Below, piece by piece: positions 1 to 64,000 of a stretch of DNA of 64,000 nt (position 1 is the first letter of the stretch; each line of letters opens with the position of its first letter). Under the pieces are notes generated by a model. That model searched no databases, was not told the origin of the DNA, and saw only the letters and a program-made list of their open reading frames with translations. Source of the stretch: Candidatus Marinacidobacterium sp. (GTDB taxonomy: Bacteria; Acidobacteriota; Vicinamibacteria; Marinacidobacterales; Marinacidobacteraceae); the NCBI GenBank assembly GCA_965204755.1, contig OZ242011.1, forward strand, positions 3,712,001-3,776,000. The letters are read 5' to 3'. The position numbers were made by a program, and so were the translations under genes.

Positions 1-1473
1 GCCGGGCGCGAGGATCTCCTCGGTCGGGGAGAGCACGAGCCTCGCCGGCGCGGCGGCGGAGGGCGGAGGCGCCGGCGGTTCGGGAGCGGGGGCGGCGGCT
101 TCCGCGCGGCGTTCGCCGATCGCGTAGAGGTGGGCGCTCGACACCAGGTAAACGACGCCGTCGCTGACCGCCGCCGAGGCGTAGATCTCCTCCGGCGCCT
201 CCTCGGTCCCGAGGAGATCGTCGTCGAGAACCTCCACCCCGTCCTCGCCGGGCCTCAGGATGAAGAACCGCCCGTTCACGGTGCCCACATACAGGTTCCC
301 GTCCGCGAGCACCGGGGAGGCGCGCTGGATCGTGCCCAGGTTCCTCGTCCACAGCCGGGAGGCGTCTTCCGCGTGGAAGGCGCCCAGGTTCGCGCTGTTG
401 TCCATCCAGTAGATCCGCTCCCCGTCGGTGACCCCGGAGGAGTAGCCGCCCAGGAAGCCGGGGATTCGCCACCGCGCCGCCTCCGGTTCGACGAGGCCGG
501 AGGAGGCGGCGTCGAGCCCGGCGAGCAGGCCCATGACCGAGGAATCGATGTTCTCTTCGCCGTGGCTCACGACGACCAGGTCGCCGATCACCAGCGCGCC
601 GCTGTTCACGCCGCGCTTGCTCATGGGGAACCGCCAGATCGAAGCGCCGGTCGAAGGTTCGAGGGCGTGGAACGCGCCGTCCCCGCCGCCGACGAGCAGG
701 GTCCGGCGGCCGTTCAGGTTCCGGACCGACGGGGGCGAGTAGGTGGTGTCGAAGGGACGCTCGCCGGGGGAACTCAGCCAGCGCAGCCGACCGGTGCGCT
801 TGTCGAAGGCGAAGAACCGGTGGCGGCCCGGCGCGTGCGCGCCCCAGAGCGAACTCACGCCGCTCAGGATCACCAAGTCGTCCACCACGGTAGGCGACGG
901 GGTCCGCCCGCCGTAGGTGGCGACATAGCCGAGTTCCTCGGGGAGGGAGCGCGACCAGCGGACTTCGCCGTCCGCCGCGTCCAGGGCCAGCAGTTCCCCG
1001 CCGACGGTGAAGTAGAAGACCGTCCCGGTCTCGGCGTCGGCGGCGGGAGAGGACCATCCCACCCGGTGGGGAGGGGAGTCGGCGTGGAAGATGTTCCGGC
1101 GCACGGTCCAGAGCGCCTCGCCCGTCGCGGCGTCCAGCGCGGCGAGTTGCGACTGGCGGGTCGCCTCCTGCCCCGAACCGCTCTGGAGGAACAGTCGGCC
1201 GCCCAGGACGACCGGGGTGGAGCGGCCCCCGAAGGGGACCCGGAAGAGGAGGTTGTCGCCCTCGGGCGACCAGGACCGCGGAAGGCCCGTTTCTTCCGAC
1301 CGCCCGTCACCCGACGGGCCGCGCGCCTCCGGCCAGTCTGCCGCCGCCGGAGAGGCGGTGGCCGCCAACGCCGCGGCGAGCGGGAACCCCCGCAGGCTCC
1401 GCCGCCGGCGTCGGTGAGCGGGGACCCGAGCCCCCCCCGTGGCGCCGGTCGGCGAAGATGCGCCTCCGGTCAC
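1..1473 (-). CDS. Secreted PQQ-binding-like beta-propeller repeat protein (partial, runs off left edge)
   Basis: Manual minus-strand translation from GTG at 1473: basic/hydrophobic signal then AAADWPEARGPSGDGRSEETGLPRSWSPEGDNLL, matching the DWPxxRGP start of the neighbouring paralogues. Not in the ORF track; start codon tentative. Confidence 0.8.
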   Translation of the reverse strand, partial: MTGGASSPTGATGGARVPAHRRRRRSLRGFPLAAALAATASPAAADWPEARGPSGDGRSEETGLPRSWSPEGDNLLFRVPFGGRSTPVVLGGRLFLQSGSGQEATRQSQLAALDAATGEALWTVRRNIFHADSPPHRVGWSSPAADAETGTVFYFTVGGELLALDAADGEVRWSRSLPEELGYVATYGGRTPSPTVVDDLVILSGVSSLWGAHAPGRHRFFAFDKRTGRLRWLSSPGERPFDTTYSPPSVRNLNGRRTLLVGGGDGAFHALEPSTGASIWRFPMSKRGVNSGALVIGDLVVVSHGEENIDSSVMGLLAGLDAASSGLVEPEAARWRIPGFLGGYSSGVTDGERIYWMDNSANLGAFHAEDASRLWTRNLGTIQRASPVLADGNLYVGTVNGRFFILRPGEDGVEVLDDDLLGTEEAPEEIYASAAVSDGVVYLVSSAHLYAIGERRAEAAAPAPEPPAPPPSAAAPARLVLSPTEEILAPG

Positions 1474-1780
1474 GATGTCGGGTCGAGGGGGGCTGAGGGA
1501 GCCGTTTCGGATGCGTCGGCGGTCAGGTCGATCGTGGCCGGGCGCGGCGACGGAACGGCCGGGGGGCGCCCCCCGACTCGAGCCCGGTCGTCCGGGATTT
1601 TATGCGGACCGCCGCGCCGGAGCCGGAGCGGGCCGCGGCTCCCGAGTCCGATCTCCGACGGCCCGACCGGGGGACACCTGCCCGCGGGCCGCGGTCTCCG
1701 GCACAATACGCCACCACGGACTCCGCCGGGCCGGCGCTTCGACTCCCCTTCGAAGTCGGGCCCGCGGAGGGCCGCCTTCC

Positions 1781-3166
1781 ATGTCCCTCGTTCCTCGGCT
1801 CCTCGGCGCCGGCGGGCTCGCGGCGGCCCTCGCCGCCGGGGCCGCGGCGGCTGCCGGGGAGGAGGGCCGGGGCTGGCCGGGTTGGCGCGGGCCCGACGGG
1901 AACGGACTTTCGGAGGGCGCCGGCCTGCCGGTCCGGTTCGCCGCGGACGAGACGCTGCTCTTCCGGGCGCCGGCGCCGGGGCGGGGGCACTCGTCCCCGG
2001 TGGTGCGGGACGGGCGGGTTTTCCTGACCGCGGCCGTCGCCGGGGAGGTGATCCCGGGGCACGAGCCTCCGGTGCATGTCCGCGGCGGCGAGGTGTACCT
2101 CCATCCGGCGAGCGTGGCGGGAACGCGGCGGCATCGGCTGCTCGCGCTCGCCTACGACGCCGAGACCGGCGAGGAACTCTGGCGGCGGACCGTGCGCGAC
2201 GGCCCGGTGTACGACAACCGCCATCGCGGGAACACCTACGCCTCGCCGACCCCGCTCGCCGACGGCGAACGGGTGGTGTTCTTCTTCGGCTCGGAAGGGT
2301 TGTACGCCTTCTCCCCGGACGGGGAACCGCTTTGGGAACAGGACCTCGGCGACTTCGGCGTCTGGGGTCTCGGGCACGGGATCTCGCCGGTGCTCCACGG
2401 CGAACTCCTGATCCTGGTCTGCGACGACGACGACCGCGGGGAGAACGCCTTCCTGGCCGCCGTGGACCGCCGGACCGGGGAGGTCGTCTGGAAGACGCCG
2501 CGGCAGGTCCGGAAGAGTTGGGCGACTCCGGCGTTCGCAACGGTGGACGGCCGGGTGCAACTCGTGGTCTCCAGTTACGACCGGATCGCCGGTTACGAAC
2601 CGGAGACCGGCGTCGAGTTGTGGAGGACCCCGGGCTTCGAGTCGAACGCCATCCACACCCCGCTCCACGCCGAGATCGGCGGCGAGTCGCTGGTCTTCGC
2701 CTCGACCGGTTACCCGAAGAAGGAGATGCGGGCGCTCCGGCTCGACCCGACCGGCGCGGCCGCCGAGACCGCCTGGACTTACGGGCGGGGGACCGGATAC
2801 CTGCCGTCGGCGCTCCTCTACCGGGGCGTCCTGTTCCTGGTCTCCGACGGCGGGATCGTCACCGCGCTCGATCCGGCGAGCGGCGAAGAGGTGTTTCGCG
2901 GCCGGCCGCGCGCGCCGGGGCGGTACCACGCCTCGCCGGTGGGGTACGAGGGGATGGTGCTCATCGCCAGCATCGAGGGTGCGCTCACCGTGTTCCGCGC
3001 CGGCCGGCGCTTCGAGATCGTGGCCGAGAGTTCGCTTCCGGATTCCTTCTGGGCGTCTCCGGCGATCGCCGGCGGGACGATCTACCTGCGGGGAGAGTCC
3101 ACCCTGTACGGCTTCCGCGATCCCGCCGGCCCGACCGCGCCGGTCTCACCGAACGAAGATCGATGA
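1781..3166 (+). CDS. Secreted PQQ-binding-like beta-propeller repeat protein
   Basis: GGAGG RBS then ATG 1781; signal peptide; GWPGWRGPDGNG, GHSSPVV, YASPTP, SWATP, YHASPV, FWASPAI blade motifs. Confidence 0.85.
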   Translation: MSLVPRLLGAGGLAAALAAGAAAAAGEEGRGWPGWRGPDGNGLSEGAGLPVRFAADETLLFRAPAPGRGHSSPVVRDGRVFLTAAVAGEVIPGHEPPVHVRGGEVYLHPASVAGTRRHRLLALAYDAETGEELWRRTVRDGPVYDNRHRGNTYASPTPLADGERVVFFFGSEGLYAFSPDGEPLWEQDLGDFGVWGLGHGISPVLHGELLILVCDDDDRGENAFLAAVDRRTGEVVWKTPRQVRKSWATPAFATVDGRVQLVVSSYDRIAGYEPETGVELWRTPGFESNAIHTPLHAEIGGESLVFASTGYPKKEMRALRLDPTGAAAETAWTYGRGTGYLPSALLYRGVLFLVSDGGIVTALDPASGEEVFRGRPRAPGRYHASPVGYEGMVLIASIEGALTVFRAGRRFEIVAESSLPDSFWASPAIAGGTIYLRGESTLYGFRDPAGPTAPVSPNEDR

Positions 3167-3279
3167 ATCGAGGCGGGGCGACGGCGGCGTGGGCCGCCGG
3201 CCCGACCGCCTCGGCCCGGATCTCGCTCCACCGGACTTCACCCGGCCGCCTCGGCGCGGCCCGCATCGAGGAGGACACC

Positions 3280-5190
3280 ATGCGCTCGTCCGCCCGCCGC
3301 CGCTCCGCCCTGGCGCTCTGCTCGGCGGTTTGGCTCTCCCTCCCTTGGGGTTGCTCCGCGCCCCCCGAGGACGGCCCCCGCGAAGTCACGCGTTACGACG
3401 CGACGACCTTCTTCGAAACGGAGACCGTGTTCGGCGCTTCGTTCTCCGCCGACGGCTCGAAACTCCTCATGACTTCCGACCGCACCGGCGTGCTGAACGC
3501 GTACGCGCAGCCGGTGGACGGCGGGCCGCCCGAGCGGATCACCTTCTCGGAGACCGACGCCGCGATCGCGCGGGCGTTCTTCCCCGAGGACGACCGGATC
3601 GTCTATACGGCGGACGAAGGCGGCAACGAACTCACCCATGTGTATGTCACGGAGGCGGGGGGCGAGCCGCGCGACCTGACTCCCGGCGAAGGGTTGCGGG
3701 CGGTGTTCCGCCGGTTCAGTCGGGACGGGGAGACCCTGTTCCTCACCACGAACGAGCGCGACCCGCAGGCGGACGACCTCTACGCCTACGACACGGACGA
3801 CTTCGAGCGCCGGATGGTGTTCGAAAACCCCGGCGAGTTCTCCCTCGGGCCGGTCAGCGGCGACGGCCGGTACCTGGCTCTCCAACGGTCCAGGACGAAC
3901 GCCGACGGCGACCTCTTCCTGGCCGACCTCGCGGACGGCGGCGAACCCGAGCACATCACGCCGCATGAAGGTGACGCCTCCTACGCCCCTTTCGCGTTCG
4001 CGCCGGACGACCGGCGGCTCGCCTACGGGACCGACGCCCACGGCGAGTTCCAGCAGGCTTGGATCTACGACCCGGAGACGAACGAGCACGATCTCCTGAT
4101 CGCCGCCGAATGGGATGTCTGGACGGTCTCCTGGTCGCGCGGCGGCCGGTACCGCCTGAGCGCGTTGAACCGGGATGCGTCCACCGAGATCACGATCCTG
4201 GATACGGAGTCCGGCCGGCCGCTCGACTTCCCGGAGATCACCGGCGACCTCACCGGGGCGTTCGTTTCGCGGCAGGAAACCCGTCTCGCGTTCAGCGTGG
4301 ACAGCGATTCGTCGCCGGCGAACCTGCATGTGCTGGAACTCGAGACCGGGGAGATGCGCCGGCTCACGGATTCGCTGAACCCGGCAGTGGCGCGCGAGGA
4401 CCTCGTGGAAGGCGAAGTCGTCCGCTATCCGAGTTTCGACGGCCTGGAGATTCCGGGAATCCTCTACCGCCCGCATCCGGCTTCGGCCGAGGCGCCGGTC
4501 CCGGCGCTGGTGTGGGTGCATGGCGGCCCGGGCGGTCAGAGCCGGCACGGATACCGCGCCCAGATCCAGCACCTGGTGAACCACGGGTATGCGGTGTTCG
4601 CGGTGAACAACCGGGGTTCGACCGGCTACGGAAAGACCTTCTTCCATCTCGACGACCGCCGCCACGGCGATGTGGATCTCAAGGACTGCGTCGAGGCGCG
4701 GCGCTACCTGGCGGCGCTCGACTGGGTGGACGGGGAGCGCATCGGGATCATCGGGGGCAGTTACGGCGGTTACATGGTGGCGGCGGCGCTCGCCTTCGAA
4801 CCGGAAGTCTTCGCCGTGGGAGTGAACATCTTCGGCGTGACGAACTGGGTCCGCACGCTGTCCAGCATTCCCCCCTGGTGGGGGCCGATGCGCGACGCGC
4901 TCTACGCCGAACTCGGCGACCCCGAAACCGACCTGGAGCGCTTGACGGCGATTTCTCCGCTCTTCCACGCGGAGAACATCGTTCGTCCGATGTATGTGGC
5001 GCAGGGCGCGAACGATCCCCGCGTCCTGCAGGTGGAGAGCGACGAGATCGTGGAGGCGGTGCGAGAGAACGGCGTTCCGGTGGACTACGCGATCTTCCCC
5101 GACGAGGGGCACGGCTTCCGCCGGCGCGAGAACCGGATCGAGAACTCCGACCGCATCGTCCGGTTCCTGGAAACCCACCTGCGCGAATGA
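3280..5190 (+). CDS. S9 family (prolyl oligopeptidase/acylaminoacyl peptidase-like) peptidase, probable lipoprotein
   Basis: GAGGAGG RBS before ATG 3280; LPWGC lipobox-like; N-terminal propeller; VHGGPG, nucleophile GGSYGG, GANDPRV (Asp), DEGHGF (His). Confidence 0.92.
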   Translation: MRSSARRRSALALCSAVWLSLPWGCSAPPEDGPREVTRYDATTFFETETVFGASFSADGSKLLMTSDRTGVLNAYAQPVDGGPPERITFSETDAAIARAFFPEDDRIVYTADEGGNELTHVYVTEAGGEPRDLTPGEGLRAVFRRFSRDGETLFLTTNERDPQADDLYAYDTDDFERRMVFENPGEFSLGPVSGDGRYLALQRSRTNADGDLFLADLADGGEPEHITPHEGDASYAPFAFAPDDRRLAYGTDAHGEFQQAWIYDPETNEHDLLIAAEWDVWTVSWSRGGRYRLSALNRDASTEITILDTESGRPLDFPEITGDLTGAFVSRQETRLAFSVDSDSSPANLHVLELETGEMRRLTDSLNPAVAREDLVEGEVVRYPSFDGLEIPGILYRPHPASAEAPVPALVWVHGGPGGQSRHGYRAQIQHLVNHGYAVFAVNNRGSTGYGKTFFHLDDRRHGDVDLKDCVEARRYLAALDWVDGERIGIIGGSYGGYMVAAALAFEPEVFAVGVNIFGVTNWVRTLSSIPPWWGPMRDALYAELGDPETDLERLTAISPLFHAENIVRPMYVAQGANDPRVLQVESDEIVEAVRENGVPVDYAIFPDEGHGFRRRENRIENSDRIVRFLETHLRE

Positions 5191-6683
5191 GCCGGCCGCC
5201 GCCTTCTCCGCGGTTCCTCGCGGCAGCCTTCCTGGCCGGCGCCGTCTTCGCCGGGTCCGTCCCGGCGGAAGCGGAGTGGAACCGCTTCCGCGGCCCGAAC
5301 GGCGGCGGGATCGGGCCGGAGGGGGATCTTCCGACCGCGTTCGGCCCCGGGGAAGCGGTCGTGTTTCGCGCGCCGCTGCCGCCGGGGCACTCCTCGCCGA
5401 TCCTCGCCGGCGGACGGGTGCATGTGACCGGCTTTTCGGAGACGGAGTTCTTCACGATCGCGCTCGACCCGGACACCGGGGAAGAACTCTGGCGGGCCGC
5501 GGCGCGGCGGGATCGGATCATCGAAGTCGATTCCCGGAACAACGCCGCCTCGCCGAGCGTCGCGGCGGACGAGACCGCCGTTTACGCCTTCTTCCCGGAC
5601 CTCGGCCTCCTGGCCTACGACGCGGCCGGAACCGAACTCTGGCGCTCACCGCTCGGTCCGTTCGACAACCTGTATGGAATGGGCGCTTCGCCGATCCTGG
5701 CGGGAGACTTCGTGGTCCTCGTGCTCGACCAGAAACTCGATTCGGAGATCGTGGCCTTCGATCGTGCGACCGGCGCCGTTCGCTGGCGGACCGACCGCCC
5801 GGAGGCGAGCAGCGGCCACTCGACGCCGATCCTGCGGCGGACCGGCGAGGGGCTCGAAGTCATCGCCCCCGGGAGTTTCCGGGTGACCGCGTACGGCCTC
5901 GAAGACGGCGCGCCCCGGTGGTGGGTGGACGGCCTTCCCTGGGAGATGAAGTCCACGCCGCTCCTCGACGGGGAAACGGTCTATGTGAACGGCTACGGCG
6001 CGCCCCTCAACCAGCCGGGGAACCGGCGCGAAGCGCCTTCGTTCGCCGACGCGCTGCGAACGATGGATCGGGACGGGGACCGCGCGATCGCCGAGGAGGA
6101 AGCGGAAGGGCATCCGGCGTCGTGGTTCGCCGTGATCGACCTCGGCAGCGACGGCTTGCTGGGGGAAGCGGATTGGAGTTACTACGAGTCCGTTCTCCGC
6201 TCGCAGAACGGCGTGCTCGCCATTCGGCCGGGCGGCCCCGGAGAGAGCGGCGACCTCACCGCGGAGAACACGCTGTGGAGTTATCGGCGGCGCGTGCCGC
6301 AACTCCCTTCGCCGCTCCTCTACGGCGGCGTGCTCTACCTGGTGAACGACGGCGGCATCGTCACCGCGCTCGACCCGGCGAGCGGCCGGCTCCTTTCGCA
6401 GAACCGGCTCGCGGGCGCGGTGGACGCCTACTACGCCTCCCCGGTCGCCGCCGACGGCAAGTTGTTCTTCGTCAGCGAACTGGGCATGGCGGTCGTGGCC
6501 CGCCCGCTCGAGCCCGGCGAGGAAGCCGCCGAACTCTCCGTCCTTCGGGTGAACCCGTTGGAAGAAGCCGTGTATGCGACGCCGGCGATCGCGCCGTCCC
6601 GTCTCTACATCCGCACCGTGGAGCATCTCTACGCCTTCGGCCGGGGCGCCGGGGCGGAACCGGCTGCGGCCGAGGAGGACTGA
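5187..6683 (+). CDS. Secreted PQQ-like beta-propeller protein with EF-hand-like insertion
   Basis: ATGA overlap with the peptidase stop; signal peptide; EWNRFRGPNGGG, GHSSPIL, YYASPV; insertion with DRDGDRAIAEEE and DLGSDGLLGEAD loops. Confidence 0.85.
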   Translation: MSRPPPSPRFLAAAFLAGAVFAGSVPAEAEWNRFRGPNGGGIGPEGDLPTAFGPGEAVVFRAPLPPGHSSPILAGGRVHVTGFSETEFFTIALDPDTGEELWRAAARRDRIIEVDSRNNAASPSVAADETAVYAFFPDLGLLAYDAAGTELWRSPLGPFDNLYGMGASPILAGDFVVLVLDQKLDSEIVAFDRATGAVRWRTDRPEASSGHSTPILRRTGEGLEVIAPGSFRVTAYGLEDGAPRWWVDGLPWEMKSTPLLDGETVYVNGYGAPLNQPGNRREAPSFADALRTMDRDGDRAIAEEEAEGHPASWFAVIDLGSDGLLGEADWSYYESVLRSQNGVLAIRPGGPGESGDLTAENTLWSYRRRVPQLPSPLLYGGVLYLVNDGGIVTALDPASGRLLSQNRLAGAVDAYYASPVAADGKLFFVSELGMAVVARPLEPGEEAAELSVLRVNPLEEAVYATPAIAPSRLYIRTVEHLYAFGRGAGAEPAAAEED

Positions 6684-6690
6684 AACCCCG

Positions 6691-7527
6691 ATGGATTGCC
6701 GATATTGCGGGCAGCCGGCCGGCTTCCTGCGCACGAAACACCGGGAATGCGAAACCCGGCACGAGGACGCCGTCGCGGAAGCGGTCCGCCTGGTGCAGCG
6801 CGCCGCCTGCGACGGGAAGCGATGGCCGGATGTCCGGGGCGCGGTGAAGCGGGTCATGACCGCCGGCTCGGTGGACGACGGGGAACTCACCGGCATCGTC
6901 GTCCGCGGCGTGGTCGCGGCGGAAGCGGAGGTGCTCGACGACCACCTCCTCGACGAAACGGAAGAGGCGCATGTTTTCGGGTTCATGGATTCCCTGGAGG
7001 AATCCGGCCTCAAGAACGCGGACCTGGATCGACTTCGCGAGCGCCTCGGGCGGGCGTCGGTGCTGCGGATGGTGGTCCACGGCGAGAACCCGGCCGCCCG
7101 ACAGGGTCTTCGGCGGTATCCCGGATTCCAGTTCATGAAGTCCGAGGCCCCGATCTGGATGTTCGAGGGCGTGGCCTACGAGATCACCAAGACGCGGGTC
7201 CGCTACCGGGGCGGCAGCAGCGGGATGTCCGTCCGGGTGGCGCGCGGGGTCTATGTGCGCACCGGGGGATTCCGCGGCGAGCGCGAAGTGGAGGAGGAGC
7301 GGCACATCGTGGACGAAGGCGACCTGGTCATCACCACCAAGCATGTCTATTTCCGCGGCGGAAGCCACCGCTTCCGGGTGCGGCACGACCGGGTGGTCGG
7401 GTACGACCCGCTGCCCGACGGTTTCGAGTTGACCCGGGACCGGATGAACGCCCGCCCGGAGCGGTTCTATGTCGGCGACGGCTGGTTCGTCTACAACCTG
7501 TTGATGAACGCCCAGGACCTGGAATGA
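6691..7527 (+). CDS. Hypothetical protein (N-terminal CxxC...HxxC; C-terminal beta-rich, possibly PH-like domain)
   Basis: GAGGAGG upstream, ATG 6691: MDCRYCGQPAGFLRTKHREC; protein-like composition; stop overlaps next ATG. Confidence 0.75.
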   Translation: MDCRYCGQPAGFLRTKHRECETRHEDAVAEAVRLVQRAACDGKRWPDVRGAVKRVMTAGSVDDGELTGIVVRGVVAAEAEVLDDHLLDETEEAHVFGFMDSLEESGLKNADLDRLRERLGRASVLRMVVHGENPAARQGLRRYPGFQFMKSEAPIWMFEGVAYEITKTRVRYRGGSSGMSVRVARGVYVRTGGFRGEREVEEERHIVDEGDLVITTKHVYFRGGSHRFRVRHDRVVGYDPLPDGFELTRDRMNARPERFYVGDGWFVYNLLMNAQDLE

Positions 7528-9794
7528 ACCGGCTCGGCCGCTCGGCCGCCCGGCCCTTCGCGGCAACGCTCTTCGTCCTGCAGGTCGCGGGATCGGTCGG
7601 CGCCGCCTCCCCCCTCCAAGTGTCGGAGGCGGAGTCCGACGCCGGGGAGCGGTTGCGCCGGGCGGCGCAGGACGGCGACCGGGAGGCGGTTGCGGGACTG
7701 CTGGCCGCCGGCGCGCCGGTGGACGCGCCGAACCGCTACGGGGCCACCGCGCTCTTCTTCGCCGCCGACCGGGGGCAAGTGGAGATCGTGGAACTCCTCC
7801 TCGCCGCCGGCGCCGACCCCGATCGGGAGGATCGGTTCTACCGGATGACCGCGCTCTCCCGGGCCCGGGCGTCGGACCGCCGGGAAGTGGTCCTGCTGCT
7901 GCTCCGCCATGGGGCGGCGGGAGCGGGAGGGGCGCTCCGGCGCGCTGCGGGAGATGGTGATCTCGAAGTGCTCGCGGCGGCGGTCGCGAACGGGAAATTC
8001 GACGAAGAAGCGCTTCGGGACGCGCGGGAAGCGGCCGCCGGGAACGAGTCGGCGCTACGCCTGCTCGCAGACGCCGCCGCCCTCCCGGCGGCGCCGGCGG
8101 AAGTGGCCGCCGCCGATCTCGAACCGCTGGCCGGCCGGTACTGGCGGGAAGCCGCCGGAGAAGGCTACGAAGTCACCCGGCGCGGCGCCTCCCTGTTCGC
8201 GCGGCGGCGGGAGGCCTTCGGGGACGGCGAACGCCGGGCGGCGGGGCCGGAGATTCCCCTCGCCGTCGGCGCCGCCGCGCGAACCTTCACCGCGTCCTTG
8301 GGCGGCGGCGCCGGAGAGTCGCCCGAGGCTGCGCGGTTCGTGTTCGCCGGGCGCGGAGGCATGGTCGAACGGCTGGTGGTGGAACGCGGCGGGGACGCTG
8401 TCGCCTACGACCCCGAGGGCGAAGCGGAGAGCCGCGAACCGGCGCGGCCGGCGGAAGACGCCGCCCCGGCGGATCCCCCGGAAGCCGACCCGGCGCCGCT
8501 CGGCCCGCCGCGCCCCTGGCCGCAGTTCCGGGGCCCGGACGGGAGCGGGATCGCCGACGGGCAGGGCGCGCCGGTTCGCTGGGACGCCGCGGCGGGGCAG
8601 GGGATCCTCTGGGAAGCGCCCCTTCCGGGTCTCGGGGTTTCCAGCCCGATCATCTGGGGGGACCGGGTCTTCGCCCTCAGCGCGGCCAGCGCCGCCGACC
8701 GGGAGTTCCGCATCGGCCTCTACGGGGATGTGGCGCCGGTGGACGACGCCTCCGAGCACGAGTACGCGCTGTCGGCGTTCGACCTCCGGAGCGGGGAACC
8801 GGCCTGGACGACCCTGCTGCACCGCGGGGTTCCGCTCACCAGGCGGCACACCAAGTCCAGCCAGGCGAACGCCACCCCGGTGACCGACGGAGAGCGGATC
8901 GTCACCGTGCTGGGCAGCGCCGGGCTCCTCCTCTGCCACGACCTCGACGGGCGGCTGCTCTGGGAGCGGGAGATCGGGGCGCTGAACAGCGGCTGGTTCT
9001 ACGACCCGGGCTATTCCTGGGGACACTCCTCGTCGCCGGTGATCCACGAAGACACGGTGATCGTCCTGGCCGATATCCACGGGGACGCCTTCCTCGGGGC
9101 ATTCGCCCTGGCCGACGGCGAGCCGGTCTGGCGCGAGCCGAGGAACGAGGTGTCCACCTTCTCGACGCCGCTCGTCCACCGGGCGGCGGGCGCGGCGGAA
9201 GTGGTGGTGAACGGGACGACGATCGCCGGCTACGACGCGGCGAGCGGGAAGGAGCGTTGGCGGCTGGCCCCGAACTCGGAAATCCCGATCGGCGTGCCGC
9301 TGCTCGGGGACGGGCTCCTCTATGTGCAGGCCGGCTATCCGCCGATCCGGCCGATCTACGCCATCCGCCCGGGAAACGAAGGCGATCTCAGCCTCGCCCC
9401 CGGAGAGAACCGAAGCGAGGCCATCGCCTGGAGCCACGCCCGGGGCGGGGTGTACATCCCGTCGCCGCTCTTCTACCGGGGCATCCTCTACCTGAACGCC
9501 AACAACGGCCGTCTCGCGGCGTACTCGGCCGAGACCGGGGAACGCCTCTACCGCGCGCGCCTCGGCGGGGTCGGCGGCTCCTACGCCGCCTCGCCGATCG
9601 CCGCCGACGGCCGGCTCTACTTCACCTCCGAGGAAGGGGACACCTTCGTGGTCCGGGCCGGGCCGGAGTACGCGCTCGTCGGCGAGAACACGGTGGACCG
9701 GATCGTGATGGCGACGCCGGCGGTGAGCGCCGGCGTGATGGCCCTCCGGGCCATAGACCGCCTCTACGGGATCGGCGGCGAAGACCCTCCCTGA
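7524..9794 (+). CDS. Ankyrin-repeat + PQQ-like beta-propeller fusion protein, secreted
   Basis: ATGA overlap; signal peptide; ankyrin repeats (YGATALFFAADRGQVEIVELLLAAGADPD); then PWPQFRGPDGSG and blade motifs (SSPIIWGD, YAASPI). Confidence 0.85.
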   Translation: MNRLGRSAARPFAATLFVLQVAGSVGAASPLQVSEAESDAGERLRRAAQDGDREAVAGLLAAGAPVDAPNRYGATALFFAADRGQVEIVELLLAAGADPDREDRFYRMTALSRARASDRREVVLLLLRHGAAGAGGALRRAAGDGDLEVLAAAVANGKFDEEALRDAREAAAGNESALRLLADAAALPAAPAEVAAADLEPLAGRYWREAAGEGYEVTRRGASLFARRREAFGDGERRAAGPEIPLAVGAAARTFTASLGGGAGESPEAARFVFAGRGGMVERLVVERGGDAVAYDPEGEAESREPARPAEDAAPADPPEADPAPLGPPRPWPQFRGPDGSGIADGQGAPVRWDAAAGQGILWEAPLPGLGVSSPIIWGDRVFALSAASAADREFRIGLYGDVAPVDDASEHEYALSAFDLRSGEPAWTTLLHRGVPLTRRHTKSSQANATPVTDGERIVTVLGSAGLLLCHDLDGRLLWEREIGALNSGWFYDPGYSWGHSSSPVIHEDTVIVLADIHGDAFLGAFALADGEPVWREPRNEVSTFSTPLVHRAAGAAEVVVNGTTIAGYDAASGKERWRLAPNSEIPIGVPLLGDGLLYVQAGYPPIRPIYAIRPGNEGDLSLAPGENRSEAIAWSHARGGVYIPSPLFYRGILYLNANNGRLAAYSAETGERLYRARLGGVGGSYAASPIAADGRLYFTSEEGDTFVVRAGPEYALVGENTVDRIVMATPAVSAGVMALRAIDRLYGIGGEDPP

Positions 9795-9882
9795 AGGCCG
9801 GAGGCTCCTCCCGGCCGCCGCGGTCGGCCGGCGGGAGGGCGCTTCTACAATGAGCGGACGCGTTCCCGCGGGAGGTCCGCCC

Positions 9883-11277
9883 ATGCTCCGCCGCTTCGTC
9901 CACCGGTCCCTTCGTCCGCCGCTCCGGCTGCTCGCCGCGAGTTTCGCCGCTTCGCTGCTGCTGCCGGCTCCGGCGGCGGCCTCCGGCGAGGACTGGCCGC
10001 ACTGGCGGGGGCCGACCCGCGACGGCGTGAGTTCCGAGACCGGGCTTCCCGTCGAGTGGGACTCCGAGAAGGGCGTCGTGTGGAAGACCCCGATGCCCGC
10101 CTGGAGCGGCGCCACCCCCATCATCTCCGGGGAGACGATCTTCCTGAATGTCTCGATCCCCGCCGAGGACGCCTCCGTTCCCGCGAACCCCTCCGCCGGA
10201 CGCCGCCGGCGCGGCGGCGGGGGCGGCGCCGGGAACGCCGCCTACACCGGCCGGCTGGAACTGTGGGCGCTCGACCGCGCGGAAGGCGAAGTGCTTTGGC
10301 GGCGCCCGCTGGGCGAGCGCGAGGACCGGCGGGGACGGAAGCAGAACATGTCCTCCCCGTCGCCGGTCACCGACGGGGAACGGGTCTTCGCCCTCACCGG
10401 CACCGGGATCCTGAAGTCGTTCGACTTCGCCGGGAACGAACTGTGGAGCCGGGACATCCAGGCCGACTACGGGGACTTCGGCCTGAACTGGGGCTACGCG
10501 AGCAGCCCGCTGCTGTTCGGGGACGCCCTGTTCGTCCAGGTGCTCCACGGGATGAAGACGGACGACCCCTCCTACCTGCTCCGGCTCTCCCCGGACACCG
10601 GCGAGACCGTCTGGCGGGTGGAGCGGCCTACGGACGCCATCCGCGAGTCCCCGGACTCCTACACCACGCCGTTCGTCCACCAGGTGGACGGCCGCTGGGA
10701 ACTCGTGATCACCGGCGGCGATGTGGTCACCGGCCACGACCTGGACACCGGCTTCGAGCGCTGGCGTTCGCGGGGCCTGAATCCGGAGAACAACGCTTCC
10801 TACCGGATCGTTTCCTCCCCGCTGGTCAAGGACGGGATCATCTACGCCCCGACCCGGGTGAAGCCCCTCCTCGCGCTCCGCGCCGGCGGCGAAGGCGACA
10901 TCACGGACACGCACCGGATCTGGGCCTTCGACCGCGGCCCGGATGTCCCGAGCCCGGTGACGGACGGCGAGCGGTTCTATGTGGTGACCGACAAGGGAGT
11001 CCTCTACGCCCTCGACGCCCGCTCCGGCGAGGTCCTCTGGGGCCCCCACCGCCTCCCGCCGGGCACCTACAGCGCCTCGCCGGTGCTCGCCGAGGGCCGC
11101 CTCTATGTCATCAACGAGGACGGAGTCGCCTCCGTCGCGCGCGTCGGCGAGGAGTTCGAACTTCTTGCGGAGAACGACATGGGCGCCTACACCCTGAGTT
11201 CCCTCGCCTTCTCGCGGGGCCAGATCTTCCTCCGCACCGCGGAAGCCCTCTACTGCATCGGCGCCGGCGGCGACTGA
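9883..11277 (+). CDS. Secreted PQQ-binding-like beta-propeller repeat protein
   Basis: GGAGG at 9871 then ATG 9883 (alternative ATG 9850); signal peptide; DWPHWRGPTRDG, SSPSPVTDG, YASSPL, YSASPV. Confidence 0.87.
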   Translation: MLRRFVHRSLRPPLRLLAASFAASLLLPAPAAASGEDWPHWRGPTRDGVSSETGLPVEWDSEKGVVWKTPMPAWSGATPIISGETIFLNVSIPAEDASVPANPSAGRRRRGGGGGAGNAAYTGRLELWALDRAEGEVLWRRPLGEREDRRGRKQNMSSPSPVTDGERVFALTGTGILKSFDFAGNELWSRDIQADYGDFGLNWGYASSPLLFGDALFVQVLHGMKTDDPSYLLRLSPDTGETVWRVERPTDAIRESPDSYTTPFVHQVDGRWELVITGGDVVTGHDLDTGFERWRSRGLNPENNASYRIVSSPLVKDGIIYAPTRVKPLLALRAGGEGDITDTHRIWAFDRGPDVPSPVTDGERFYVVTDKGVLYALDARSGEVLWGPHRLPPGTYSASPVLAEGRLYVINEDGVASVARVGEEFELLAENDMGAYTLSSLAFSRGQIFLRTAEALYCIGAGGD

Positions 11278-11417
11278 CCCGCGTCGATTGAACGATGGCC
11301 CCCGCTCCGGGGGCCGGGATCGGGCAGGTCGGGCGACCGCCGGGAGTACCATTCCCGGCGGCCGCGGCGCCGGCTCCGGGGCGCCCCGGGGCGGACGCGA
11401 CCGGACCGGGAACAACG

Positions 11418-13031
11418 ATGGCGCGTCGCCGCGAGAAGCCGAACGGCCGGGAGAAGGGACGCCCGGCAGAGGGGCAGGGCGCGACCACCGGTTACGAGGC
11501 GGAACTGTGGAAAATGGCGGACGCGCTGCGCGGCTCGATGGATGCCGCGGAGTACAAGCATGTCGTCCTCGGTCTTCTCTTCCTGAAGTACATCTCCGAC
11601 GCCTTCGAGGAGCGGCGGGCGGAAGTCCTTCGGCAGGAGGGAGAAGAAGCGGCCGAGGAGCGCGACGAATACCTCGGAGACCACATCTTCTGGGCGCCGG
11701 AGGAGGCCCGCTGGAAGGGAATCCGGGAGGCGGCGAAGCAGCCGGCGATCGGTGAGCGGGTGGACGCCGCCATGGCCGCCCTCGAACAGGAGAACTCGGA
11801 CCTTCGCGGTGTCCTGCCCAAGATCTACGCCCGCCCGGGGCTCGACCAGGCGCGCCTCGGCCAGTTGATCGACCGGATCAGCGGCATCACCGTGGGGGAC
11901 GCGGAAGCGCGGGCGAAGGATGTGCTCGGCCGCGTGTACGAGTATTTTCTCTCGCAATTCGCCGGCGCGGAAGGCAAGAAGGGCGGGGAGTTCTACACGC
12001 CGCGCTGCGTCGTTCGCCTGCTGGTGGAGATGCTGCGACCCTTCCGCGGAAGGGTGTACGACCCCTGCTGCGGCTCCGCGGGAATGTTCGTCCAGTCCGC
12101 CCGGTTCATCGAGGCGCATGCCACCGGGAACGGCGCCGCCCGGCGGAAGAAGGCTCGCGCGCTGTCGCTCTGGGGCCAGGAGTCCAACCACACGACTTGG
12201 CGGCTGGCGAAGATGAACCTCGCGATTCGGGGCCTCGACGCGGAACAGATCGCCATCGGCGACAGTTTCCACGAGAACCGCTTTCCGGACCTGAAAGCGG
12301 ACTTCATCCTGGCGAACCCGCCGTTCAATGTGTCCAACTGGGGCGGCGAGCGCCTCACGGACGACGCCCGCTGGACCTACGGGACCCCGCCTCGCGGCAA
12401 CGCGAACTACGCTTGGGTGCAACACATCGTGCACCATCTCGCGCCCGGCGGGGTGGCGGGCTTCGTCCTGGCCAACGGCTCCATGTCCTCGACCCGCGCG
12501 AACGAGGGTGATATCCGCCGGGGCCTCGTCGAAGCCGACTTGGTGGACTGCATGGTCGCGCTGCCCGGCCAGTTGTTCTACTCGACCCAGATCCCGGCGT
12601 GTCTGTGGTTCCTTGCCCGGGACCGCTCCGGGAAGCGGAAGTCGAGCGGGCGCGACAGGCGCGGAGCGATCCTCTTCCTCGATGCCCGGAAACTCGGCCG
12701 GATGGTGGACCGGACCCACCGCGAGTTGACGCCGGAGGACATCGGGCGGCTCACCGAGACCTATCAGGCTTGGCGCAGCGGAGAAGGGGGCTACGAGGAT
12801 GTCCCCGGGTTCTGCTGCGCGGTTCCGCTCGCGGAAGTGCGCCGCCACGAACATGTCCTGACCCCGGGACGCTATGTGGGCGTCGAGCCGATCCCGGAGG
12901 ACGACGAGCCGTTCGAGGAGAAGATGCGCCGCTTGACGGCGGAGTGGCGCGCGCAGCGGGAGGAGGGCGCCCGCCTCGACGCGCAGATCGAGCGGAACCT
13001 GAAGTCGCTCGGGTTCTGGGAACCCTCGTGA
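11418..13031 (+). CDS. hsdM: Type I restriction-modification methyltransferase subunit M
   Basis: [19 protein letters not shown]-binding [11 protein letters not shown], catalytic [14 protein letters not shown]. Confidence 0.95.
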
Positions 13032-14800
13032 ACTTCGACGCCGGGGAGATCGCCCGGCAGTTGCGCCTCGGCGAGGACAGCGACTGGGAATTCAAGGAGA
13101 TCGTGTTTCGCGGCGACCGCCCGGTAGGGCCGCGGCGGAACGATCTCGCCGACGAGATCGCGGCCTTCGCGAACGCGAGCGGCGGGGTCCTGCTGTGCGG
13201 CGTCCGGGACAGCGGGGAGGTCGTCGGCATGTCGCGTCCGCGGTTGGACGAAGTGGATCGACTGCTCGTAGAAGTGAGCACCGATGCGATAGACCCTCCG
13301 GTGCGTATCCGCGTGCTTCGGCGGGAAATCGAGGGCAAGGCGATCCTCATGGTCGAGATCCCGCCCGGCGATGCCCAGCACGACAGCCCGGGAGGGAGTT
13401 TCGTGCGCGTCGGCGCCTCGAAGCGGCACATGAAGGCTGACGAGCGCTTGCGGCTCGCGCAGAGACGCAGCCAGGCGAGGTACCGCTGGTACGACGAACA
13501 GGCCGTGCCGCAGACCGGATTCGGAACGCTCGACGCCGACCTGTGGAAGCCGTTGCTCACGGAGGAGGGCGCCGCCGCGCCCAAGTCCGGAGTGGCCAAG
13601 TTGGGACTCCTCACACCGGACGAAAAGGGGGGCCTCCGCGCATCCGTGGCCGGGATCCTCGTCGCCTGCCGAGAGCCGGAGCGGTATCTGCCGAACGCCT
13701 GCATCACCGCGACCCGCTACCGGGGCGTCGACCGCGCCTCGGGCCAAGCCGACGCCCGGACAATCACCGGCCCGCTCGATCGACAGATCGCCGAAGCGGT
13801 CTCCTTCGTAGTCCGCAACATGACGGTGGCGGCGGAGAAGGTCCCGGCCCGCGCGGAAATGCCGGAGTACCGCGCCGAAGCGATCTTCGAGGCGGTCGTC
13901 AACGCCGTTGCCCACCGCGACTACGGAATGCGGGGCAGCCGCATCCGGATATCCATGTTTTCCGATCGTCTGGAGATCCAGTCTCCGGGCGGTCCGCCGA
14001 ACGACCTCGAAGTGGCCGATCTGCCGCACCGGCAAGCGACCCGCAACGAGTTGCTGACCTCCCTCCTCGGGCGGATGTCGGCGGCCGGTGTCCACGGAGG
14101 GGGCGGGCGGCTATATTTCATCGAGAGACGCGGTGATGGCGTGCCGATCATTCGAAGGACCACCGAGGAACTCACCGGACGACTGCCGGAGTTTCGACTC
14201 GTCGGCGGAGCGGAACTCTGCGTGGTCATTCCGGCGGCGCCGCTCCGGGCGAGCGCCGGCGAGGCCGTGATCCGGGCGCGCCGGGAAGGGGTACCGGTTT
14301 CGGGCATCGAACTCTTCCTCATCCTCCCGGACGGAACGACGCGCCGCGCCGCTACGGGCGCCGACGGCGAGGCGCGTCTCTCGTTGCATCTGCGCGATGT
14401 GCCGGTCACCGTCTTCGCCGCCGGCGAGGGCTCCGCAGCCCGACTGGAGCGCGGTTGGCGGCCACTCGGCGGTCCGCTCGACCTGGCGATCCGGGAGATT
14501 CCGAACGGGGGATCCGTCGTCTTGGAAGAAGACGGAGGCGTTGTCCCGGGACTGTCCGGTCACCTGACCCTGAGCCGCGACGCCCGCGGACGCCTGCGGG
14601 CCTACGGGGCGCATCTCTCCATCGAGGAAGGGCGCCCGCAGCCGGTGAGTTTCCTGCCCGGGGAGGAGTTGCGGCTGACCGATGCCGAGGGGCGCGAGCG
14701 GATGGTCCGAATCCTGACGGTAAACGGTCCCGTGTCGCTCGTGGAATACCGCGATGTCGCCGAGCAACCGATTGCCGCCGATGAGAGGACCGCCGGATGA
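13028..14800 (+). CDS. Schlafen/AlbA_2 domain + HATPase_c_4-like domain + uncharacterised C-terminal beta-rich domain
   Basis: GTGA overlap with hsdM; GEDSDWEFK...[18 protein letters not shown] (AlbA_2); [12 protein letters not shown]...[10 protein letters not shown]...RN...ERRGDG (HATPase_c_4); about 170-aa strand-rich tail in place of the usual winged HTH. Confidence 0.85.
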
Positions 14801-15042
14801 CCGTTGCCGACCTTGTCTCCCTTCTCGCCAAGTACGACGGCGATCTGCGTGTCGTCGTGGACGGCTACGAGAATGGCTACGACGACATCGTACCCGAACG
14901 AATTCAGCGAATGAGACTCTGCCTCGATGTCGGCACCAGGGACTATGAGGGAAAGCATGACGAGCCGGGCTTCGCCGACGAACGCCGACGCCGTGAAAGT
15001 GTCGTAGTCGAGGCGATCTGTCTTCACCGCAGTTCGTTCTGA
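14797..15042 (+). CDS. Small hypothetical protein (81 aa)
   Basis: ATGA overlap with upstream stop and TGATG overlap with hsdS; [30 protein letters not shown]. Confidence 0.7.
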   Translation: MTVADLVSLLAKYDGDLRVVVDGYENGYDDIVPERIQRMRLCLDVGTRDYEGKHDEPGFADERRRRESVVVEAICLHRSSF

Positions 15043-16298
15043 TGCAGTCCCATCGGCTCGCCATGTCGCCTATTGCGCCTCCACGAGTTCGTCTGAGCGA
15101 GGTAGGCGCCGTTCTGATGGGGCAGTCCCCACCGGGGACGACCTACAACGACCAGAAACAGGGGCTCCCGTTCTTCCAAGGAACGAGGGACTTCGGTTAC
15201 CGCCACCCGACGCCGAGGGTCCACTGCGAAGAGGTCAGGCGGGTAGCCGAGCCGGGGGATCTCCTGTTCAGCGTTCGAGCGCCGATCGGCCGCATCAATG
15301 TTGCCGATCGTCGGTGCGGTATCGGGCGAGGGTTGGCGGCGGTACGGGCGAGGCACGCGAGTGACGCGCGATACCTCGAGTACGGGCTTCGCGCGCTCCA
15401 CCGTTCGTGGGATACGCTGGAGGGCAATGGTTCGGTCTTCGGCAACGCGACTCGACGCGACTTGGAAGAGACTCTGATCCCATGGCCTTCGGCTCAGCGT
15501 CGACGTTCGATTTCGGATGCATTGGGCACTCTGGACGACAAGATTGAATCGAACTGGTGGATGAGCGAGACTCTCGACCAGATGGCGCGGGCGATCTTCG
15601 AGGACTGGTTCGTGAAGTTCGGTCCGACTCGGGCGAAGATGGAGGGGCGTCGGAGGTACCTATCCGAGTGCGTGTGGTCTTTGTTTCCGTCGCGACTTGT
15701 ACAGTCCGAGGTGGGCAGGATTCCCTCGGGGTGGTCCGTTCGTCCGTTCGACGCAGTGGCGGACTATCGCAACGGATTGGCCTTGCAGCGCTTTCGGCCG
15801 GTGGGGGATGAGCCTTCGCTCCCAGTAGTCAAGATCGCCCAGTTGAGATCGGGTGCTGCCGATGGAAAAGAGTCGGCGTCGGCCCGGATCGCGCCGGAGT
15901 GCGTCCTCGACGACGGAGATGTCGTTTTCTCGTGGTCAGGAAGCCTTCTGGTGAAGTTGTGGTGCGGTGGTCGTGCCGCGCTGAATCAGCACCTGTTCAA
16001 GGTGACATCACGCCGCTTTCCTCGTTGGTTCTACTACCACCATCTCCTGGAACGCCTTCCGGCGTTCCAGCGGATTGCGAGTTCGAAGGTGACGACGATG
16101 GGGCACATTCGTCGTCGCCATCTCGGGGAAGAGATGTGCGCGGTGCCGGATGACCGCTTGCTGGAAGCAGCGGGAGGGGTGATGGAAGCGTTGGTGCGAG
16201 CGCAGATCGAGAATTCCGTGTCCATGCGGAAACTGGCTGCGCTGAGAGATCGCATGGTGCCCAAACTCCTGTCGGGCGAGTTGCAGGCGCGGGGATAG
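15042..16298 (+). CDS. hsdS: Type I restriction-modification specificity subunit S
   Basis: TRD1 (MGQSPP..YN...GLPFFQG...SVRAPIG), conserved spacer LDDKIE..ETLDQMARAIFEDWFV, TRD2 (NGLALQRF...ALNQHLFKV), C-terminal LRDRMVPKLLSGEL. Alternative start 15063. Confidence 0.93.
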   Translation: MQSHRLAMSPIAPPRVRLSEVGAVLMGQSPPGTTYNDQKQGLPFFQGTRDFGYRHPTPRVHCEEVRRVAEPGDLLFSVRAPIGRINVADRRCGIGRGLAAVRARHASDARYLEYGLRALHRSWDTLEGNGSVFGNATRRDLEETLIPWPSAQRRRSISDALGTLDDKIESNWWMSETLDQMARAIFEDWFVKFGPTRAKMEGRRRYLSECVWSLFPSRLVQSEVGRIPSGWSVRPFDAVADYRNGLALQRFRPVGDEPSLPVVKIAQLRSGAADGKESASARIAPECVLDDGDVVFSWSGSLLVKLWCGGRAALNQHLFKVTSRRFPRWFYYHHLLERLPAFQRIASSKVTTMGHIRRRHLGEEMCAVPDDRLLEAAGGVMEALVRAQIENSVSMRKLAALRDRMVPKLLSGELQARG

Positions 16299-16385
16299 AC
16301 TTTTGGACGCTGTCATGACGACCGCACGCGAACCGCGGACGCGAACGCGGTCGGCGCCCCGGGAACGCGCGAGAGCGGGCACGGG

Positions 16386-17465
16386 ATGCTGAAGCAACTG
16401 ACGGTTCGGGGTTTCAGGTCCATTCGGGCCTTGGAGAACTTCGAACTGGGCTCGTTGAATGTCCTGATCGGGGCGAACGGGGCCGGGAAGAGCAATCTGG
16501 TCGCCCTGTTTTCCCTGCTCGGGGCGATGGCGCGGGAGAATCTCGAGTTGTTCACGGCGCGACAGGGCGGGCCGGACGGGCTGCTCTTCGGCGGTCGGGA
16601 GGCGACGCCGCGCCTGGAGGTGGGATTGGAGTTCGGAGGAGGGGGTGGGTATCAGGTCGCATTGGAACCGGAGGGGGCGCGGTTGCTCGTCGTTCGGGAG
16701 GGGCTCACCACGCGGGCCGGGGCAGGTGGTGTGCGCGTTCGGGAACTTGGGGGCGGCGGGGCGGAGGCTCGTCTGACGACGGCGGAAGTGTCGGATGCGG
16801 ATGACTTGGCGTCCGAGATGCGGGACTGGCAGGTGTACCACTTCTGTGACACCGGTCGGCGCGCGGCGGTTCGCGGGGACCAGGCGGTACGCGACAACCT
16901 GCGTCTTCGGCCGGACGGAGGAAACTTGGCGGCCTATCTGAGGCGGCTGTCAGAGGCGCATCCTCAGGACCACCTCGAGATCGTTCGCGCCGTACGGGTC
17001 GTGGCGCCGTTCTTCGCGCGATTCGTCTCGCGGAACGGTACCGGGGAACAGATGGAGTTGGAGTGGATCGAGAAGGGCGAACCGGAGGTCGTGCGCGGCC
17101 CCGGCCAGATGTCGGACGGAACCCTTCGGTTCGTGTGTCTGATGGCCCTGCTGCTGCAGCCGACGGACCTGCAGCCGCGGACGATCTTCATTGACGAACC
17201 GGAACTCGGAATGCACCCGTACGCCTTGGGCGTCCTGAGCGACGTGCTTCGGGATGTGAGTCGGCGGCGGCAACTCATCGTGGCGACGCAGTGTCCGGAC
17301 CTGGTCAGCGGGCTGGAGACCGAGGAGGTGGTGGTCGTGAATCGAAAAGGAGCGGAGTCGTCGTTCGAGCGGCCGGACGCGGAGCGACTGCGGCGCTGGC
17401 GAGAGGACTTCCGTCTCGGAGACCTGTGGAAGATGAATGTGATCGGGGGGCGGCCGGCGTGGTGA
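16386..17465 (+). CDS. ABC-type AAA (AAA_21-like) ATPase
   Basis: [13 protein letters not shown], Walker [10 protein letters not shown], signature MSDGTLRF, Walker [18 protein letters not shown]. Confidence 0.9.
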
Positions 17466-18142
17466 CGGCTCTGGTCGTATGCGAAGGACAGACGGAGGAG
17501 ACTTTCGTCGGTCAGGTGCTCGCGTCGTTCGTGGCCCCGCGGGGAATCCGGGTGAGCGCGAGGTTGTTGGAGACCTCGCCGGGGTACGCCGGAGGAGGAC
17601 TCGGGCGAGCGATCGTCTTGGGCACGCTCTGCGATGCGCTCCGGGAGCGGGAAGACCTGTATCTGGCGACGCTGTTCGATCTCTTCGGTCTGCCCAAGCG
17701 CTTTCCCGGGCTTTCAGAGGCAAGCCGGGAGGACGATCCGCTCGAACGGGCGCGCCGGGTCGAGGAAGGTCTGCACCGCCGGGTCGTCGCGGAGAGCGGG
17801 TGCGCCCCGGAACGGTTCTTCCCGCATGTGCAGCCGTACGAGTTCGAGTCGCTCCTGTTCGCCGATGCCGGGAAGTTCGCAGAAGTCAATCCGGCTTGGG
17901 CGGACGGAGCGGAGTCGCTCCAGAATGTGGCGGCCGCCGCGGCGACACCGGAGCACATCAACGATGGAGAGGGCACGCAACCGTCGAAGCGGCTTGCAAT
18001 GCTCCACCGATACAGGAAGACCTTGCATGGCGTGGAGGTGGCGGCCCGGATCGGTGTGGAGCGGATACGGCAGGAGTGTCGGCACTTCGATGGCTGGGTG
18101 TCGCGGCTGGAGGCCCTGTCGCCGCTCGAGGGAAACGGCTGA
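17462..18142 (+). CDS. DUF4276 family (TOPRIM-like) protein
   Basis: GTGA overlap with the ATPase; [49 protein letters not shown]. Confidence 0.85.
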
Positions 18143-21100
18143 TGCCTTTCTTCACGGAGTCGCTCGTCGAGGAGGCGGCGCTCGACTGGTTCCGGAAACT
18201 CGACTACCTCGTGGATGGCGGGCCGGAGCGCCCTCCCGGGGAGGTCGGGAGCCGGCGGAACTACTCGGAGGTCGTGCATTGGGCGAGCCTGCAGGGGGCG
18301 CTTCGCCGGTTGAACCAGCACTTGCCGGAGGACACCCTGTTGGAGGCGGCGCGGCGGGTGCAGAACCCGGAGGGTGCGACGCTCGACGCTCGGAACCGGA
18401 ACTTCCACAGGATGTTGGTCGAAGGCGTGCCGGTCGAGTATCGGGATGAGAGCGGGGATCTGCTCGGCGCCCGGGTTCGGGTCGTGGATTTCGACCGGCC
18501 GGGGGAGAACTTCTTCAAGGCGGTGAGCCAGTTCACGGTCGAGGAGGGCGGCCGGCGGCGGAGACCGGACCTCGTGATCCTCCTGAACGGGCTTCCCGTG
18601 GGCATCCTGGAGTTGAAGAGCCCGTCGGACCCGGACGCCACGGTGTGGTCGGCCTGGAACCAGATCCAGACCTACCGGAAGGAACTGCCGACGCTGTTCT
18701 CGTTCAACGAGGTCGTGGCGGTTTCGGACGGGATGGAAGCCCGGCTGGGGGCGTTCTCGTCCCCGCGGGAGTGGTTCAAGCCATGGCGCACGATCGGCGG
18801 GGAAGAACTGGCCCCGGTGTTCCTTACCGGTCTGCAGGTGCTGGTCGAGGGCGTGTTCCAGAAGCGGAGATTCCTCGACCTGTTGCGCGGGTTCGTCGTC
18901 TTCGAGGACGACGGCTACGGCGCGCCGGAGAAGAAGATCGCCGGGTACCACCAGTTCCACGCCGTGAAGAAGGCGGTGAAGGAGACGCTGCGGGCGGCGG
19001 CGAGGGAGGCGGACCGGGTGGAGGAGCCGCTCCTCGAGTACGAGACGCGGGAACTCTTCGGCGGGAAGCCGGGAGATCGGCGCATCGGCGTCCTCTGGCA
19101 TACGCAGGGATCGGGGAAGAGCCTGACGATGGCCTTCTTCGTCGGGGAAATCGTCCGGGAACCGGAGATGAAGAACCCGACCGTCGTGGTGATGACCGAC
19201 CGGAACGATCTCGACGACCAACTCTTCGCGACCTTCTCCCGTTGCGGCGACCTGCTGCGGCAGACACCGGTGAAAGCGAGGGACCGGGAGGACTTGCGGC
19301 GCCGGCTTTCGGTCGAATCCGGCGGAGTGGTGTTCACCACCGTCCAGAAGTTCTTCCCCGACGGGAAGGGGGAGCGCCACCCGGTGCTCTCGGTCCGAGG
19401 GAACATCGTGGTCATCGCCGACGAGGCCCACCGGAGCCAGTACGACTTCGTGGACGGCTTCGCCGCGCACATCCGCGACGCGCTTCCGAATGCGTCCTTC
19501 GTCGGGTTCACCGGGACGCCGATCGAGACGCGGGACGCGAACACCCGCGCGGTGTTCGGCGACTACATCAGCATCTACGACATCGGCCGCTCCGTCGAGG
19601 ACGGGGCGACGGTCCCGATCTACTACGAGAGCCGGCTCGCCGAACTCGCGCTCGATGAGGCGGAGCGTCCGAACATCGACATCGAGTTCGAGGAAGTCAC
19701 CGAGGGCGAAGAGTCGGCGCGGAAGGAGAAGATCAAGAACAAGTGGGCGCAACTCGAAGCGCTGGTGGGGGCGGACGCCCGGCTCGACCGGGTGGCCGCC
19801 GACCTCGTGGAGCACTTCGAGCAGCGGGTCGAGGCGATGGAGGGCAAGGCGATGGTCGTCACGATGTCCCGCCGCATCGCGGTCGAGATGTACCGTCGGC
19901 TGACCAGTCTTCGCCCGGACTGGCATTCGGACGAGGACGACCGGGGCGCGCTCAAGGTCGTGATGACCGGGAGCGCCTCGGATCCGGTGGACTGGCAGCG
20001 GCACATCGGGACGAAGGCGCGGCGGGAGAGGCTGGCGCGCCGCTTCCGGGACCCCGAAGACCCGCTGCGGATGGTCATCGTGCGCGACATGTGGCTCACC
20101 GGGTTCGACGCGCCGAGCCTCCACACGATGTATGTGGACAAACCGATGCGGGGGCACGGTCTGATGCAGGCGATCGCCCGGGTCAACCGGGTGTTCCGCG
20201 ACAAGCCGGGCGGGTTGGTGGTGGACTACCTCGGTGTCGCGCACGAACTCAAGCGGGCGCTTCGGACCTACACGGATCAGGGGGAGGAACGGAAGGCGGC
20301 CTTCGACCAAGCGGAAGCGATCGCGCTGATGCGGGAGAAATACGAGGTCTGCTGCGGCCTGTTCCACGGCCTCGACCGCTCTCGTTGGCTGGACGGGACG
20401 CCGGAGGAGCGGCTCGGTCTGTTGTTGCTCGCCCAGGAACACATCCTCGCTCAACGGGACGGCAAGGAGCGGCTCGCTGCCGCGGTCGCGGACCTGACGC
20501 GGGCCTTCGCGCTCTCTGTCCCCAGCCGGGAAGCGCTCGACATCCGCGACGAAGTGGCGTTCTTCCAAGCCGTGAACGCGGCGCTTTCGAAACGGGCCGC
20601 CGCCGAGCGGCGGCCGGAGGACGAACTCGCCCATGCCGTGCGACAGATCGTCTCCAAGGCGGTCGTTTCCAAGGGAATCACGGACATCTTCGCCGCCGCC
20701 GGGCTGGATCAGCCCGATGTCTCGGTGCTGTCGGAGGAGTTCCTGGCGGAAGTGCGGGGTCTTCCCCAGAAGAACCTCGCGGTGGAGTTGCTGCAGAAAC
20801 TCCTGCGGGGGGAAGTCCGCGCGCGGGGCAAGAAGAATGTGATTCAGGCGCGGGCTTTCTCGGAGATGCTGGAGCGCACGCTGCTGAAGTACCGGAACCG
20901 CGCGGTCGAGGCCGCGCAGGTAATCGAGGAACTCATCGCCATCGCCCGCGAAATGCGCGAGGCGCGCGGCCGCGGCGAGAAACTGGGACTCTCCGAGGAG
21001 GAGATGGCCTTCTACGACGCTCTCGAAACCAACGACAGCGCTGTGAAGGTGCTCGGGGACGAGGCGCTGCGGGGTATCGCCCGGGAGTTGGTCGAGACCG

Positions 21101-21291
21101 TGAGGAACAGCGTCACCGTGGACTGGACGCTACGGGAGAGCGCGCGAGCGAACATCCGGCGGTTGGTGAAGCGGGTGCTTCGGAAGCACGGATACCCGCC
21201 GGACAAGCAGGAAAAAGCCACCCGGACGGTTCTCGACCAAGCGGAAGCGATCTCCGCGGATTGGCCGGAGACTGCCTCGAGCGCGGTCTGA
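18142..21291 (+). CDS. hsdR: Type I restriction endonuclease subunit R
   Basis: TGATG overlap; nuclease [19 protein letters not shown], Walker [33 protein letters not shown]-terminal YPPDKQEKA. Confidence 0.96.
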
Positions 21292-21310
21292 CCTCGACTT
21301 CGGTCGAGGT
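21291..21310. terminator. Stem-loop between convergent hsdR and TRAP permease genes
   Basis: Perfect 8-bp stem ACCTCGAC-TTCG-GTCGAGGT (C-UUCG-G tetraloop); no U-tract. Confidence 0.5.
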
Positions 21311-21322
21311 GTGCCGCGCCGG

Positions 21323-23278
21323 CTACGGACTGGGCGGTTCGACCAGCGCCGGGGCTGGGGCGCGACGCGAGCGCCAGGCGATGATGGCGAACAGGAGGAG
21401 GCCCAAGAGGTTGGCTACGGCGAAGAGTGACCCGCTGTCCGGCGGCCAGAGGAGAAGGGCGGCGGCGAGGAGCGACAGGGCGCGGAGGGCCGGGCCGAGA
21501 GGGCCGAAGCAGAAGCCGGTGATCCCGACGGAGAGGGCCGCGACGACGGCGAGGCCGAGGACGACGGCGGCGGCCGCGCCCGGCAGGCCGCGGCCTTCTT
21601 CGAGGAGGAGCAGCAGTTCCGGGCGGTACACGAAGAAGTAGGGGAGCGCGAATCCGGCGAGCGCGAAGCGGAAGGCGGTGGTCGCCGCCGGGAGGATCGG
21701 CGTGCCGGCGATTCCCGCGGTGGTGTAGGCGGCGAGGGCGACCGGCGGGGTCACCATGGACATCATCCCGAAGTAGAAGATGAAGAAGTGGACGGAGAGG
21801 GGGGGGACGCCGAGCCGGCCGATCACCGGGCCGATCAGGGTCACCATGAGCAGGTAACAAACGGCGGAGGGCAGCCCCATGCCGAGGACGACCGAGCCGA
21901 CCATGATGAGCAGCAGGGCGGGGAGCAGGGAGCCGTCGGCAACCGACAGGATCGCCGCCGGGAAGCGGGTGCCCACCCCGGTGAGCGTCACCATGCCGAG
22001 GATCACCCCCACCGCGGCGGCGGCGGCCACGAGCGGCGCGGCGCCGCGGGCGATCCGGTCGAGGGCGGCGGCGAGCGAACGGAGGCGGGGTCGGGTGTCC
22101 GGGTGGAAGAGCGAAGCGACGACCACCACGGCGAGGGCGATGCTCACGGCGCGGAACACCGTTCGTCCGGCGAGGAGCGCGCCGAGCAGCGAAGCGAACC
22201 CGGCGCCGAACACCAGAGCGGCCGGCAACGGGGGCCGGTCGTCGTCGGCGCTCCCGGCGGACGGCGCCGGCGGCGCCGCGAGCGGGCGCCGGCGGACGCT
22301 GAGGTGCACGGTGAGGAGGAGCGCCGCGTAGTAGAGGATCGCCGGGAGCACCGCGGCCCGGATCACTTCCAGGTAGCGGACCGGCGGGTCCACCAGTTCC
22401 AGCATCATGTAGGCGCCGGCGCCCATCACCGGGGGCACGAGCGCGGCGCCGGAACTGGCGGCGGCGGTGATTCCGGCGGCGAGGCGGGCGCTGAAGCCGG
22501 TGCTCCGCATCATCGGGATGGTGAAGGAGCCGGTCGTCGCGGCGTCGGCCACCGCGCTCCCGGAGAGCGAGCCCATCAGAGCGTTGGCGAAGACGCTGAC
22601 CTTCGCCGCCCCGCCGACGGTGCCCCGGAACAGGCGGCGCGAGGAGGCGGTGATGAAGCGGATCGCGCCGGTCTCCTGCAGCACCGCGCCGAAGACCACG
22701 AACAGGAACACATAGGCGAACATCACCCGCAGGGCGATGCCGAAGACGCCCTGCGTGTGGAGGAAGCCCTGGGAGGCGATCCGCGAGAGCGGGTAGCCCC
22801 GGTGCGGGAACAGGAAGTCCGGGAGCGAGGGGCCGAGCGACGCGTGGAGGACGAAGAGGCCGGTGAGGATGGGGAGCGCCGGGCCGAGGGCCCGCCACGC
22901 GGCGATCAGGACCCCGAGCAGGCCGAGTAGGCCGAAGACGATGTCGGCGTCGGTCTCGCCGCCGGCGCGGTCGCCGAGCGTGCTCTCGGCGAAACCGCTC
23001 CACCAGAGGACCCAGGCGCAGCCGGCGGCGGCGGAGGCCAAGCCGACGCCGTCCACCACCCGTCTCCAAAGGGGGCCGCCGGGCGACGCGCGCCGGGCGA
23101 GGAAACTGAGCGGCAGCCCCAAGAGGCCGAACACGGCGAGGCCGGTCTGGGGCGAGAACGCCGGCCGGTTCACCTCGAACAGGACGAACCCGGTGAGCAG
23201 CAGGGTGAGCATCCGCGCGGCGGCCGCGGCGGCGCCCGCGCGCCGGGGGGCGCTCTCAGCGCCCGCTTCGCCGGTCAT
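21323..23278 (-). CDS. TRAP transporter fused (4TM/12TM) permease, TAXI type
   Basis: Highly hydrophobic; GGAAKVSV, GSLSGSAVA, TGSFTIPMM, PPVMGAGA, LGMGLP, VTPPVALAAY. Confidence 0.92.
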   Translation of the reverse strand: MTGEAGAESAPRRAGAAAAAARMLTLLLTGFVLFEVNRPAFSPQTGLAVFGLLGLPLSFLARRASPGGPLWRRVVDGVGLASAAAGCAWVLWWSGFAESTLGDRAGGETDADIVFGLLGLLGVLIAAWRALGPALPILTGLFVLHASLGPSLPDFLFPHRGYPLSRIASQGFLHTQGVFGIALRVMFAYVFLFVVFGAVLQETGAIRFITASSRRLFRGTVGGAAKVSVFANALMGSLSGSAVADAATTGSFTIPMMRSTGFSARLAAGITAAASSGAALVPPVMGAGAYMMLELVDPPVRYLEVIRAAVLPAILYYAALLLTVHLSVRRRPLAAPPAPSAGSADDDRPPLPAALVFGAGFASLLGALLAGRTVFRAVSIALAVVVVASLFHPDTRPRLRSLAAALDRIARGAAPLVAAAAAVGVILGMVTLTGVGTRFPAAILSVADGSLLPALLLIMVGSVVLGMGLPSAVCYLLMVTLIGPVIGRLGVPPLSVHFFIFYFGMMSMVTPPVALAAYTTAGIAGTPILPAATTAFRFALAGFALPYFFVYRPELLLLLEEGRGLPGAAAAVVLGLAVVAALSVGITGFCFGPLGPALRALSLLAAALLLWPPDSGSLFAVANLLGLLLFAIIAWRSRRAPAPALVEPPSP

Positions 23279-23341
23279 CGGCCGGGCGCCGGCCGGCTCG
23301 GTTGCCCGGCTCGGCGGGCGTCTCCCCGGAGGGAGCGGGGC

Positions 23342-24349
23342 TCAGGGATCGGGCCAGAGACCGGCTTCGGCGTAGAAGCGGATCGCTCCCGGGTGGAAGG
23401 GGACGCCGGTGTCGCGGACGGCGTTCCGCTCGTTGATCGCGCGGCCCGCCGGGTGCTTTTCGACCACTTCCGCGCGGCGCTCCCAGAGCGCCCGGGTCAC
23501 CCGGTAGATCAGGTCCGGGTCGGCTCCTTCCCGGGTGATGAGGTGCATGGAGCCCACATCGAGCCCGGCGAACTCCTCGTCCTGCCCCCGGTAGGTTCCG
23601 GCGGGGACCGCCGCTTCCCGGTAGAAGGGGTACCGGGCGATCAGGTCGGCCCGCGCTTCCGGATCGAAAGGAACGAGGGCGGTGTCCATCCCGGCGGTGG
23701 CCTGCACGATGGACGCGGTGGGGACCGCGCCGCCGAGGAAGGCGGCGGCCGCCGAGCCGTCGGTCAGCATGTCCACCGCGCCGCTCTGCGTGTTGTAGAG
23801 CGGGACGAAGTCCTCGTAGGTCACCCCGTGGGCCTCCACGATGGGGCGGATGAAGTGCTCGAAGCCGGCGCCGGCGACCCCGACGACGACCCGCTTCCCG
23901 CCCAGGTCGGCGATCCCGGCCACTTCGTGGCGGCGGGGCGAGACGAAGAGCGCCACATTCGGCGCGAGCGTCATGACCGCCCGGATCGGGTACGGCTGCC
24001 CCCAGCCGTCCTCGCCGCGCGAGGCGAAGTAGGAGACGGCCGCGTTCGAGAGCGCGAGGTCGAGTTCTTCGGCGGCCAGCCGGCGGATGTTCTCGCCGGA
24101 GCCCTTGGTGGCCTCGGCGGTGACCTGGAGGCCCTCGGCGCTCAGGACTTCCGCGAGCGCGCCGCCGACCACGAAGAAGGCCCCGCCGGGCGGTGCGGCG
24201 CCGAGGCTCAGGAACCGCTCCCGCTCCCCGCCGGACTCCCCGCCGCAGCCGGCGAGGACCGCAGCCAGAAGGAGCGGTCCGACAGCTCCGGGGGCGGGGA
24301 ACCGGCCCTTCGGGGCCGCCGGCCGCAGGGCCTCGGATGGCGTTGGCAC
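23342..24349 (-). CDS. TAXI family TRAP solute-binding lipoprotein
   Basis: LAGC lipobox; GAAPPGGAFF, EATKGSGENI, DLGGKRV, VPFHPGAIRFY. Confidence 0.92.
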   Translation of the reverse strand: MPTPSEALRPAAPKGRFPAPGAVGPLLLAAVLAGCGGESGGERERFLSLGAAPPGGAFFVVGGALAEVLSAEGLQVTAEATKGSGENIRRLAAEELDLALSNAAVSYFASRGEDGWGQPYPIRAVMTLAPNVALFVSPRRHEVAGIADLGGKRVVVGVAGAGFEHFIRPIVEAHGVTYEDFVPLYNTQSGAVDMLTDGSAAAAFLGGAVPTASIVQATAGMDTALVPFDPEARADLIARYPFYREAAVPAGTYRGQDEEFAGLDVGSMHLITREGADPDLIYRVTRALWERRAEVVEKHPAGRAINERNAVRDTGVPFHPGAIRFYAEAGLWPDP

Positions 24350-24414
24350 GCGGCGAAGCCTACCCGACCGGCGGCCGCCGCTCCCGGCCCTTGTGCCCGG
24401 TTCGTCGGCCCGGT

Positions 24415-25839
24415 TCAGACCGGTGGAAGTTCGTCGTGCCAGGCCGTTCGGGACTGGTAGGCGTGGGCCAGCGAAAGGAGCCGCGCCTCGGCGAACGGGG
24501 GGCCGTAGAACTGCATCGCCAGCGGGCGTCGGGGCGCCTCGGCGCTGAACCCGCAGGGCAGGGTGAGCGCCGGCAGGCCGGTCATGTTCCCGAGGAAGGT
24601 CGTTCCCGGCCGGGTGTCCAACTCGTCCGGGTCAGCGCCGGGAGGCACATCGCTCCGCGCTTCCGCTTCCGAGCGCAGCGGGTCGGCGGGAGCGAAGGCT
24701 CCCGGTACGACCATGACCTCGCAGTCTTCGAAGACCCGCGCCATCTCCTCCCGGAGGATGGAGCGCAGGCGCAGCGCCTTCAGGTAGTCGGCGGCGGAGT
24801 AGAACCGCGCCGCCTCCAGCCGCTCGCGGACGAGGGGATCGAGGGCTTCGGGCTGCTCGGCGAGTCGTTTCTCGTGGAAGGCCGCCGCTTCGGCCATGGC
24901 CACGATCCAGCCGGCGTTCCCGGCGAGGTGTCCGTGGGGGATATCGACTTCGACGACTTCCGCGCCTTCGGCCCCGAAGAGCGCGACCGCCGCCGCCACG
25001 GCGTCGGCGACTTCGGGCGCTGCTTCGCCCGCGAAACCTGACGAAGGGATGCCGAGCCGCAGCCCGCGGACTTCCGGGTCCAAGGCCGCCGAGTAGTCGG
25101 GGACCGGACGGGGAGAGGTGGTCGGGTCCTTCGGGTCCGGGCCGGCGATCACGCCCAGCATCGCCGCCGCGTCGCGGGCGGTGCGGGTCATCGGGCCGGC
25201 GTGGTCGAGCGTCCAACTCAGCGTGGTGACCCCGAAGCGGCTGACCCGGCCGTAGGTCTGCTTGAGGCCGATGACGCCGCAGGCGGCGGCCGGGCCGCGG
25301 ATGGAGCCGCCGGTGTCGGTGCCGATGGAGAGCGGGACCAGCCGGGCGGCGAGCGCGGCGCCCGAGCCGGAGGACGAGCCGGACGGGGTGTAGTCGGTCG
25401 CCCACGGGTTCCTCGCCGGGCCGAAGCCGGAGAGGACGCCGCTTCCCATCGCGAACTCGAGCAGGTTGAGTTTGCCGATCAGGATCGCCCCGGCCCCGTT
25501 CAGCCTCTCGGTGATGGTGGACTCGAAGTCGGGGACCCGGTCCGCGGTGGCGCGGGAGCCGTTCGTGGTCAGGATGCCGCGGGTGGCGAGGATGTCCTTC
25601 GGGGCGTAGGGAACCCCGTGGAGGGGCCCGCGGCTGCGGCCGGCGGCGATCTCCCGCTCCGCTTCCCGCGCCCGCTCCCGGGCGTGGTCGGCGGTCACCG
25701 TGATGAAGGAGTTCAGCGCCGGGTCCGCGGACTCGATGTGGGCCAGGTGGGCCTCGACCACCTCCACCGGAGAGAGGTCGCCGCGGCGGTAGCGCTCGGA
25801 GAGGGCGAGCGCGTCGAGACGGCAGAGTTCGGGGATCAC
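24415..25839 (-). CDS. Amidase signature family protein (AtzE/GatA-like amidase), no signal peptide
   Basis: GTG 25839 overlapping upstream stop; GPLHGVPYAPKD (Lys), GSSSGSGAA, GTDTGGSIR (Ser-cisSer-Lys triad). Confidence 0.9.
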   Translation of the reverse strand: MIPELCRLDALALSERYRRGDLSPVEVVEAHLAHIESADPALNSFITVTADHARERAREAEREIAAGRSRGPLHGVPYAPKDILATRGILTTNGSRATADRVPDFESTITERLNGAGAILIGKLNLLEFAMGSGVLSGFGPARNPWATDYTPSGSSSGSGAALAARLVPLSIGTDTGGSIRGPAAACGVIGLKQTYGRVSRFGVTTLSWTLDHAGPMTRTARDAAAMLGVIAGPDPKDPTTSPRPVPDYSAALDPEVRGLRLGIPSSGFAGEAAPEVADAVAAAVALFGAEGAEVVEVDIPHGHLAGNAGWIVAMAEAAAFHEKRLAEQPEALDPLVRERLEAARFYSAADYLKALRLRSILREEMARVFEDCEVMVVPGAFAPADPLRSEAEARSDVPPGADPDELDTRPGTTFLGNMTGLPALTLPCGFSAEAPRRPLAMQFYGPPFAEARLLSLAHAYQSRTAWHDELPPV

Positions 25840-26225
25840 GCCGGTCCGCCCTCGCCGCTCCCGCCGCCGGCGGGGGCCTCGGCGGAGAAACGGATCGCCG
25901 GCTCGATCCGGTCCTCGATGTCCAGGGCCCGGACCGCGCGGAAGAAGGCGTGGTTCATCCGGACCGCGGGGAGCAGGGCGGGGAGGCGATCCGGGGCGGT
26001 CGGCCGCGCCGAACGCGCGTTCGCCTGTTCGAGGGCGGTGAGCGTCGGCGGCGCGCCCGGCGCCGGCGCGCTGCCGCAACCGGGAAGGAAGGCGGCGACG
26101 GGCGCTGCGGCGGCGCCGCCGAGGATCGTCCGCCGGGTCAGCGAATTCGACGGGCGAAGCGTCGCCGGCTCCGGCCGGCGGGCCGTCCCGGACCCGGGGG
26201 AGGGCTCCGGGGTAACAGGCGGCAT
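25836..26225 (-). CDS. Small Tat-signal lipoprotein with AtzG/GatC-like C-terminus
   Basis: AGGAGG upstream; TRRTILGG twin-arginine motif, hydrophobic stretch, FLPGC lipobox; ends LPAVRMN..FRAVRALDIEDRIEPAIRF; GTGA overlap with the amidase. Confidence 0.7.
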   Translation of the reverse strand: MPPVTPEPSPGSGTARRPEPATLRPSNSLTRRTILGGAAAAPVAAFLPGCGSAPAPGAPPTLTALEQANARSARPTAPDRLPALLPAVRMNHAFFRAVRALDIEDRIEPAIRFSAEAPAGGGSGEGGPA

Positions 26226-26485
26226 GGGGGTTCCTCCTATCGGGTGGCGCCGCGGGAGCGGAAGACCCCGTCGGGCAGGGGCGATCCTCGGCGGCGGGTC
26301 GGAGGGCGGATCGTAGTCGTCGCCCCCGGGGCGGCGCCGGAGCGGAGCGCCGCGCGGGAAGACGGGAGGCGGCGGGCCGGCGGGGCCGCTCCCCGGCGGG
26401 TATCCTTCGGGGCGGCGGCGCTCGTCGCCGCGCGGCGGCCCCGGCCCCCGCGGCCGATCGAACCCGCCCGGCCCCTTTCCCCGGA

Positions 26486-27982
26486 ATGTTCCCCGTCCGC
26501 GAGACCCTCGGAGAACCGGCCCGGCGCCGGGCGCTCCGGCTCCTCGGCCGCTTCGCCGCCGGCGCGGTCGGCGGCCTGCTCGCCGGGAGACCCGTCATCG
26601 GCCGCGCGGCGGTCTTTTCCGACGCCGCCGTCGAGGACCTGGGTCGGCGGCTGCATGCGCTCCGGCGGCGGTTCGGCCTCCGCCGCGCCATCGGGATCCA
26701 GGTGACGGACCTCGAGACCGGGGCGGCGCTCTTCGGCCACAACCCGGATCGGGCCTTCGTGCCGGCGTCCGGCATGAAACTGCCGGTGATGGCCGCTTGC
26801 CTCCACTACCTGGGGCCGAGTTACCGCTTCCCCACCGAGTTCTTCCTGGACACCCCCCCGAAGGACGGGGTCGCGGACGGGCCGCTCCGGGTGGTGGGCT
26901 CGGGCGATCCCTCGCTCATCCGCCACGACCTGGACTTCGTGACCGACTCGCTCCGGGCGGCGGGGCTCCGCGAGATCCGGGGCGACTTCATCCTGGACGA
27001 CTGGTTTTTCGAGCCCCAGGAGACCGACCCGGAGTTGGTGCAGCGCCGCCGGCGCCGCCGGCTCCCCATCCAGAGCGCGCTCGGTTACCACTGGAACCGG
27101 CTGGAACTGGCCGGGGCGCCCGGCGACGGCCAGCGCCCGGACATCCGGGACGAGGGGTACGGCTACTACGAGATCCAGAACCGGATGGTGCTCCGCAACT
27201 CCGGTCGGCCCTACATCCTGGCCCGGCGGCAGCGGGGGCGGCGGATCCGGCTCGAAGGGCGCGTGCTGCGCGGCGGAGGGGAACGGGTGGCCCGGCTGGC
27301 GGTCCCCGAGCCGGCGATCTATTTCGGCCATGCGCTCCGCGGAAAACTGCGCGAACGCGGCATCTCGGCCCCGGGCGAAGTGCGCCGGCGCCGCCGGGGC
27401 GAGTCCTCCGGGCGGGTGCTGCTCTACCGGCACCGGTCCGCGCCGCTCACCCAGGTCGTGGAGGCGCTCGGGAAATACAGCAACAACTGGGCGGCGGAAC
27501 AACTGCTGTTCGCGGTCGGCGCCCACCGCTGGGGCCCCCCGGGCACGCTCGACAAGGGGCGCCGGGCGATCGAGGAGTACCTGGTGGGACTCGGGTTCGC
27601 CGCCTCCTCGTTCGAGATCGCCGACGGCTCCGGCCTCTCCCGGGACAACCGGTTGAGCGCGCGGATACTGGTCGAAGTCGTCCGCGACCTCTACGGCCAG
27701 CCGGAACTGAGGGAGGACTTCCTGTGCTCGCTGGCGGTCTCCGGCGTGGACGGCACTCTGGCGCGCCGGATGTACGGGGAAACCGCGGTGGGCCGGGTGG
27801 TCGCCAAGACCGGGAGCCTCGCGGCGGTGAGTTCCCTCTCCGGGGTGGCGTTCCCGCCGGGCCGGGGGCGCGCCCTCGGGTTTTCGGTGATCACGAACGG
27901 GATCGGGAACCAGTGGAGCGGGGACGCGGTGGAAAACCGCGTCGCCGGGGAACTGCTCCGCTGGGGCGAGACCGCCGACTGA
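26486..27982 (+). CDS. dacB: D-alanyl-D-alanine carboxypeptidase/endopeptidase (peptidase S13, PBP4)
   Basis: PASGMK (SxxK), GSGDPSL, YSNN (SxN), DGSGLSRDN, AKTGSL; RRRALRLL Tat-like N-terminus. Confidence 0.92.
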   Translation: MFPVRETLGEPARRRALRLLGRFAAGAVGGLLAGRPVIGRAAVFSDAAVEDLGRRLHALRRRFGLRRAIGIQVTDLETGAALFGHNPDRAFVPASGMKLPVMAACLHYLGPSYRFPTEFFLDTPPKDGVADGPLRVVGSGDPSLIRHDLDFVTDSLRAAGLREIRGDFILDDWFFEPQETDPELVQRRRRRRLPIQSALGYHWNRLELAGAPGDGQRPDIRDEGYGYYEIQNRMVLRNSGRPYILARRQRGRRIRLEGRVLRGGGERVARLAVPEPAIYFGHALRGKLRERGISAPGEVRRRRRGESSGRVLLYRHRSAPLTQVVEALGKYSNNWAAEQLLFAVGAHRWGPPGTLDKGRRAIEEYLVGLGFAASSFEIADGSGLSRDNRLSARILVEVVRDLYGQPELREDFLCSLAVSGVDGTLARRMYGETAVGRVVAKTGSLAAVSSLSGVAFPPGRGRALGFSVITNGIGNQWSGDAVENRVAGELLRWGETAD

Positions 27983-28031
27983 CCCGGTTCTCCGGACGGC
28001 GGATCCCGGCGCGTCGCGGGGAGCCCGGGTC

Positions 28032-29093
28032 GTGAGGCCGATCCCGGGGCTCGATCCGCCGGAATATGTGACTTGGGCGCCCGACCCGCAGGTCGTCCGC
28101 GAATTCGGGGACCGGGCGTTCGCGGACGACCGCCTGGCGGCCATCCTCGGGGGGACCGACGAGGACCGGCGGCTGGGGTTCTACGAGGGGCTCGCGCGCA
28201 ACCGGCTCCACGACCTGCAGTTGAAGCGCTGGGTGCGCTCCGGCGCGCTCTCGAAGGCCTGGCTCGGCCCCGGGGAAGAGGCCGTCACCGTCGGCGCCTG
28301 CCGCGCGCTCGGCGAGGGCGATGCGGTCGGGCCGATGATCCGCAACGCCGGCGCGGCCCACGAGCGGGGAATGCCGCTCTCCGCGCTCTTCCGGGGCGCG
28401 CTCGGGGCCCGGGACGGCCCGGCGGGGGGCCGCGACCTCCACTTCGGGGATCCCGAGCGCGGCGTGGTGGCGCCGATCAGCATGGTCGGGTCGCTGGTCC
28501 CGGTGATCTCCGGGATGGCGCTCGCCTTTCGGCTCCGGGGCGAGTCGAGGATCGGTCTCACCTGGGTGGGGGACGGGAGCGTGGCGACCGCCGGGTTCCA
28601 CGAGGGGATGGCGGCGGCCGCGGCGCTCCGGGCGCCGGTCGTGGTCGTGATCCAGAACAACCGGATCGCCTTGGGAACGCCGCTGCCCGGGGACGGGGTC
28701 GAGCGGCTCCGGGCCTCCGGCGGGCCCTACGGCGTCCCGCTCCTGGAAGTGGACGGCAACAATGTGCTCGAGGTGTTCGCCGCCGTCGCTCTCGCCCGGC
28801 GGACGGCGCTCGCGGAGTCCCGGCCCGTTCTGGTGCTGGCGCACACCTTCCGCATGGGCGGACATGCGACCCACGACGAGGGGCTGAGCCGGCGGCTCCT
28901 CCCGCCGGAACACTTCGAGTACTACGGCCGCCGCGATCCGGTGCGGGCGTACCGCGCGTTCCTCGCCTCGGGGTGGGATCGCGCCGACGTCTCCTGGCCG
29001 GCGGTCCCGGAGGACCGGCTCGCGGGGATCGAACGCCGCGTCGAGGCCGAAGTCGAAGCGGCGCAGGCGGAGGCGCTCGCCTCGGTCGGGTAA
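28032..29093 (+). CDS. TPP-dependent 2-oxoacid dehydrogenase E1 alpha-like subunit
   Basis: GEEAV, GRDLHFG, TPP motif GDGS...FHEG...QNN, VDGNNV, FRMGGHATHD. Confidence 0.85.
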   Translation: MRPIPGLDPPEYVTWAPDPQVVREFGDRAFADDRLAAILGGTDEDRRLGFYEGLARNRLHDLQLKRWVRSGALSKAWLGPGEEAVTVGACRALGEGDAVGPMIRNAGAAHERGMPLSALFRGALGARDGPAGGRDLHFGDPERGVVAPISMVGSLVPVISGMALAFRLRGESRIGLTWVGDGSVATAGFHEGMAAAAALRAPVVVVIQNNRIALGTPLPGDGVERLRASGGPYGVPLLEVDGNNVLEVFAAVALARRTALAESRPVLVLAHTFRMGGHATHDEGLSRRLLPPEHFEYYGRRDPVRAYRAFLASGWDRADVSWPAVPEDRLAGIERRVEAEVEAAQAEALASVG

Positions 29094-29144
29094 CTCCCGA
29101 AAGCGGCCGGCCGGGTCTGCCGGGCCGGTCGGGCGGGCGGCTCG

Positions 29145-29579
29145 TCAGTCCGGGGACTTCTTCGGGCGGCGCTCCACCGGGAAGTGGTTCAGGCCGAGGC
29201 GTGCGGCGGAACGGTCGGTCTGGTCCACGATGGCGGCGGCGTTGATGCCGATGGCGATCACGATCGCCTCGCTGATCTCCTCGCGGGTCGCCCCGGCCTT
29301 GATCGCCTTCTTGATGTGGCCGTCCAGGCACCCCTCACACTGGGCGACCAGCGAACAGGCGAGCGCGATGAGTTCCTGGGTCCGGGCGTCGAGGTGGGCG
29401 TTCTCCGAGAAATAGGTCTCCTTGTAGAACTGGCCGTAGATCGCCTTCATCCGCGGCTCCAGCATCGAGTACGACGCCGGGGGGCGGGCCTGCTTCCCGG
29501 CGCCGCCGACTTCGTCCGGTTCGTAATCGATGCCCGGGATGCGCGCCTCCGCCGGGGAGGGCGCCGTCTTCTTCGCCAT
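29145..29579 (-). CDS. Carboxymuconolactone decarboxylase/AhpD-like protein
   Basis: LDARTQELIALA..CEGCLDGH..A.KAGATREEISEA (CxxCxxxH). Confidence 0.88.
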   Translation of the reverse strand: MAKKTAPSPAEARIPGIDYEPDEVGGAGKQARPPASYSMLEPRMKAIYGQFYKETYFSENAHLDARTQELIALACSLVAQCEGCLDGHIKKAIKAGATREEISEAIVIAIGINAAAIVDQTDRSAARLGLNHFPVERRPKKSPD

Positions 29580-29827
29580 GCCGTTTCGTCCTGTCCGTAG
29601 TCCTGTCTGGATCGTGGTTCGGGTGGGGCCGCCGTCCCGAGCGCGGCCGGTTTCTCAGCGCCGCCCCGCCGCGGGACCCGCGGCGGCCCGTCTCGGAACC
29701 GGGACGATCCCGCGGAGGATGGCGGCGCGTCGGGGAAGCGAGAGTACACCGAACGCGCTCCGCGAGGGGAGGTTCCGTTCGTCCGCCGCCGCCTCCGGAA
29801 GAGGCGGCCGGGCGCCCGGGTCGGGGT

Positions 29828-32800
29828 TCAGGTTCCGTCCGGGCGGCGGGCGCGGGGTCGGCCCTTCGGTCTCTCGCGCCCGCGGGGGCGGGCGCCGGCG
29901 GGGGGCGGCGCCGGCGCCGCGGCGATCAGTCGGCCGGTGACTTCCTCGATCCGGGTCAGGGTTTCGACCGCCGGAGGCGCGAGGGCGAAGCCCGCGGCGC
30001 GGGCGCGCTCCCGGAGGACCGCCGCTTCGCGCGCGGCTTCCCGGGCCGGGGCGTCGCGGTCGGCGGCGCGCCCCGCGCCCAAGCGGCGCTGGAGGATTTC
30101 GGCCGCGGATTCCGCGCCCGCGTTCGCGTCCCGTTCGCCGGCCAACTCCTCCACCGCGGAAAGGAGCCCGGCCAGCCGGGAGGCGACCAGGGACTGGTCG
30201 AAACGGGTCCCGGCGAAGGCGTCCGGAGCGGCCTCGTACGCCTCGCCCAGGCACTCCGCGAGTCGGCGCTCCGCCTTCTCCTCCTGCGGGCCGGGGCGAA
30301 GTCCGGGGGTCGGCTTCCGGCGGCGGCGGTGCTCGGTCCAGAGTTTCTCCGCCGCCGCCGGGCGCTCGGCGGGGGGGAGCGTCGCCGTCTCTTCCACGCG
30401 GGCCAGGAGGTCGGCTGCGTCCGGCGGGTCCTCGGCCGTCCGGGACGCCTCGTCCCGGGCTCGGCGGCGGCGGTCGCGGGCGTCGTCGCAGGCGGTACGG
30501 AATTCGTCCCAGAGCCGGTCACTCGCGCTCCGTGGGACCGGGGGGGCCTCCTTCCATTCCGTCATCAGCGCGCGAACGCCGGAATGGACCGCTTTTTCGT
30601 CCGTTTCTTCGAGGAGGGCCTTCGCCCGGGCGATCAGCGCCTCCCGCGCGGCGATGTTGGCCGCGAACTCCTGGCGGCGTTGCTTCCGGATCTCGCCGAT
30701 GGCGTCGAAGTAGCGCCGGTTGGCCGCCCGGAACCGCTTCCAGACCTTCTCGGACTTCTTCCGGCCGAGGCCTCGGGCGTTTTCGCGCCACTCGTCCATG
30801 AGGGCGGCCATCTCCGAACTCCGCTTCGGGTCCTCGCCGCCTCCGATCTCCTCGGCGCGTTCCGCCAGTCGGCCCAGCGCCTCGAGTTGTTCGGCGGCCC
30901 GCTTCTCGGCGGCCTCCCGGAGCGGCGCCACCCGCTCGAGCAGCCGCGCGCGGAGGACCGTCCACTCTTCCCAGAGCGCCTGCCCGCGGTCCCGCTCGGT
31001 GTGCCGGACCTCGCGCCACTGTTTCTCGAGTTTCCCGAGTTCGCGGTCGAGCGCGCGCGGGTCCTCGATGGACTCGACTTCCCGGGCGCGGCGGATCAAC
31101 TCCTCCTGTTCGGCGAGGTTCGACCACCTCTTCCACTCCCGGAGTTCGCGCGCTTCACGCAGCCGGGGGATCAGCGCGGCCTGCAGGCGCTCGAGCCGGG
31201 CCCTTCGCTCCGCGCCCAGCGCCCGCCAGTCCGCCGGTCGGTTGCGGAGAGTCCCGAGTTCGCGGAGGGCGGCCTCCGCCTCGGGAAGGGAAAGGGTCTT
31301 CGCGCCTTCGAGTTCGGTCAGCCGCCGTTCGAGTCCGGAGAGTCGAGCCCGGCGGTCCTCGACCTGCTTGCGAGAAACGCGTTCGCGGGCTTCCAGGCGG
31401 TCTTCGATGGCGGACGCCGCGCGGCGGAAACGCGCGGCGTCTTCGGAGTCCGCGGAAGGGCGGACCGGAGCGGGCCGTCCGCCCTCCCCCGGTTCGTCCG
31501 GCGGGCCGCCCGCGTCTCCGGGCGGCGGCGGCAGGTCGGGTTCCGGCGCGGATTCCGCGGCCCCGGCGGCCGCCTCCGGCCGCGCGGACTCCTCGGCGTC
31601 GGGCGGCGCTTCGGTCGCGGCCGGCTCTTCGGTCGCGGCCGGCTCTTCGGTCGCGGCCGGTTCTTCGGTCCCGGTCGGCTCTTCGGAGGCCGGGGTGTCC
31701 GTCGAGGTCGCCTCCTCGGCCGTGCCCGATTTCTCGGACGGGGGCGGCCCTCCCGCCGGTTCGGCGCCGCGGGTCAAGGCGGCGAACCGGCGGTTCAGCC
31801 GCGCGAGTTCGCGCCGGGCTCCTTCGGGGCGCTCGGCGTCCGGACGCTCGGTCAGGCTCTTGAGGAACGACTCCGCCTGGTCCGCGATCTCCGCGAGCGC
31901 GAAGGCGGCCTCGCGCTCCTTCTTCCGGGAAAACGCGCGTTCCCGCGCCGCGCGCGCCGCCGCCTTCCATTCCTCCCGAACCGGAGCGTCTTCGGCGATC
32001 CCCTCGAGGAGGGTTCGGGCTTCCCGCTCCGCGGTCCGCACCTCGGCGACGGACAGGGCGTCCGGTTCGTCCCGGACCCGTTCGAGGAGGGTGAGGAATT
32101 CGGGGGGCGGCGGGCGGACGGGTTCCTTCTGGGGCGGCGGCGCCGGCTTCGGCTCGGGTTCGTCGGGGATCAGGATTTCCGCCCGCGGCGAGTCCGCGAC
32201 TGCCCCGGAGGCCTCCGTGAGACGGGCTCGAATCCCTTCGAGACGGGCCGCGATCGCTTCGCCCACGGGGCCGGAAGCGGCCAGCGCCTCCGCTTCCCGG
32301 AGCCTCTCGGTCATTTCGCGGCCGTCGCCGGCCGCCGCCTCGAGTTCGTCGAGGGCCGCGGAGAGATCCGCCTCCCGGCGCCGGATGCGCTCCGGGTGCT
32401 CCGGGGGCAGGAGATCCTCGGCGCGCCGCGCCGCCGAGCGGCGAACGCTCCGGGAGCCCGCCCGCTCCGCGACCGAGAGGAGCAGGTCGGCGTCCTCGAT
32501 CCGGCGGACCGCGGCGAGCGCGGTGTCCCGGTGAGTCCCGGAGAGGGCTACGCGGGCGAGGCCGTCCGGGGTGGCCACCGCGCCGAGCGCGCGCGCCCGC
32601 AGCGCGGGGTCTTCGGCCTTCCCCGCCACGAGCGCCAGCGCCTCGGACCGCTCCGCGGCGCCGCTCTCCCCGGCGCCGGCCGCCGGCGGGGGCTCTTCGG
32701 GCGCCTCGGCGCCGTTCGCTCCGCCGGGCGACCCGGCCAGTCGGTCGAACGCTTCGGCCCGTACTTCGGCGAAGCGCGCCCGGAGGACGACTTCCGCGAC

Positions 32801-33127
32801 GCCCCGCAGCGGGACGAGCAGCGCCAGCGCCCGCCGCGACTCGGCCAGGTCGCGGTCGTCGGCGGCGATCTTGACCAGCAGCGACTCGGCGCGGGCGCGG
32901 GCCAGGTCCCGCGTCCGGTCGTCCTCCGCCGCTTGGGCGATCGCGAGCAGCGACCTCGGCGACTCGATCCGCCGCACGGCTTCCCGGCGCACCCGCGGAT
33001 CCGGGTCGGTGCGGGCGAGACGCTCCAGCGGGGCCAGGTCCAAAGGCGGGTGCTTTTGCACCGCCCGGATCCGCGCGGTCGCGTCCCGGCTCCTCAGCGG
33101 GGAGGAGAGCCGGTCGAGGACGGACAT
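29828..33127 (-). CDS. DUF349 domain-containing large helical protein
   Basis: ATG 33127 (MSVLDRLSSPLRSRD); N-terminal HEAT-like repeats; repeated W...LW..F...YF units (SEKVWKRFRAANRRYF, SDRLWDEFRTACD). Confidence 0.8.
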   Translation of the reverse strand: MSVLDRLSSPLRSRDATARIRAVQKHPPLDLAPLERLARTDPDPRVRREAVRRIESPRSLLAIAQAAEDDRTRDLARARAESLLVKIAADDRDLAESRRALALLVPLRGVAEVVLRARFAEVRAEAFDRLAGSPGGANGAEAPEEPPPAAGAGESGAAERSEALALVAGKAEDPALRARALGAVATPDGLARVALSGTHRDTALAAVRRIEDADLLLSVAERAGSRSVRRSAARRAEDLLPPEHPERIRRREADLSAALDELEAAAGDGREMTERLREAEALAASGPVGEAIAARLEGIRARLTEASGAVADSPRAEILIPDEPEPKPAPPPQKEPVRPPPPEFLTLLERVRDEPDALSVAEVRTAEREARTLLEGIAEDAPVREEWKAAARAARERAFSRKKEREAAFALAEIADQAESFLKSLTERPDAERPEGARRELARLNRRFAALTRGAEPAGGPPPSEKSGTAEEATSTDTPASEEPTGTEEPAATEEPAATEEPAATEAPPDAEESARPEAAAGAAESAPEPDLPPPPGDAGGPPDEPGEGGRPAPVRPSADSEDAARFRRAASAIEDRLEARERVSRKQVEDRRARLSGLERRLTELEGAKTLSLPEAEAALRELGTLRNRPADWRALGAERRARLERLQAALIPRLREARELREWKRWSNLAEQEELIRRAREVESIEDPRALDRELGKLEKQWREVRHTERDRGQALWEEWTVLRARLLERVAPLREAAEKRAAEQLEALGRLAERAEEIGGGEDPKRSSEMAALMDEWRENARGLGRKKSEKVWKRFRAANRRYFDAIGEIRKQRRQEFAANIAAREALIARAKALLEETDEKAVHSGVRALMTEWKEAPPVPRSASDRLWDEFRTACDDARDRRRRARDEASRTAEDPPDAADLLARVEETATLPPAERPAAAEKLWTEHRRRRKPTPGLRPGPQEEKAERRLAECLGEAYEAAPDAFAGTRFDQSLVASRLAGLLSAVEELAGERDANAGAESAAEILQRRLGAGRAADRDAPAREAAREAAVLRERARAAGFALAPPAVETLTRIEEVTGRLIAAAPAPPPAGARPRGRERPKGRPRARRPDGT
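31609..31686. repeat. 18-bp coding tandem repeat (TEEPAA x3-4)
   Basis: TTCGGTCGCGGCCGGCTC unit repeated in the low-complexity linker of the DUF349 gene. Confidence 0.8.
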
Positions 33128-33274
33128 GGATGCGTCGGCGCGGAGCGGTTCGACAGGCCTGTCGGGTGGGGTGGCGGCGAGAATATAGCCTTCGCGCACC
33201 CGTCGGGGAGGCCGGGGGCCGGACTTCGGCACGCCGCGGCGCCGGCGGTTCTCCGCGCCGCCGACTCGCTTCCC

Positions 33275-34552
33275 TTGACGCTCTCCCCTTCGGGCCCGTA
33301 CGCCGGCCGGCCGCCCGGTCCGGCGCCGGGGTCCGTCGGGCTGTTCCACGGGTTCGCCCTCGGATCGGTCCTGGGGCTCGGCCTGCTGGACCAGCAGGTG
33401 GTCACGCCGCTCATCGCGGCTCTCGCCATGGGTCTCGGCGCCTCCGTTCCTGAAGTGGGGTTCGCGATCTCGGCGTACGCGGTGTTCGCCTCCGGCTCGG
33501 CCCTGTTCGCCGGGCCGCTCTCGGATCGCCGGGGGCGGCGTCCGTTCCTGCTGGCGGCGGCGGCGCTGATGCTGGGCGCGTCGCTCCTCACGGCGCTCTC
33601 CGCGCATTACGGCGCCTTCGTCGCGGCGCGAGCCGCTGCCGGGGTGGCCGGGGGCGCCATCGCGGCCATCGCCGTGGCGTGGGTGGCGGACCGCGTGCCC
33701 TATGCGCGGCGGGGGCGGGTCATGGCCGTGCTCGTCGGCGGCGGGATGGGAGCGGCGGCGCTCGGACAGGTGGGGGCCGCGTTCGCCGCCGGACGATTCG
33801 GGCACCGCGCCGTGTACCTCGGTCTGGCGCTCTTCTCGGGCCTGGTGTTCCTCCTGCTCGCCGCGCTGCGGGAGGACGCCGCGCCGCGGAGGGAGACGCC
33901 CGCGGGCCGCGAGCCGGCGGCGGACGCCGGCGACGCGGCATCCCCGGAGGGCGTGGCCGGTTGGCTGCGCGGCTATGCCGACTTCGCCGGGAGCGCCCCC
34001 CACCGGACGACCGCGCTGGCGGCGTTCTGCCTCTCCGGCAGTTTGGTGGGGGTCACGGCGTACGCCTCCGGCTGGCTCCAGGAAGCGCGCGGGTTCTCGC
34101 TCGAGGAAGTGGGACTGATCTACGGGGCCTTCGGGTTGGCCATCCTGGTCGTCCAGCCGCTCGCCGGGCCGCTCTCCGACCGTTTCGGGAAGCGGCGGTT
34201 CGGCGTGGCGGCGTCGGTCGCCGCGGCGCTGGTGACGCTCGCGCTCCCCGCGCTGCGCGGACCGGCGCTCGTCGCCGCGCTCGTCCTGTTCGGCTGTCTC
34301 GCGGTCTCCCGGGTGGCGGCGTTCGCGGCGCTCCGGAGCGAACTCGTCCGTCCTTCGCGCCGCGCCGCTTTCCTCGCCTTCTCCAACACCTCCTCCCAAC
34401 TGGGGATCGCGGCGGCGGCCGCGCTGGGCGGGGTCTTCTACCGGTCGGGGTTTTCGGCGGTCTGCTGGGCGATGGCCGGCTTCGGCGGCCTCGCCGCGCT
34501 CCTCATCGCGCGGATTCCGGAGCCGGGCGCCGCGGCGGACTCGGCGCCGTGA
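33275..34552 (+). CDS. MFS transporter
   Basis: About 12 hydrophobic segments; motif A twice (GPLSDRRGRR, GPLSDRFGKR). TTG start tentative. Confidence 0.88.
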   Translation: MTLSPSGPYAGRPPGPAPGSVGLFHGFALGSVLGLGLLDQQVVTPLIAALAMGLGASVPEVGFAISAYAVFASGSALFAGPLSDRRGRRPFLLAAAALMLGASLLTALSAHYGAFVAARAAAGVAGGAIAAIAVAWVADRVPYARRGRVMAVLVGGGMGAAALGQVGAAFAAGRFGHRAVYLGLALFSGLVFLLLAALREDAAPRRETPAGREPAADAGDAASPEGVAGWLRGYADFAGSAPHRTTALAAFCLSGSLVGVTAYASGWLQEARGFSLEEVGLIYGAFGLAILVVQPLAGPLSDRFGKRRFGVAASVAAALVTLALPALRGPALVAALVLFGCLAVSRVAAFAALRSELVRPSRRAAFLAFSNTSSQLGIAAAAALGGVFYRSGFSAVCWAMAGFGGLAALLIARIPEPGAAADSAP

Positions 34553-35877
34553 CCTCGAGGCCCGGCCGCGCCCGGCTGCGGCGAAGGTTGCTGCGCGCGG
34601 GGTTGGCGCTCCTCGCGGCTTTCGTCCTGCTCGCCCTTTCCGTACCGGTCGCGATCGGCGCCTTCCTCACCACGCAGGCCCGCACCCGGCCCCAGGACCT
34701 GGAACTCCGCTCGACGCCCATGGACTACGGCCTCTCGTTCCGCACCGTGGCGCTTCGCGCGGCGGACGGCGCCGCGATCTCCGCCTGGATGATCCGACCC
34801 GCAGGGAGCGCGCCCGGCCGCGGCTGCGCGGCGGTTCTCGCGCACGGCCTCTTCCGCTCGCGGCGGGAAGTCCTGCCGCGGGCGGCGTGGCTCGCCCGGA
34901 GCGGGTGCGCCGTCGTCACTCCGGACTTGAGGAGCCACGGCCGGAGCGCCCGCTCGCGCAGCACCCTCGGCTTCACCGAGCGGCTCGATGTGCTGGCCGC
35001 CGCCGAGTTCCTGCGGCGGGAGTTCCCGGACCGTCCGTTGTTCCTGCTCGGCGTCTCCATGGGCGGCGCCGCGGCCGCCGGCGCCGCCGTGGCCGCCGCT
35101 ACGCCTCCGGCGGGCGTCGTCCTCGACAGCACCTTCAAGAGCGCGCGGACCGCGGTGGCCCGCTACACCACCCTGCTGACCAGCCTGCCGGAGCGGGGAA
35201 CGACGGACCTGGTCCTGCTCGGGATGCGGCTCTTCGGCGGGTTCCGGCCCCGGGCGATGGATGTAGAAGCGCTTTCGCGCTCGCTCGGGGAGCGGGGTGT
35301 CCCGATCCTGCTGCTCGCCGGCGGCCGCGACCGACGGGCGCCGCCCGACGACCAACGGGCGGTGTTCGAGGCGAACGGTCTGCCGGCAAGCCGTTTCCTC
35401 ACCGTGCCGGAGGCGACGCACGGCCGGCCCTGCCTCTCGGCGCCGGAGGCCTGCGAAGCGGCGATCGCGGAGTTCTTCGGCCTTTCGCCGGCGGGATCGC
35501 CCGCCGCCGAGCCCGGCGGGTCCCGACCGGCGCCGCCATCTTTCGCGGGGAGGGGGCCATCCCCTCCCGGCGCCCCTCCCCGGTCGGCGCATCGCGCCGA
35601 CGGGGGCTCCCCGGCCTTTCTCCACGGGCTGCTGACAGCCCGTGGAAAAAGCGCCCCGCCGTCCACTCCTCGACGCGAGGGCGCCAAGTCCGCGTTCGGT
35701 TTCGCGGCGGGGCGCTCTTCCCACGGGCGGGCGGCGCGAATCGCTGCGCGATTCCCCCCGCCATCTATCGCGGGGAGGGGGCCACCCCCTCCCCGCACCC
35801 CTCCCCGGTCGGCGCTTCGCGCCGACGGGGGCTCCCCGGACTTTCTCCACGGGCTGCTGTCGGGAGGCCCGGCGTGA
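34549..35877 (+). CDS. Alpha/beta hydrolase with N-terminal membrane anchor and repeat-derived C-terminal extension
   Basis: GTGA overlap; LAHG, PDLRSHGRS, GVSMGG nucleophile, GGRDRR, EATHG; frame stays open through the MITE-like repeats to TGA 35877. Confidence 0.82.
   Translation: MTSRPGRARLRRRLLRAGLALLAAFVLLALSVPVAIGAFLTTQARTRPQDLELRSTPMDYGLSFRTVALRAADGAAISAWMIRPAGSAPGRGCAAVLAHGLFRSRREVLPRAAWLARSGCAVVTPDLRSHGRSARSRSTLGFTERLDVLAAAEFLRREFPDRPLFLLGVSMGGAAAAGAAVAAATPPAGVVLDSTFKSARTAVARYTTLLTSLPERGTTDLVLLGMRLFGGFRPRAMDVEALSRSLGERGVPILLLAGGRDRRAPPDDQRAVFEANGLPASRFLTVPEATHGRPCLSAPEACEAAIAEFFGLSPAGSPAAEPGGSRPAPPSFAGRGPSPPGAPPRSAHRADGGSPAFLHGLLTARGKSAPPSTPRREGAKSAFGFAAGRSSHGRAARIAARFPPPSIAGRGPPPPRTPPRSALRADGGSPDFLHGLLSGGPA
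35533..35634 (+). repeat. Partial MITE-like copy (right arm, 102 bp)
   Basis: Near-identical to 35758-35859; ends in CTTTCTCCACGGGCTG-CTG. Confidence 0.85.
35636..35856. mobile_element. MITE-like non-autonomous element (221 bp) with 16-bp terminal inverted repeats
   Basis: Left end CAGCCCGTGGAAAAAG (35636-35651), right end CTTTCTCCACGGGCTG (35841-35856), 15/16 complementary; flanks CTGA/CTGT; internal hairpin GTCGGCG-CTTCG-CGCCGAC; no transposase. Confidence 0.7.
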
Positions 35878-36407
35878 CCCTCGCGAACCAACTCACCGTG
35901 CTGCGGCTGTTGCTGGCCCCGGTGGTGGTGATCTGCATCGTGTACGCCGAGTTCTGGTGGGCGATCGCCAGTCTGCTCGCCGCCGGGGTCACCGACGCGG
36001 TGGACGGGGCGATCGCCCGGCGCCGGCAGGAGGCGGGCGAACTCGGCGCGTTGCTCGACCCGCTGGCGGACAAGATCCTGATCGCTTCCGCCGTGGTGGC
36101 TCTCGCCGTGCCGGTCGAAGGCCTGACCGTGAGGATTCCGGCTTGGGTGGCGATCCTGATGCTCGCCCGGGACGCCACGATCCTGATCGTGGCTACCGCC
36201 TACAACCTGGCGGTGAAGCGGCGCCAGTTCCCGCCCAGCCGGCTGGGGAAGGCGACCACCGCGGTGCATGTGGTCGGGATCCTCTGGATCCTGGCGATGA
36301 ACGCGCTCGCGCTCGACCACTTCCTGACCGAGGCGCTGCTGGCGGCGATGGTGGCCCTGACGGCGCTCACTTCGCTCCAGTACCTCTGGCGGGCCCGCTC
36401 GCTCTGA
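35874..36407 (+). CDS. CDP-alcohol phosphatidyltransferase (PgsA-like)
   Basis: ANQLTVLRL, TDAVDGAIARR...GALLDPLADK signature, GKATT. Confidence 0.9.
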   Translation: MTLANQLTVLRLLLAPVVVICIVYAEFWWAIASLLAAGVTDAVDGAIARRRQEAGELGALLDPLADKILIASAVVALAVPVEGLTVRIPAWVAILMLARDATILIVATAYNLAVKRRQFPPSRLGKATTAVHVVGILWILAMNALALDHFLTEALLAAMVALTALTSLQYLWRARSL

Positions 36408-38367
36408 GCCGCCGGCGGACGAGGCCGCGGACTTGGGGGGCGAGGGCGGGGATCAGGATGGCCGCTCCGAGCAGCCGGAGCAGCGGGTCGGGCTGGAAGG
36501 AGAGGGCCGCGCCCCCGGCGAGCAGGAGCCGGGTGGAGGGCCCGCAGGGGCGGAGGCCGTGCCCGAAGAGCGCGAGCGACGAGGCCGCGATGGCCAGGAA
36601 AGCGCCGCCGAAGGCGAGCAACTGGGACCACCCGACCGGTTCCCCGGGCGCCGGGAGCAGCGGGGTGTAGGCCATCAGCAGGGGCGCGAGGAACAACCCG
36701 AGCGAGAGCCGGACCGCCTCCACGGCGGTGCGCATCGGGCGTCCGCCGGCGACTCCCGCCCCGGCGAAGGCGGCGAGCGCCACCGGAGGGGTCACATTGG
36801 AGGACTGCGACAGGTAGAAGAGGATCAGGTGCGCCGTGAGGACCGGCAGGCCGAGGTCGGTGAGCGCCGGCGCGGCGACCACCGCGACGACGATGTAGGC
36901 GGCGGTCACCGGGAGCCCCATCCCGAGGACGAGCGCGGCCGCCGCGGACAGGCCTAGCGCGGGGAGCAGCGCTCCTCCCGCCGCGCCGAGGAGGATCTCG
37001 GCGAACTGGAGCCCCACCCCGGTCTGGCCGATGACGCCGACCACCAGGCCGGCGGCCGCGCAGGCCAGGGACACCGGGACCGCGGTCACCGCGCCGCGCG
37101 CCAGCCCCTCGAGCAGCCGGCGCGGGGAGGGTCGGCGCCCCCGGCGCGCGAGGCTCGCCGCCACCACGGCGGCGCAGCCGGCCGCGCCCACCAGCGGCGG
37201 GGAGTAGTCGAGCAGCAGCAGGCCGGCGACGACCGCCACCACCGCGAGGAAGTGGGCGCCGTCGAGCAGGGTGGGGAGGAGGCGCGGCCGGTCCGGCATC
37301 GCCTCGATCCCGCGCCGGACCGCCAGGCCGTGCACGAACAGGAGCGTGGCGGCGAAGAACAGGAAGGCGGGGAACACCGACACGAGCACGATGCGCGAGT
37401 AGGGGGTGTTCGTGAGTTCCGCCATCAGGAACGCGCCGGCGCCCATGATCGGCGGCATCAACTGCCCTCCGGTGGAGGCCGCGGCCTCGATCCCTCCCGC
37501 CTCCTCGCGGGAGTACCCGAGCCGCTTCATCATCGGGATGGTGAGCGCGCCGGTGGTCACGGTGTTGGCGATGGCGGAGCCGGAAACGGAGCCGAGGGCG
37601 GCGGAAGCTACGACCGCCGCCTTGGCCGGGCCGCCCCGCGCCCGGCCGGCGGCGGCGAACGCGAGCGAGATGAAGAACCGCCCGCCGCCGGTGGCTTCGA
37701 GCAGGGCGCCGAACAGGACGAAGACGAACACCGTGCTGCTGGCCACCCCGAGCGGCAGCCCGAAGAGGCCGGCGCCGGTGAAGACTTCGAAGCGGAGGAT
37801 CCGCTCCAACTCGAATCCCCGGTGGGCGAGCGGGCCCGGCAGGGAGGCGCCGAACGCGTTGTAGGCGAGGAAGACCAGGACCAGCGCCGTCAGCACCGCG
37901 CCTACGCGCCGCCGCGCGGCCTCGAGGAGCAGGAGGACGAGGGCCGCGCCGGCGGCGAAGTCGGCGGGGGCGAGCCCTTCCAGGATGTGCGAGACCCCTT
38001 GGCGGTCGAACCCGATGACCGCCGCCCCGGCGGCGAGCGACCCGGCGGCGAGCGCCAGGTCGCGGACGGCGGCGGGACTCGGCCGGCCGAGGCCGCGGCG
38101 GCAGGCGTCGCCGAGGAACGCGAGGACCAGGATCCAGGTGAGGTGGATCGGACGCAGCCAGACCGCGTCCACCGACCCGAACGCGCTCTGCCACAGTTGG
38201 AAGAGGGACAGGGCGCCGCCGAGCAGGAGGAGCGGCAGCGGAAGTCCCGCCGGGCGCTCCGGTTCGAGCAGCCCGGCTCCGGCTTCCGCCCGGGGTGGCG
38301 GGGCGGCGTCCTTGGACGCCTCGGACGCCTCCGGCGCCTCCGGGCCGCCTTTCCCGGGATCGCCCAT
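36367..38367 (-). CDS. TRAP transporter fused permease, TAXI type
   Basis: GGPAKAAVVAS, GSVSGSAIAN, TIPMMK, ASTGGQLMPPIMGAGAF, GMGLP, VTPPVALAAF; 3' end overlaps the convergent pgsA-like gene by 41 bp. Confidence 0.92.
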   Translation of the reverse strand: MGDPGKGGPEAPEASEASKDAAPPPRAEAGAGLLEPERPAGLPLPLLLLGGALSLFQLWQSAFGSVDAVWLRPIHLTWILVLAFLGDACRRGLGRPSPAAVRDLALAAGSLAAGAAVIGFDRQGVSHILEGLAPADFAAGAALVLLLLEAARRRVGAVLTALVLVFLAYNAFGASLPGPLAHRGFELERILRFEVFTGAGLFGLPLGVASSTVFVFVLFGALLEATGGGRFFISLAFAAAGRARGGPAKAAVVASAALGSVSGSAIANTVTTGALTIPMMKRLGYSREEAGGIEAAASTGGQLMPPIMGAGAFLMAELTNTPYSRIVLVSVFPAFLFFAATLLFVHGLAVRRGIEAMPDRPRLLPTLLDGAHFLAVVAVVAGLLLLDYSPPLVGAAGCAAVVAASLARRGRRPSPRRLLEGLARGAVTAVPVSLACAAAGLVVGVIGQTGVGLQFAEILLGAAGGALLPALGLSAAAALVLGMGLPVTAAYIVVAVVAAPALTDLGLPVLTAHLILFYLSQSSNVTPPVALAAFAGAGVAGGRPMRTAVEAVRLSLGLFLAPLLMAYTPLLPAPGEPVGWSQLLAFGGAFLAIAASSLALFGHGLRPCGPSTRLLLAGGAALSFQPDPLLRLLGAAILIPALAPQVRGLVRRRLRASGPARGTGAK

Positions 38368-39404
38368 CAGCGGCCCGGCGGGTCGGCGCCGTTCAGGGCC
38401 GGCGCGCCGCCGCCCGTCCGCCGGGCGCGTTCCTCGCGGTAGAACGCCGCCGCGCCCGGATGGAGCGGGAGTGAGCCCACGGCGTCGAGGCTGTCGAGGC
38501 GGATGAAGTCGGCGTTCCGGGTCACCGACGCGAACTCCTCCCGGCCGGCGAGCAGCGAACCGGCCAGCGCGGAGGCCGTCTCCTCGGGCAGGTCCCGATG
38601 GACGAACAACAGGTTCCACAGCGACGGGGTCAGGACTCCCGACTCCACGCCCCGATAGACCCCGGGCGGCACGACGAACCCCTGGTAGGCCGGGTTCGCC
38701 GCCTCGATGCGCGCGATCTCGTCGGCGGAGAAGGGGACGAGCACCAGGTCGCGGGTCAGGCCGAGTTCGATCACCGAGGAAACACCGAGTCCGGCGGCGA
38801 GGAAGAGCGCGTCGAGCGCGCCGTCCTTCAGGCCGTTGATGCTCTGGGTGTAGTTCATCTGCCGGATGCGGAGGTCGGACTCCGCCACTCCGGCCGCGCG
38901 CAGCAGGTTCCTCGCGGTCACTTCGTTCCCGGACCCGGGCGGCCCGACGGAGACGCGCTTGCCGGCCAGGTCCTCGACCCGGCGGACGCCGCGCCCGGCC
39001 ACGCTCAGCAGGTGGACGACATTGGGATACACCCGCCCGAGGACGGCGACGGGCAGCGGCTCGGGGAACCGGCCGGCGCCGGCTACCGCGTCGGCCACCG
39101 CGTCCGCCTGACCGATGCCGATATCGCTCTCGCCTTTCGCGACCTGGATCAGGTTCGTCACCGATCCGGCGCTGACTTCCGCCTTCACCACGACTCCGGG
39201 GAGGTCCCGCGTCCAGCGGCTGGAGATCGCGCCGCCGAGCGGGTAGTACACGCCCGCGGTGGTGCCGGTGGCGAAGGCGAGGGGGCGCGGCCGGTCGGAG
39301 GCGCAGACGGTCACCGCGGCGGCGAGCGCGATGGCGGCGAGTGCGCGGGCGAGGGCCGGCGCGGGAAACCGCCCCGGGCGGCGGCGGGCGGGAACGGCGG
39401 TCAT
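38367..39404 (-). CDS. TAXI family TRAP solute-binding protein
   Basis: ATGTTAGVYYPLGG, SAGSVTN, DLAGKRVSVGPPGSG, LPLHPGAAAFY; ATGA overlap with the mutS stop. Confidence 0.92.
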   Translation of the reverse strand: MTAVPARRRPGRFPAPALARALAAIALAAAVTVCASDRPRPLAFATGTTAGVYYPLGGAISSRWTRDLPGVVVKAEVSAGSVTNLIQVAKGESDIGIGQADAVADAVAGAGRFPEPLPVAVLGRVYPNVVHLLSVAGRGVRRVEDLAGKRVSVGPPGSGNEVTARNLLRAAGVAESDLRIRQMNYTQSINGLKDGALDALFLAAGLGVSSVIELGLTRDLVLVPFSADEIARIEAANPAYQGFVVPPGVYRGVESGVLTPSLWNLLFVHRDLPEETASALAGSLLAGREEFASVTRNADFIRLDSLDAVGSLPLHPGAAAFYREERARRTGGGAPALNGADPPGR

Positions 39405-42130
39405 GGATCGAGGCCGCGGCGGAGGTCGTAGAGCAGGTCGAGCGCCTCGCGGGGGGTGAGGGCGTCCGGATCGGTTCCCCGCAGGCGCTCGAGCAAGGGG
39501 TGGGGAGGCGCCGCGGCCGGGGGAGGCGCGGCCCGACCCGGCCGCGGCGCGGGAGGCGGCGACCGCCCTTCCGCCCCGAAGCCGCCCAGGCGCTCCGGGT
39601 CGAGGCCGTCCAGCACCTCCTTGGCGCGCTCGACCACCGCCGGGGGGATTCCGGCCAGCCGCGCGACCTGGATGCCGTAACTCCGCCGGGCGCCGCCGGC
39701 GGCGACCCGCCGCAGGAAGACGATCTCCTCCCCGTGCTCCCGGGCGGCCACATGGAAGTTCACCACGCCCGGTTCCGCCTCCGCCAGGCCCACCAGTTCG
39801 TGGTAGTGCGTCGCGAACAGGGTCTTCATCCGGAGGTTCGGGCGGCGGGCGATGTACTCCACGATGGCCCAGGCGAGCGAGAGCCCGTCGTAGGTCGCCG
39901 TGCCCCGTCCGACTTCGTCGAGCAGCACCAGGCTGTTCGGGGTGGCGTGGTGGAGGATGTGCGCGGTCTCCTCCATCTCGGTGAGGAAGGTGGATCGGCC
40001 CCGGGCGAGGTCGTCGGAAGCGCCGACCCGGGCGAAGACCCGGTCGCAGACCGGAAGCCGGGCGGCGGCGGCCGGCACGAAGCAGCCGGCCTGGGCCATG
40101 ATCTGGTGGAGCGCCGCCTGCCGGAGGAAGGTGGACTTCCCGCCCATGTTCGGGCCGGTCAGGATCATCAGGAAGCCGCGCCCGTCGAGGCTGAGGTCGT
40201 TCGGCACGAAACTGTCCGGGAGGAGCGCCTCCACGACCGGATGGCGGCCGGCCGAGACCTCGAGGTCGTAGCCGTCGTGGATCTCGGGTTTGACATAGCC
40301 GCGCCGGGAGGCGGTGTCCGCGAACGCCGCGGTCACATCGGCCTCCGCCACGGCGGCGGCGACCCGCAGCAGGTCGCCTCCGGCGGCGGCGACCTCGTCC
40401 ACGACCGCGGCGAAGAGTTCCGCTTCGATCTCGCCGATCCGCGCCTCCGCGCCGGTGAGGCGCTGCTCGAACGCCTTGAGTTCCTCGGTCACATACCGCT
40501 CGGCGTTCACCAGGGTCTGCCGGCGCACATAGTCCTCGGGAACCCGCGCGGCGTGGCCCTTGCCGATTTCGATGGTGTATCCGAAGACCTGGTTGTAGCG
40601 GATCCGGAGCGAGGCGACGCCGGTGCGGGCGCGCTCCCGGCCTTCCAGGTCGCGGATCGCCGATCGGCCGCTCGAGCGCAGCCGCCGAAGGTCGTCGAGT
40701 TCCGCGGAGACGCCCTCCCGGATCAGGCTCCCGGGTTCCCGAACCACCCCGGGAGCGTCTTCGGCGATCGTCCCGGTGATGCGGTCGGCGACCGCGCGGA
40801 CGCCGCCCAGCCGGCCGCGGAGGTCCGCGAGCACCGGGCTCTCCGCCGGGGCGATCTCCGCCTCCAGGCGTTCGGCGGCCAGGATCGCCTCGGTGATCTT
40901 GAGGTATTCGCGGGGGCCGGCGATGCGGAGCGCCGCGCGCGACGCCAGCCGCTCCAAGTCGGGACAGCCGGCGAGCGGCTCGGCGGCGCCGCCGGCCCAC
41001 TCGGACGAACCCCACTCCGCCACGGCGTCGAGCCGGGCCCGGATGGCCGCGGCGTCGAGGAGCGGTTGCGCCAGGCGGCGGCGGAGCAGCCGGGCGCCCA
41101 TGCCGGTGGCGGTCCGGTCGAGGGTGACCGCGAGCGTCGTCTTGCCCCCGTCGCTTCCCGGCGAGGAGAGCGGGGCGAAGAGTTCGAGGTTCCGCTGGGT
41201 CAGCGGGTCCATGACCAGGCGCCCGGAATTGGAGATCCGGCGAAGACCGGCGATGTGGTTCAGCCGGGTGCGCTGCGTCTCGGTCAGGTAGGTGATCGCC
41301 GCCCCGGCGGCACAGGTCGCCGCCGGGCAGTCCTCGACCCCGAACGCGTCCAGCGAGGAGGTGCCGAAGTGCCGGAGGAGCGCGTCGCGGGCGTGTTCGT
41401 GTTCGAACCAGAACCCGGGGCGGACGGTCCGGAGCGGCCCCTCCTCGCCTTCGGCGGCGAGCGGCAGCGGCGGCGGGACTTCTTCCGGGGAGAGGAGTTC
41501 GCGGGGACGGAAGGCGGCCATCAACTCCACGCACTCCCGCGCGCCGTCCTCGGCGTGGAATTCGGCGGCGCTGAAGTCGCCGGTCGAAAGATCCACGAAA
41601 GCCGCGCCCAGCGCCCGACGGTCCTTCGCGCCCCATTCGCAGGCCGCCATCAGGTAGGCGCCCTCCGCGCCTTCGAGGTAGTCCGGATCGAGGTAGGTCG
41701 AAGGCGTCACCACCCGGGTGATCCGCCGCCGCACCGGCCCCCGGCTCTTCCCGGCCGGCTCCACCTGTTCGCAGACCGCCACGCGGTAACCGGCGCGGAC
41801 GAGCCGCCCCAGGTAGCCCTCCGCGGCGTGGTGGGGGACCCCGGCCATCGGGATGGCGACGCGGCGCTGATCCTTCTGCCGCGAAGTGACCGCGATGTCG
41901 AGGACCTTCGCCGCCGTCAGCGCGTCGTCGTAGAACAACTCGTAGAAGTCACCCATCCGGAAGAACAGGAGCGCGTCGCTGGCTTCCCGCTTCATCTCCA
42001 GGTACTGGCGCATCGCCGGCGAGGGGGCGGCGCCGGTGTCCTCGGCCTCGCGGGCGGGCGACGGGGAGCGCGCCGGCCGCTCCGGGAAGAGCGGGCGGAA
42101 CGCCCGCGAAGTCGGATCCTTCTTCGTCAT
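39401..42130 (-). CDS. mutS: DNA mismatch repair protein MutS
   Basis: PAMRQY, FRMGDFYELF, TGPNMGGKST, STFLTEM, DEVGRGT, FATHYHEL, SYGIQVARLAG. Confidence 0.97.
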   Translation of the reverse strand: MTKKDPTSRAFRPLFPERPARSPSPAREAEDTGAAPSPAMRQYLEMKREASDALLFFRMGDFYELFYDDALTAAKVLDIAVTSRQKDQRRVAIPMAGVPHHAAEGYLGRLVRAGYRVAVCEQVEPAGKSRGPVRRRITRVVTPSTYLDPDYLEGAEGAYLMAACEWGAKDRRALGAAFVDLSTGDFSAAEFHAEDGARECVELMAAFRPRELLSPEEVPPPLPLAAEGEEGPLRTVRPGFWFEHEHARDALLRHFGTSSLDAFGVEDCPAATCAAGAAITYLTETQRTRLNHIAGLRRISNSGRLVMDPLTQRNLELFAPLSSPGSDGGKTTLAVTLDRTATGMGARLLRRRLAQPLLDAAAIRARLDAVAEWGSSEWAGGAAEPLAGCPDLERLASRAALRIAGPREYLKITEAILAAERLEAEIAPAESPVLADLRGRLGGVRAVADRITGTIAEDAPGVVREPGSLIREGVSAELDDLRRLRSSGRSAIRDLEGRERARTGVASLRIRYNQVFGYTIEIGKGHAARVPEDYVRRQTLVNAERYVTEELKAFEQRLTGAEARIGEIEAELFAAVVDEVAAAGGDLLRVAAAVAEADVTAAFADTASRRGYVKPEIHDGYDLEVSAGRHPVVEALLPDSFVPNDLSLDGRGFLMILTGPNMGGKSTFLRQAALHQIMAQAGCFVPAAAARLPVCDRVFARVGASDDLARGRSTFLTEMEETAHILHHATPNSLVLLDEVGRGTATYDGLSLAWAIVEYIARRPNLRMKTLFATHYHELVGLAEAEPGVVNFHVAAREHGEEIVFLRRVAAGGARRSYGIQVARLAGIPPAVVERAKEVLDGLDPERLGGFGAEGRSPPPAPRPGRAAPPPAAAPPHPLLERLRGTDPDALTPREALDLLYDLRRGLDP

Positions 42131-42376
42131 GGGGGAATGAGGCGGTCGGGACGCCCGGAAGGCGCCCCGAGCGTCCCCGGCGGCGGGAGCGGCGATCCGG
42201 CGAGGTGGGCGTACACGGGAGGCGGCGGTCGGGCGGGAGATGCGATTCTGCCCGAAATGCAGCGCCCTCCCGCAAACGCGACCGGAGCGGGGCGGCGAGG
42301 CGGCGAGCGCGGGGCCGACCGCTCGCCGTCGGCCGTTCTCGAGCGCCGGAGGAAATCTCCTCCGGCGGAGCGACCT

Positions 42377-42382
42377 TAGGAT
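42377..42382 (+). promoter_or_regulatory. Putative -10 element of a leaderless tsaB transcript
   Basis: TAGGAT 6 nt upstream of GTG 42389, leaving no room for an SD. Confidence 0.4.
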
Positions 42383-42388
42383 TCGCCC

Positions 42389-43207
42389 GTGAAGGAGAGC
42401 GGCGAGGGCGGGGGGCCGGTGCTCGCGTTCGACACGACCGGCTCTCCCGGCAGCGTCGCCGTCCTGCCGGCGGCGGCCGCGTCGCGGGCGTTTTCCGCCG
42501 AGGACTTCGGGGTCTCGGTCGAGGTCCTCGAACCGGCGCGAGCCCACGCCCGGAACCTCCTCCCGGCGATCCGCCGTCTGCTCGACGCCGCTTCCTCCGG
42601 AGGCGCGAGCCGTCCGCCGCCCGATCCGGCTGCTGCTGCCGGAGGCCCGTTGGCCGGGGTCGGGCTGCTGGCGGCAACCCGGGGGCCGGGCTCGTTCACC
42701 GGGCTGCGCGTCGGCTTGGCGACGCTGGGCGGTCTGGCGGCGGCCTCCGGTGTCCCGGCGGTCCCGGTGTCCGCGCTCGACGCCGCCGCCCTGACCGACA
42801 CCTTGGACGAGCCTCGCCCGCGGGAGCGTCGACTGGTCGTCGTGGACGCCCTCCGCGGGGAACTGTTCGCCGCGGCGTACGAAACCGGGGCAGGGAACGG
42901 GGGGGACCGCCGCGAGCCGATCCGCCCGGCGGGCGAACCCTTCCGGCTCCGGCCCGCCGCCGCGGGCGAGGCCGCCCGGCGCCTCGGGGCGAGCCGCATC
43001 GCCGGCCCCGGAGCGCTCCGGTATCGGGAGGAACTGCTCGCCTCGGCGGGCATCGGCGTCGAAGTGGCGGAGACCGCCCGCCCCCTTGCTCCGGCGGCCG
43101 CCCGCCTCGCGCTTCGGGCCCTCGCAGCCGGCCGGGAGTCGGCGGTCGGCAGGCTGCGGCCGCTCTATCTCCGCCCCCCGGACATCCACGGCTCCCGAAG
43201 CCGCTGA
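42389..43207 (+). CDS. tsaB: tRNA threonylcarbamoyladenosine biosynthesis protein TsaB
   Basis: LAFDTT, HARNLLPAI, GPGSFTGLRVG, DALRGELF, PLYLRPPD. Confidence 0.92.
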   Translation: MKESGEGGGPVLAFDTTGSPGSVAVLPAAAASRAFSAEDFGVSVEVLEPARAHARNLLPAIRRLLDAASSGGASRPPPDPAAAAGGPLAGVGLLAATRGPGSFTGLRVGLATLGGLAAASGVPAVPVSALDAAALTDTLDEPRPRERRLVVVDALRGELFAAAYETGAGNGGDRREPIRPAGEPFRLRPAAAGEAARRLGASRIAGPGALRYREELLASAGIGVEVAETARPLAPAAARLALRALAAGRESAVGRLRPLYLRPPDIHGSRSR

Positions 43208-43295
43208 CCGGCGGTGGGGAGAGACCGGGGAGCGTCCGTCGGCGCGAGACGCCGACCGGGGAGGGCGCCCCGCCGCGAAACCGGACGGGGATTTC
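43204..43295 (-). repeat. Degenerate, internally deleted copy of the MITE-like element
   Basis: Reverse complement reads GGTTTCGCGGCGGGGCGC-CCTCCCCGGTCGGCG..CGCGCCGACGG..GCTCCCCGG.CT, matching two separate segments of 35636-35856. Confidence 0.7.
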
Positions 43296-43415
43296 GGGGC
43301 CTTTCCGGTAGTGGAGCGGAGGGCGGGGCGCTCTCCCCGCGGGCTGCTACGCTACGCATCCGTCGCGTGTGATCGCCGGCTTGAGTTCCGTTCCGCCCGT
43401 TTTCCGGAGGCGCCC

Positions 43416-43667
43416 ATGAGTTCGTCCGAATCCCTCCCGGCAGAAGCCGAGCCCCAACGGCCGCCCGTCCCGTCGTCCGGGGAGTCGCCCCGGCCCGGGA
43501 CGGACCTCGACGAGTTGATCCGCCAGCACCGCGAGTTGGACGACCGGCTCCAGGAGATGGCCCGGCGCCGCTCCCTCACCCCCGAGGAACAGCACGAGGC
43601 GGCGGTGATGAAGAAGCGGAAACTGGCGCTCAAGGACCGGATCGCGGCGCTGACCGCTTCGGCCTGA
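43416..43667 (+). CDS. DUF465 (YdcH-like) small coiled-coil protein
   Basis: GGAGG RBS; LIRQHRELDDRL...MKKRKLALKDRI. Confidence 0.8.
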   Translation: MSSSESLPAEAEPQRPPVPSSGESPRPGTDLDELIRQHRELDDRLQEMARRRSLTPEEQHEAAVMKKRKLALKDRIAALTASA

Positions 43668-43694
43668 CCGGGGGCTCCGGGAAGGGGTCGCGCC

Positions 43695-44336
43695 ATGAGG
43701 CTGCCGTTCGCTCGGGAAGGCGCGCCGTTCATCGCCGCCCCCGCGGCGTTCGCCCTCCTCGCCGCCGCTTTCGGCCTCCTTTCGGGAGAGGCCGTCCTTC
43801 TCGGGGCGGCAGCCGCTCTCGCGGCGGCGGCGGCGCTGTGCGCGTTCTTCTTTCGCGATCCGGAGCGGCGACCGCCGGATCGCGAGGACGCGGTGGTCGC
43901 CCCCGCCGACGGACGGGTGACCGCGGTGACCGGCGGCGACAGCGGCGGTCCGGGACACCGGGTGAGCATCTTCCTCTCGCTCTTCGATGTCCATGTGAAC
44001 CGGTCGCCGGCCGCAGGCCGGGTCGCTTCGGTCACTTACCGGCCCGGCGCCTTCCGCGCCGCCTTCCGGGCGGACGCGGCCGAGCGGAACGAGCGGAACG
44101 AATTGGAGATCGAGTGCGGCCGGGGCCCTCTCCGCGTCCGGCAGATCGCCGGCGTGGTGGCGCGGCGCATCGTGTGCCGGGCGGCGCCAGGGGAGCGCCT
44201 GCGGCGGGGCGAGCGTTTCGGGCTCATCCGCTTCGGCTCGCGGGCGGAGGTGCTGCTCCCCCCGGATTGCCGACCGACCGTGCGGCCCGGAGACCGGGTC
44301 CGGGGCGGCGAGACCGTGATCGCCCTCTGGTCGTGA
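43695..44336 (+). CDS. psd: Phosphatidylserine decarboxylase proenzyme
   Basis: FFRDPER, APADG, IFLSLFDVHVNRSP, NERN, QIAG..ARRI, IRFGS cleavage motif. Confidence 0.93.
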   Translation: MRLPFAREGAPFIAAPAAFALLAAAFGLLSGEAVLLGAAAALAAAAALCAFFFRDPERRPPDREDAVVAPADGRVTAVTGGDSGGPGHRVSIFLSLFDVHVNRSPAAGRVASVTYRPGAFRAAFRADAAERNERNELEIECGRGPLRVRQIAGVVARRIVCRAAPGERLRRGERFGLIRFGSRAEVLLPPDCRPTVRPGDRVRGGETVIALWS

Positions 44337-45097
44337 AGCGGCGCGGGCTCCGCACGCGCCGCGGCGTCTTCGTCCTGCCGGCGCTGTTCACCGTCTCCAA
44401 CATCTTCTTCGGGGTCTTCTCGATCATCCGGAGCGTCTCCGGCGACCCCGGGGGCGCGGCGCTCGCCATCGGGTTCGCCATCCTCGCGGACCTGGTGGAC
44501 GGGCGGGTGGCCCGCTTCGCCGCCGCCACCAGCGACTTCGGACGGGAACTCGATTCCCTCGCGGACATGTGCTCGTTCGGCGTGGCCCCCGCGGTGCTCG
44601 CCCATGTCTGGAGCCTCCACCGTTGGGACCAGACCGGCTGGTTGGTGGCGGCCCTGTTCGTGATCTGCGCGGCGATCCGCCTCGCTCGATTCAATGTCGG
44701 CCGCCTGGACTCCGACCCGCGGTTCTACACGGGCCTGCCCAGCCCCGCGGCGGCGGCGGTGGTCGGGGCGGTGGTCTATGCCAGCCCGGAGACCCCCGCC
44801 GGCGACGCGGCGGCGGCGGCCGCCCTCGCCGGGGCGGTGGCCCTGGCGCTGCTCATGAACAGTCCGGTGCGCTTCCTGAGTTTCAAGGCGCTGACCGGGC
44901 GGCGCCCGCACTCGCACCGAACGCTGGTGGTCGTCGCCGCGTTCATCGTGGCCGCGGTCGCGGAGCCGGTAGTCATGTTCCTGTTCCTCGCCGGGGGCTA
45001 CGCGCTCCATCCGCTGGGCCGGGGGGCGCTCCGACTGGCCCGCCCGCGCCGCTCCTCCGTCCGGCGCCCCGCGGCGGAGGAGCCGTCGAGCCGCTGA
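44333..45097 (+). CDS. pssA: CDP-diacylglycerol--serine O-phosphatidyltransferase
   Basis: LPALFT, DLVDGRVAR...FGRELDSLAD..SFGVAP, RLARFN, GLPSPAAA; GTGA overlap with psd. Confidence 0.93.
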   Translation: MKRRGLRTRRGVFVLPALFTVSNIFFGVFSIIRSVSGDPGGAALAIGFAILADLVDGRVARFAAATSDFGRELDSLADMCSFGVAPAVLAHVWSLHRWDQTGWLVAALFVICAAIRLARFNVGRLDSDPRFYTGLPSPAAAAVVGAVVYASPETPAGDAAAAAALAGAVALALLMNSPVRFLSFKALTGRRPHSHRTLVVVAAFIVAAVAEPVVMFLFLAGGYALHPLGRGALRLARPRRSSVRRPAAEEPSSR

Positions 45098-45118
45098 GCG
45101 GTCCCGGCCCGCCGGCCG

Positions 45119-45586
45119 TCAGCGCGTCCAGATACTGAGTTCGCGGAGGCGCCAGCCGCCGCCGGCGTCCGGGGTCTCGCGTCCCAGCCCGATGCGGAAA
45201 CGCTCGGTGAGCATCCGGTCTTCGCCGAGCGCCATGCTCGTCCACTCGGGAGACAGGAGGACATAGTTCCCGTCGGGAGCGTGGTGGATGGAGTCCGGGC
45301 GTTCCCGCCAGGCGAGCGGGGCGCGGTCGCGGAACAGGCGGGTGAGCCGGCGGCGCAACTCCGGGCCCGCGGCGCTCCGGGCGGGTTCTCCGGCGAAGGC
45401 GGCGACGGTCCAGTCGTCCGGGTAGAGGCCGTCGAGCCGCGCCGCATCGCCGCGCTCGAACGCCTCGCGCAACCGGCCGAGCGCGTCTTCGAGCGTTTCG
45501 GGAGGCGCCGCGCCGCCCGTCCCGACTCCGCAGGAGCACGCCAGCGCCGCGGAAATCGCGAGCGCGGCCGCGAGGGACGCCCTCAT
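45119..45586 (-). CDS. Hypothetical lipoprotein (possibly NTF2/SnoaL-like fold)
   Basis: Signal peptide with ALAC lipobox; LREAFERGDAARLDGLY...GGWRL pattern; ATGA overlap with the kinase stop. Confidence 0.65.
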   Translation of the reverse strand: MRASLAAALAISAALACSCGVGTGGAAPPETLEDALGRLREAFERGDAARLDGLYPDDWTVAAFAGEPARSAAGPELRRRLTRLFRDRAPLAWRERPDSIHHAPDGNYVLLSPEWTSMALGEDRMLTERFRIGLGRETPDAGGGWRLRELSIWTR

Positions 45587-48500
45587 GGATCGCCGCCCTC
45601 TTCGTTCGGCCGGAAACGGGGGAACAGCACCGTGATCACGAGGCCCCGGCGGCCGTCGGCCCGCGGTCCGGCGCTGATCCGTCCGCCGTGGGCTTCGGCG
45701 AAGCGGCGCGCGTTCGCGAGGCCGAGTCCGGAACCGCGGGTGCGGGTGGAGAAAGCCGCGTCGAAGATCCGTTCGCGGAGTTCTTCCGGGACGCCCGGCC
45801 CGCGGTCCTCGACTTCGAGCCGCGCCCGGTCCGAAGCCGGGTCCGAGCGCACCCGCAGGACGATTTCGGTCTCCTCTTCCGGGTTCTCGCCGCGGAGATC
45901 CGCGGTCGCCTCAACGGCGTTCTGGAGGAGGTTCTCGACGAGGCGGGAGACGATTTCGGGGTCGGCGCGCACGAGCGCGGGCGCCGGCGCCCGGCAGACC
46001 ACCCGCGGCTTGGACGCCCGCTCCCACGGTCTCGCGGTGGCCCGCACCAGTTCCGCCAGGTCGAGGATCTCGAGTCGGAGCGGGGCGCCGACGGCGGAGA
46101 ACTCGGAGGAGATCCGGCGCAGGCGGCGGACCTGCCCCAGGATGTCGTCCACGCTCTCGTCCACCGCGCTCGCCGGGTCCCGGTCGCGCGGGTCGCGGAG
46201 CACCCGGCGGATGTAGTCGGCGGAGATCCCGATCGGCGCCAGGGCGTTCCGGATGTCGTGCGCGACGCGCCGGGTGAGGTCGGCCGCGGCCTCCTCGCGC
46301 ATCCGCCGCCGCACCGAGGGGACCCGGCGGGCGAGGCGCTCCACGCTGGCGCCCAGGATGCGCAGTTCGTCCACCGCGCCGTGGAGCGGCTCGGCGCTGG
46401 CGGCTCGGCCCTCGGCGATCTGCCGGGTCGCGTGCGAGAGCCGCCGGACCGGCGCCGCGATGCGCCGGGCGACGAAGCCGGGCAGGAGAACGGCGAACAC
46501 GAGCGCCACCGAGCCGCTGCCGAACAGGAGCGCCCGCTGCATGGCCCGGACGCCGGCGGTCCGCGTTTCCTCGTCCGCGGGGAGCGGCACGGCGAGGAAG
46601 GCCGGCGCCCGGTCGGCGGCAGCCGGGACCGGCATCCAGGCGATGCGGTAACGGAACGCGCCGGCGTCCCGAAGCCGGAGGAGCGGCGCGGGAGGGCCGA
46701 ACGCCGTCTCCGGCGGCGGGCGGGACGGCAGGAGTCCGCCGGGAAGGAGTTCGGGGCGGCTGGCGGCGACCAGCCGACCGTCGGCGTAGAGGGCGGCGTC
46801 GGCGGCGACCTGGTCGGCGGCGTGGGCGAGCCGGGACGACAACTCCTCGCCGCCCGCCTCGAGATCCAGCGCGCCGAGTTCCGAGGCGATCCGCGCCGCG
46901 GTCTCGGCGAGCGCGAGCGCCTCCTCGGCGCGGGCCTCGTCCAGGAAAGCGGACAGCCGGCGTTCCACGAATACGGCGAGGCCGAGGATGGCGATCAGGA
47001 CGGCGCCGGCGACCGCTTCCGTGAGTTGCATCCGCAGGCTGCGCCGCCGCGGCCGGTCGGCGGCGCCGGGAGCGAGGAGGCGGAGGCGGGCGCCCAGCGC
47101 GGCGAGGAGCGCGAGGAGCGCGGCGAGGAAGAGCCAACCGGCGGCGCGCGCGGCGTGCCCGGCGGCGCCGATCTTGGGCCAGGAGATCGCGTAAGGACCG
47201 GCGGCGCCGCTGACCGCAGCCGAGTTCCGGCCCGGCGGAACCGGGACGCCCGCGGCGTGGAGCCGCAGGCCGCGCCGGGCCGAACCGCCGGAGAACACTC
47301 CGGGCGCGGCGCCGCCGGCGAGGTGGAAGTGGGCCGAAGTTCCCGCCGGGGGCGGGAGGAACGCCATCTCTTCCGGACGCGCGGCGGCGGTGAGGGTGAG
47401 TGAGTATCCGGAGGGATAGCGGCGGCGGGCGGTGATGGCCGCCGCTCCGGGCCCGCTCCCCGGAGGGGCCGCCGGCGGGTTGGCGCAGCCGTCGAGGCCC
47501 GTCCACTCCGGGGGGGCGGGCGAGGAGTCCGGGGGCGCCGGCCTCCGGTCGAAGCCGACCCGGAACCGGGAGACGACGCCCTCCGGCCCCCGCGCCTCCA
47601 GCGCGCTCGCCGCCGGGGACCGCGCCAGTCCGGTGGTGAGCCACAGCCGGTAGGCGGTGTCTGGCCCCACCGAGTCGAGTCGCGGCAGTTCCTCGTCGAG
47701 TTGGCGCGCCGCTTCGGAAGCGGCGTAGCACACCGAGAGCGCGTGGCGCGCCGCGAGCCGCGGGACCGTCTCTTCGGCGTAACGCCGCCGGGCGCCTTCT
47801 TCCGCGAAATGGAGGGCCGGGTAGAGCAGCAGCGCGGGGAAGGCGAACAGGAGGAAGGCCAGGGCGAAGGCGTAGCCGGGCTGGTGGGCGAGGAGCGGGC
47901 GGCGGAGCCCGCGGAGCGCGAGCCGCCCGCGGGAGGTCGAGACCGCGAGCCAGGCCCCGAACAGCGGCAGGACGGCGGCGGCGGCCGGGCCGGGAGAGAT
48001 CAGGAGGGCGGACAGCCCGAGGACGGCGAGGGCGGCGGCGGTGGCGAGCCGCTCGCGGCGCAACAGCCGCGCCGCCGCGAGGGCGCCGGCGCTCGCGGTG
48101 AGGAGCAGGGCCGTCCAGGCCGCGATCTCCACGAGGCCGGTCTCGAGTTCCCAGACCGGTGCGAGCGGGAGGCTGCCCACGCGGCCGGCGAAGACGCCGG
48201 GGACGGCGGCGAGGAGGCAGAGGGCGCCGGCGGCCGCGCCGCGGGTGGCCAGGTAGGGGGCGCCCCGGGAACCGAACCGCGGTCGGCGCCCCGGAATCCA
48301 GGTCGCGAGGACCCGGGCGGAGAGGAAGACCGCGACCGCGGTGAGGAGCGAGTCCAGCGGCGTCTCCGCCAACCCGGGCAGCGGCAGCGGCAGCGGCAGC
48401 GCGCCGGACGCCGGAGAGAGGAGACCGGAGACCCCGGGGATGGCGCTGAACCGGGCGGCGCCGGTGTCGAAGAGGACGCCGAGCGCCAGCCGGAGTGACC

Positions 48501-49653
48501 AGATCCGGACCAAACTCGCTCCCGGGTCGGGGATGGCCGCCGCTCGGGAGGGGCGGGCCCCCGCCGGGGCGAGCCCGGCCGCCGCGGCGACGATCGCCCC
48601 CGCCAGCAGCGCGAGCGAAGCGAAGAACGCCGCTTCCGCCCGCCGTTCCCGGAGTTTGGCGGCGACCGGGGCGACGGCGGTGTTCGCGGCGCCGAGCAAC
48701 TGCCCGTCGTAGGCGCGGAGGGCGAAGAAGTACCGCTCCGCGCCGGCCGGCCCGTCGAGGAACGACTCTCCCCGGCGGTCGAACAGGCGGGTGAGCGCCT
48801 CCGGCGCCTCCCCGGCGCGGAGCAGTTGGATCTCCATGCTCCGCCCCGCCGCCGCTTCGACGGCCGAGACCGGGCGGATCCCGGAGGCGGGGGCGGGCGT
48901 CCCGGTGATCGGGAGTTCCACGGTGACCAGGCCGAGCCCGTTCCTCAGGCACTCGGCGGCCAGGAGCCAGCGCCGCGCCCCCTGTTCGTAGGTGGTGAAG
49001 AGCGGGAGGGCCGGATCCGGGCAGTCGTCCTCGGTGACGCCTTCCGGGAACAGGCGCTCGAGCAGCGGGCCGAGGTCGGGGCCGCCGCCCGACCAGACCA
49101 CCGGCTCCAGGCGGCGGTCGTACAGGGCCGCTTCGGCCGGGCCGGCCGCGCCCCGCGGAAGGGGCCAGGCGGAGAGCGCCCGCCACGCGGCCCCGTCCAG
49201 GTCGGGCAGGTCGGAGCCTTCCACGGCCGCGGCGAGCCGGGGCGCGCGGGCGAGCAGGTAGGCGGCGTCGCCGATCTCGCGGGTCTTCTCCGAAAGCCAG
49301 AGACCGGCGCGCTCGGCGGCGCGTTCCGCGGCGCCGGGCCCGGCGGTCGGCGCCCGCTCGAGCGGCAGCCGGCAGGCGAGGGCGGCGAGCGAAGCCAGCG
49401 GCAGCGCGAGCGCCGCTGTCCGGGGGAAGCGGATTCCTCCGTTCCCCGCCGGCCGCGACGCGGTCTTTCCCGCGGAAACTCCGATTCGGAGGCACCAGAC
49501 GGCGCCGGCGGCGAAGATCGTCCAGTGGAGCGCCGCCGGGTGTCCGAAGCGGTCGGACACCGCCACCACGGCGAAGAGGAAGACGAGTTGGGTCGCCGCC
49601 CGGCGGGCGCGCGGGCTTCCGAGCCCGCGGCGCGCGGCGGCGAGGAAGGGCAC
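45583..49653 (-). CDS. Large multi-pass membrane sensor histidine kinase (NtrY-like C-terminus, HAMP)
   Basis: Many TM segments; HAMP (RIAAPVRRLSHATRQIAEG); H-box VAHDIRNAL, N-box NLLQNA, EDRGPG, GSGLGL. Start (GTG 49653) tentative. Confidence 0.85.
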   Translation of the reverse strand: MPFLAAARRGLGSPRARRAATQLVFLFAVVAVSDRFGHPAALHWTIFAAGAVWCLRIGVSAGKTASRPAGNGGIRFPRTAALALPLASLAALACRLPLERAPTAGPGAAERAAERAGLWLSEKTREIGDAAYLLARAPRLAAAVEGSDLPDLDGAAWRALSAWPLPRGAAGPAEAALYDRRLEPVVWSGGGPDLGPLLERLFPEGVTEDDCPDPALPLFTTYEQGARRWLLAAECLRNGLGLVTVELPITGTPAPASGIRPVSAVEAAAGRSMEIQLLRAGEAPEALTRLFDRRGESFLDGPAGAERYFFALRAYDGQLLGAANTAVAPVAAKLRERRAEAAFFASLALLAGAIVAAAAGLAPAGARPSRAAAIPDPGASLVRIWSLRLALGVLFDTGAARFSAIPGVSGLLSPASGALPLPLPLPGLAETPLDSLLTAVAVFLSARVLATWIPGRRPRFGSRGAPYLATRGAAAGALCLLAAVPGVFAGRVGSLPLAPVWELETGLVEIAAWTALLLTASAGALAAARLLRRERLATAAALAVLGLSALLISPGPAAAAVLPLFGAWLAVSTSRGRLALRGLRRPLLAHQPGYAFALAFLLFAFPALLLYPALHFAEEGARRRYAEETVPRLAARHALSVCYAASEAARQLDEELPRLDSVGPDTAYRLWLTTGLARSPAASALEARGPEGVVSRFRVGFDRRPAPPDSSPAPPEWTGLDGCANPPAAPPGSGPGAAAITARRRYPSGYSLTLTAAARPEEMAFLPPPAGTSAHFHLAGGAAPGVFSGGSARRGLRLHAAGVPVPPGRNSAAVSGAAGPYAISWPKIGAAGHAARAAGWLFLAALLALLAALGARLRLLAPGAADRPRRRSLRMQLTEAVAGAVLIAILGLAVFVERRLSAFLDEARAEEALALAETAARIASELGALDLEAGGEELSSRLAHAADQVAADAALYADGRLVAASRPELLPGGLLPSRPPPETAFGPPAPLLRLRDAGAFRYRIAWMPVPAAADRAPAFLAVPLPADEETRTAGVRAMQRALLFGSGSVALVFAVLLPGFVARRIAAPVRRLSHATRQIAEGRAASAEPLHGAVDELRILGASVERLARRVPSVRRRMREEAAADLTRRVAHDIRNALAPIGISADYIRRVLRDPRDRDPASAVDESVDDILGQVRRLRRISSEFSAVGAPLRLEILDLAELVRATARPWERASKPRVVCRAPAPALVRADPEIVSRLVENLLQNAVEATADLRGENPEEETEIVLRVRSDPASDRARLEVEDRGPGVPEELRERIFDAAFSTRTRGSGLGLANARRFAEAHGGRISAGPRADGRRGLVITVLFPRFRPNEEGGDP

Positions 49654-49698
49654 GACAGACGGGAAACGGGCGGGAGAGGCGGGGGACTCGGCCGGAGG

Positions 49699-51384
49699 GT
49701 GGACGCTTACAGTACCGACGCGCCGTTGTTTCGAGTCCTTGCCGGCCCGGGCGGCCGCCTCCGCGCTCGGGGGCCGGGGGGCGCTCCCTCCCCGCACTCC
49801 TCCCCGGTCGGCGCTTCGCGCCGCCGAACGCTTCCCGGTCTTTCTCCGCGGGCCGTCGGGGCCGGTCGTCGGTTCCCCGCCGCCGGGCGGTTCCGCGCGG
49901 CGATCCTCGGCGGGACGGCGGTCTGGGCCGCGGCGGCGATCCCGGCGGGGGCTCGGAGCCCGGGTGGGGGGGCGCTGCCGTTCGCCTCGAGTCGGCCGCC
50001 GTCCGTCCAACCGCCCGCCCCCCCGGGTGGGGAGCAACCCCCGGCCGAAGCGCCTCGGGAGGGAGAGGCCGAGACGCAGGAAGAGGCGGAGGGGGAATCC
50101 GGGGCGGAAGAGGCCGAGGGCGGGGGAGAGGGCGGCGATGCCGGCGAGGACGCCGGGGAAGGCGAGGAAGAAGCGGACGAGGAGGAGTCGGGGCCCCGGC
50201 TCGCCGCGCTGGCGACGGCGCCGACCGGGATCCTCCCCGGCGTCGAGCAGGCGGCGCCGAACCCGGACCCCGGGAATCCGGTGGTGGACCTGCTCCTCGA
50301 GGAAGACGGTTTCGTCGCGCTCACGGCCGGTGGTCGGGTCGTGGCCTTCGGGCCGGAGGGGGGGCGCCCGCTCTGGGGGGTCATGGACGGCCGGGCGGCC
50401 GCGATCGGGCGGATCGAGGGGACGGTCGCGGTGCTGGACCGTGACGGCGGCGTCACGGTGCGGCGGCTGGCGGACGGGCGGCCGCTCTCCACCCCGGCGG
50501 GCCCGGGCTCGGGGGCGGGGAGGAGCGGCGACGCCCTCCCGACTTCGATCCTCGACCGGCCGACCGGTTGGTTCGGCCGCGGCCGACTCCTCCATGCTTC
50601 GGAGGGCCGCCTCTTCGGCCGGGATCTCCCCGGCGGCTCGCCGGTGTTCGAGGTCCTCTTCGAGGACGCCGGGGGCGGGGAAGGGGAAGGGGAAGGGAAG
50701 GAGGAGCGGCTTCCGGCGCGAGTCCTCGGGGCATCCTTCGAGGAGCCCGGCGCCGAACGACCGCGGGGGGCCTCCGGCGGTCGGTTCGGGCGGGTGGCGG
50801 TCTCGCTCGGCGACGGCGGCCTGGCGCTCCTCGACACCGAGAACGGCGAAATCCGCTGGCGCCGCGAGGGGATCGGCCGCATCACGCATCCGGCCCTGCT
50901 CGTCCCGGAGCGGGACCTGTTGGTCGTGGGGAGCGCCGAGGGGGAACTCCACGCCTTCCGCCTGAGCGACGGGCGCACCCGGTGGCGCCGGCGGCTCTAC
51001 GAGGGGTTCCGCCACCCGCCGCTCGCCAGCCGCGGCCGGCTCTACGCGGTGTCGGAAGCGAACTCCGTCTATTGCTTCGACCTCGGCCGGGGCGGGGAGA
51101 GGTGGCGCGCCGCCCTTCCGGGCCGGCCGGCGGGGGCGCCGCTCCGCCTCGCCGGGGCGCTGGTGGTGGCCGTCCGGGACGGGCTGGTCGTGGAGTTGCA
51201 GCCCGAGATCGGGAGCCGGATCGGGCGCGAACGGCGGCTCGACGCGGAAATCGCCGGCGTCGTCCGCGCCCGGGGGGACGGCCCGGGCGAGAACGGCTGG
51301 CGGAGACGGCGGCTGTACCTCGGACTCCGGGACGGCCGGCTCGCCGTCCTCGGCCCGCGAACCTCACTCCCCACCTCCCGCTGA
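49699..51384 (+). CDS. PQQ-like/BamB-like beta-propeller protein with acidic linker
   Basis: Blade motifs (LDTENGEIRW, FRLSDGRTRW, FDLGRGGERW) after a hydrophobic segment and E/G/A-rich linker; start uncertain (GTG 49699 or TTG 49726). Confidence 0.65.
   Translation: MDAYSTDAPLFRVLAGPGGRLRARGPGGAPSPHSSPVGASRRRTLPGLSPRAVGAGRRFPAAGRFRAAILGGTAVWAAAAIPAGARSPGGGALPFASSRPPSVQPPAPPGGEQPPAEAPREGEAETQEEAEGESGAEEAEGGGEGGDAGEDAGEGEEEADEEESGPRLAALATAPTGILPGVEQAAPNPDPGNPVVDLLLEEDGFVALTAGGRVVAFGPEGGRPLWGVMDGRAAAIGRIEGTVAVLDRDGGVTVRRLADGRPLSTPAGPGSGAGRSGDALPTSILDRPTGWFGRGRLLHASEGRLFGRDLPGGSPVFEVLFEDAGGGEGEGEGKEERLPARVLGASFEEPGAERPRGASGGRFGRVAVSLGDGGLALLDTENGEIRWRREGIGRITHPALLVPERDLLVVGSAEGELHAFRLSDGRTRWRRRLYEGFRHPPLASRGRLYAVSEANSVYCFDLGRGGERWRAALPGRPAGAPLRLAGALVVAVRDGLVVELQPEIGSRIGRERRLDAEIAGVVRARGDGPGENGWRRRRLYLGLRDGRLAVLGPRTSLPTSR
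49776..49855 (+). repeat. Degenerate copy of the MITE-like right arm
   Basis: CCCTCCCCGCACTCCTCCCCGGTCGGCGCTTCGCGCCG...CCCGGTCTTTCTCCGCGGGCCG aligns to about 35777-35856. Confidence 0.8.
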
Positions 51385-51531
51385 CCGGCGCCGGCGCGCG
51401 CCCGCCGGCCCCGACGAACGCGCCGGGACTCCCCGCCCTCGACGGGGTCTCGGCGGGGCCGTTCCGAAGCCGTTCCGAGACCGTTCCGGCGCCGGGTTTC
51501 GGCGCGGCGGACTGGTAGCATTTCGCCGCGG

Positions 51532-53085
51532 ATGAGTCGCTCTGAGGGCGGGGCGGAGTTCCTCCTCGTCCTCGACTTCGGGTCCCAATACACCCAACTC
51601 ATCGCCCGGCGGCTGCGGGAACTCGGGGTCTTCTGCGAGATCCGTCCCTGCAGCGACCCGGGGCCGCTGTCCGGCGCGTCGGCGCCGGCCGGAGTCGTCC
51701 TTTCCGGGGGGCCGGAGAGCGTCTATGCGGAGGGCGCGCCGGAGGCGCCGGCCGGGGTGTTCGCCCTGGAGGTCCCCGTGCTGGGGATCTGCTACGGGAT
51801 GCAGTTGATGGCCCGGGACTGCGGCGGCGAGGTGCGGCCGGCGCCCCGCCGCTCCTACGGGCCCGCGACCCTCCGCCGCAACGGCGCGAGCCGGCTGTTC
51901 GAGGGCGTTCCGGAGGAGTTCCGGGTGTGGGCGAGCCACGGGGACAGCGTGCAGGCCCTGCCCGAGGGCTTCCGGGGCGCCGCCCGCACCGAGGCGGCCG
52001 GCGTCGCGGCTTTCGAGAACGAGGAGTCCGGGCTCTACGCCCTCCAGTTCCACCCGGAAGTCGTCCACACGGAACACGGCGCAACCCTGTTGCGCAATTT
52101 CGCGCTCGACATCTGCGGGATGGCGGGCGGGTGGTCGCCACGGTCCCACGCCGAGCGCGCGGTGGCCGCGATCCGGGAGCAGGTGGGGGACGGAGGCGTG
52201 GTCTGCGGCGTCTCCGGGGGAGTGGACTCGACGGTGACCGCGATGCTGGCGCACCGCGCCGTCGGGGACCGCCTCCACTGCATCTTCGTGGACAACGGGG
52301 TGCTCCGGAAGAACGAAGCCCGGCGGGTGGCGGAAGGCTTCCGGCAGGGTCTCGGGATCCCGCTCCGCGTGGTGGACGCCTCCGCGAGGTTCCTCGAGCG
52401 CCTCGCCGGGGTGCGGAGTCCGGAGCGCAAGCGCAAGGTCATCGGCCGGGAGTTCATCCGGGTGTTCGAGGAGAGCGCCCGCGAGATCCCGGGGGCGGCG
52501 TTCCTCGCCCAGGGCACGCTCTACCCGGATGTCATCGAGAGCGTTTCCGTCCGGGGGCCTTCGGCGGTCATCAAGAGCCACCACAATGTGGGCGGGCTGC
52601 CGAAGCGGATGCGGCTGAGGCTGGTGGAGCCGCTGCGGGAATTGTTCAAGGACGAGGTGCGGGCGCTCGGAAGGGACCTCGGCGCCCCTCCGGAACTCGT
52701 CTCCCGCCATCCCTTCCCGGGCCCCGGTCTCGCGGTGCGGATGCTCGGGCCGGTGGAGCCGGCCGGGCTGGAAACGCTCCGCGAAGCGGACGCCATACTC
52801 GAAGAGGAACTCGTCGCCTCCGGCTGGTACGACCGCGTCTGGCAGGCGTTCTGCGTGCTCTTGCCGCTGCGCACGGTCGGGGTGATGGGGGACGCCCGCA
52901 CCTATGAGCGCGTCGCAGTCCTCCGGGTCGTGGAGAGCCGCGACGGGATGACCGCGGACTGGGCGGCGCTTCCCGCCGACCTCCTGACCCGGGTTTCCAA
53001 CCGGATCACCGGCGAAGTCCGCGGCGTGAACCGGGTGGTCCTGGACATCACCTCGAAACCGCCGGGCACCATCGAATGGGAGTAA
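51532..53085 (+). CDS. guaA: GMP synthase (glutamine-hydrolysing)
   Basis: LDFGSQYTQLIARR, GICYGMQ, QFHPEV, SGGVDS, IKSHHNVGGLP, TSKPPGTIEWE. Confidence 0.98.
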   Translation: MSRSEGGAEFLLVLDFGSQYTQLIARRLRELGVFCEIRPCSDPGPLSGASAPAGVVLSGGPESVYAEGAPEAPAGVFALEVPVLGICYGMQLMARDCGGEVRPAPRRSYGPATLRRNGASRLFEGVPEEFRVWASHGDSVQALPEGFRGAARTEAAGVAAFENEESGLYALQFHPEVVHTEHGATLLRNFALDICGMAGGWSPRSHAERAVAAIREQVGDGGVVCGVSGGVDSTVTAMLAHRAVGDRLHCIFVDNGVLRKNEARRVAEGFRQGLGIPLRVVDASARFLERLAGVRSPERKRKVIGREFIRVFEESAREIPGAAFLAQGTLYPDVIESVSVRGPSAVIKSHHNVGGLPKRMRLRLVEPLRELFKDEVRALGRDLGAPPELVSRHPFPGPGLAVRMLGPVEPAGLETLREADAILEEELVASGWYDRVWQAFCVLLPLRTVGVMGDARTYERVAVLRVVESRDGMTADWAALPADLLTRVSNRITGEVRGVNRVVLDITSKPPGTIEWE

Positions 53086-56000
53086 CGCCCCCCGCGGCCG
53101 CGCGGCCGTTCGCGCACCTCCACACGCATACCGAGTACTCGCTCCTCGACGGGATGAGCCGGATTCCCGGGCTCGTCCGACGGGCCGCGGCGGACGGGAT
53201 GCCGGCCGTGGCGATCACCGACCACGGCAACCTCATCGGCGCGTTCAAGATGCACCGGGCGGCCCGCGAAGCGGGCATCAAGCCGATCCTCGGTTGCGAG
53301 GCCTATGTGGCTCCGGGCAGCCGGAAGGAGAAGAACAAGGACGCCGACAACCAGCACCTGGTGCTGCTCGCGAAGAACGAGACCGGCTACCGGAACCTGC
53401 TGCGGCTGACCTCCATCGCCCACAAGGACGGCTACCACTACAAGCCGCGGATGGACTTCGACCTGCTCGAGGAGCACCACGAAGGACTCATCGCCCTTTC
53501 GGCCTGCCCCAAGGGGATCGTGCCCCGCGAGATCGTGGAGGACGGCGACCCGCTCGAGGTCGCCGGCCGCTACCTGGAGGTCTTCGGCAAGGGCAACTAC
53601 TTCCTCGAGATCATGGACCACTCTCCCGCCGGGGAGCCGGAGGGGGCGGCGGCGCGGCTGAGCGGACTGGAACGCCGAATCGCGGAAGGAGCGATCCAAC
53701 TCTCGCGGCGGACCGGGATTCCGCTGGTGGGCACCAACGACTCCCACTACGAGGGGCGGGGAGACGCCCGCGCCCACGACTTCCGGCTCTGCATCAGCAC
53801 GAACACCACCTACTCGAGCGAGAAGCGGCTCCGGTTCGACTCCGAGGAGTTCTATTTCAAGTCCTCCGCCGAGATGCGGAAGGTGTTCGCCTCCTGCCCG
53901 GAGGCCTACGCGAACACGCTGGAGATCGCGGAACGGATCGAAGACTACGACCTGGTCCGGAAAGAGAGCCTGCTTCCGGATTTCGAGGTTCCCGCGGACA
54001 TCACGCTCGACGAGCACTTCGAGCGGAGCGTCCGGGACGGGCTCGCCGCGCGCCTCGAAGTCGAAGCCGCCCACGGCGAGCGCCCGCCCCGTTCCGACTA
54101 CGAGGCGCGGCTCGAAGTCGAACTCGGCGTGATCCGCCGGACCGGGTACTCCGCGTACTTCCTGATCGTCCAGGACTTCGTCCGTTTCGCCCGGCGGAAG
54201 CGGATCCCGGTGGGGCCGGGGAGGGGTTCCGCCGCGGGCAGCCTGGTCGCCTACGCGCTCGGCATCACCGGCATAGACCCGCTCGCCCACGGCCTGCTCT
54301 TCGAGCGGTTCCTGAACCCGGACCGGGTGAGCCCCCCGGACATCGATGTGGACTTCTGCGAAATCCGGCGCGAAGAGGTCCTCGACTATGTGTCGGAGAA
54401 GTACGGCAGCGACCGGGTCGCCCAGATCCTGACCCTCGGCACGCTCCAGGCGAAGTTGGCGGTCCGGGATGTGGCCCGGATGCTCGAAGTGCCGGGCGCG
54501 GAGATCGACCGGCTGGCCAAACTCATCCCCGACGGGGTGGGGCTGGAACAGGCGTTCGAGCGCGAACCCCGGCTGAAGGAAGCGGTCGGGAGCGACCGGC
54601 GGCTCACGGAGATCTTCGAGATCGCGAAGCGGCTCGAAGGGCTGGCCCGGAACATCGGGACGCACGCCGCGGGCGTGGTGGTCGCGCCCCGCCCCCTCGA
54701 AGAGGTGCTGCCGCTCTACCGCGATGTGGAGCCGGCCGGCGGCCGGGGAGCGGCCGCCGCCGGCGAGGGGCGCCGACGGACCCAGTTCGACATGAAGGAC
54801 TGCGAGGCCGTCGGTCTGTTCAAGATGGACTTCCTCGGGCTCCGGGCCCTCACCCAGATCGAGGACTGCGCGCGGCGGATCGAAGAGGACCCGGACCTCG
54901 AACTCCCCCCGGGAGAAGCGGACGCGGTCCGCGCCATCCGCGACGGCGACTTCGAGAAGGTGCCGCCGGATCCCCGGGCCTTCGAGTTGTTCTCCCGGGC
55001 GGACACCGACGGCCTCTTCCAGTTCGAGAGTTCCGGGATGCGCCGCCTGCTCGCCCGCTACCGGCCGGAGACGCTCGACGACCTCGCGGCGCTCAACGCG
55101 CTCTACCGGCCGGGGCCGCTCGAGAGCGGCATGACCGACGAGTTCGTGGAGACGAAACGCCAGGGGCGGGACTCCCGGAAACTGGACGAGCGCGTACGCC
55201 GGCTGTTCACCGAGACCCGCGGGCTCATCGTCTACCAGGAGCAGGTGATGTGGGCGGCGCGGGAACTCGCCGGCTACTCGCTCGCCCAAGCGGACATCCT
55301 GCGGAAGGCGATGGGCAAGAAGGATCCCGCGGTCATGGCGGCCCAGGAGAAGGCCTTCGTCGAAGGCGCCTCGGAGCGGGGGCTCCCCCGGAAGGTCGCG
55401 CAGGAGACCTTCGCGCAGATCGCCAAGTTCGCCGGGTACGGGTTCAACCGCGCGCACGCTGTCGGGTACGCCCTCGTGGCCTATGTGTCCGGCTGGCTCA
55501 AGGCCCTCTACCCGGTGCACTTCATGGCCTCGCTGCTGACCGCGCAGCAGCGTTCTTCGGACAAGGACGACCGGATCGCGCGGACGCGGAACAGCGCCGA
55601 GGAACGCGGCATCCGGGTGTTGCCGCCTGACCTCCGGTCGAGCGGCGCCGACGCCCGGGTCGAAAAGGGCGCGGTGCGCTTCGGGCTCGCCGCGCTCAAG
55701 GGAGTGGGGCAACCGGCGGCGCGGGCGGTGGTCGAAGCGCGGGAAACCCTCGGCGGGGTCCGCACCCTGGCCGAACTCCTGGGGGAGTTGGACCTCCGGG
55801 CGGTGAACCGGGGCGTCCTAGAGGCGTTCGCCGGCGCCGGGGCGCTGGACTTCCTGGGCGTCCCCCGTTCCCAGGTGTCGGCCGCCATCCCCCAAGCGAT
55901 CCGAGCCGCCCAGCGGGCCCGCGCCCGGAAGGACGAAGGGGCGCAGGCGCTCTTCGGCGGCGGGGGCGAACGCCCTGCGGACGCCTTCGCGGAGGCGCCG

Positions 56001-56669
56001 GAGTGGAGCGAGGAGGAGCGGCTGCGGCGGGAGCGGGAGGCGCTCGGCTTCTATTGGCGCGGGCATCCGGCGAAGGCTTACCGGGAGGCGCTCCGCGGCT
56101 GGGTCTCCGGGCCGATCAGCAGCGTGACGAGTTCGGGCGAACAGGAAGTGCGGATCGTGGGGCTCGTGCGGCGGCTGCGGAAACGGACGACCCGCGACGG
56201 CCGGCCCATGGCCAACTTCGCGGTCGAGGACGAGACCGGCCACCTCTCCGTGGTGGTGTTTCCCGGAGAGTGGGAGCACTGTCCGAGCCTCGAACAGGAA
56301 CCGGCGGTCTGCGTCTCCGGGCGGACGCGGAAGGACAGCGGCGCCTCTGCCGACGACCCGCCGGAGATCTCGGCGTCCCGGGTCCTCCTCGCGTCGGCGG
56401 CGCCGTTCGAGTTCGCCCAGCGGGTGGATCTCGAAGTCGCGGATCCGACGGAGGTTCGGCGGAGTCTGGAACTCCTGGTGGGTCGTCACCCGGGGACAGC
56501 GACCTTGCAACTTCGACTGGGGGCGAAGGGGGCCGGGTCGGCGCTGCGGGTGGGCGCCGGCGTTCGCCCGAACGCGGAGTTCGCCGCCGAGGCGATTTCC
56601 GTTCTCGGCCCGGACGCCGTGTGGCTGAACGACCGCCCGCTCCCGTCCTTCGCGCTCCGGTCGGCCTGA
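53076..56669 (+). CDS. dnaE: DNA polymerase III alpha subunit
   Basis: HLHTHTEYSLLDG, TDHGN, GPGRGSAAGS, PDIDVDF, KMDFLGL, YGFNRAH, OB-fold; no intein-sized insertion. Confidence 0.97.
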   Translation: MGVTPPAAARPFAHLHTHTEYSLLDGMSRIPGLVRRAAADGMPAVAITDHGNLIGAFKMHRAAREAGIKPILGCEAYVAPGSRKEKNKDADNQHLVLLAKNETGYRNLLRLTSIAHKDGYHYKPRMDFDLLEEHHEGLIALSACPKGIVPREIVEDGDPLEVAGRYLEVFGKGNYFLEIMDHSPAGEPEGAAARLSGLERRIAEGAIQLSRRTGIPLVGTNDSHYEGRGDARAHDFRLCISTNTTYSSEKRLRFDSEEFYFKSSAEMRKVFASCPEAYANTLEIAERIEDYDLVRKESLLPDFEVPADITLDEHFERSVRDGLAARLEVEAAHGERPPRSDYEARLEVELGVIRRTGYSAYFLIVQDFVRFARRKRIPVGPGRGSAAGSLVAYALGITGIDPLAHGLLFERFLNPDRVSPPDIDVDFCEIRREEVLDYVSEKYGSDRVAQILTLGTLQAKLAVRDVARMLEVPGAEIDRLAKLIPDGVGLEQAFEREPRLKEAVGSDRRLTEIFEIAKRLEGLARNIGTHAAGVVVAPRPLEEVLPLYRDVEPAGGRGAAAAGEGRRRTQFDMKDCEAVGLFKMDFLGLRALTQIEDCARRIEEDPDLELPPGEADAVRAIRDGDFEKVPPDPRAFELFSRADTDGLFQFESSGMRRLLARYRPETLDDLAALNALYRPGPLESGMTDEFVETKRQGRDSRKLDERVRRLFTETRGLIVYQEQVMWAARELAGYSLAQADILRKAMGKKDPAVMAAQEKAFVEGASERGLPRKVAQETFAQIAKFAGYGFNRAHAVGYALVAYVSGWLKALYPVHFMASLLTAQQRSSDKDDRIARTRNSAEERGIRVLPPDLRSSGADARVEKGAVRFGLAALKGVGQPAARAVVEARETLGGVRTLAELLGELDLRAVNRGVLEAFAGAGALDFLGVPRSQVSAAIPQAIRAAQRARARKDEGAQALFGGGGERPADAFAEAPEWSEEERLRREREALGFYWRGHPAKAYREALRGWVSGPISSVTSSGEQEVRIVGLVRRLRKRTTRDGRPMANFAVEDETGHLSVVVFPGEWEHCPSLEQEPAVCVSGRTRKDSGASADDPPEISASRVLLASAAPFEFAQRVDLEVADPTEVRRSLELLVGRHPGTATLQLRLGAKGAGSALRVGAGVRPNAEFAAEAISVLGPDAVWLNDRPLPSFALRSA

Positions 56670-56687
56670 CCTCGTCCGCCCCGGTCC

Positions 56688-56727
56688 GTCCCGGCCAGCC
56701 CCGGGCGGTCCCGGCCAGCCCCGGGCG
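56688..56727. repeat. 20-bp tandem duplication in dnaE-accA intergenic region
   Basis: GTCCCGGCCAGCCCCGGGCG x2, exact. Confidence 0.85.
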
Positions 56728-56783
56728 GCGGGGACGCGTTGGTACGCGGATTGCTATCGCGCCGCCCGCTAAACTGCCCCGCA

Positions 56784-57839
56784 GTGCAGAGCGAGTTCCT
56801 CGACTTCGAGTCCGACATCCGCGCCGCCGTTCTCCGCATCGAGGCGCTGACCGGGTTTCCCGACCGGCGTCGGGAGGAGATCGCCCGGCTCGAACGCGAA
56901 CTCCGCCGCGTGCGGGAGCGGGTCTATGGCGGTCTCACCCCGTGGCAACGCGTCCAGGTGGCGCGCCACCCGGAGCGGCCGTACTGCCTCGACTATGTGG
57001 AGCGGCTGTTCACCGGGTTCACGGAACTCCACGGCGACCGGCGCTTCGCCGACGATCCGGCGGTCGTCGGAGGTCCGGCCTGGTTCGCCGGACAGCCGGT
57101 GATGGTCATCGGCCAGCAGAAGGGCCGGGACACCGCGCAGCGGATCCGCCGGAACTACGGGATGCCGCGTCCGGAGGGCTACCGGAAGGCGCTCCGGCTC
57201 ATGAAACTGGCGGAGAAGTTCCAACGCCCGGTGATCACCCTGGTGGACACCCCCGGAGCGTTCCCGGGGATCGAGGCCGAGGAACGGGGCCAGGCGGAGG
57301 CGATCGCCGTGAACCTGCGGGAGATGGCCCGACTGGAGGTCCCGATCGTGGTCGCGGTGATCGGGGAGGGCGGAAGCGGCGGCGCGCTCGGCATCGCGGT
57401 GGGGGACCGGATCCTGATGATGGAGAACGCGGTCTATTCGGTGATTTCGCCGGAAGGATGCGCGGCGATCCTGTGGAAGAACCCCGACAGCGTCCGGGAC
57501 GCCGCCGCCGAGGCGGCGAAGCGGATGCGGATCACGGCGGGCGAGCACCTCGAAAACGGCATCGTGGACGAGATCGTCCCCGAACCCGCCGGCGGCGCGC
57601 ACGCCGATCCGGACCTGGCGGCGGAACTGCTGGGGGAGCGGCTGCGCCGCGCGCTTCGAGCGGTCTCCGGGCTCGCCCCGGCCGAAAGGCGGCGCGAGCG
57701 GTTTCGGAAGTTCCGCGGCATGGGGCGGGTCGGTCTCGAAGAGTTCGATCCGGAGGAGGTGGGAGACCTCGAATTCGGCGCGCCCGCTCCCGGCGGGGGC
57801 GCCCCGGCCACCGGCGCCCGGGCGTCGGGACCGCGCTAG
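56784..57839 (+). CDS. accA: Acetyl-CoA carboxylase carboxyltransferase alpha subunit
   Basis: [50 protein letters not shown]. Confidence 0.97.
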
Positions 57840-57899
57840 AGGGCGCGGGCCGAGAGCGCGGGGTCTCCCGACGCCCCCGAGTACGGACTGCATTCCGTC

Positions 57900-60122
57900 A
57901 TGCCTCCCTCCCCGAGCGCCCGGCCGCTCCGGCGGTTTCTCCGGCGGGCGTCGGCGGCGCTCGTTCCGGTGCTGGCGGTGGCCGCGTTCTCGGCCTTCAC
58001 CGCGTTCTTGGTCCTGCGCCTCCGGGAAGGGTTCGACCGCCGGGTCGCCGGCGAGGCCGCGGAAACCACCGAGGAGCCGGAAGATGTGGTCTCCCGCGCG
58101 ATCGAGTTCACGCTGGACGAGCAGGGCGAGCCGCTCCTCCGGGTGGTCGCCGAGGAAGCGACCGGGCGGAGCGACGGGGTCCAGCGCTTCCTCGGGGTCA
58201 GCGCCCGGTTCTTCGAGACCTGGGAGGGCGGCGACTCGGAGATCGCCGCCGACGAACTGCTGCTGGACGCCGCCGGCGGCTCCTTGCAGTTCCTCGGGAA
58301 CGCCCGGTTGACCACCGAGGGGCTGGAACTCGGGGGGCCGCACCTGCGCTTTCGCCGGACGCCCGACCAACTGTGGTCGAACGAAGTCGTCCAGTTCGCG
58401 ACCGAGGACTTCTTCGGGGTGGCGCTCTCGTTCCGGTTCCATCTCGAATCCCGCGAGGTGCACCTGCGCGGGGTGGCGGTCACGCCTTCCGGCGGCGAAG
58501 GGGTCTCCGCCGCCGCCGAGAGCGCGGTCTTCGACCCGGAGACCGGGGACACCACCCTGTTCGGGGAAGTGGAAATGGCGAGCGACGAAGTGATCCTCAC
58601 TTCCCGGGAAAATGTGGTCCTGCGCCGGGACCCGGAACTCGGCCGTATCGTCGCCGTCGAGGCCGGGTTCGGAAGCCGGCTGCTTCTCGCGGCGCGAGCG
58701 CCGGAGGCGGCGTCGGGGGCGGCGGAGGCGCCAGGCGCCGACGAGGAGGGCGCGGAGGGGGCGCCGGGCTCTGCGGCGTCGGAGGAGGCGGCGGCGGTCG
58801 ATGGCGGCGAGGAGCGGACGGCCGGGGCGGCGGCTCCGGTCCTCCACGGGGACTTCGTCCGGATCGAAATCGGGGAGGGGCGGCGTCCGCGGAGCATCGC
58901 GGTGGAGCAGGGCCCGCTGCTCCGCACGCCGGACGGCGCCGAACTCCGCGGCGACCGGGCGGAAGTCCGCTTCGCCGAATCCGGTGAGGAGGGGCGCCGG
59001 CGCGGGCACATGATCCGCTTCACCGGCGATGTCCGCTCCGAAGTGCTGACTCGGGGCCCGGACGAACGGATCGTGCGGGTCGAATCCGATCGCGCGGAGA
59101 TCTCGCTCGACGCCGGCGGCGACCCGGAGCGCGGCCAGTTCCGGGGAGGGATCCGGGTGGACGCCGGCGGGGCGCGGGCGTTCGCCGAGATGGCCTACTG
59201 GGACGGTGACTCCACGCTGGCGCTCGGCGGCTCTCCCCGGGTCGAGGACTCGGCGCTGCTCGACCTCGAAGCGCGGCAGATCATCGTGGTGGTCGGCGAG
59301 GCCACCGCGATCGAAGCGAGCGGCCGGGTGGCGGCGCGCTTTTCGGTCTCGCGGCTGTCCTGGCTGCCGGGCGAGTTCGAGAGCGCCGGCCTCTTCGCCG
59401 AGGCAGCGCGGATGGAGAGCGGCAGCGGGCGGGCGCTGTTCGAGGGGGAGGTGCGCCTCCTGTTCGGCGGGAGCCGGTTCGAGTCGGAGGAGTTGGAACT
59501 CGACGCCGAAGAGCGCGTCCTGGTCGCCGCCGGCGCGGTGCGGAGCGCGATGGAGATCGGTCTCGACCGGGGCGGGGCGGGCGGCGGCGGCGACAGCGCC
59601 GTCGGCGACGGCGTGAACGGGGACGGTTCGGGAGGCGAAGGCCACGCAGGCGAAGGCCCGGCAGGCGAAGGCCCGGCGGGCGAAGGCGGGGCGGGGGCCG
59701 CCCGGTTCACGGCGCGCGCGGAGCGGTTCGACTTCCGGGCGGCGGAGGGGCGGATGCGCTGGAGCGGGACGCCGAGTCTCGAAGTCACCCTCGGGGACGA
59801 AGGCGAGGCGCCGACCCGGGTCACCGCCGGGGAAGTCTCGGCCGAACTCAGCGAGTCGGGCGCCATGACAGCGGTGGTCGGCGACCACGCCGCCCGGTTC
59901 GAGCGGAGCGGTCAGCGCGCCGACGGCCGGCGGATCCGTTACCGGCCGGAAGAGGGGATCCTCGAAGCCTGGGGCGCCCCGGCGACCGTAACCGCCGACG
60001 GGCGCTCTTCCGAGGGCGGCCGGTTGCGCATCGAATTCGACGGGGCCCGGTCCGAGGCGGAAGCGAGCCGGGCCCGGCGGGCCTCCGCCCGCAGCCGGCG
60101 GAACCGGGGAACGGGCCGATGA
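57900..60122 (+). CDS. LptC/LptA(OstA)-like multi-domain LPS export periplasmic protein
   Basis: Single N-terminal TM, then long beta-strand-rich jellyroll-like repeats; directly upstream of and overlapping lptB. Confidence 0.75.
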   Translation: MPPSPSARPLRRFLRRASAALVPVLAVAAFSAFTAFLVLRLREGFDRRVAGEAAETTEEPEDVVSRAIEFTLDEQGEPLLRVVAEEATGRSDGVQRFLGVSARFFETWEGGDSEIAADELLLDAAGGSLQFLGNARLTTEGLELGGPHLRFRRTPDQLWSNEVVQFATEDFFGVALSFRFHLESREVHLRGVAVTPSGGEGVSAAAESAVFDPETGDTTLFGEVEMASDEVILTSRENVVLRRDPELGRIVAVEAGFGSRLLLAARAPEAASGAAEAPGADEEGAEGAPGSAASEEAAAVDGGEERTAGAAAPVLHGDFVRIEIGEGRRPRSIAVEQGPLLRTPDGAELRGDRAEVRFAESGEEGRRRGHMIRFTGDVRSEVLTRGPDERIVRVESDRAEISLDAGGDPERGQFRGGIRVDAGGARAFAEMAYWDGDSTLALGGSPRVEDSALLDLEARQIIVVVGEATAIEASGRVAARFSVSRLSWLPGEFESAGLFAEAARMESGSGRALFEGEVRLLFGGSRFESEELELDAEERVLVAAGAVRSAMEIGLDRGGAGGGGDSAVGDGVNGDGSGGEGHAGEGPAGEGPAGEGGAGAARFTARAERFDFRAAEGRMRWSGTPSLEVTLGDEGEAPTRVTAGEVSAELSESGAMTAVVGDHAARFERSGQRADGRRIRYRPEEGILEAWGAPATVTADGRSSEGGRLRIEFDGARSEAEASRARRASARSRRNRGTGR

Positions 60123-60877
60123 GCGAAGACTCCCGTCTCCCGGTGGAGCGCCGGGTCTTCGCCTGCCGGGGCCTCGTGAAGCGGTACGGCCGGAGGCGGG
60201 TGGTGAACGAGGTCGCCGTTTCCGTCTCGAGCGGGGAGGTGGTCGGGTTGCTCGGGCCGAACGGCGCCGGGAAGACGACGACCTTCCACCTGATGGTGGG
60301 GTTCACCCGGCCCGAAGCCGGCGCCGTTACCCTCGACGAACAGGACCTGACCGACATGCCGATGCATCGGCGGGCCCGTTGCGGCATCGGGTACCTCCCG
60401 CAGGAGCCCTCCATCTTCCGGGGCCTGACCGTCGAGGAGAACCTCCTGGCGATCCTGGAGACCGTGCCGGGGATGCGCCGGGCCGCCCGGAAGCAGCGGG
60501 CCGCGGAACTCCTCGCCGACCTCGGGCTCGGCGAGCGGGCGAAGAACTTCGGGCGCTCGCTCTCCGGCGGGGAGCGCCGCCGCGCGGAAATCGCCCGCGC
60601 GCTCGCCCGGGACCCCGCCTTCCTGCTGCTCGACGAGCCCTTCGCCGCCATCGACCCGATCGCCGTTTCCGAGGTGCAGCGCATCGTGGCCCGGCTCCGC
60701 GACCGGGGCCTCGGCGTGCTGGTCACCGACCACAGCGTCCGCGAGACCCTGCAGGTCACCGACCGGGCGTACATCATCGAGAACGGGCGGATCCTCTTCG
60801 AAGGGCCGCCGGAGGAACTCGTCCGGAATCCCGAGGTCCGCCGCACCTACCTCGGCGAAGAGTTCGAGTGGCGATGA
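60119..60877 (+). CDS. lptB: LPS export ABC transporter ATP-binding protein
   Basis: GPNGAGKTT, GIGYLPQEPSIFR, LSGGERRR, LLDEPFA, TDHSVRETL, YLGEEF. Confidence 0.96.
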   Translation: MSEDSRLPVERRVFACRGLVKRYGRRRVVNEVAVSVSSGEVVGLLGPNGAGKTTTFHLMVGFTRPEAGAVTLDEQDLTDMPMHRRARCGIGYLPQEPSIFRGLTVEENLLAILETVPGMRRAARKQRAAELLADLGLGERAKNFGRSLSGGERRRAEIARALARDPAFLLLDEPFAAIDPIAVSEVQRIVARLRDRGLGVLVTDHSVRETLQVTDRAYIIENGRILFEGPPEELVRNPEVRRTYLGEEFEWR

Positions 60878-62409
60878 GCCCGTCCCAAAAGCCCCGTCTC
60901 GCCGCGGTCGTCCGGCAGCAGCAACGCCTCACCCTCACGCCGCAGGTCCGCCAGACCATCGAGATGCTCTCCATGCCGATGACGGAACTGCAGATGAGGG
61001 TCGAGCAGGAACTCGTGGAGAACCCGGCGCTCGAGGAAGTCCTCGAGGGCGAGGAGGAGTCGGACGACGAGGACGCCCCGGCGCCGGAAGCCGAGGCCGA
61101 GTCCGCCGACGGGGCCGCCGACGGAACCGGGGAAGAGGCCCGGCAACCGACCGCCGAGGAGGTCGCCACCGCGCCGGAGAAGGACGCGATGGCGGAGATC
61201 GAGACCCGGGACTTCTTCGCCGAGAACTACGATAACACCGGCGGGCTGGCGCTCTCGGAGGAGCCTCCCCCGCTGGAGCGGACGCTTCCGGCCGGCCGGA
61301 CGCTGGCGGAACACCTGCGGGAGCAACTCGGCCTCGCCGTTTCCAGCGAGGCGGAGCGCGCCGTCGGGCTCCACATCATCGGCAACCTCGACGAGCGCGG
61401 CTATCTCGACGCCTCGGTGGACGACCTGGCCCGCTCGAGCGGCGCGAGTCCCGACGAAGTGGAAGCGGTCCGCCAGCAGATCCTGCGGTTCGACCCCACC
61501 GGCTGCGCCTGTCTCGACCTGCGCGAGTGCCTGCTCGCGCAGGTGGAGGCGCGGGAAGGGGACACCGCCCTCCTCGAGAAGATCGTGGCCGACCATCTCG
61601 AGCAGGTGATGGCGGAACGGTTCCGGGAAGTCGCGGAAGCGACCGGCGCGGAGCCGGATGCGGTCCTCCGGGCGATCCGCCGCATCGGCGAACTCTCCTT
61701 CCGGCCGGGAGAGGCTTTCGCCGCCCCGACCCCGTATCGGGTCGTCCCCGATGCCCGGGCGTACCGCTTCAACGGGGAGTGGCGAGTGGAGATGAACGAC
61801 TCGATCCCCCGGCTGCGGGCGAGTCCGGCCTACCGGGAAGTCATCGGTTCGCCGCGGGAGCACACCGCCGAAGAGCAGAAGTTCGCCCGCGAAGCCTGGT
61901 ACCGGGCCAAGGGGTTCCGGCGGTCGGTCGAACAGCGCCAGTTGACCGTGCGGCTCGTGGCCGAAGACATCGTGCGCAAGCAGACGGACTTCCTGAGCGA
62001 GGGGATCGACCGCATCCGCCCGCTGGTGCTGGCCGATGTGGCCCGGGACATCGGCCGGGCGGAGTCCACGGTCTCCCGGGTGGTCAGCAACAAGTACCTG
62101 CAGACGCCGCGCGGCATCGTCCCCTTCCGCCGGTTCTTCCACAGCGCGCTGGCGCTTCGCGACGGACGGCAGGTGTCCTCGGAGGCGGTCCGCGCGCGCA
62201 TCCGGCGGATCGTCGAACGGGAGGATCCGGAGTTCCCGCTCGCCGACGACCAGATCGTGCAGTTGCTCGACCGGGAAGGGATCATCATCGCTCGCCGGAC
62301 CGTCGCCAAGTACCGGAAGGCGATGCGGATCCCCTCGTCGAACGACCGCCGGGCGCGCCACCGGCACCGGTTGCCGGAAGGCGCGAGCCGCTCCGGCCGA
62401 GCCGGCTGA
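60874..62409 (+). CDS. rpoN: RNA polymerase sigma-54 factor
   Basis: Q-rich region I, ENPALE, GNLDERGYL, ESTVSRV..NKY, RpoN box ARRTVAKYR. Confidence 0.97.
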   Translation: MSPSQKPRLAAVVRQQQRLTLTPQVRQTIEMLSMPMTELQMRVEQELVENPALEEVLEGEEESDDEDAPAPEAEAESADGAADGTGEEARQPTAEEVATAPEKDAMAEIETRDFFAENYDNTGGLALSEEPPPLERTLPAGRTLAEHLREQLGLAVSSEAERAVGLHIIGNLDERGYLDASVDDLARSSGASPDEVEAVRQQILRFDPTGCACLDLRECLLAQVEAREGDTALLEKIVADHLEQVMAERFREVAEATGAEPDAVLRAIRRIGELSFRPGEAFAAPTPYRVVPDARAYRFNGEWRVEMNDSIPRLRASPAYREVIGSPREHTAEEQKFAREAWYRAKGFRRSVEQRQLTVRLVAEDIVRKQTDFLSEGIDRIRPLVLADVARDIGRAESTVSRVVSNKYLQTPRGIVPFRRFFHSALALRDGRQVSSEAVRARIRRIVEREDPEFPLADDQIVQLLDREGIIIARRTVAKYRKAMRIPSSNDRRARHRHRLPEGASRSGRAG

Positions 62410-62471
62410 CCGCGGCGGCCGACGGCGCGCGGTTGACCGGCGCGCCGCGGGTCGCGGATACTCGCCGGCCG

Positions 62472-62948
62472 ATGATCGGCATCGTCGTGGTGACCCACGG
62501 GCAGTTGGCCCGCGAACTCGTGGCGGCGGCGGAGATGATCGTCGGGGACGACATCCCGAACGCGACCGCGGTCTCCGTAGGTTGGTTCGACGCCGCGGAG
62601 GAGGCCCGGAAGGCCATCCTCGGCGCGGTCAACCGGGTCTCGGCCGGGGAGGGCGTGGTCCTCCTCACCGACATGTTCGGGGGCACTCCGTCGAACCTGG
62701 CCCTGAGCCTGCTGTCGGAGTCGCGGGTGGAAGTGGTTACCGGCGTGAACCTGCCGATGCTGATCCGCCTGGTCTCGATACGCGAGGAGGAGCAGGTGGG
62801 GCTCGCCCAGGCGGCGCAGGAAGCGGTGGCCCAGGGCAAGGAGAACATCTATCGGGCTTCGGAACTCCTGGCCGGCGGCGCCGGCGCGGGCGAACCGTCC
62901 GGCGGGAGCGCGACGCCCGGCGCCCCGGAGGACGGAGGCGGGTCGTGA
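62472..62948 (+). CDS. PTS EIIA component, mannose/fructose family
   Basis: IVVVTHG (phospho-His), LTDMFGGTPSN, GVNLPML. Confidence 0.93.
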   Translation: MIGIVVVTHGQLARELVAAAEMIVGDDIPNATAVSVGWFDAAEEARKAILGAVNRVSAGEGVVLLTDMFGGTPSNLALSLLSESRVEVVTGVNLPMLIRLVSIREEEQVGLAQAAQEAVAQGKENIYRASELLAGGAGAGEPSGGSATPGAPEDGGGS

Positions 62949-63014
62949 CCTCCGGGGCCGGGCCCCGGCCGCCGGCTTCGTTCGCGTCCCGGGCCGGCTG
63001 AGACCCGCTGCGCC

Positions 63015-63356
63015 GTGCCCAGCCGAACGGTCACGGTCCCGAACCCGCGCGGGCTGCACGCCCGGGCCTCCGCCCGGTTCGTGAAGACGGCGGCGGCCCA
63101 CGACGCGGTGGTGACCGTCACCCGGGGCGAAACGACGATCGACGGCAAGAGCATCGTCAGCCTCCTCTTCCTGGCGGCGGCGAAAGGGACCCGCATCACG
63201 ATCCGCACTTCCGGGCCCGAGGCGGACTCGGCGCTCGCGGCGCTGTGCCGTCTCGTCGAGACCGGCCTCGGGGACCCGGAAAGCCGCGGCCGAACGGACG
63301 GGGACGACCGGACGAGGAACCGGGCGCCCGACCCGGGCCGAGGGAGGAGCGAGTGA
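63015..63356 (+). CDS. ptsH: HPr family phosphocarrier protein
   Basis: GLHARAS (His15), DGKSIVSLL (Ser46 region). Confidence 0.92.
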   Translation: MPSRTVTVPNPRGLHARASARFVKTAAAHDAVVTVTRGETTIDGKSIVSLLFLAAAKGTRITIRTSGPEADSALAALCRLVETGLGDPESRGRTDGDDRTRNRAPDPGRGRSE

Positions 63357-64000
63357 TCCGCGGGGCGGCGCCTTCCGCCTCCCGCCGGCGCCGCTCCGGC
63401 CTGGTCCTTCGCGGGGAGGCGGCCGCTCCCGGTATCGCCGTGGCGCGCGCCGTGTTGTTCGAGCGGCTCGTCGTGCCGGTGTTCCGCCTGGCGATCTCCC
63501 GCCGGGAGACGGCCGCCGAGATCCGGAGGTTCGCGCGGGCGGTGGACGAAGCGGAGCGGCAACTCGAGCGGATCCGCGACTCCACCCTCGCCGCGCTGGG
63601 CAAGGACCCCGCCTACCTCTTCGAGGCGCAGCGCCTCATGTTGCGCGATCCGCTCCTCGCGGACCGCGTCCGGTCGGAGATCCGGGAACGCCGGGTCAAC
63701 GCCGAGTGGGCGCTCCGCAGCGTCCTCCAGGAGTTGGAATCGGTCTTCGACGGGTTGGCGGACGAGTACCTGAAGCAGCGGAAGGGCGAAATCGCGGATG
63801 TCGGCGGGCGGCTGCTCCAGAACTTGGCCGGCCCGACGCATCCGGCGCCCGAGCGAGGAGATCGGAAACAGGTCGTCGCCGCCGAGGACCTCCCTCCGTC
63901 GGACGCCGCCGAACTGGACTGGAGCCGCACTTCGGGCATCGTGATGGAGGCGGGCGGGCCGACCTACCACACCGCGATCCTCGCCCGGACCCACGATGTG
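63353..64000 (+). CDS. ptsI: Phosphoenolpyruvate-protein phosphotransferase (PTS enzyme I), partial
   Basis: Manual translation from GTG 63353: GEAAAPGIAVA, EIRRF, LFEAQRLMLRD, NAEWAL, DEYLKQR..DV, AEDLPPSD, GGPTYHTAILAR; runs off right edge. Confidence 0.93.
   Translation, partial: MIRGAAPSASRRRRSGLVLRGEAAAPGIAVARAVLFERLVVPVFRLAISRRETAAEIRRFARAVDEAERQLERIRDSTLAALGKDPAYLFEAQRLMLRDPLLADRVRSEIRERRVNAEWALRSVLQELESVFDGLADEYLKQRKGEIADVGGRLLQNLAGPTHPAPERGDRKQVVAAEDLPPSDAAELDWSRTSGIVMEAGGPTYHTAILARTHDV

Follow-up and report, generated by a model that had tools for sequence, protein, structure and literature searches.

The locus examined here raises the question of how an amidase that carries no signal peptide is routed in the cell when the gene overlapping it encodes a small protein with a twin-arginine (Tat) lipoprotein signal. 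The following features were located in the window, which is the whole stretch of 64,000 nucleotides that was analysed.

24415..25839, minus strand: amidase gene P0001, encoding an amidase-signature enzyme of 474 residues without signal peptide
25836..26225, minus strand: small subunit gene P0002, encoding 129 residues with a putative Tat lipoprotein signal, a linker, an AtzG/GatC-like core and a Gly-rich tail
25836..25839, minus strand: GTGA stop/start overlap, supported by the sequence, the spacing across the loci of the family and contigs of three studies
25887..26051, minus strand: AtzG/GatC-like core, P0002 residues 59-113, with two helices, a short helix and an extended EP..F tail
26076..26087, minus strand: putative lipobox LPGC, P0002 residues 47-50, with Cys50, supported by conservation of the Cys and by Lgt and LspA in the genome
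26121..26138, minus strand: twin-arginine motif TRRTIL, P0002 residues 30-35, with the RR kept in 20 of 20 loci of the family
26233..26238, minus strand: Shine-Dalgarno-like AGGAGG, 7 nt ahead of the ATG of P0002, read from the sequence

The TRRTIL motif, the LPGC lipobox and the GTGA overlap with the amidase, all of which an earlier note on this DNA had described, were found in place on the minus strand, but the end of P0002, which had been read as ...IEPAIRF, needs correction, as a Gly/Ala tail of 16 residues comes after it. Between TRRTIL and LPGC lies an uncharged stretch rich in Ala, Gly and Pro, and the GC3 of P0002 in its frame is 0.90. The TGA stop of P0002 shares GTGA with the GTG start of P0001, an overlap from which we infer that translation of the two genes would be coupled.

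A Pfam scan matched P0001 to PF01425 from residue 26 with 359.7 bits (cut-off 27). Lys81, Ser155 and Ser179, assigned as the triad of the family, were invariant in 27 aligned orthologues. For none of the 25 NCBIfam amidase families listed, among them GatA and AtzE, did P0001 reach the cut-off. Its assignment to GatA (TIGR00132) was rejected at 309.2 against 481.1, with the GatA rows forming a separate branch (SH-aLRT 100), and so was that to AtzE, at 284.9 against 425.75 (TIGR02715) and 302 against 461 (NF006631). The source genome (G000; one contig, 89% complete) encodes a gatC-gatA-like pair and gatB elsewhere; AtzH (PF11533) was not found in this genome, nor was an atzH homologue found beside the P0002–P0001 pair. 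The named relatives of P0001 belong to Acidobacteriota, the closest named record (81%) being from Candidatus Marinacidobacterium sp. and the others from Vicinamibacteria, Bryobacterales and Solibacteraceae. A small amide, used as a nitrogen or carbon source, is a plain guess for the substrate of this Lys-Ser-Ser amidase.

A TAXI-type TRAP transporter (binding protein and fused permease; window 21323-24349, minus strand) is encoded 66 bp downstream of the amidase. Deducing the substrate from this neighbour was considered and rejected, as the synteny is weak, the intervening genes are variable and the arrangement hardly occurs outside the family: TAXI-TRAP, PBP4 and E1-alpha were all covered by the DNA retrieved for 17 of the 20 relatives, with unrelated genes of varying length between them, and outside the family TAXI-TRAP was near the amidase only in L126. 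Around 92 distant loci, no functional type of neighbour was seen to recur, the largest clusters comprising 7 loci. The window also contains a PBP4-type D-Ala-D-Ala peptidase (26486-27982, plus strand), the N-terminus of which reads like a twin-arginine signal (ARRRALRLL), and an E1-alpha-like gene of a 2-oxo-acid dehydrogenase with no beta gene next to it (28032-29093, plus strand), which is faced by a CMD/AhpD-like gene (29145-29579, minus strand), both being kept in the family block. The segment at 12599-21291 (plus strand) was read by eye from the list of open reading frames and is presumably a type I restriction-modification region (HsdS-like and HsdR-like) that also contains an AlbA-like gene and an inserted pair of ATPase genes. 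Elsewhere in the genome, ARAGORN reported a tRNA-SeC at 2037018 and a starred tmRNA at G000:C1:1121214-1121971, the star of which we take to mark a permuted gene.

To describe the small protein, we compared its sequence, its modelled fold and its predicted complex with those of known amidase partners. P0002 itself had no match to PF13318 (AtzG-like) at E ≤ 0.1, and its likeness to AtzG therefore rests on its relatives and its fold. PF13318 matched at E ≤ 0.05 in 12 of the 74 proteins scanned, with 2 Tat-bearing homologues over the cut-off, and the sole match in 151 class genomes was to a Tat-bearing homologue at 23.1 bits (cut-off 24); the PF13318-matching homologue lies upstream of, and overlaps, an orthologous amidase. 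The core of P0002 was modelled with a pLDDT of 92.9, and of 48,161 chains compared with it by fold, AtzG (6c62_C) came closest, at the weak values of Z 5.4 and rmsd 6.1 over 63 aligned. Ranks 1-4 were AtzG and three GatC chains, rank 5 was the N-terminus of the Rhodococcus amidase 3A1K, and rank 6 was again of the AtzG/GatC type, the values for ranks 1-4 and 6 being weak throughout (Z 4.2-5.4, rmsd 6-8). Such evidence as the fold comparison may give lies in the uniform kind of the six best rows, and not in the Z values. A Foldseek search with the small core returned nothing at E ≤ 0.001, a PDB sequence search with the profile of the small protein gave none better than E 0.025 and matches only in the signal-peptide region, and the ESM Atlas gave only unnamed clusters (0.89-0.92). 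By hhalign, the core aligned with GatC (58.9%, E 9e-5) with a score of 28, compared with a maximum of 17 for shuffled sequences.

The predicted complex of P0002 and P0001 had a score of 0.82, compared with 0.00 for the best of three controls, and the mark set for this score was attained by 116 of 157 solved pairs but by only 2 of 215 pairs that were mismatched. The prediction runs agreed in at least 94% of contacts, with a partner pLDDT of at least 75. Because AtzE-AtzG and GatCA have been solved and may be remembered by the predictor, the score may show likeness rather than binding. The predicted contacts with the amidase are made mainly via P0002 residues 86-99, which are near-invariant and form its most conserved stretch. 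Conservation on the amidase side was set aside as evidence for binding, as the interface columns barely exceed the other columns in conservation (0.80 vs 0.74). P0002 appears to be a structural subunit of the AtzG/GatC type and an obligatory partner of the amidase. The likeness to AtzG and GatC that had been proposed from the sequence is supported by the top fold matches, weak as they are, and by the PF13318 matches of relatives, and the pairing by the complex model, subject to the same caution about solved pairs.

Export signals were called by a home-made rule (RR-x-x-hydrophobic and an uncharged run of at least 11), which approximates, and is not, SignalP or TatP. By this rule, a Tat-like signal was present in 60 of 62 distinct small partners (duplicates removed), compared with 8 of 310 control frames in the same DNA and none of the 120 best amidase homologues. 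The first conserved amidase motif was at residue 70-77 in every one of these 120 homologues, indicating that they have no N-terminal extension. In 57 of the 60 Tat-like partners, the RR was 21-33 residues ahead of the core. A profile search with the mature part gave 75 cluster representatives, 46 of them with an RR motif in front; among the remaining ones, many appeared by eye to be truncated or mis-started and about five were signal-less. A signal hidden ahead of the amidase was considered, since its frame is open for 322 codons upstream in the source genome, and was rejected because this open frame is not conserved and the homologues lack an extension. The earlier claim that the amidase carries no signal, and the expectation that a Tat motif is conserved on the small partner only, as judged by the above rule, both hold. 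The Pfam TAT_signal score of P0002 was 16.7 bits, below the cut-off of 22.7, and the h-regions of some relatives were short and modestly hydrophobic. TatC and two TatA/B genes are encoded in the source genome, and so are Lgt and LspA for lipoprotein processing.

The lipobox Cys was invariant in the family (25 of 25 proteins and 20 of 20 loci). The family lipobox is mostly LAGC, and the LPGC of P0002, with Pro at -2, is atypical; we infer from the conserved Cys that P0002 would be lipidated at Cys50. Among the 68 metagenome pairs, a lipobox was clear by eye in 1 and detected by pattern in 5, and most other partners have, by eye, a Tat signal with an Ala-x-Ala-like end, from which the complex would be released and not tethered. 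The lipobox-bearing family forms one nested branch (SH-aLRT 100), and the lipid anchor seems to be confined mainly to it and not to extend over the whole clade. The membrane anchoring suggested by the earlier note would apply to the P0002 family, but in most relatives it gives way to an Ala-x-Ala-like site.

The gene arrangement was examined in relatives and in metagenomes. The small gene was present in 21 of the 24 other genomes of the family, and all 20 family loci examined had two separate open reading frames, with the RR and the lipobox Cys in the small one. The spacing between the small gene and the amidase in these loci was -4 (nine loci), +4 (eight) and +1, +2 and +3 (one each), so that all three frames occur, and an in-frame stop was 1-23 codons ahead of the amidase start in 11 of the 20. 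The junction was crossed without indel by contigs of runs X3, X7 and X10, which come from three studies; X3 is possibly the source, and a further run, X12, has no cover at the junction. A frameshifted single gene, against which the earlier note had warned, was excluded by these loci, frames and contigs. Run X7, labelled sponge metagenome, contains the whole stretch; 24 of its 29 differing letters over 2.1 kb lie within a 225-bp patch of the amidase (window 24535-24759), which includes a variable loop that the prediction puts in contact with the small subunit and is possibly a recombined patch. In the three genomes of the family where the small gene is missing (G006, G010 and G015; 93-95% complete), the orthologous amidase is missing too, their best matches being at E 1e-73 to 1e-77, compared with 1e-237 or better; a broader profile found fused amidases in G006 and G010. 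L128, which came up in the family small-gene search, was discarded as a chance match and contains no amidase. Metagenome loci were chosen by the amidase motif alone (114 matches, of which 80 were fetched and 10 were too short upstream), and the small gene was directly upstream in 68 of the 70 informative loci, absent from 2 and fused in 0 of 68, counts that are not independent because the loci are mutually related. Four orthologous amidases (L031, L032, L187 and L213) had no small gene beside them; the genome of L032 contains a stand-alone Tat-core gene with no amidase adjacent (L280), and no such gene was found in the genome of L031.

The same small domain was also found in a single chain with an amidase. 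The source genome encodes a fused paralogue of 611 residues, P0028 (G000:C1:2662370-2660535; L021:5536-7371, minus strand), in the order Tat signal, lipobox-like LTAC, small domain, linker and amidase. Relatives of P0028 occur in 59 of 151 phylum genomes, a tally that takes in the unpublished genome G175, and among 30 fused relatives inspected by script and eye, 22 had an RR signal, 5 had no RR but a hydrophobic N-terminus, and 3 were unclear or cut. The P0002 core aligned end to end with the small domain of P0028 by hhalign (97.9%, E 4e-13), with a score of 64 compared with a shuffled maximum of 16; judged by this alignment, the core is homologous to the N-terminal domain of the fused Tat-amidases. 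The earlier note had counted fusion in relatives, together with a frameshift error in the reads, against the proposed export. Fused relatives do exist, in another amidase clade, but since the same small domain sits in them between Tat signal and amidase, they support rather than refute the proposal.

A small Tat-bearing core gene was located downstream of a signal-less amidase in nine loci (L281-L285 and L287-L290), of which L284 looks frameshifted; they come from five genomes that belong to a different family within the order. With the small gene downstream, the signal can act only in trans, as neither fusion nor recoding can attach it to the amidase. A lipobox-like Cys was present in some of these reversed-order partners and absent in others. 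Other amidases are preceded by signal-less, cytoplasmic-type small partners that have no such N-terminal extension. In L293, two fused Tat-amidases are followed by a split pair of a small Tat gene and an amidase that looks broken. A further amidase of the source genome (G000:C1:3644493-3645812) has, by eye, a fused signal-less small domain at its N-terminus, and in its relatives L295-L297 this domain is apparently a separate gene. The trees were unrooted quick searches with no bootstrap; 18 rows (long branches and thinning) were dropped from one tree and L232 was left out of the other, and the two place the fused clade differently in drawing only. In the former tree, all Tat-bearing types were on one side of a branch with SH-aLRT 97, with the reversed pairs beside the fused clade, a topology that fits an old two-gene exported form.

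Taken together, we consider it likely, with a probability of roughly 0.75, that P0002 and P0001 form a heterodimer that is co-exported by Tat hitch-hiking. The overlapping stop and start would couple synthesis, and the small subunit would wrap the amidase in the cytoplasm as both are made. The Tat system would then take the folded complex over the inner membrane on the twin-arginine signal of the small subunit. In the P0002 family, the complex would be lipid-tethered at the outer face of the inner membrane or beyond after processing by Lgt and LspA, and in most relatives the signal would simply be cut off. Outside the cytoplasm, the amidase would convert a small amide to an acid and either an amine or ammonia, with the scavenging of nutrients as the likeliest purpose.

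Among the alternatives, the one that survives best, although its chance is small, is that the amidase, having no signal, stays inside, with the small protein aiding its folding in the cytoplasm or acting separately and being exported alone; the four orthologues without an adjacent partner could be accommodated in this way. However, AtzG is a permanent subunit (PMC6219798), the same domain is covalently placed between Tat signal and amidase in a widespread related clade, the predicted interface takes in those residues of the small protein that are best conserved, and a core of 55 residues has no evident role alone. Slightly less probable again is that the complex forms but its N-terminal peptide is a relic, or an anchor that stays uncleaved, with the enzyme acting on the cytoplasmic side. 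The weak Pfam Tat score and the short, modestly hydrophobic h-regions of some relatives would agree with this, but the RR lying 21-33 residues ahead of the core in 57 of 60 cases, the invariant lipobox Cys of the family, the Ala-x-Ala-like end seen by eye in others and the lack of such an extension in the cytoplasmic-type partners of other amidases argue against it. It is very improbable that both subunits are outside with the amidase taking another route and assembling after export, since none of the 120 amidases had a Tat-like signal or an N-terminal extension, no conserved secretion gene is beside the pair, and coupled translation would favour assembly in the cytoplasm. Finally, that one gene was split by an assembly error, or that one protein is made via frameshift or read-through, can be dismissed despite the fused form in relatives and in the source genome itself, given the identical junction in contigs of three studies, the junctions in all three frames without any fusion among the metagenome pairs, the different clade of the fused enzymes (33% identity) and the existence of the reversed gene order.

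Beyond the co-export of this heterodimer, we tentatively offer a wider reading, to which we give somewhat less than even odds: an AtzG/GatC-type subunit may have turned into an adaptor dedicated to export and anchoring, so that one and the same amidase fold is routed to the cytoplasm, periplasm or membrane only by the N-terminus of its partner, and the two-gene hitch-hiker state may be ancestral, with the widespread single-chain Tat-amidases of Acidobacteriota derived from it by fusion. If so, there would be a class of periplasmic hydrolases invisible to signal-peptide prediction. If the co-export is true, a cofactor-free hydrolase would join the few natural Tat hitch-hikers known, and the GatC/AtzG family would gain a new job. 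Enzymes of this kind, often annotated as GatA and predicted to be cytoplasmic, may be periplasmic or membrane-bound, and their soluble expression probably needs their small gene. The natural series of partners with no signal, a cleavable Tat signal or a Tat lipoprotein signal, together with the reversed and fused forms, could serve as a compact system in which to test Tat co-export and its quality control.

Tat hitch-hiking is established for HybOC and PaoABC (135 kDa) (PMC4273604) and for MelC1/MelC2 (PMC2758597), and lipoproteins, as well as complexes with one signal, are described as exportable by Tat (PMC6085387); general background is given in PMC6708511. AtzG is described as an obligate subunit, without which AtzE is insoluble (PMC6219798). 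Hitch-hiking and AtzG/GatC-type subunits are thus each known, and no description of their combination with an amidase was found in the open-licence papers searched.

Compared with known systems, AtzG-AtzE, the 1-carboxybiuret hydrolase of Pseudomonas sp. ADP (PDB 6C62), resembles the present pair in that a small non-catalytic gene immediately precedes the gene of an amidase-signature enzyme. The small fold is apparently alike, AtzG being the top match at a weak Z of 5.4, and a complex is predicted for the present pair as well. It is unlike the pair in that P0001 misses the AtzE cut-offs, in that no AtzH was found in the source genome, and in the location of AtzG, which we take to be the cytoplasm. 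In the passages of PMC6219798 consulted, AtzG is not described as having an export signal. GatC-GatA of the GatCAB amidotransferase is distantly homologous to the pair in both partners, but P0002 is shorter than GatC (a core of about 55 vs about 95 residues) and signal-bearing, and P0001 is under the GatA cut-off and outside the GatA clade, in a genome with its own gatC-gatA and gatB elsewhere. The fused Tat-amidases of Acidobacteriota (P0028 type), of which no characterised member was found in the literature searched, combine a signal, the homologous small domain and an amidase as the pair does, but in a single chain of a different amidase clade, and the Rhodococcus N771 amidase (3A1K), fifth by fold, is like P0002 in its N-terminal helical domain. 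The MelC1/MelC2 tyrosinase of Streptomyces, HybOC and PaoABC share with the pair a signal on the small partner, none on the catalytic subunit, and neighbouring genes. These hitch-hikers are metal or cofactor enzymes, whereas the carrier here is AtzG-like, and a putative lipoprotein in the P0002 family, and the cargo P0001 is, as we assume from its family, a cofactor-free hydrolase. As is suggested here for the amidase pairs, the exported and cytoplasmic versions of MelC and MelD differ by the signal of the helper (PMC2758597).
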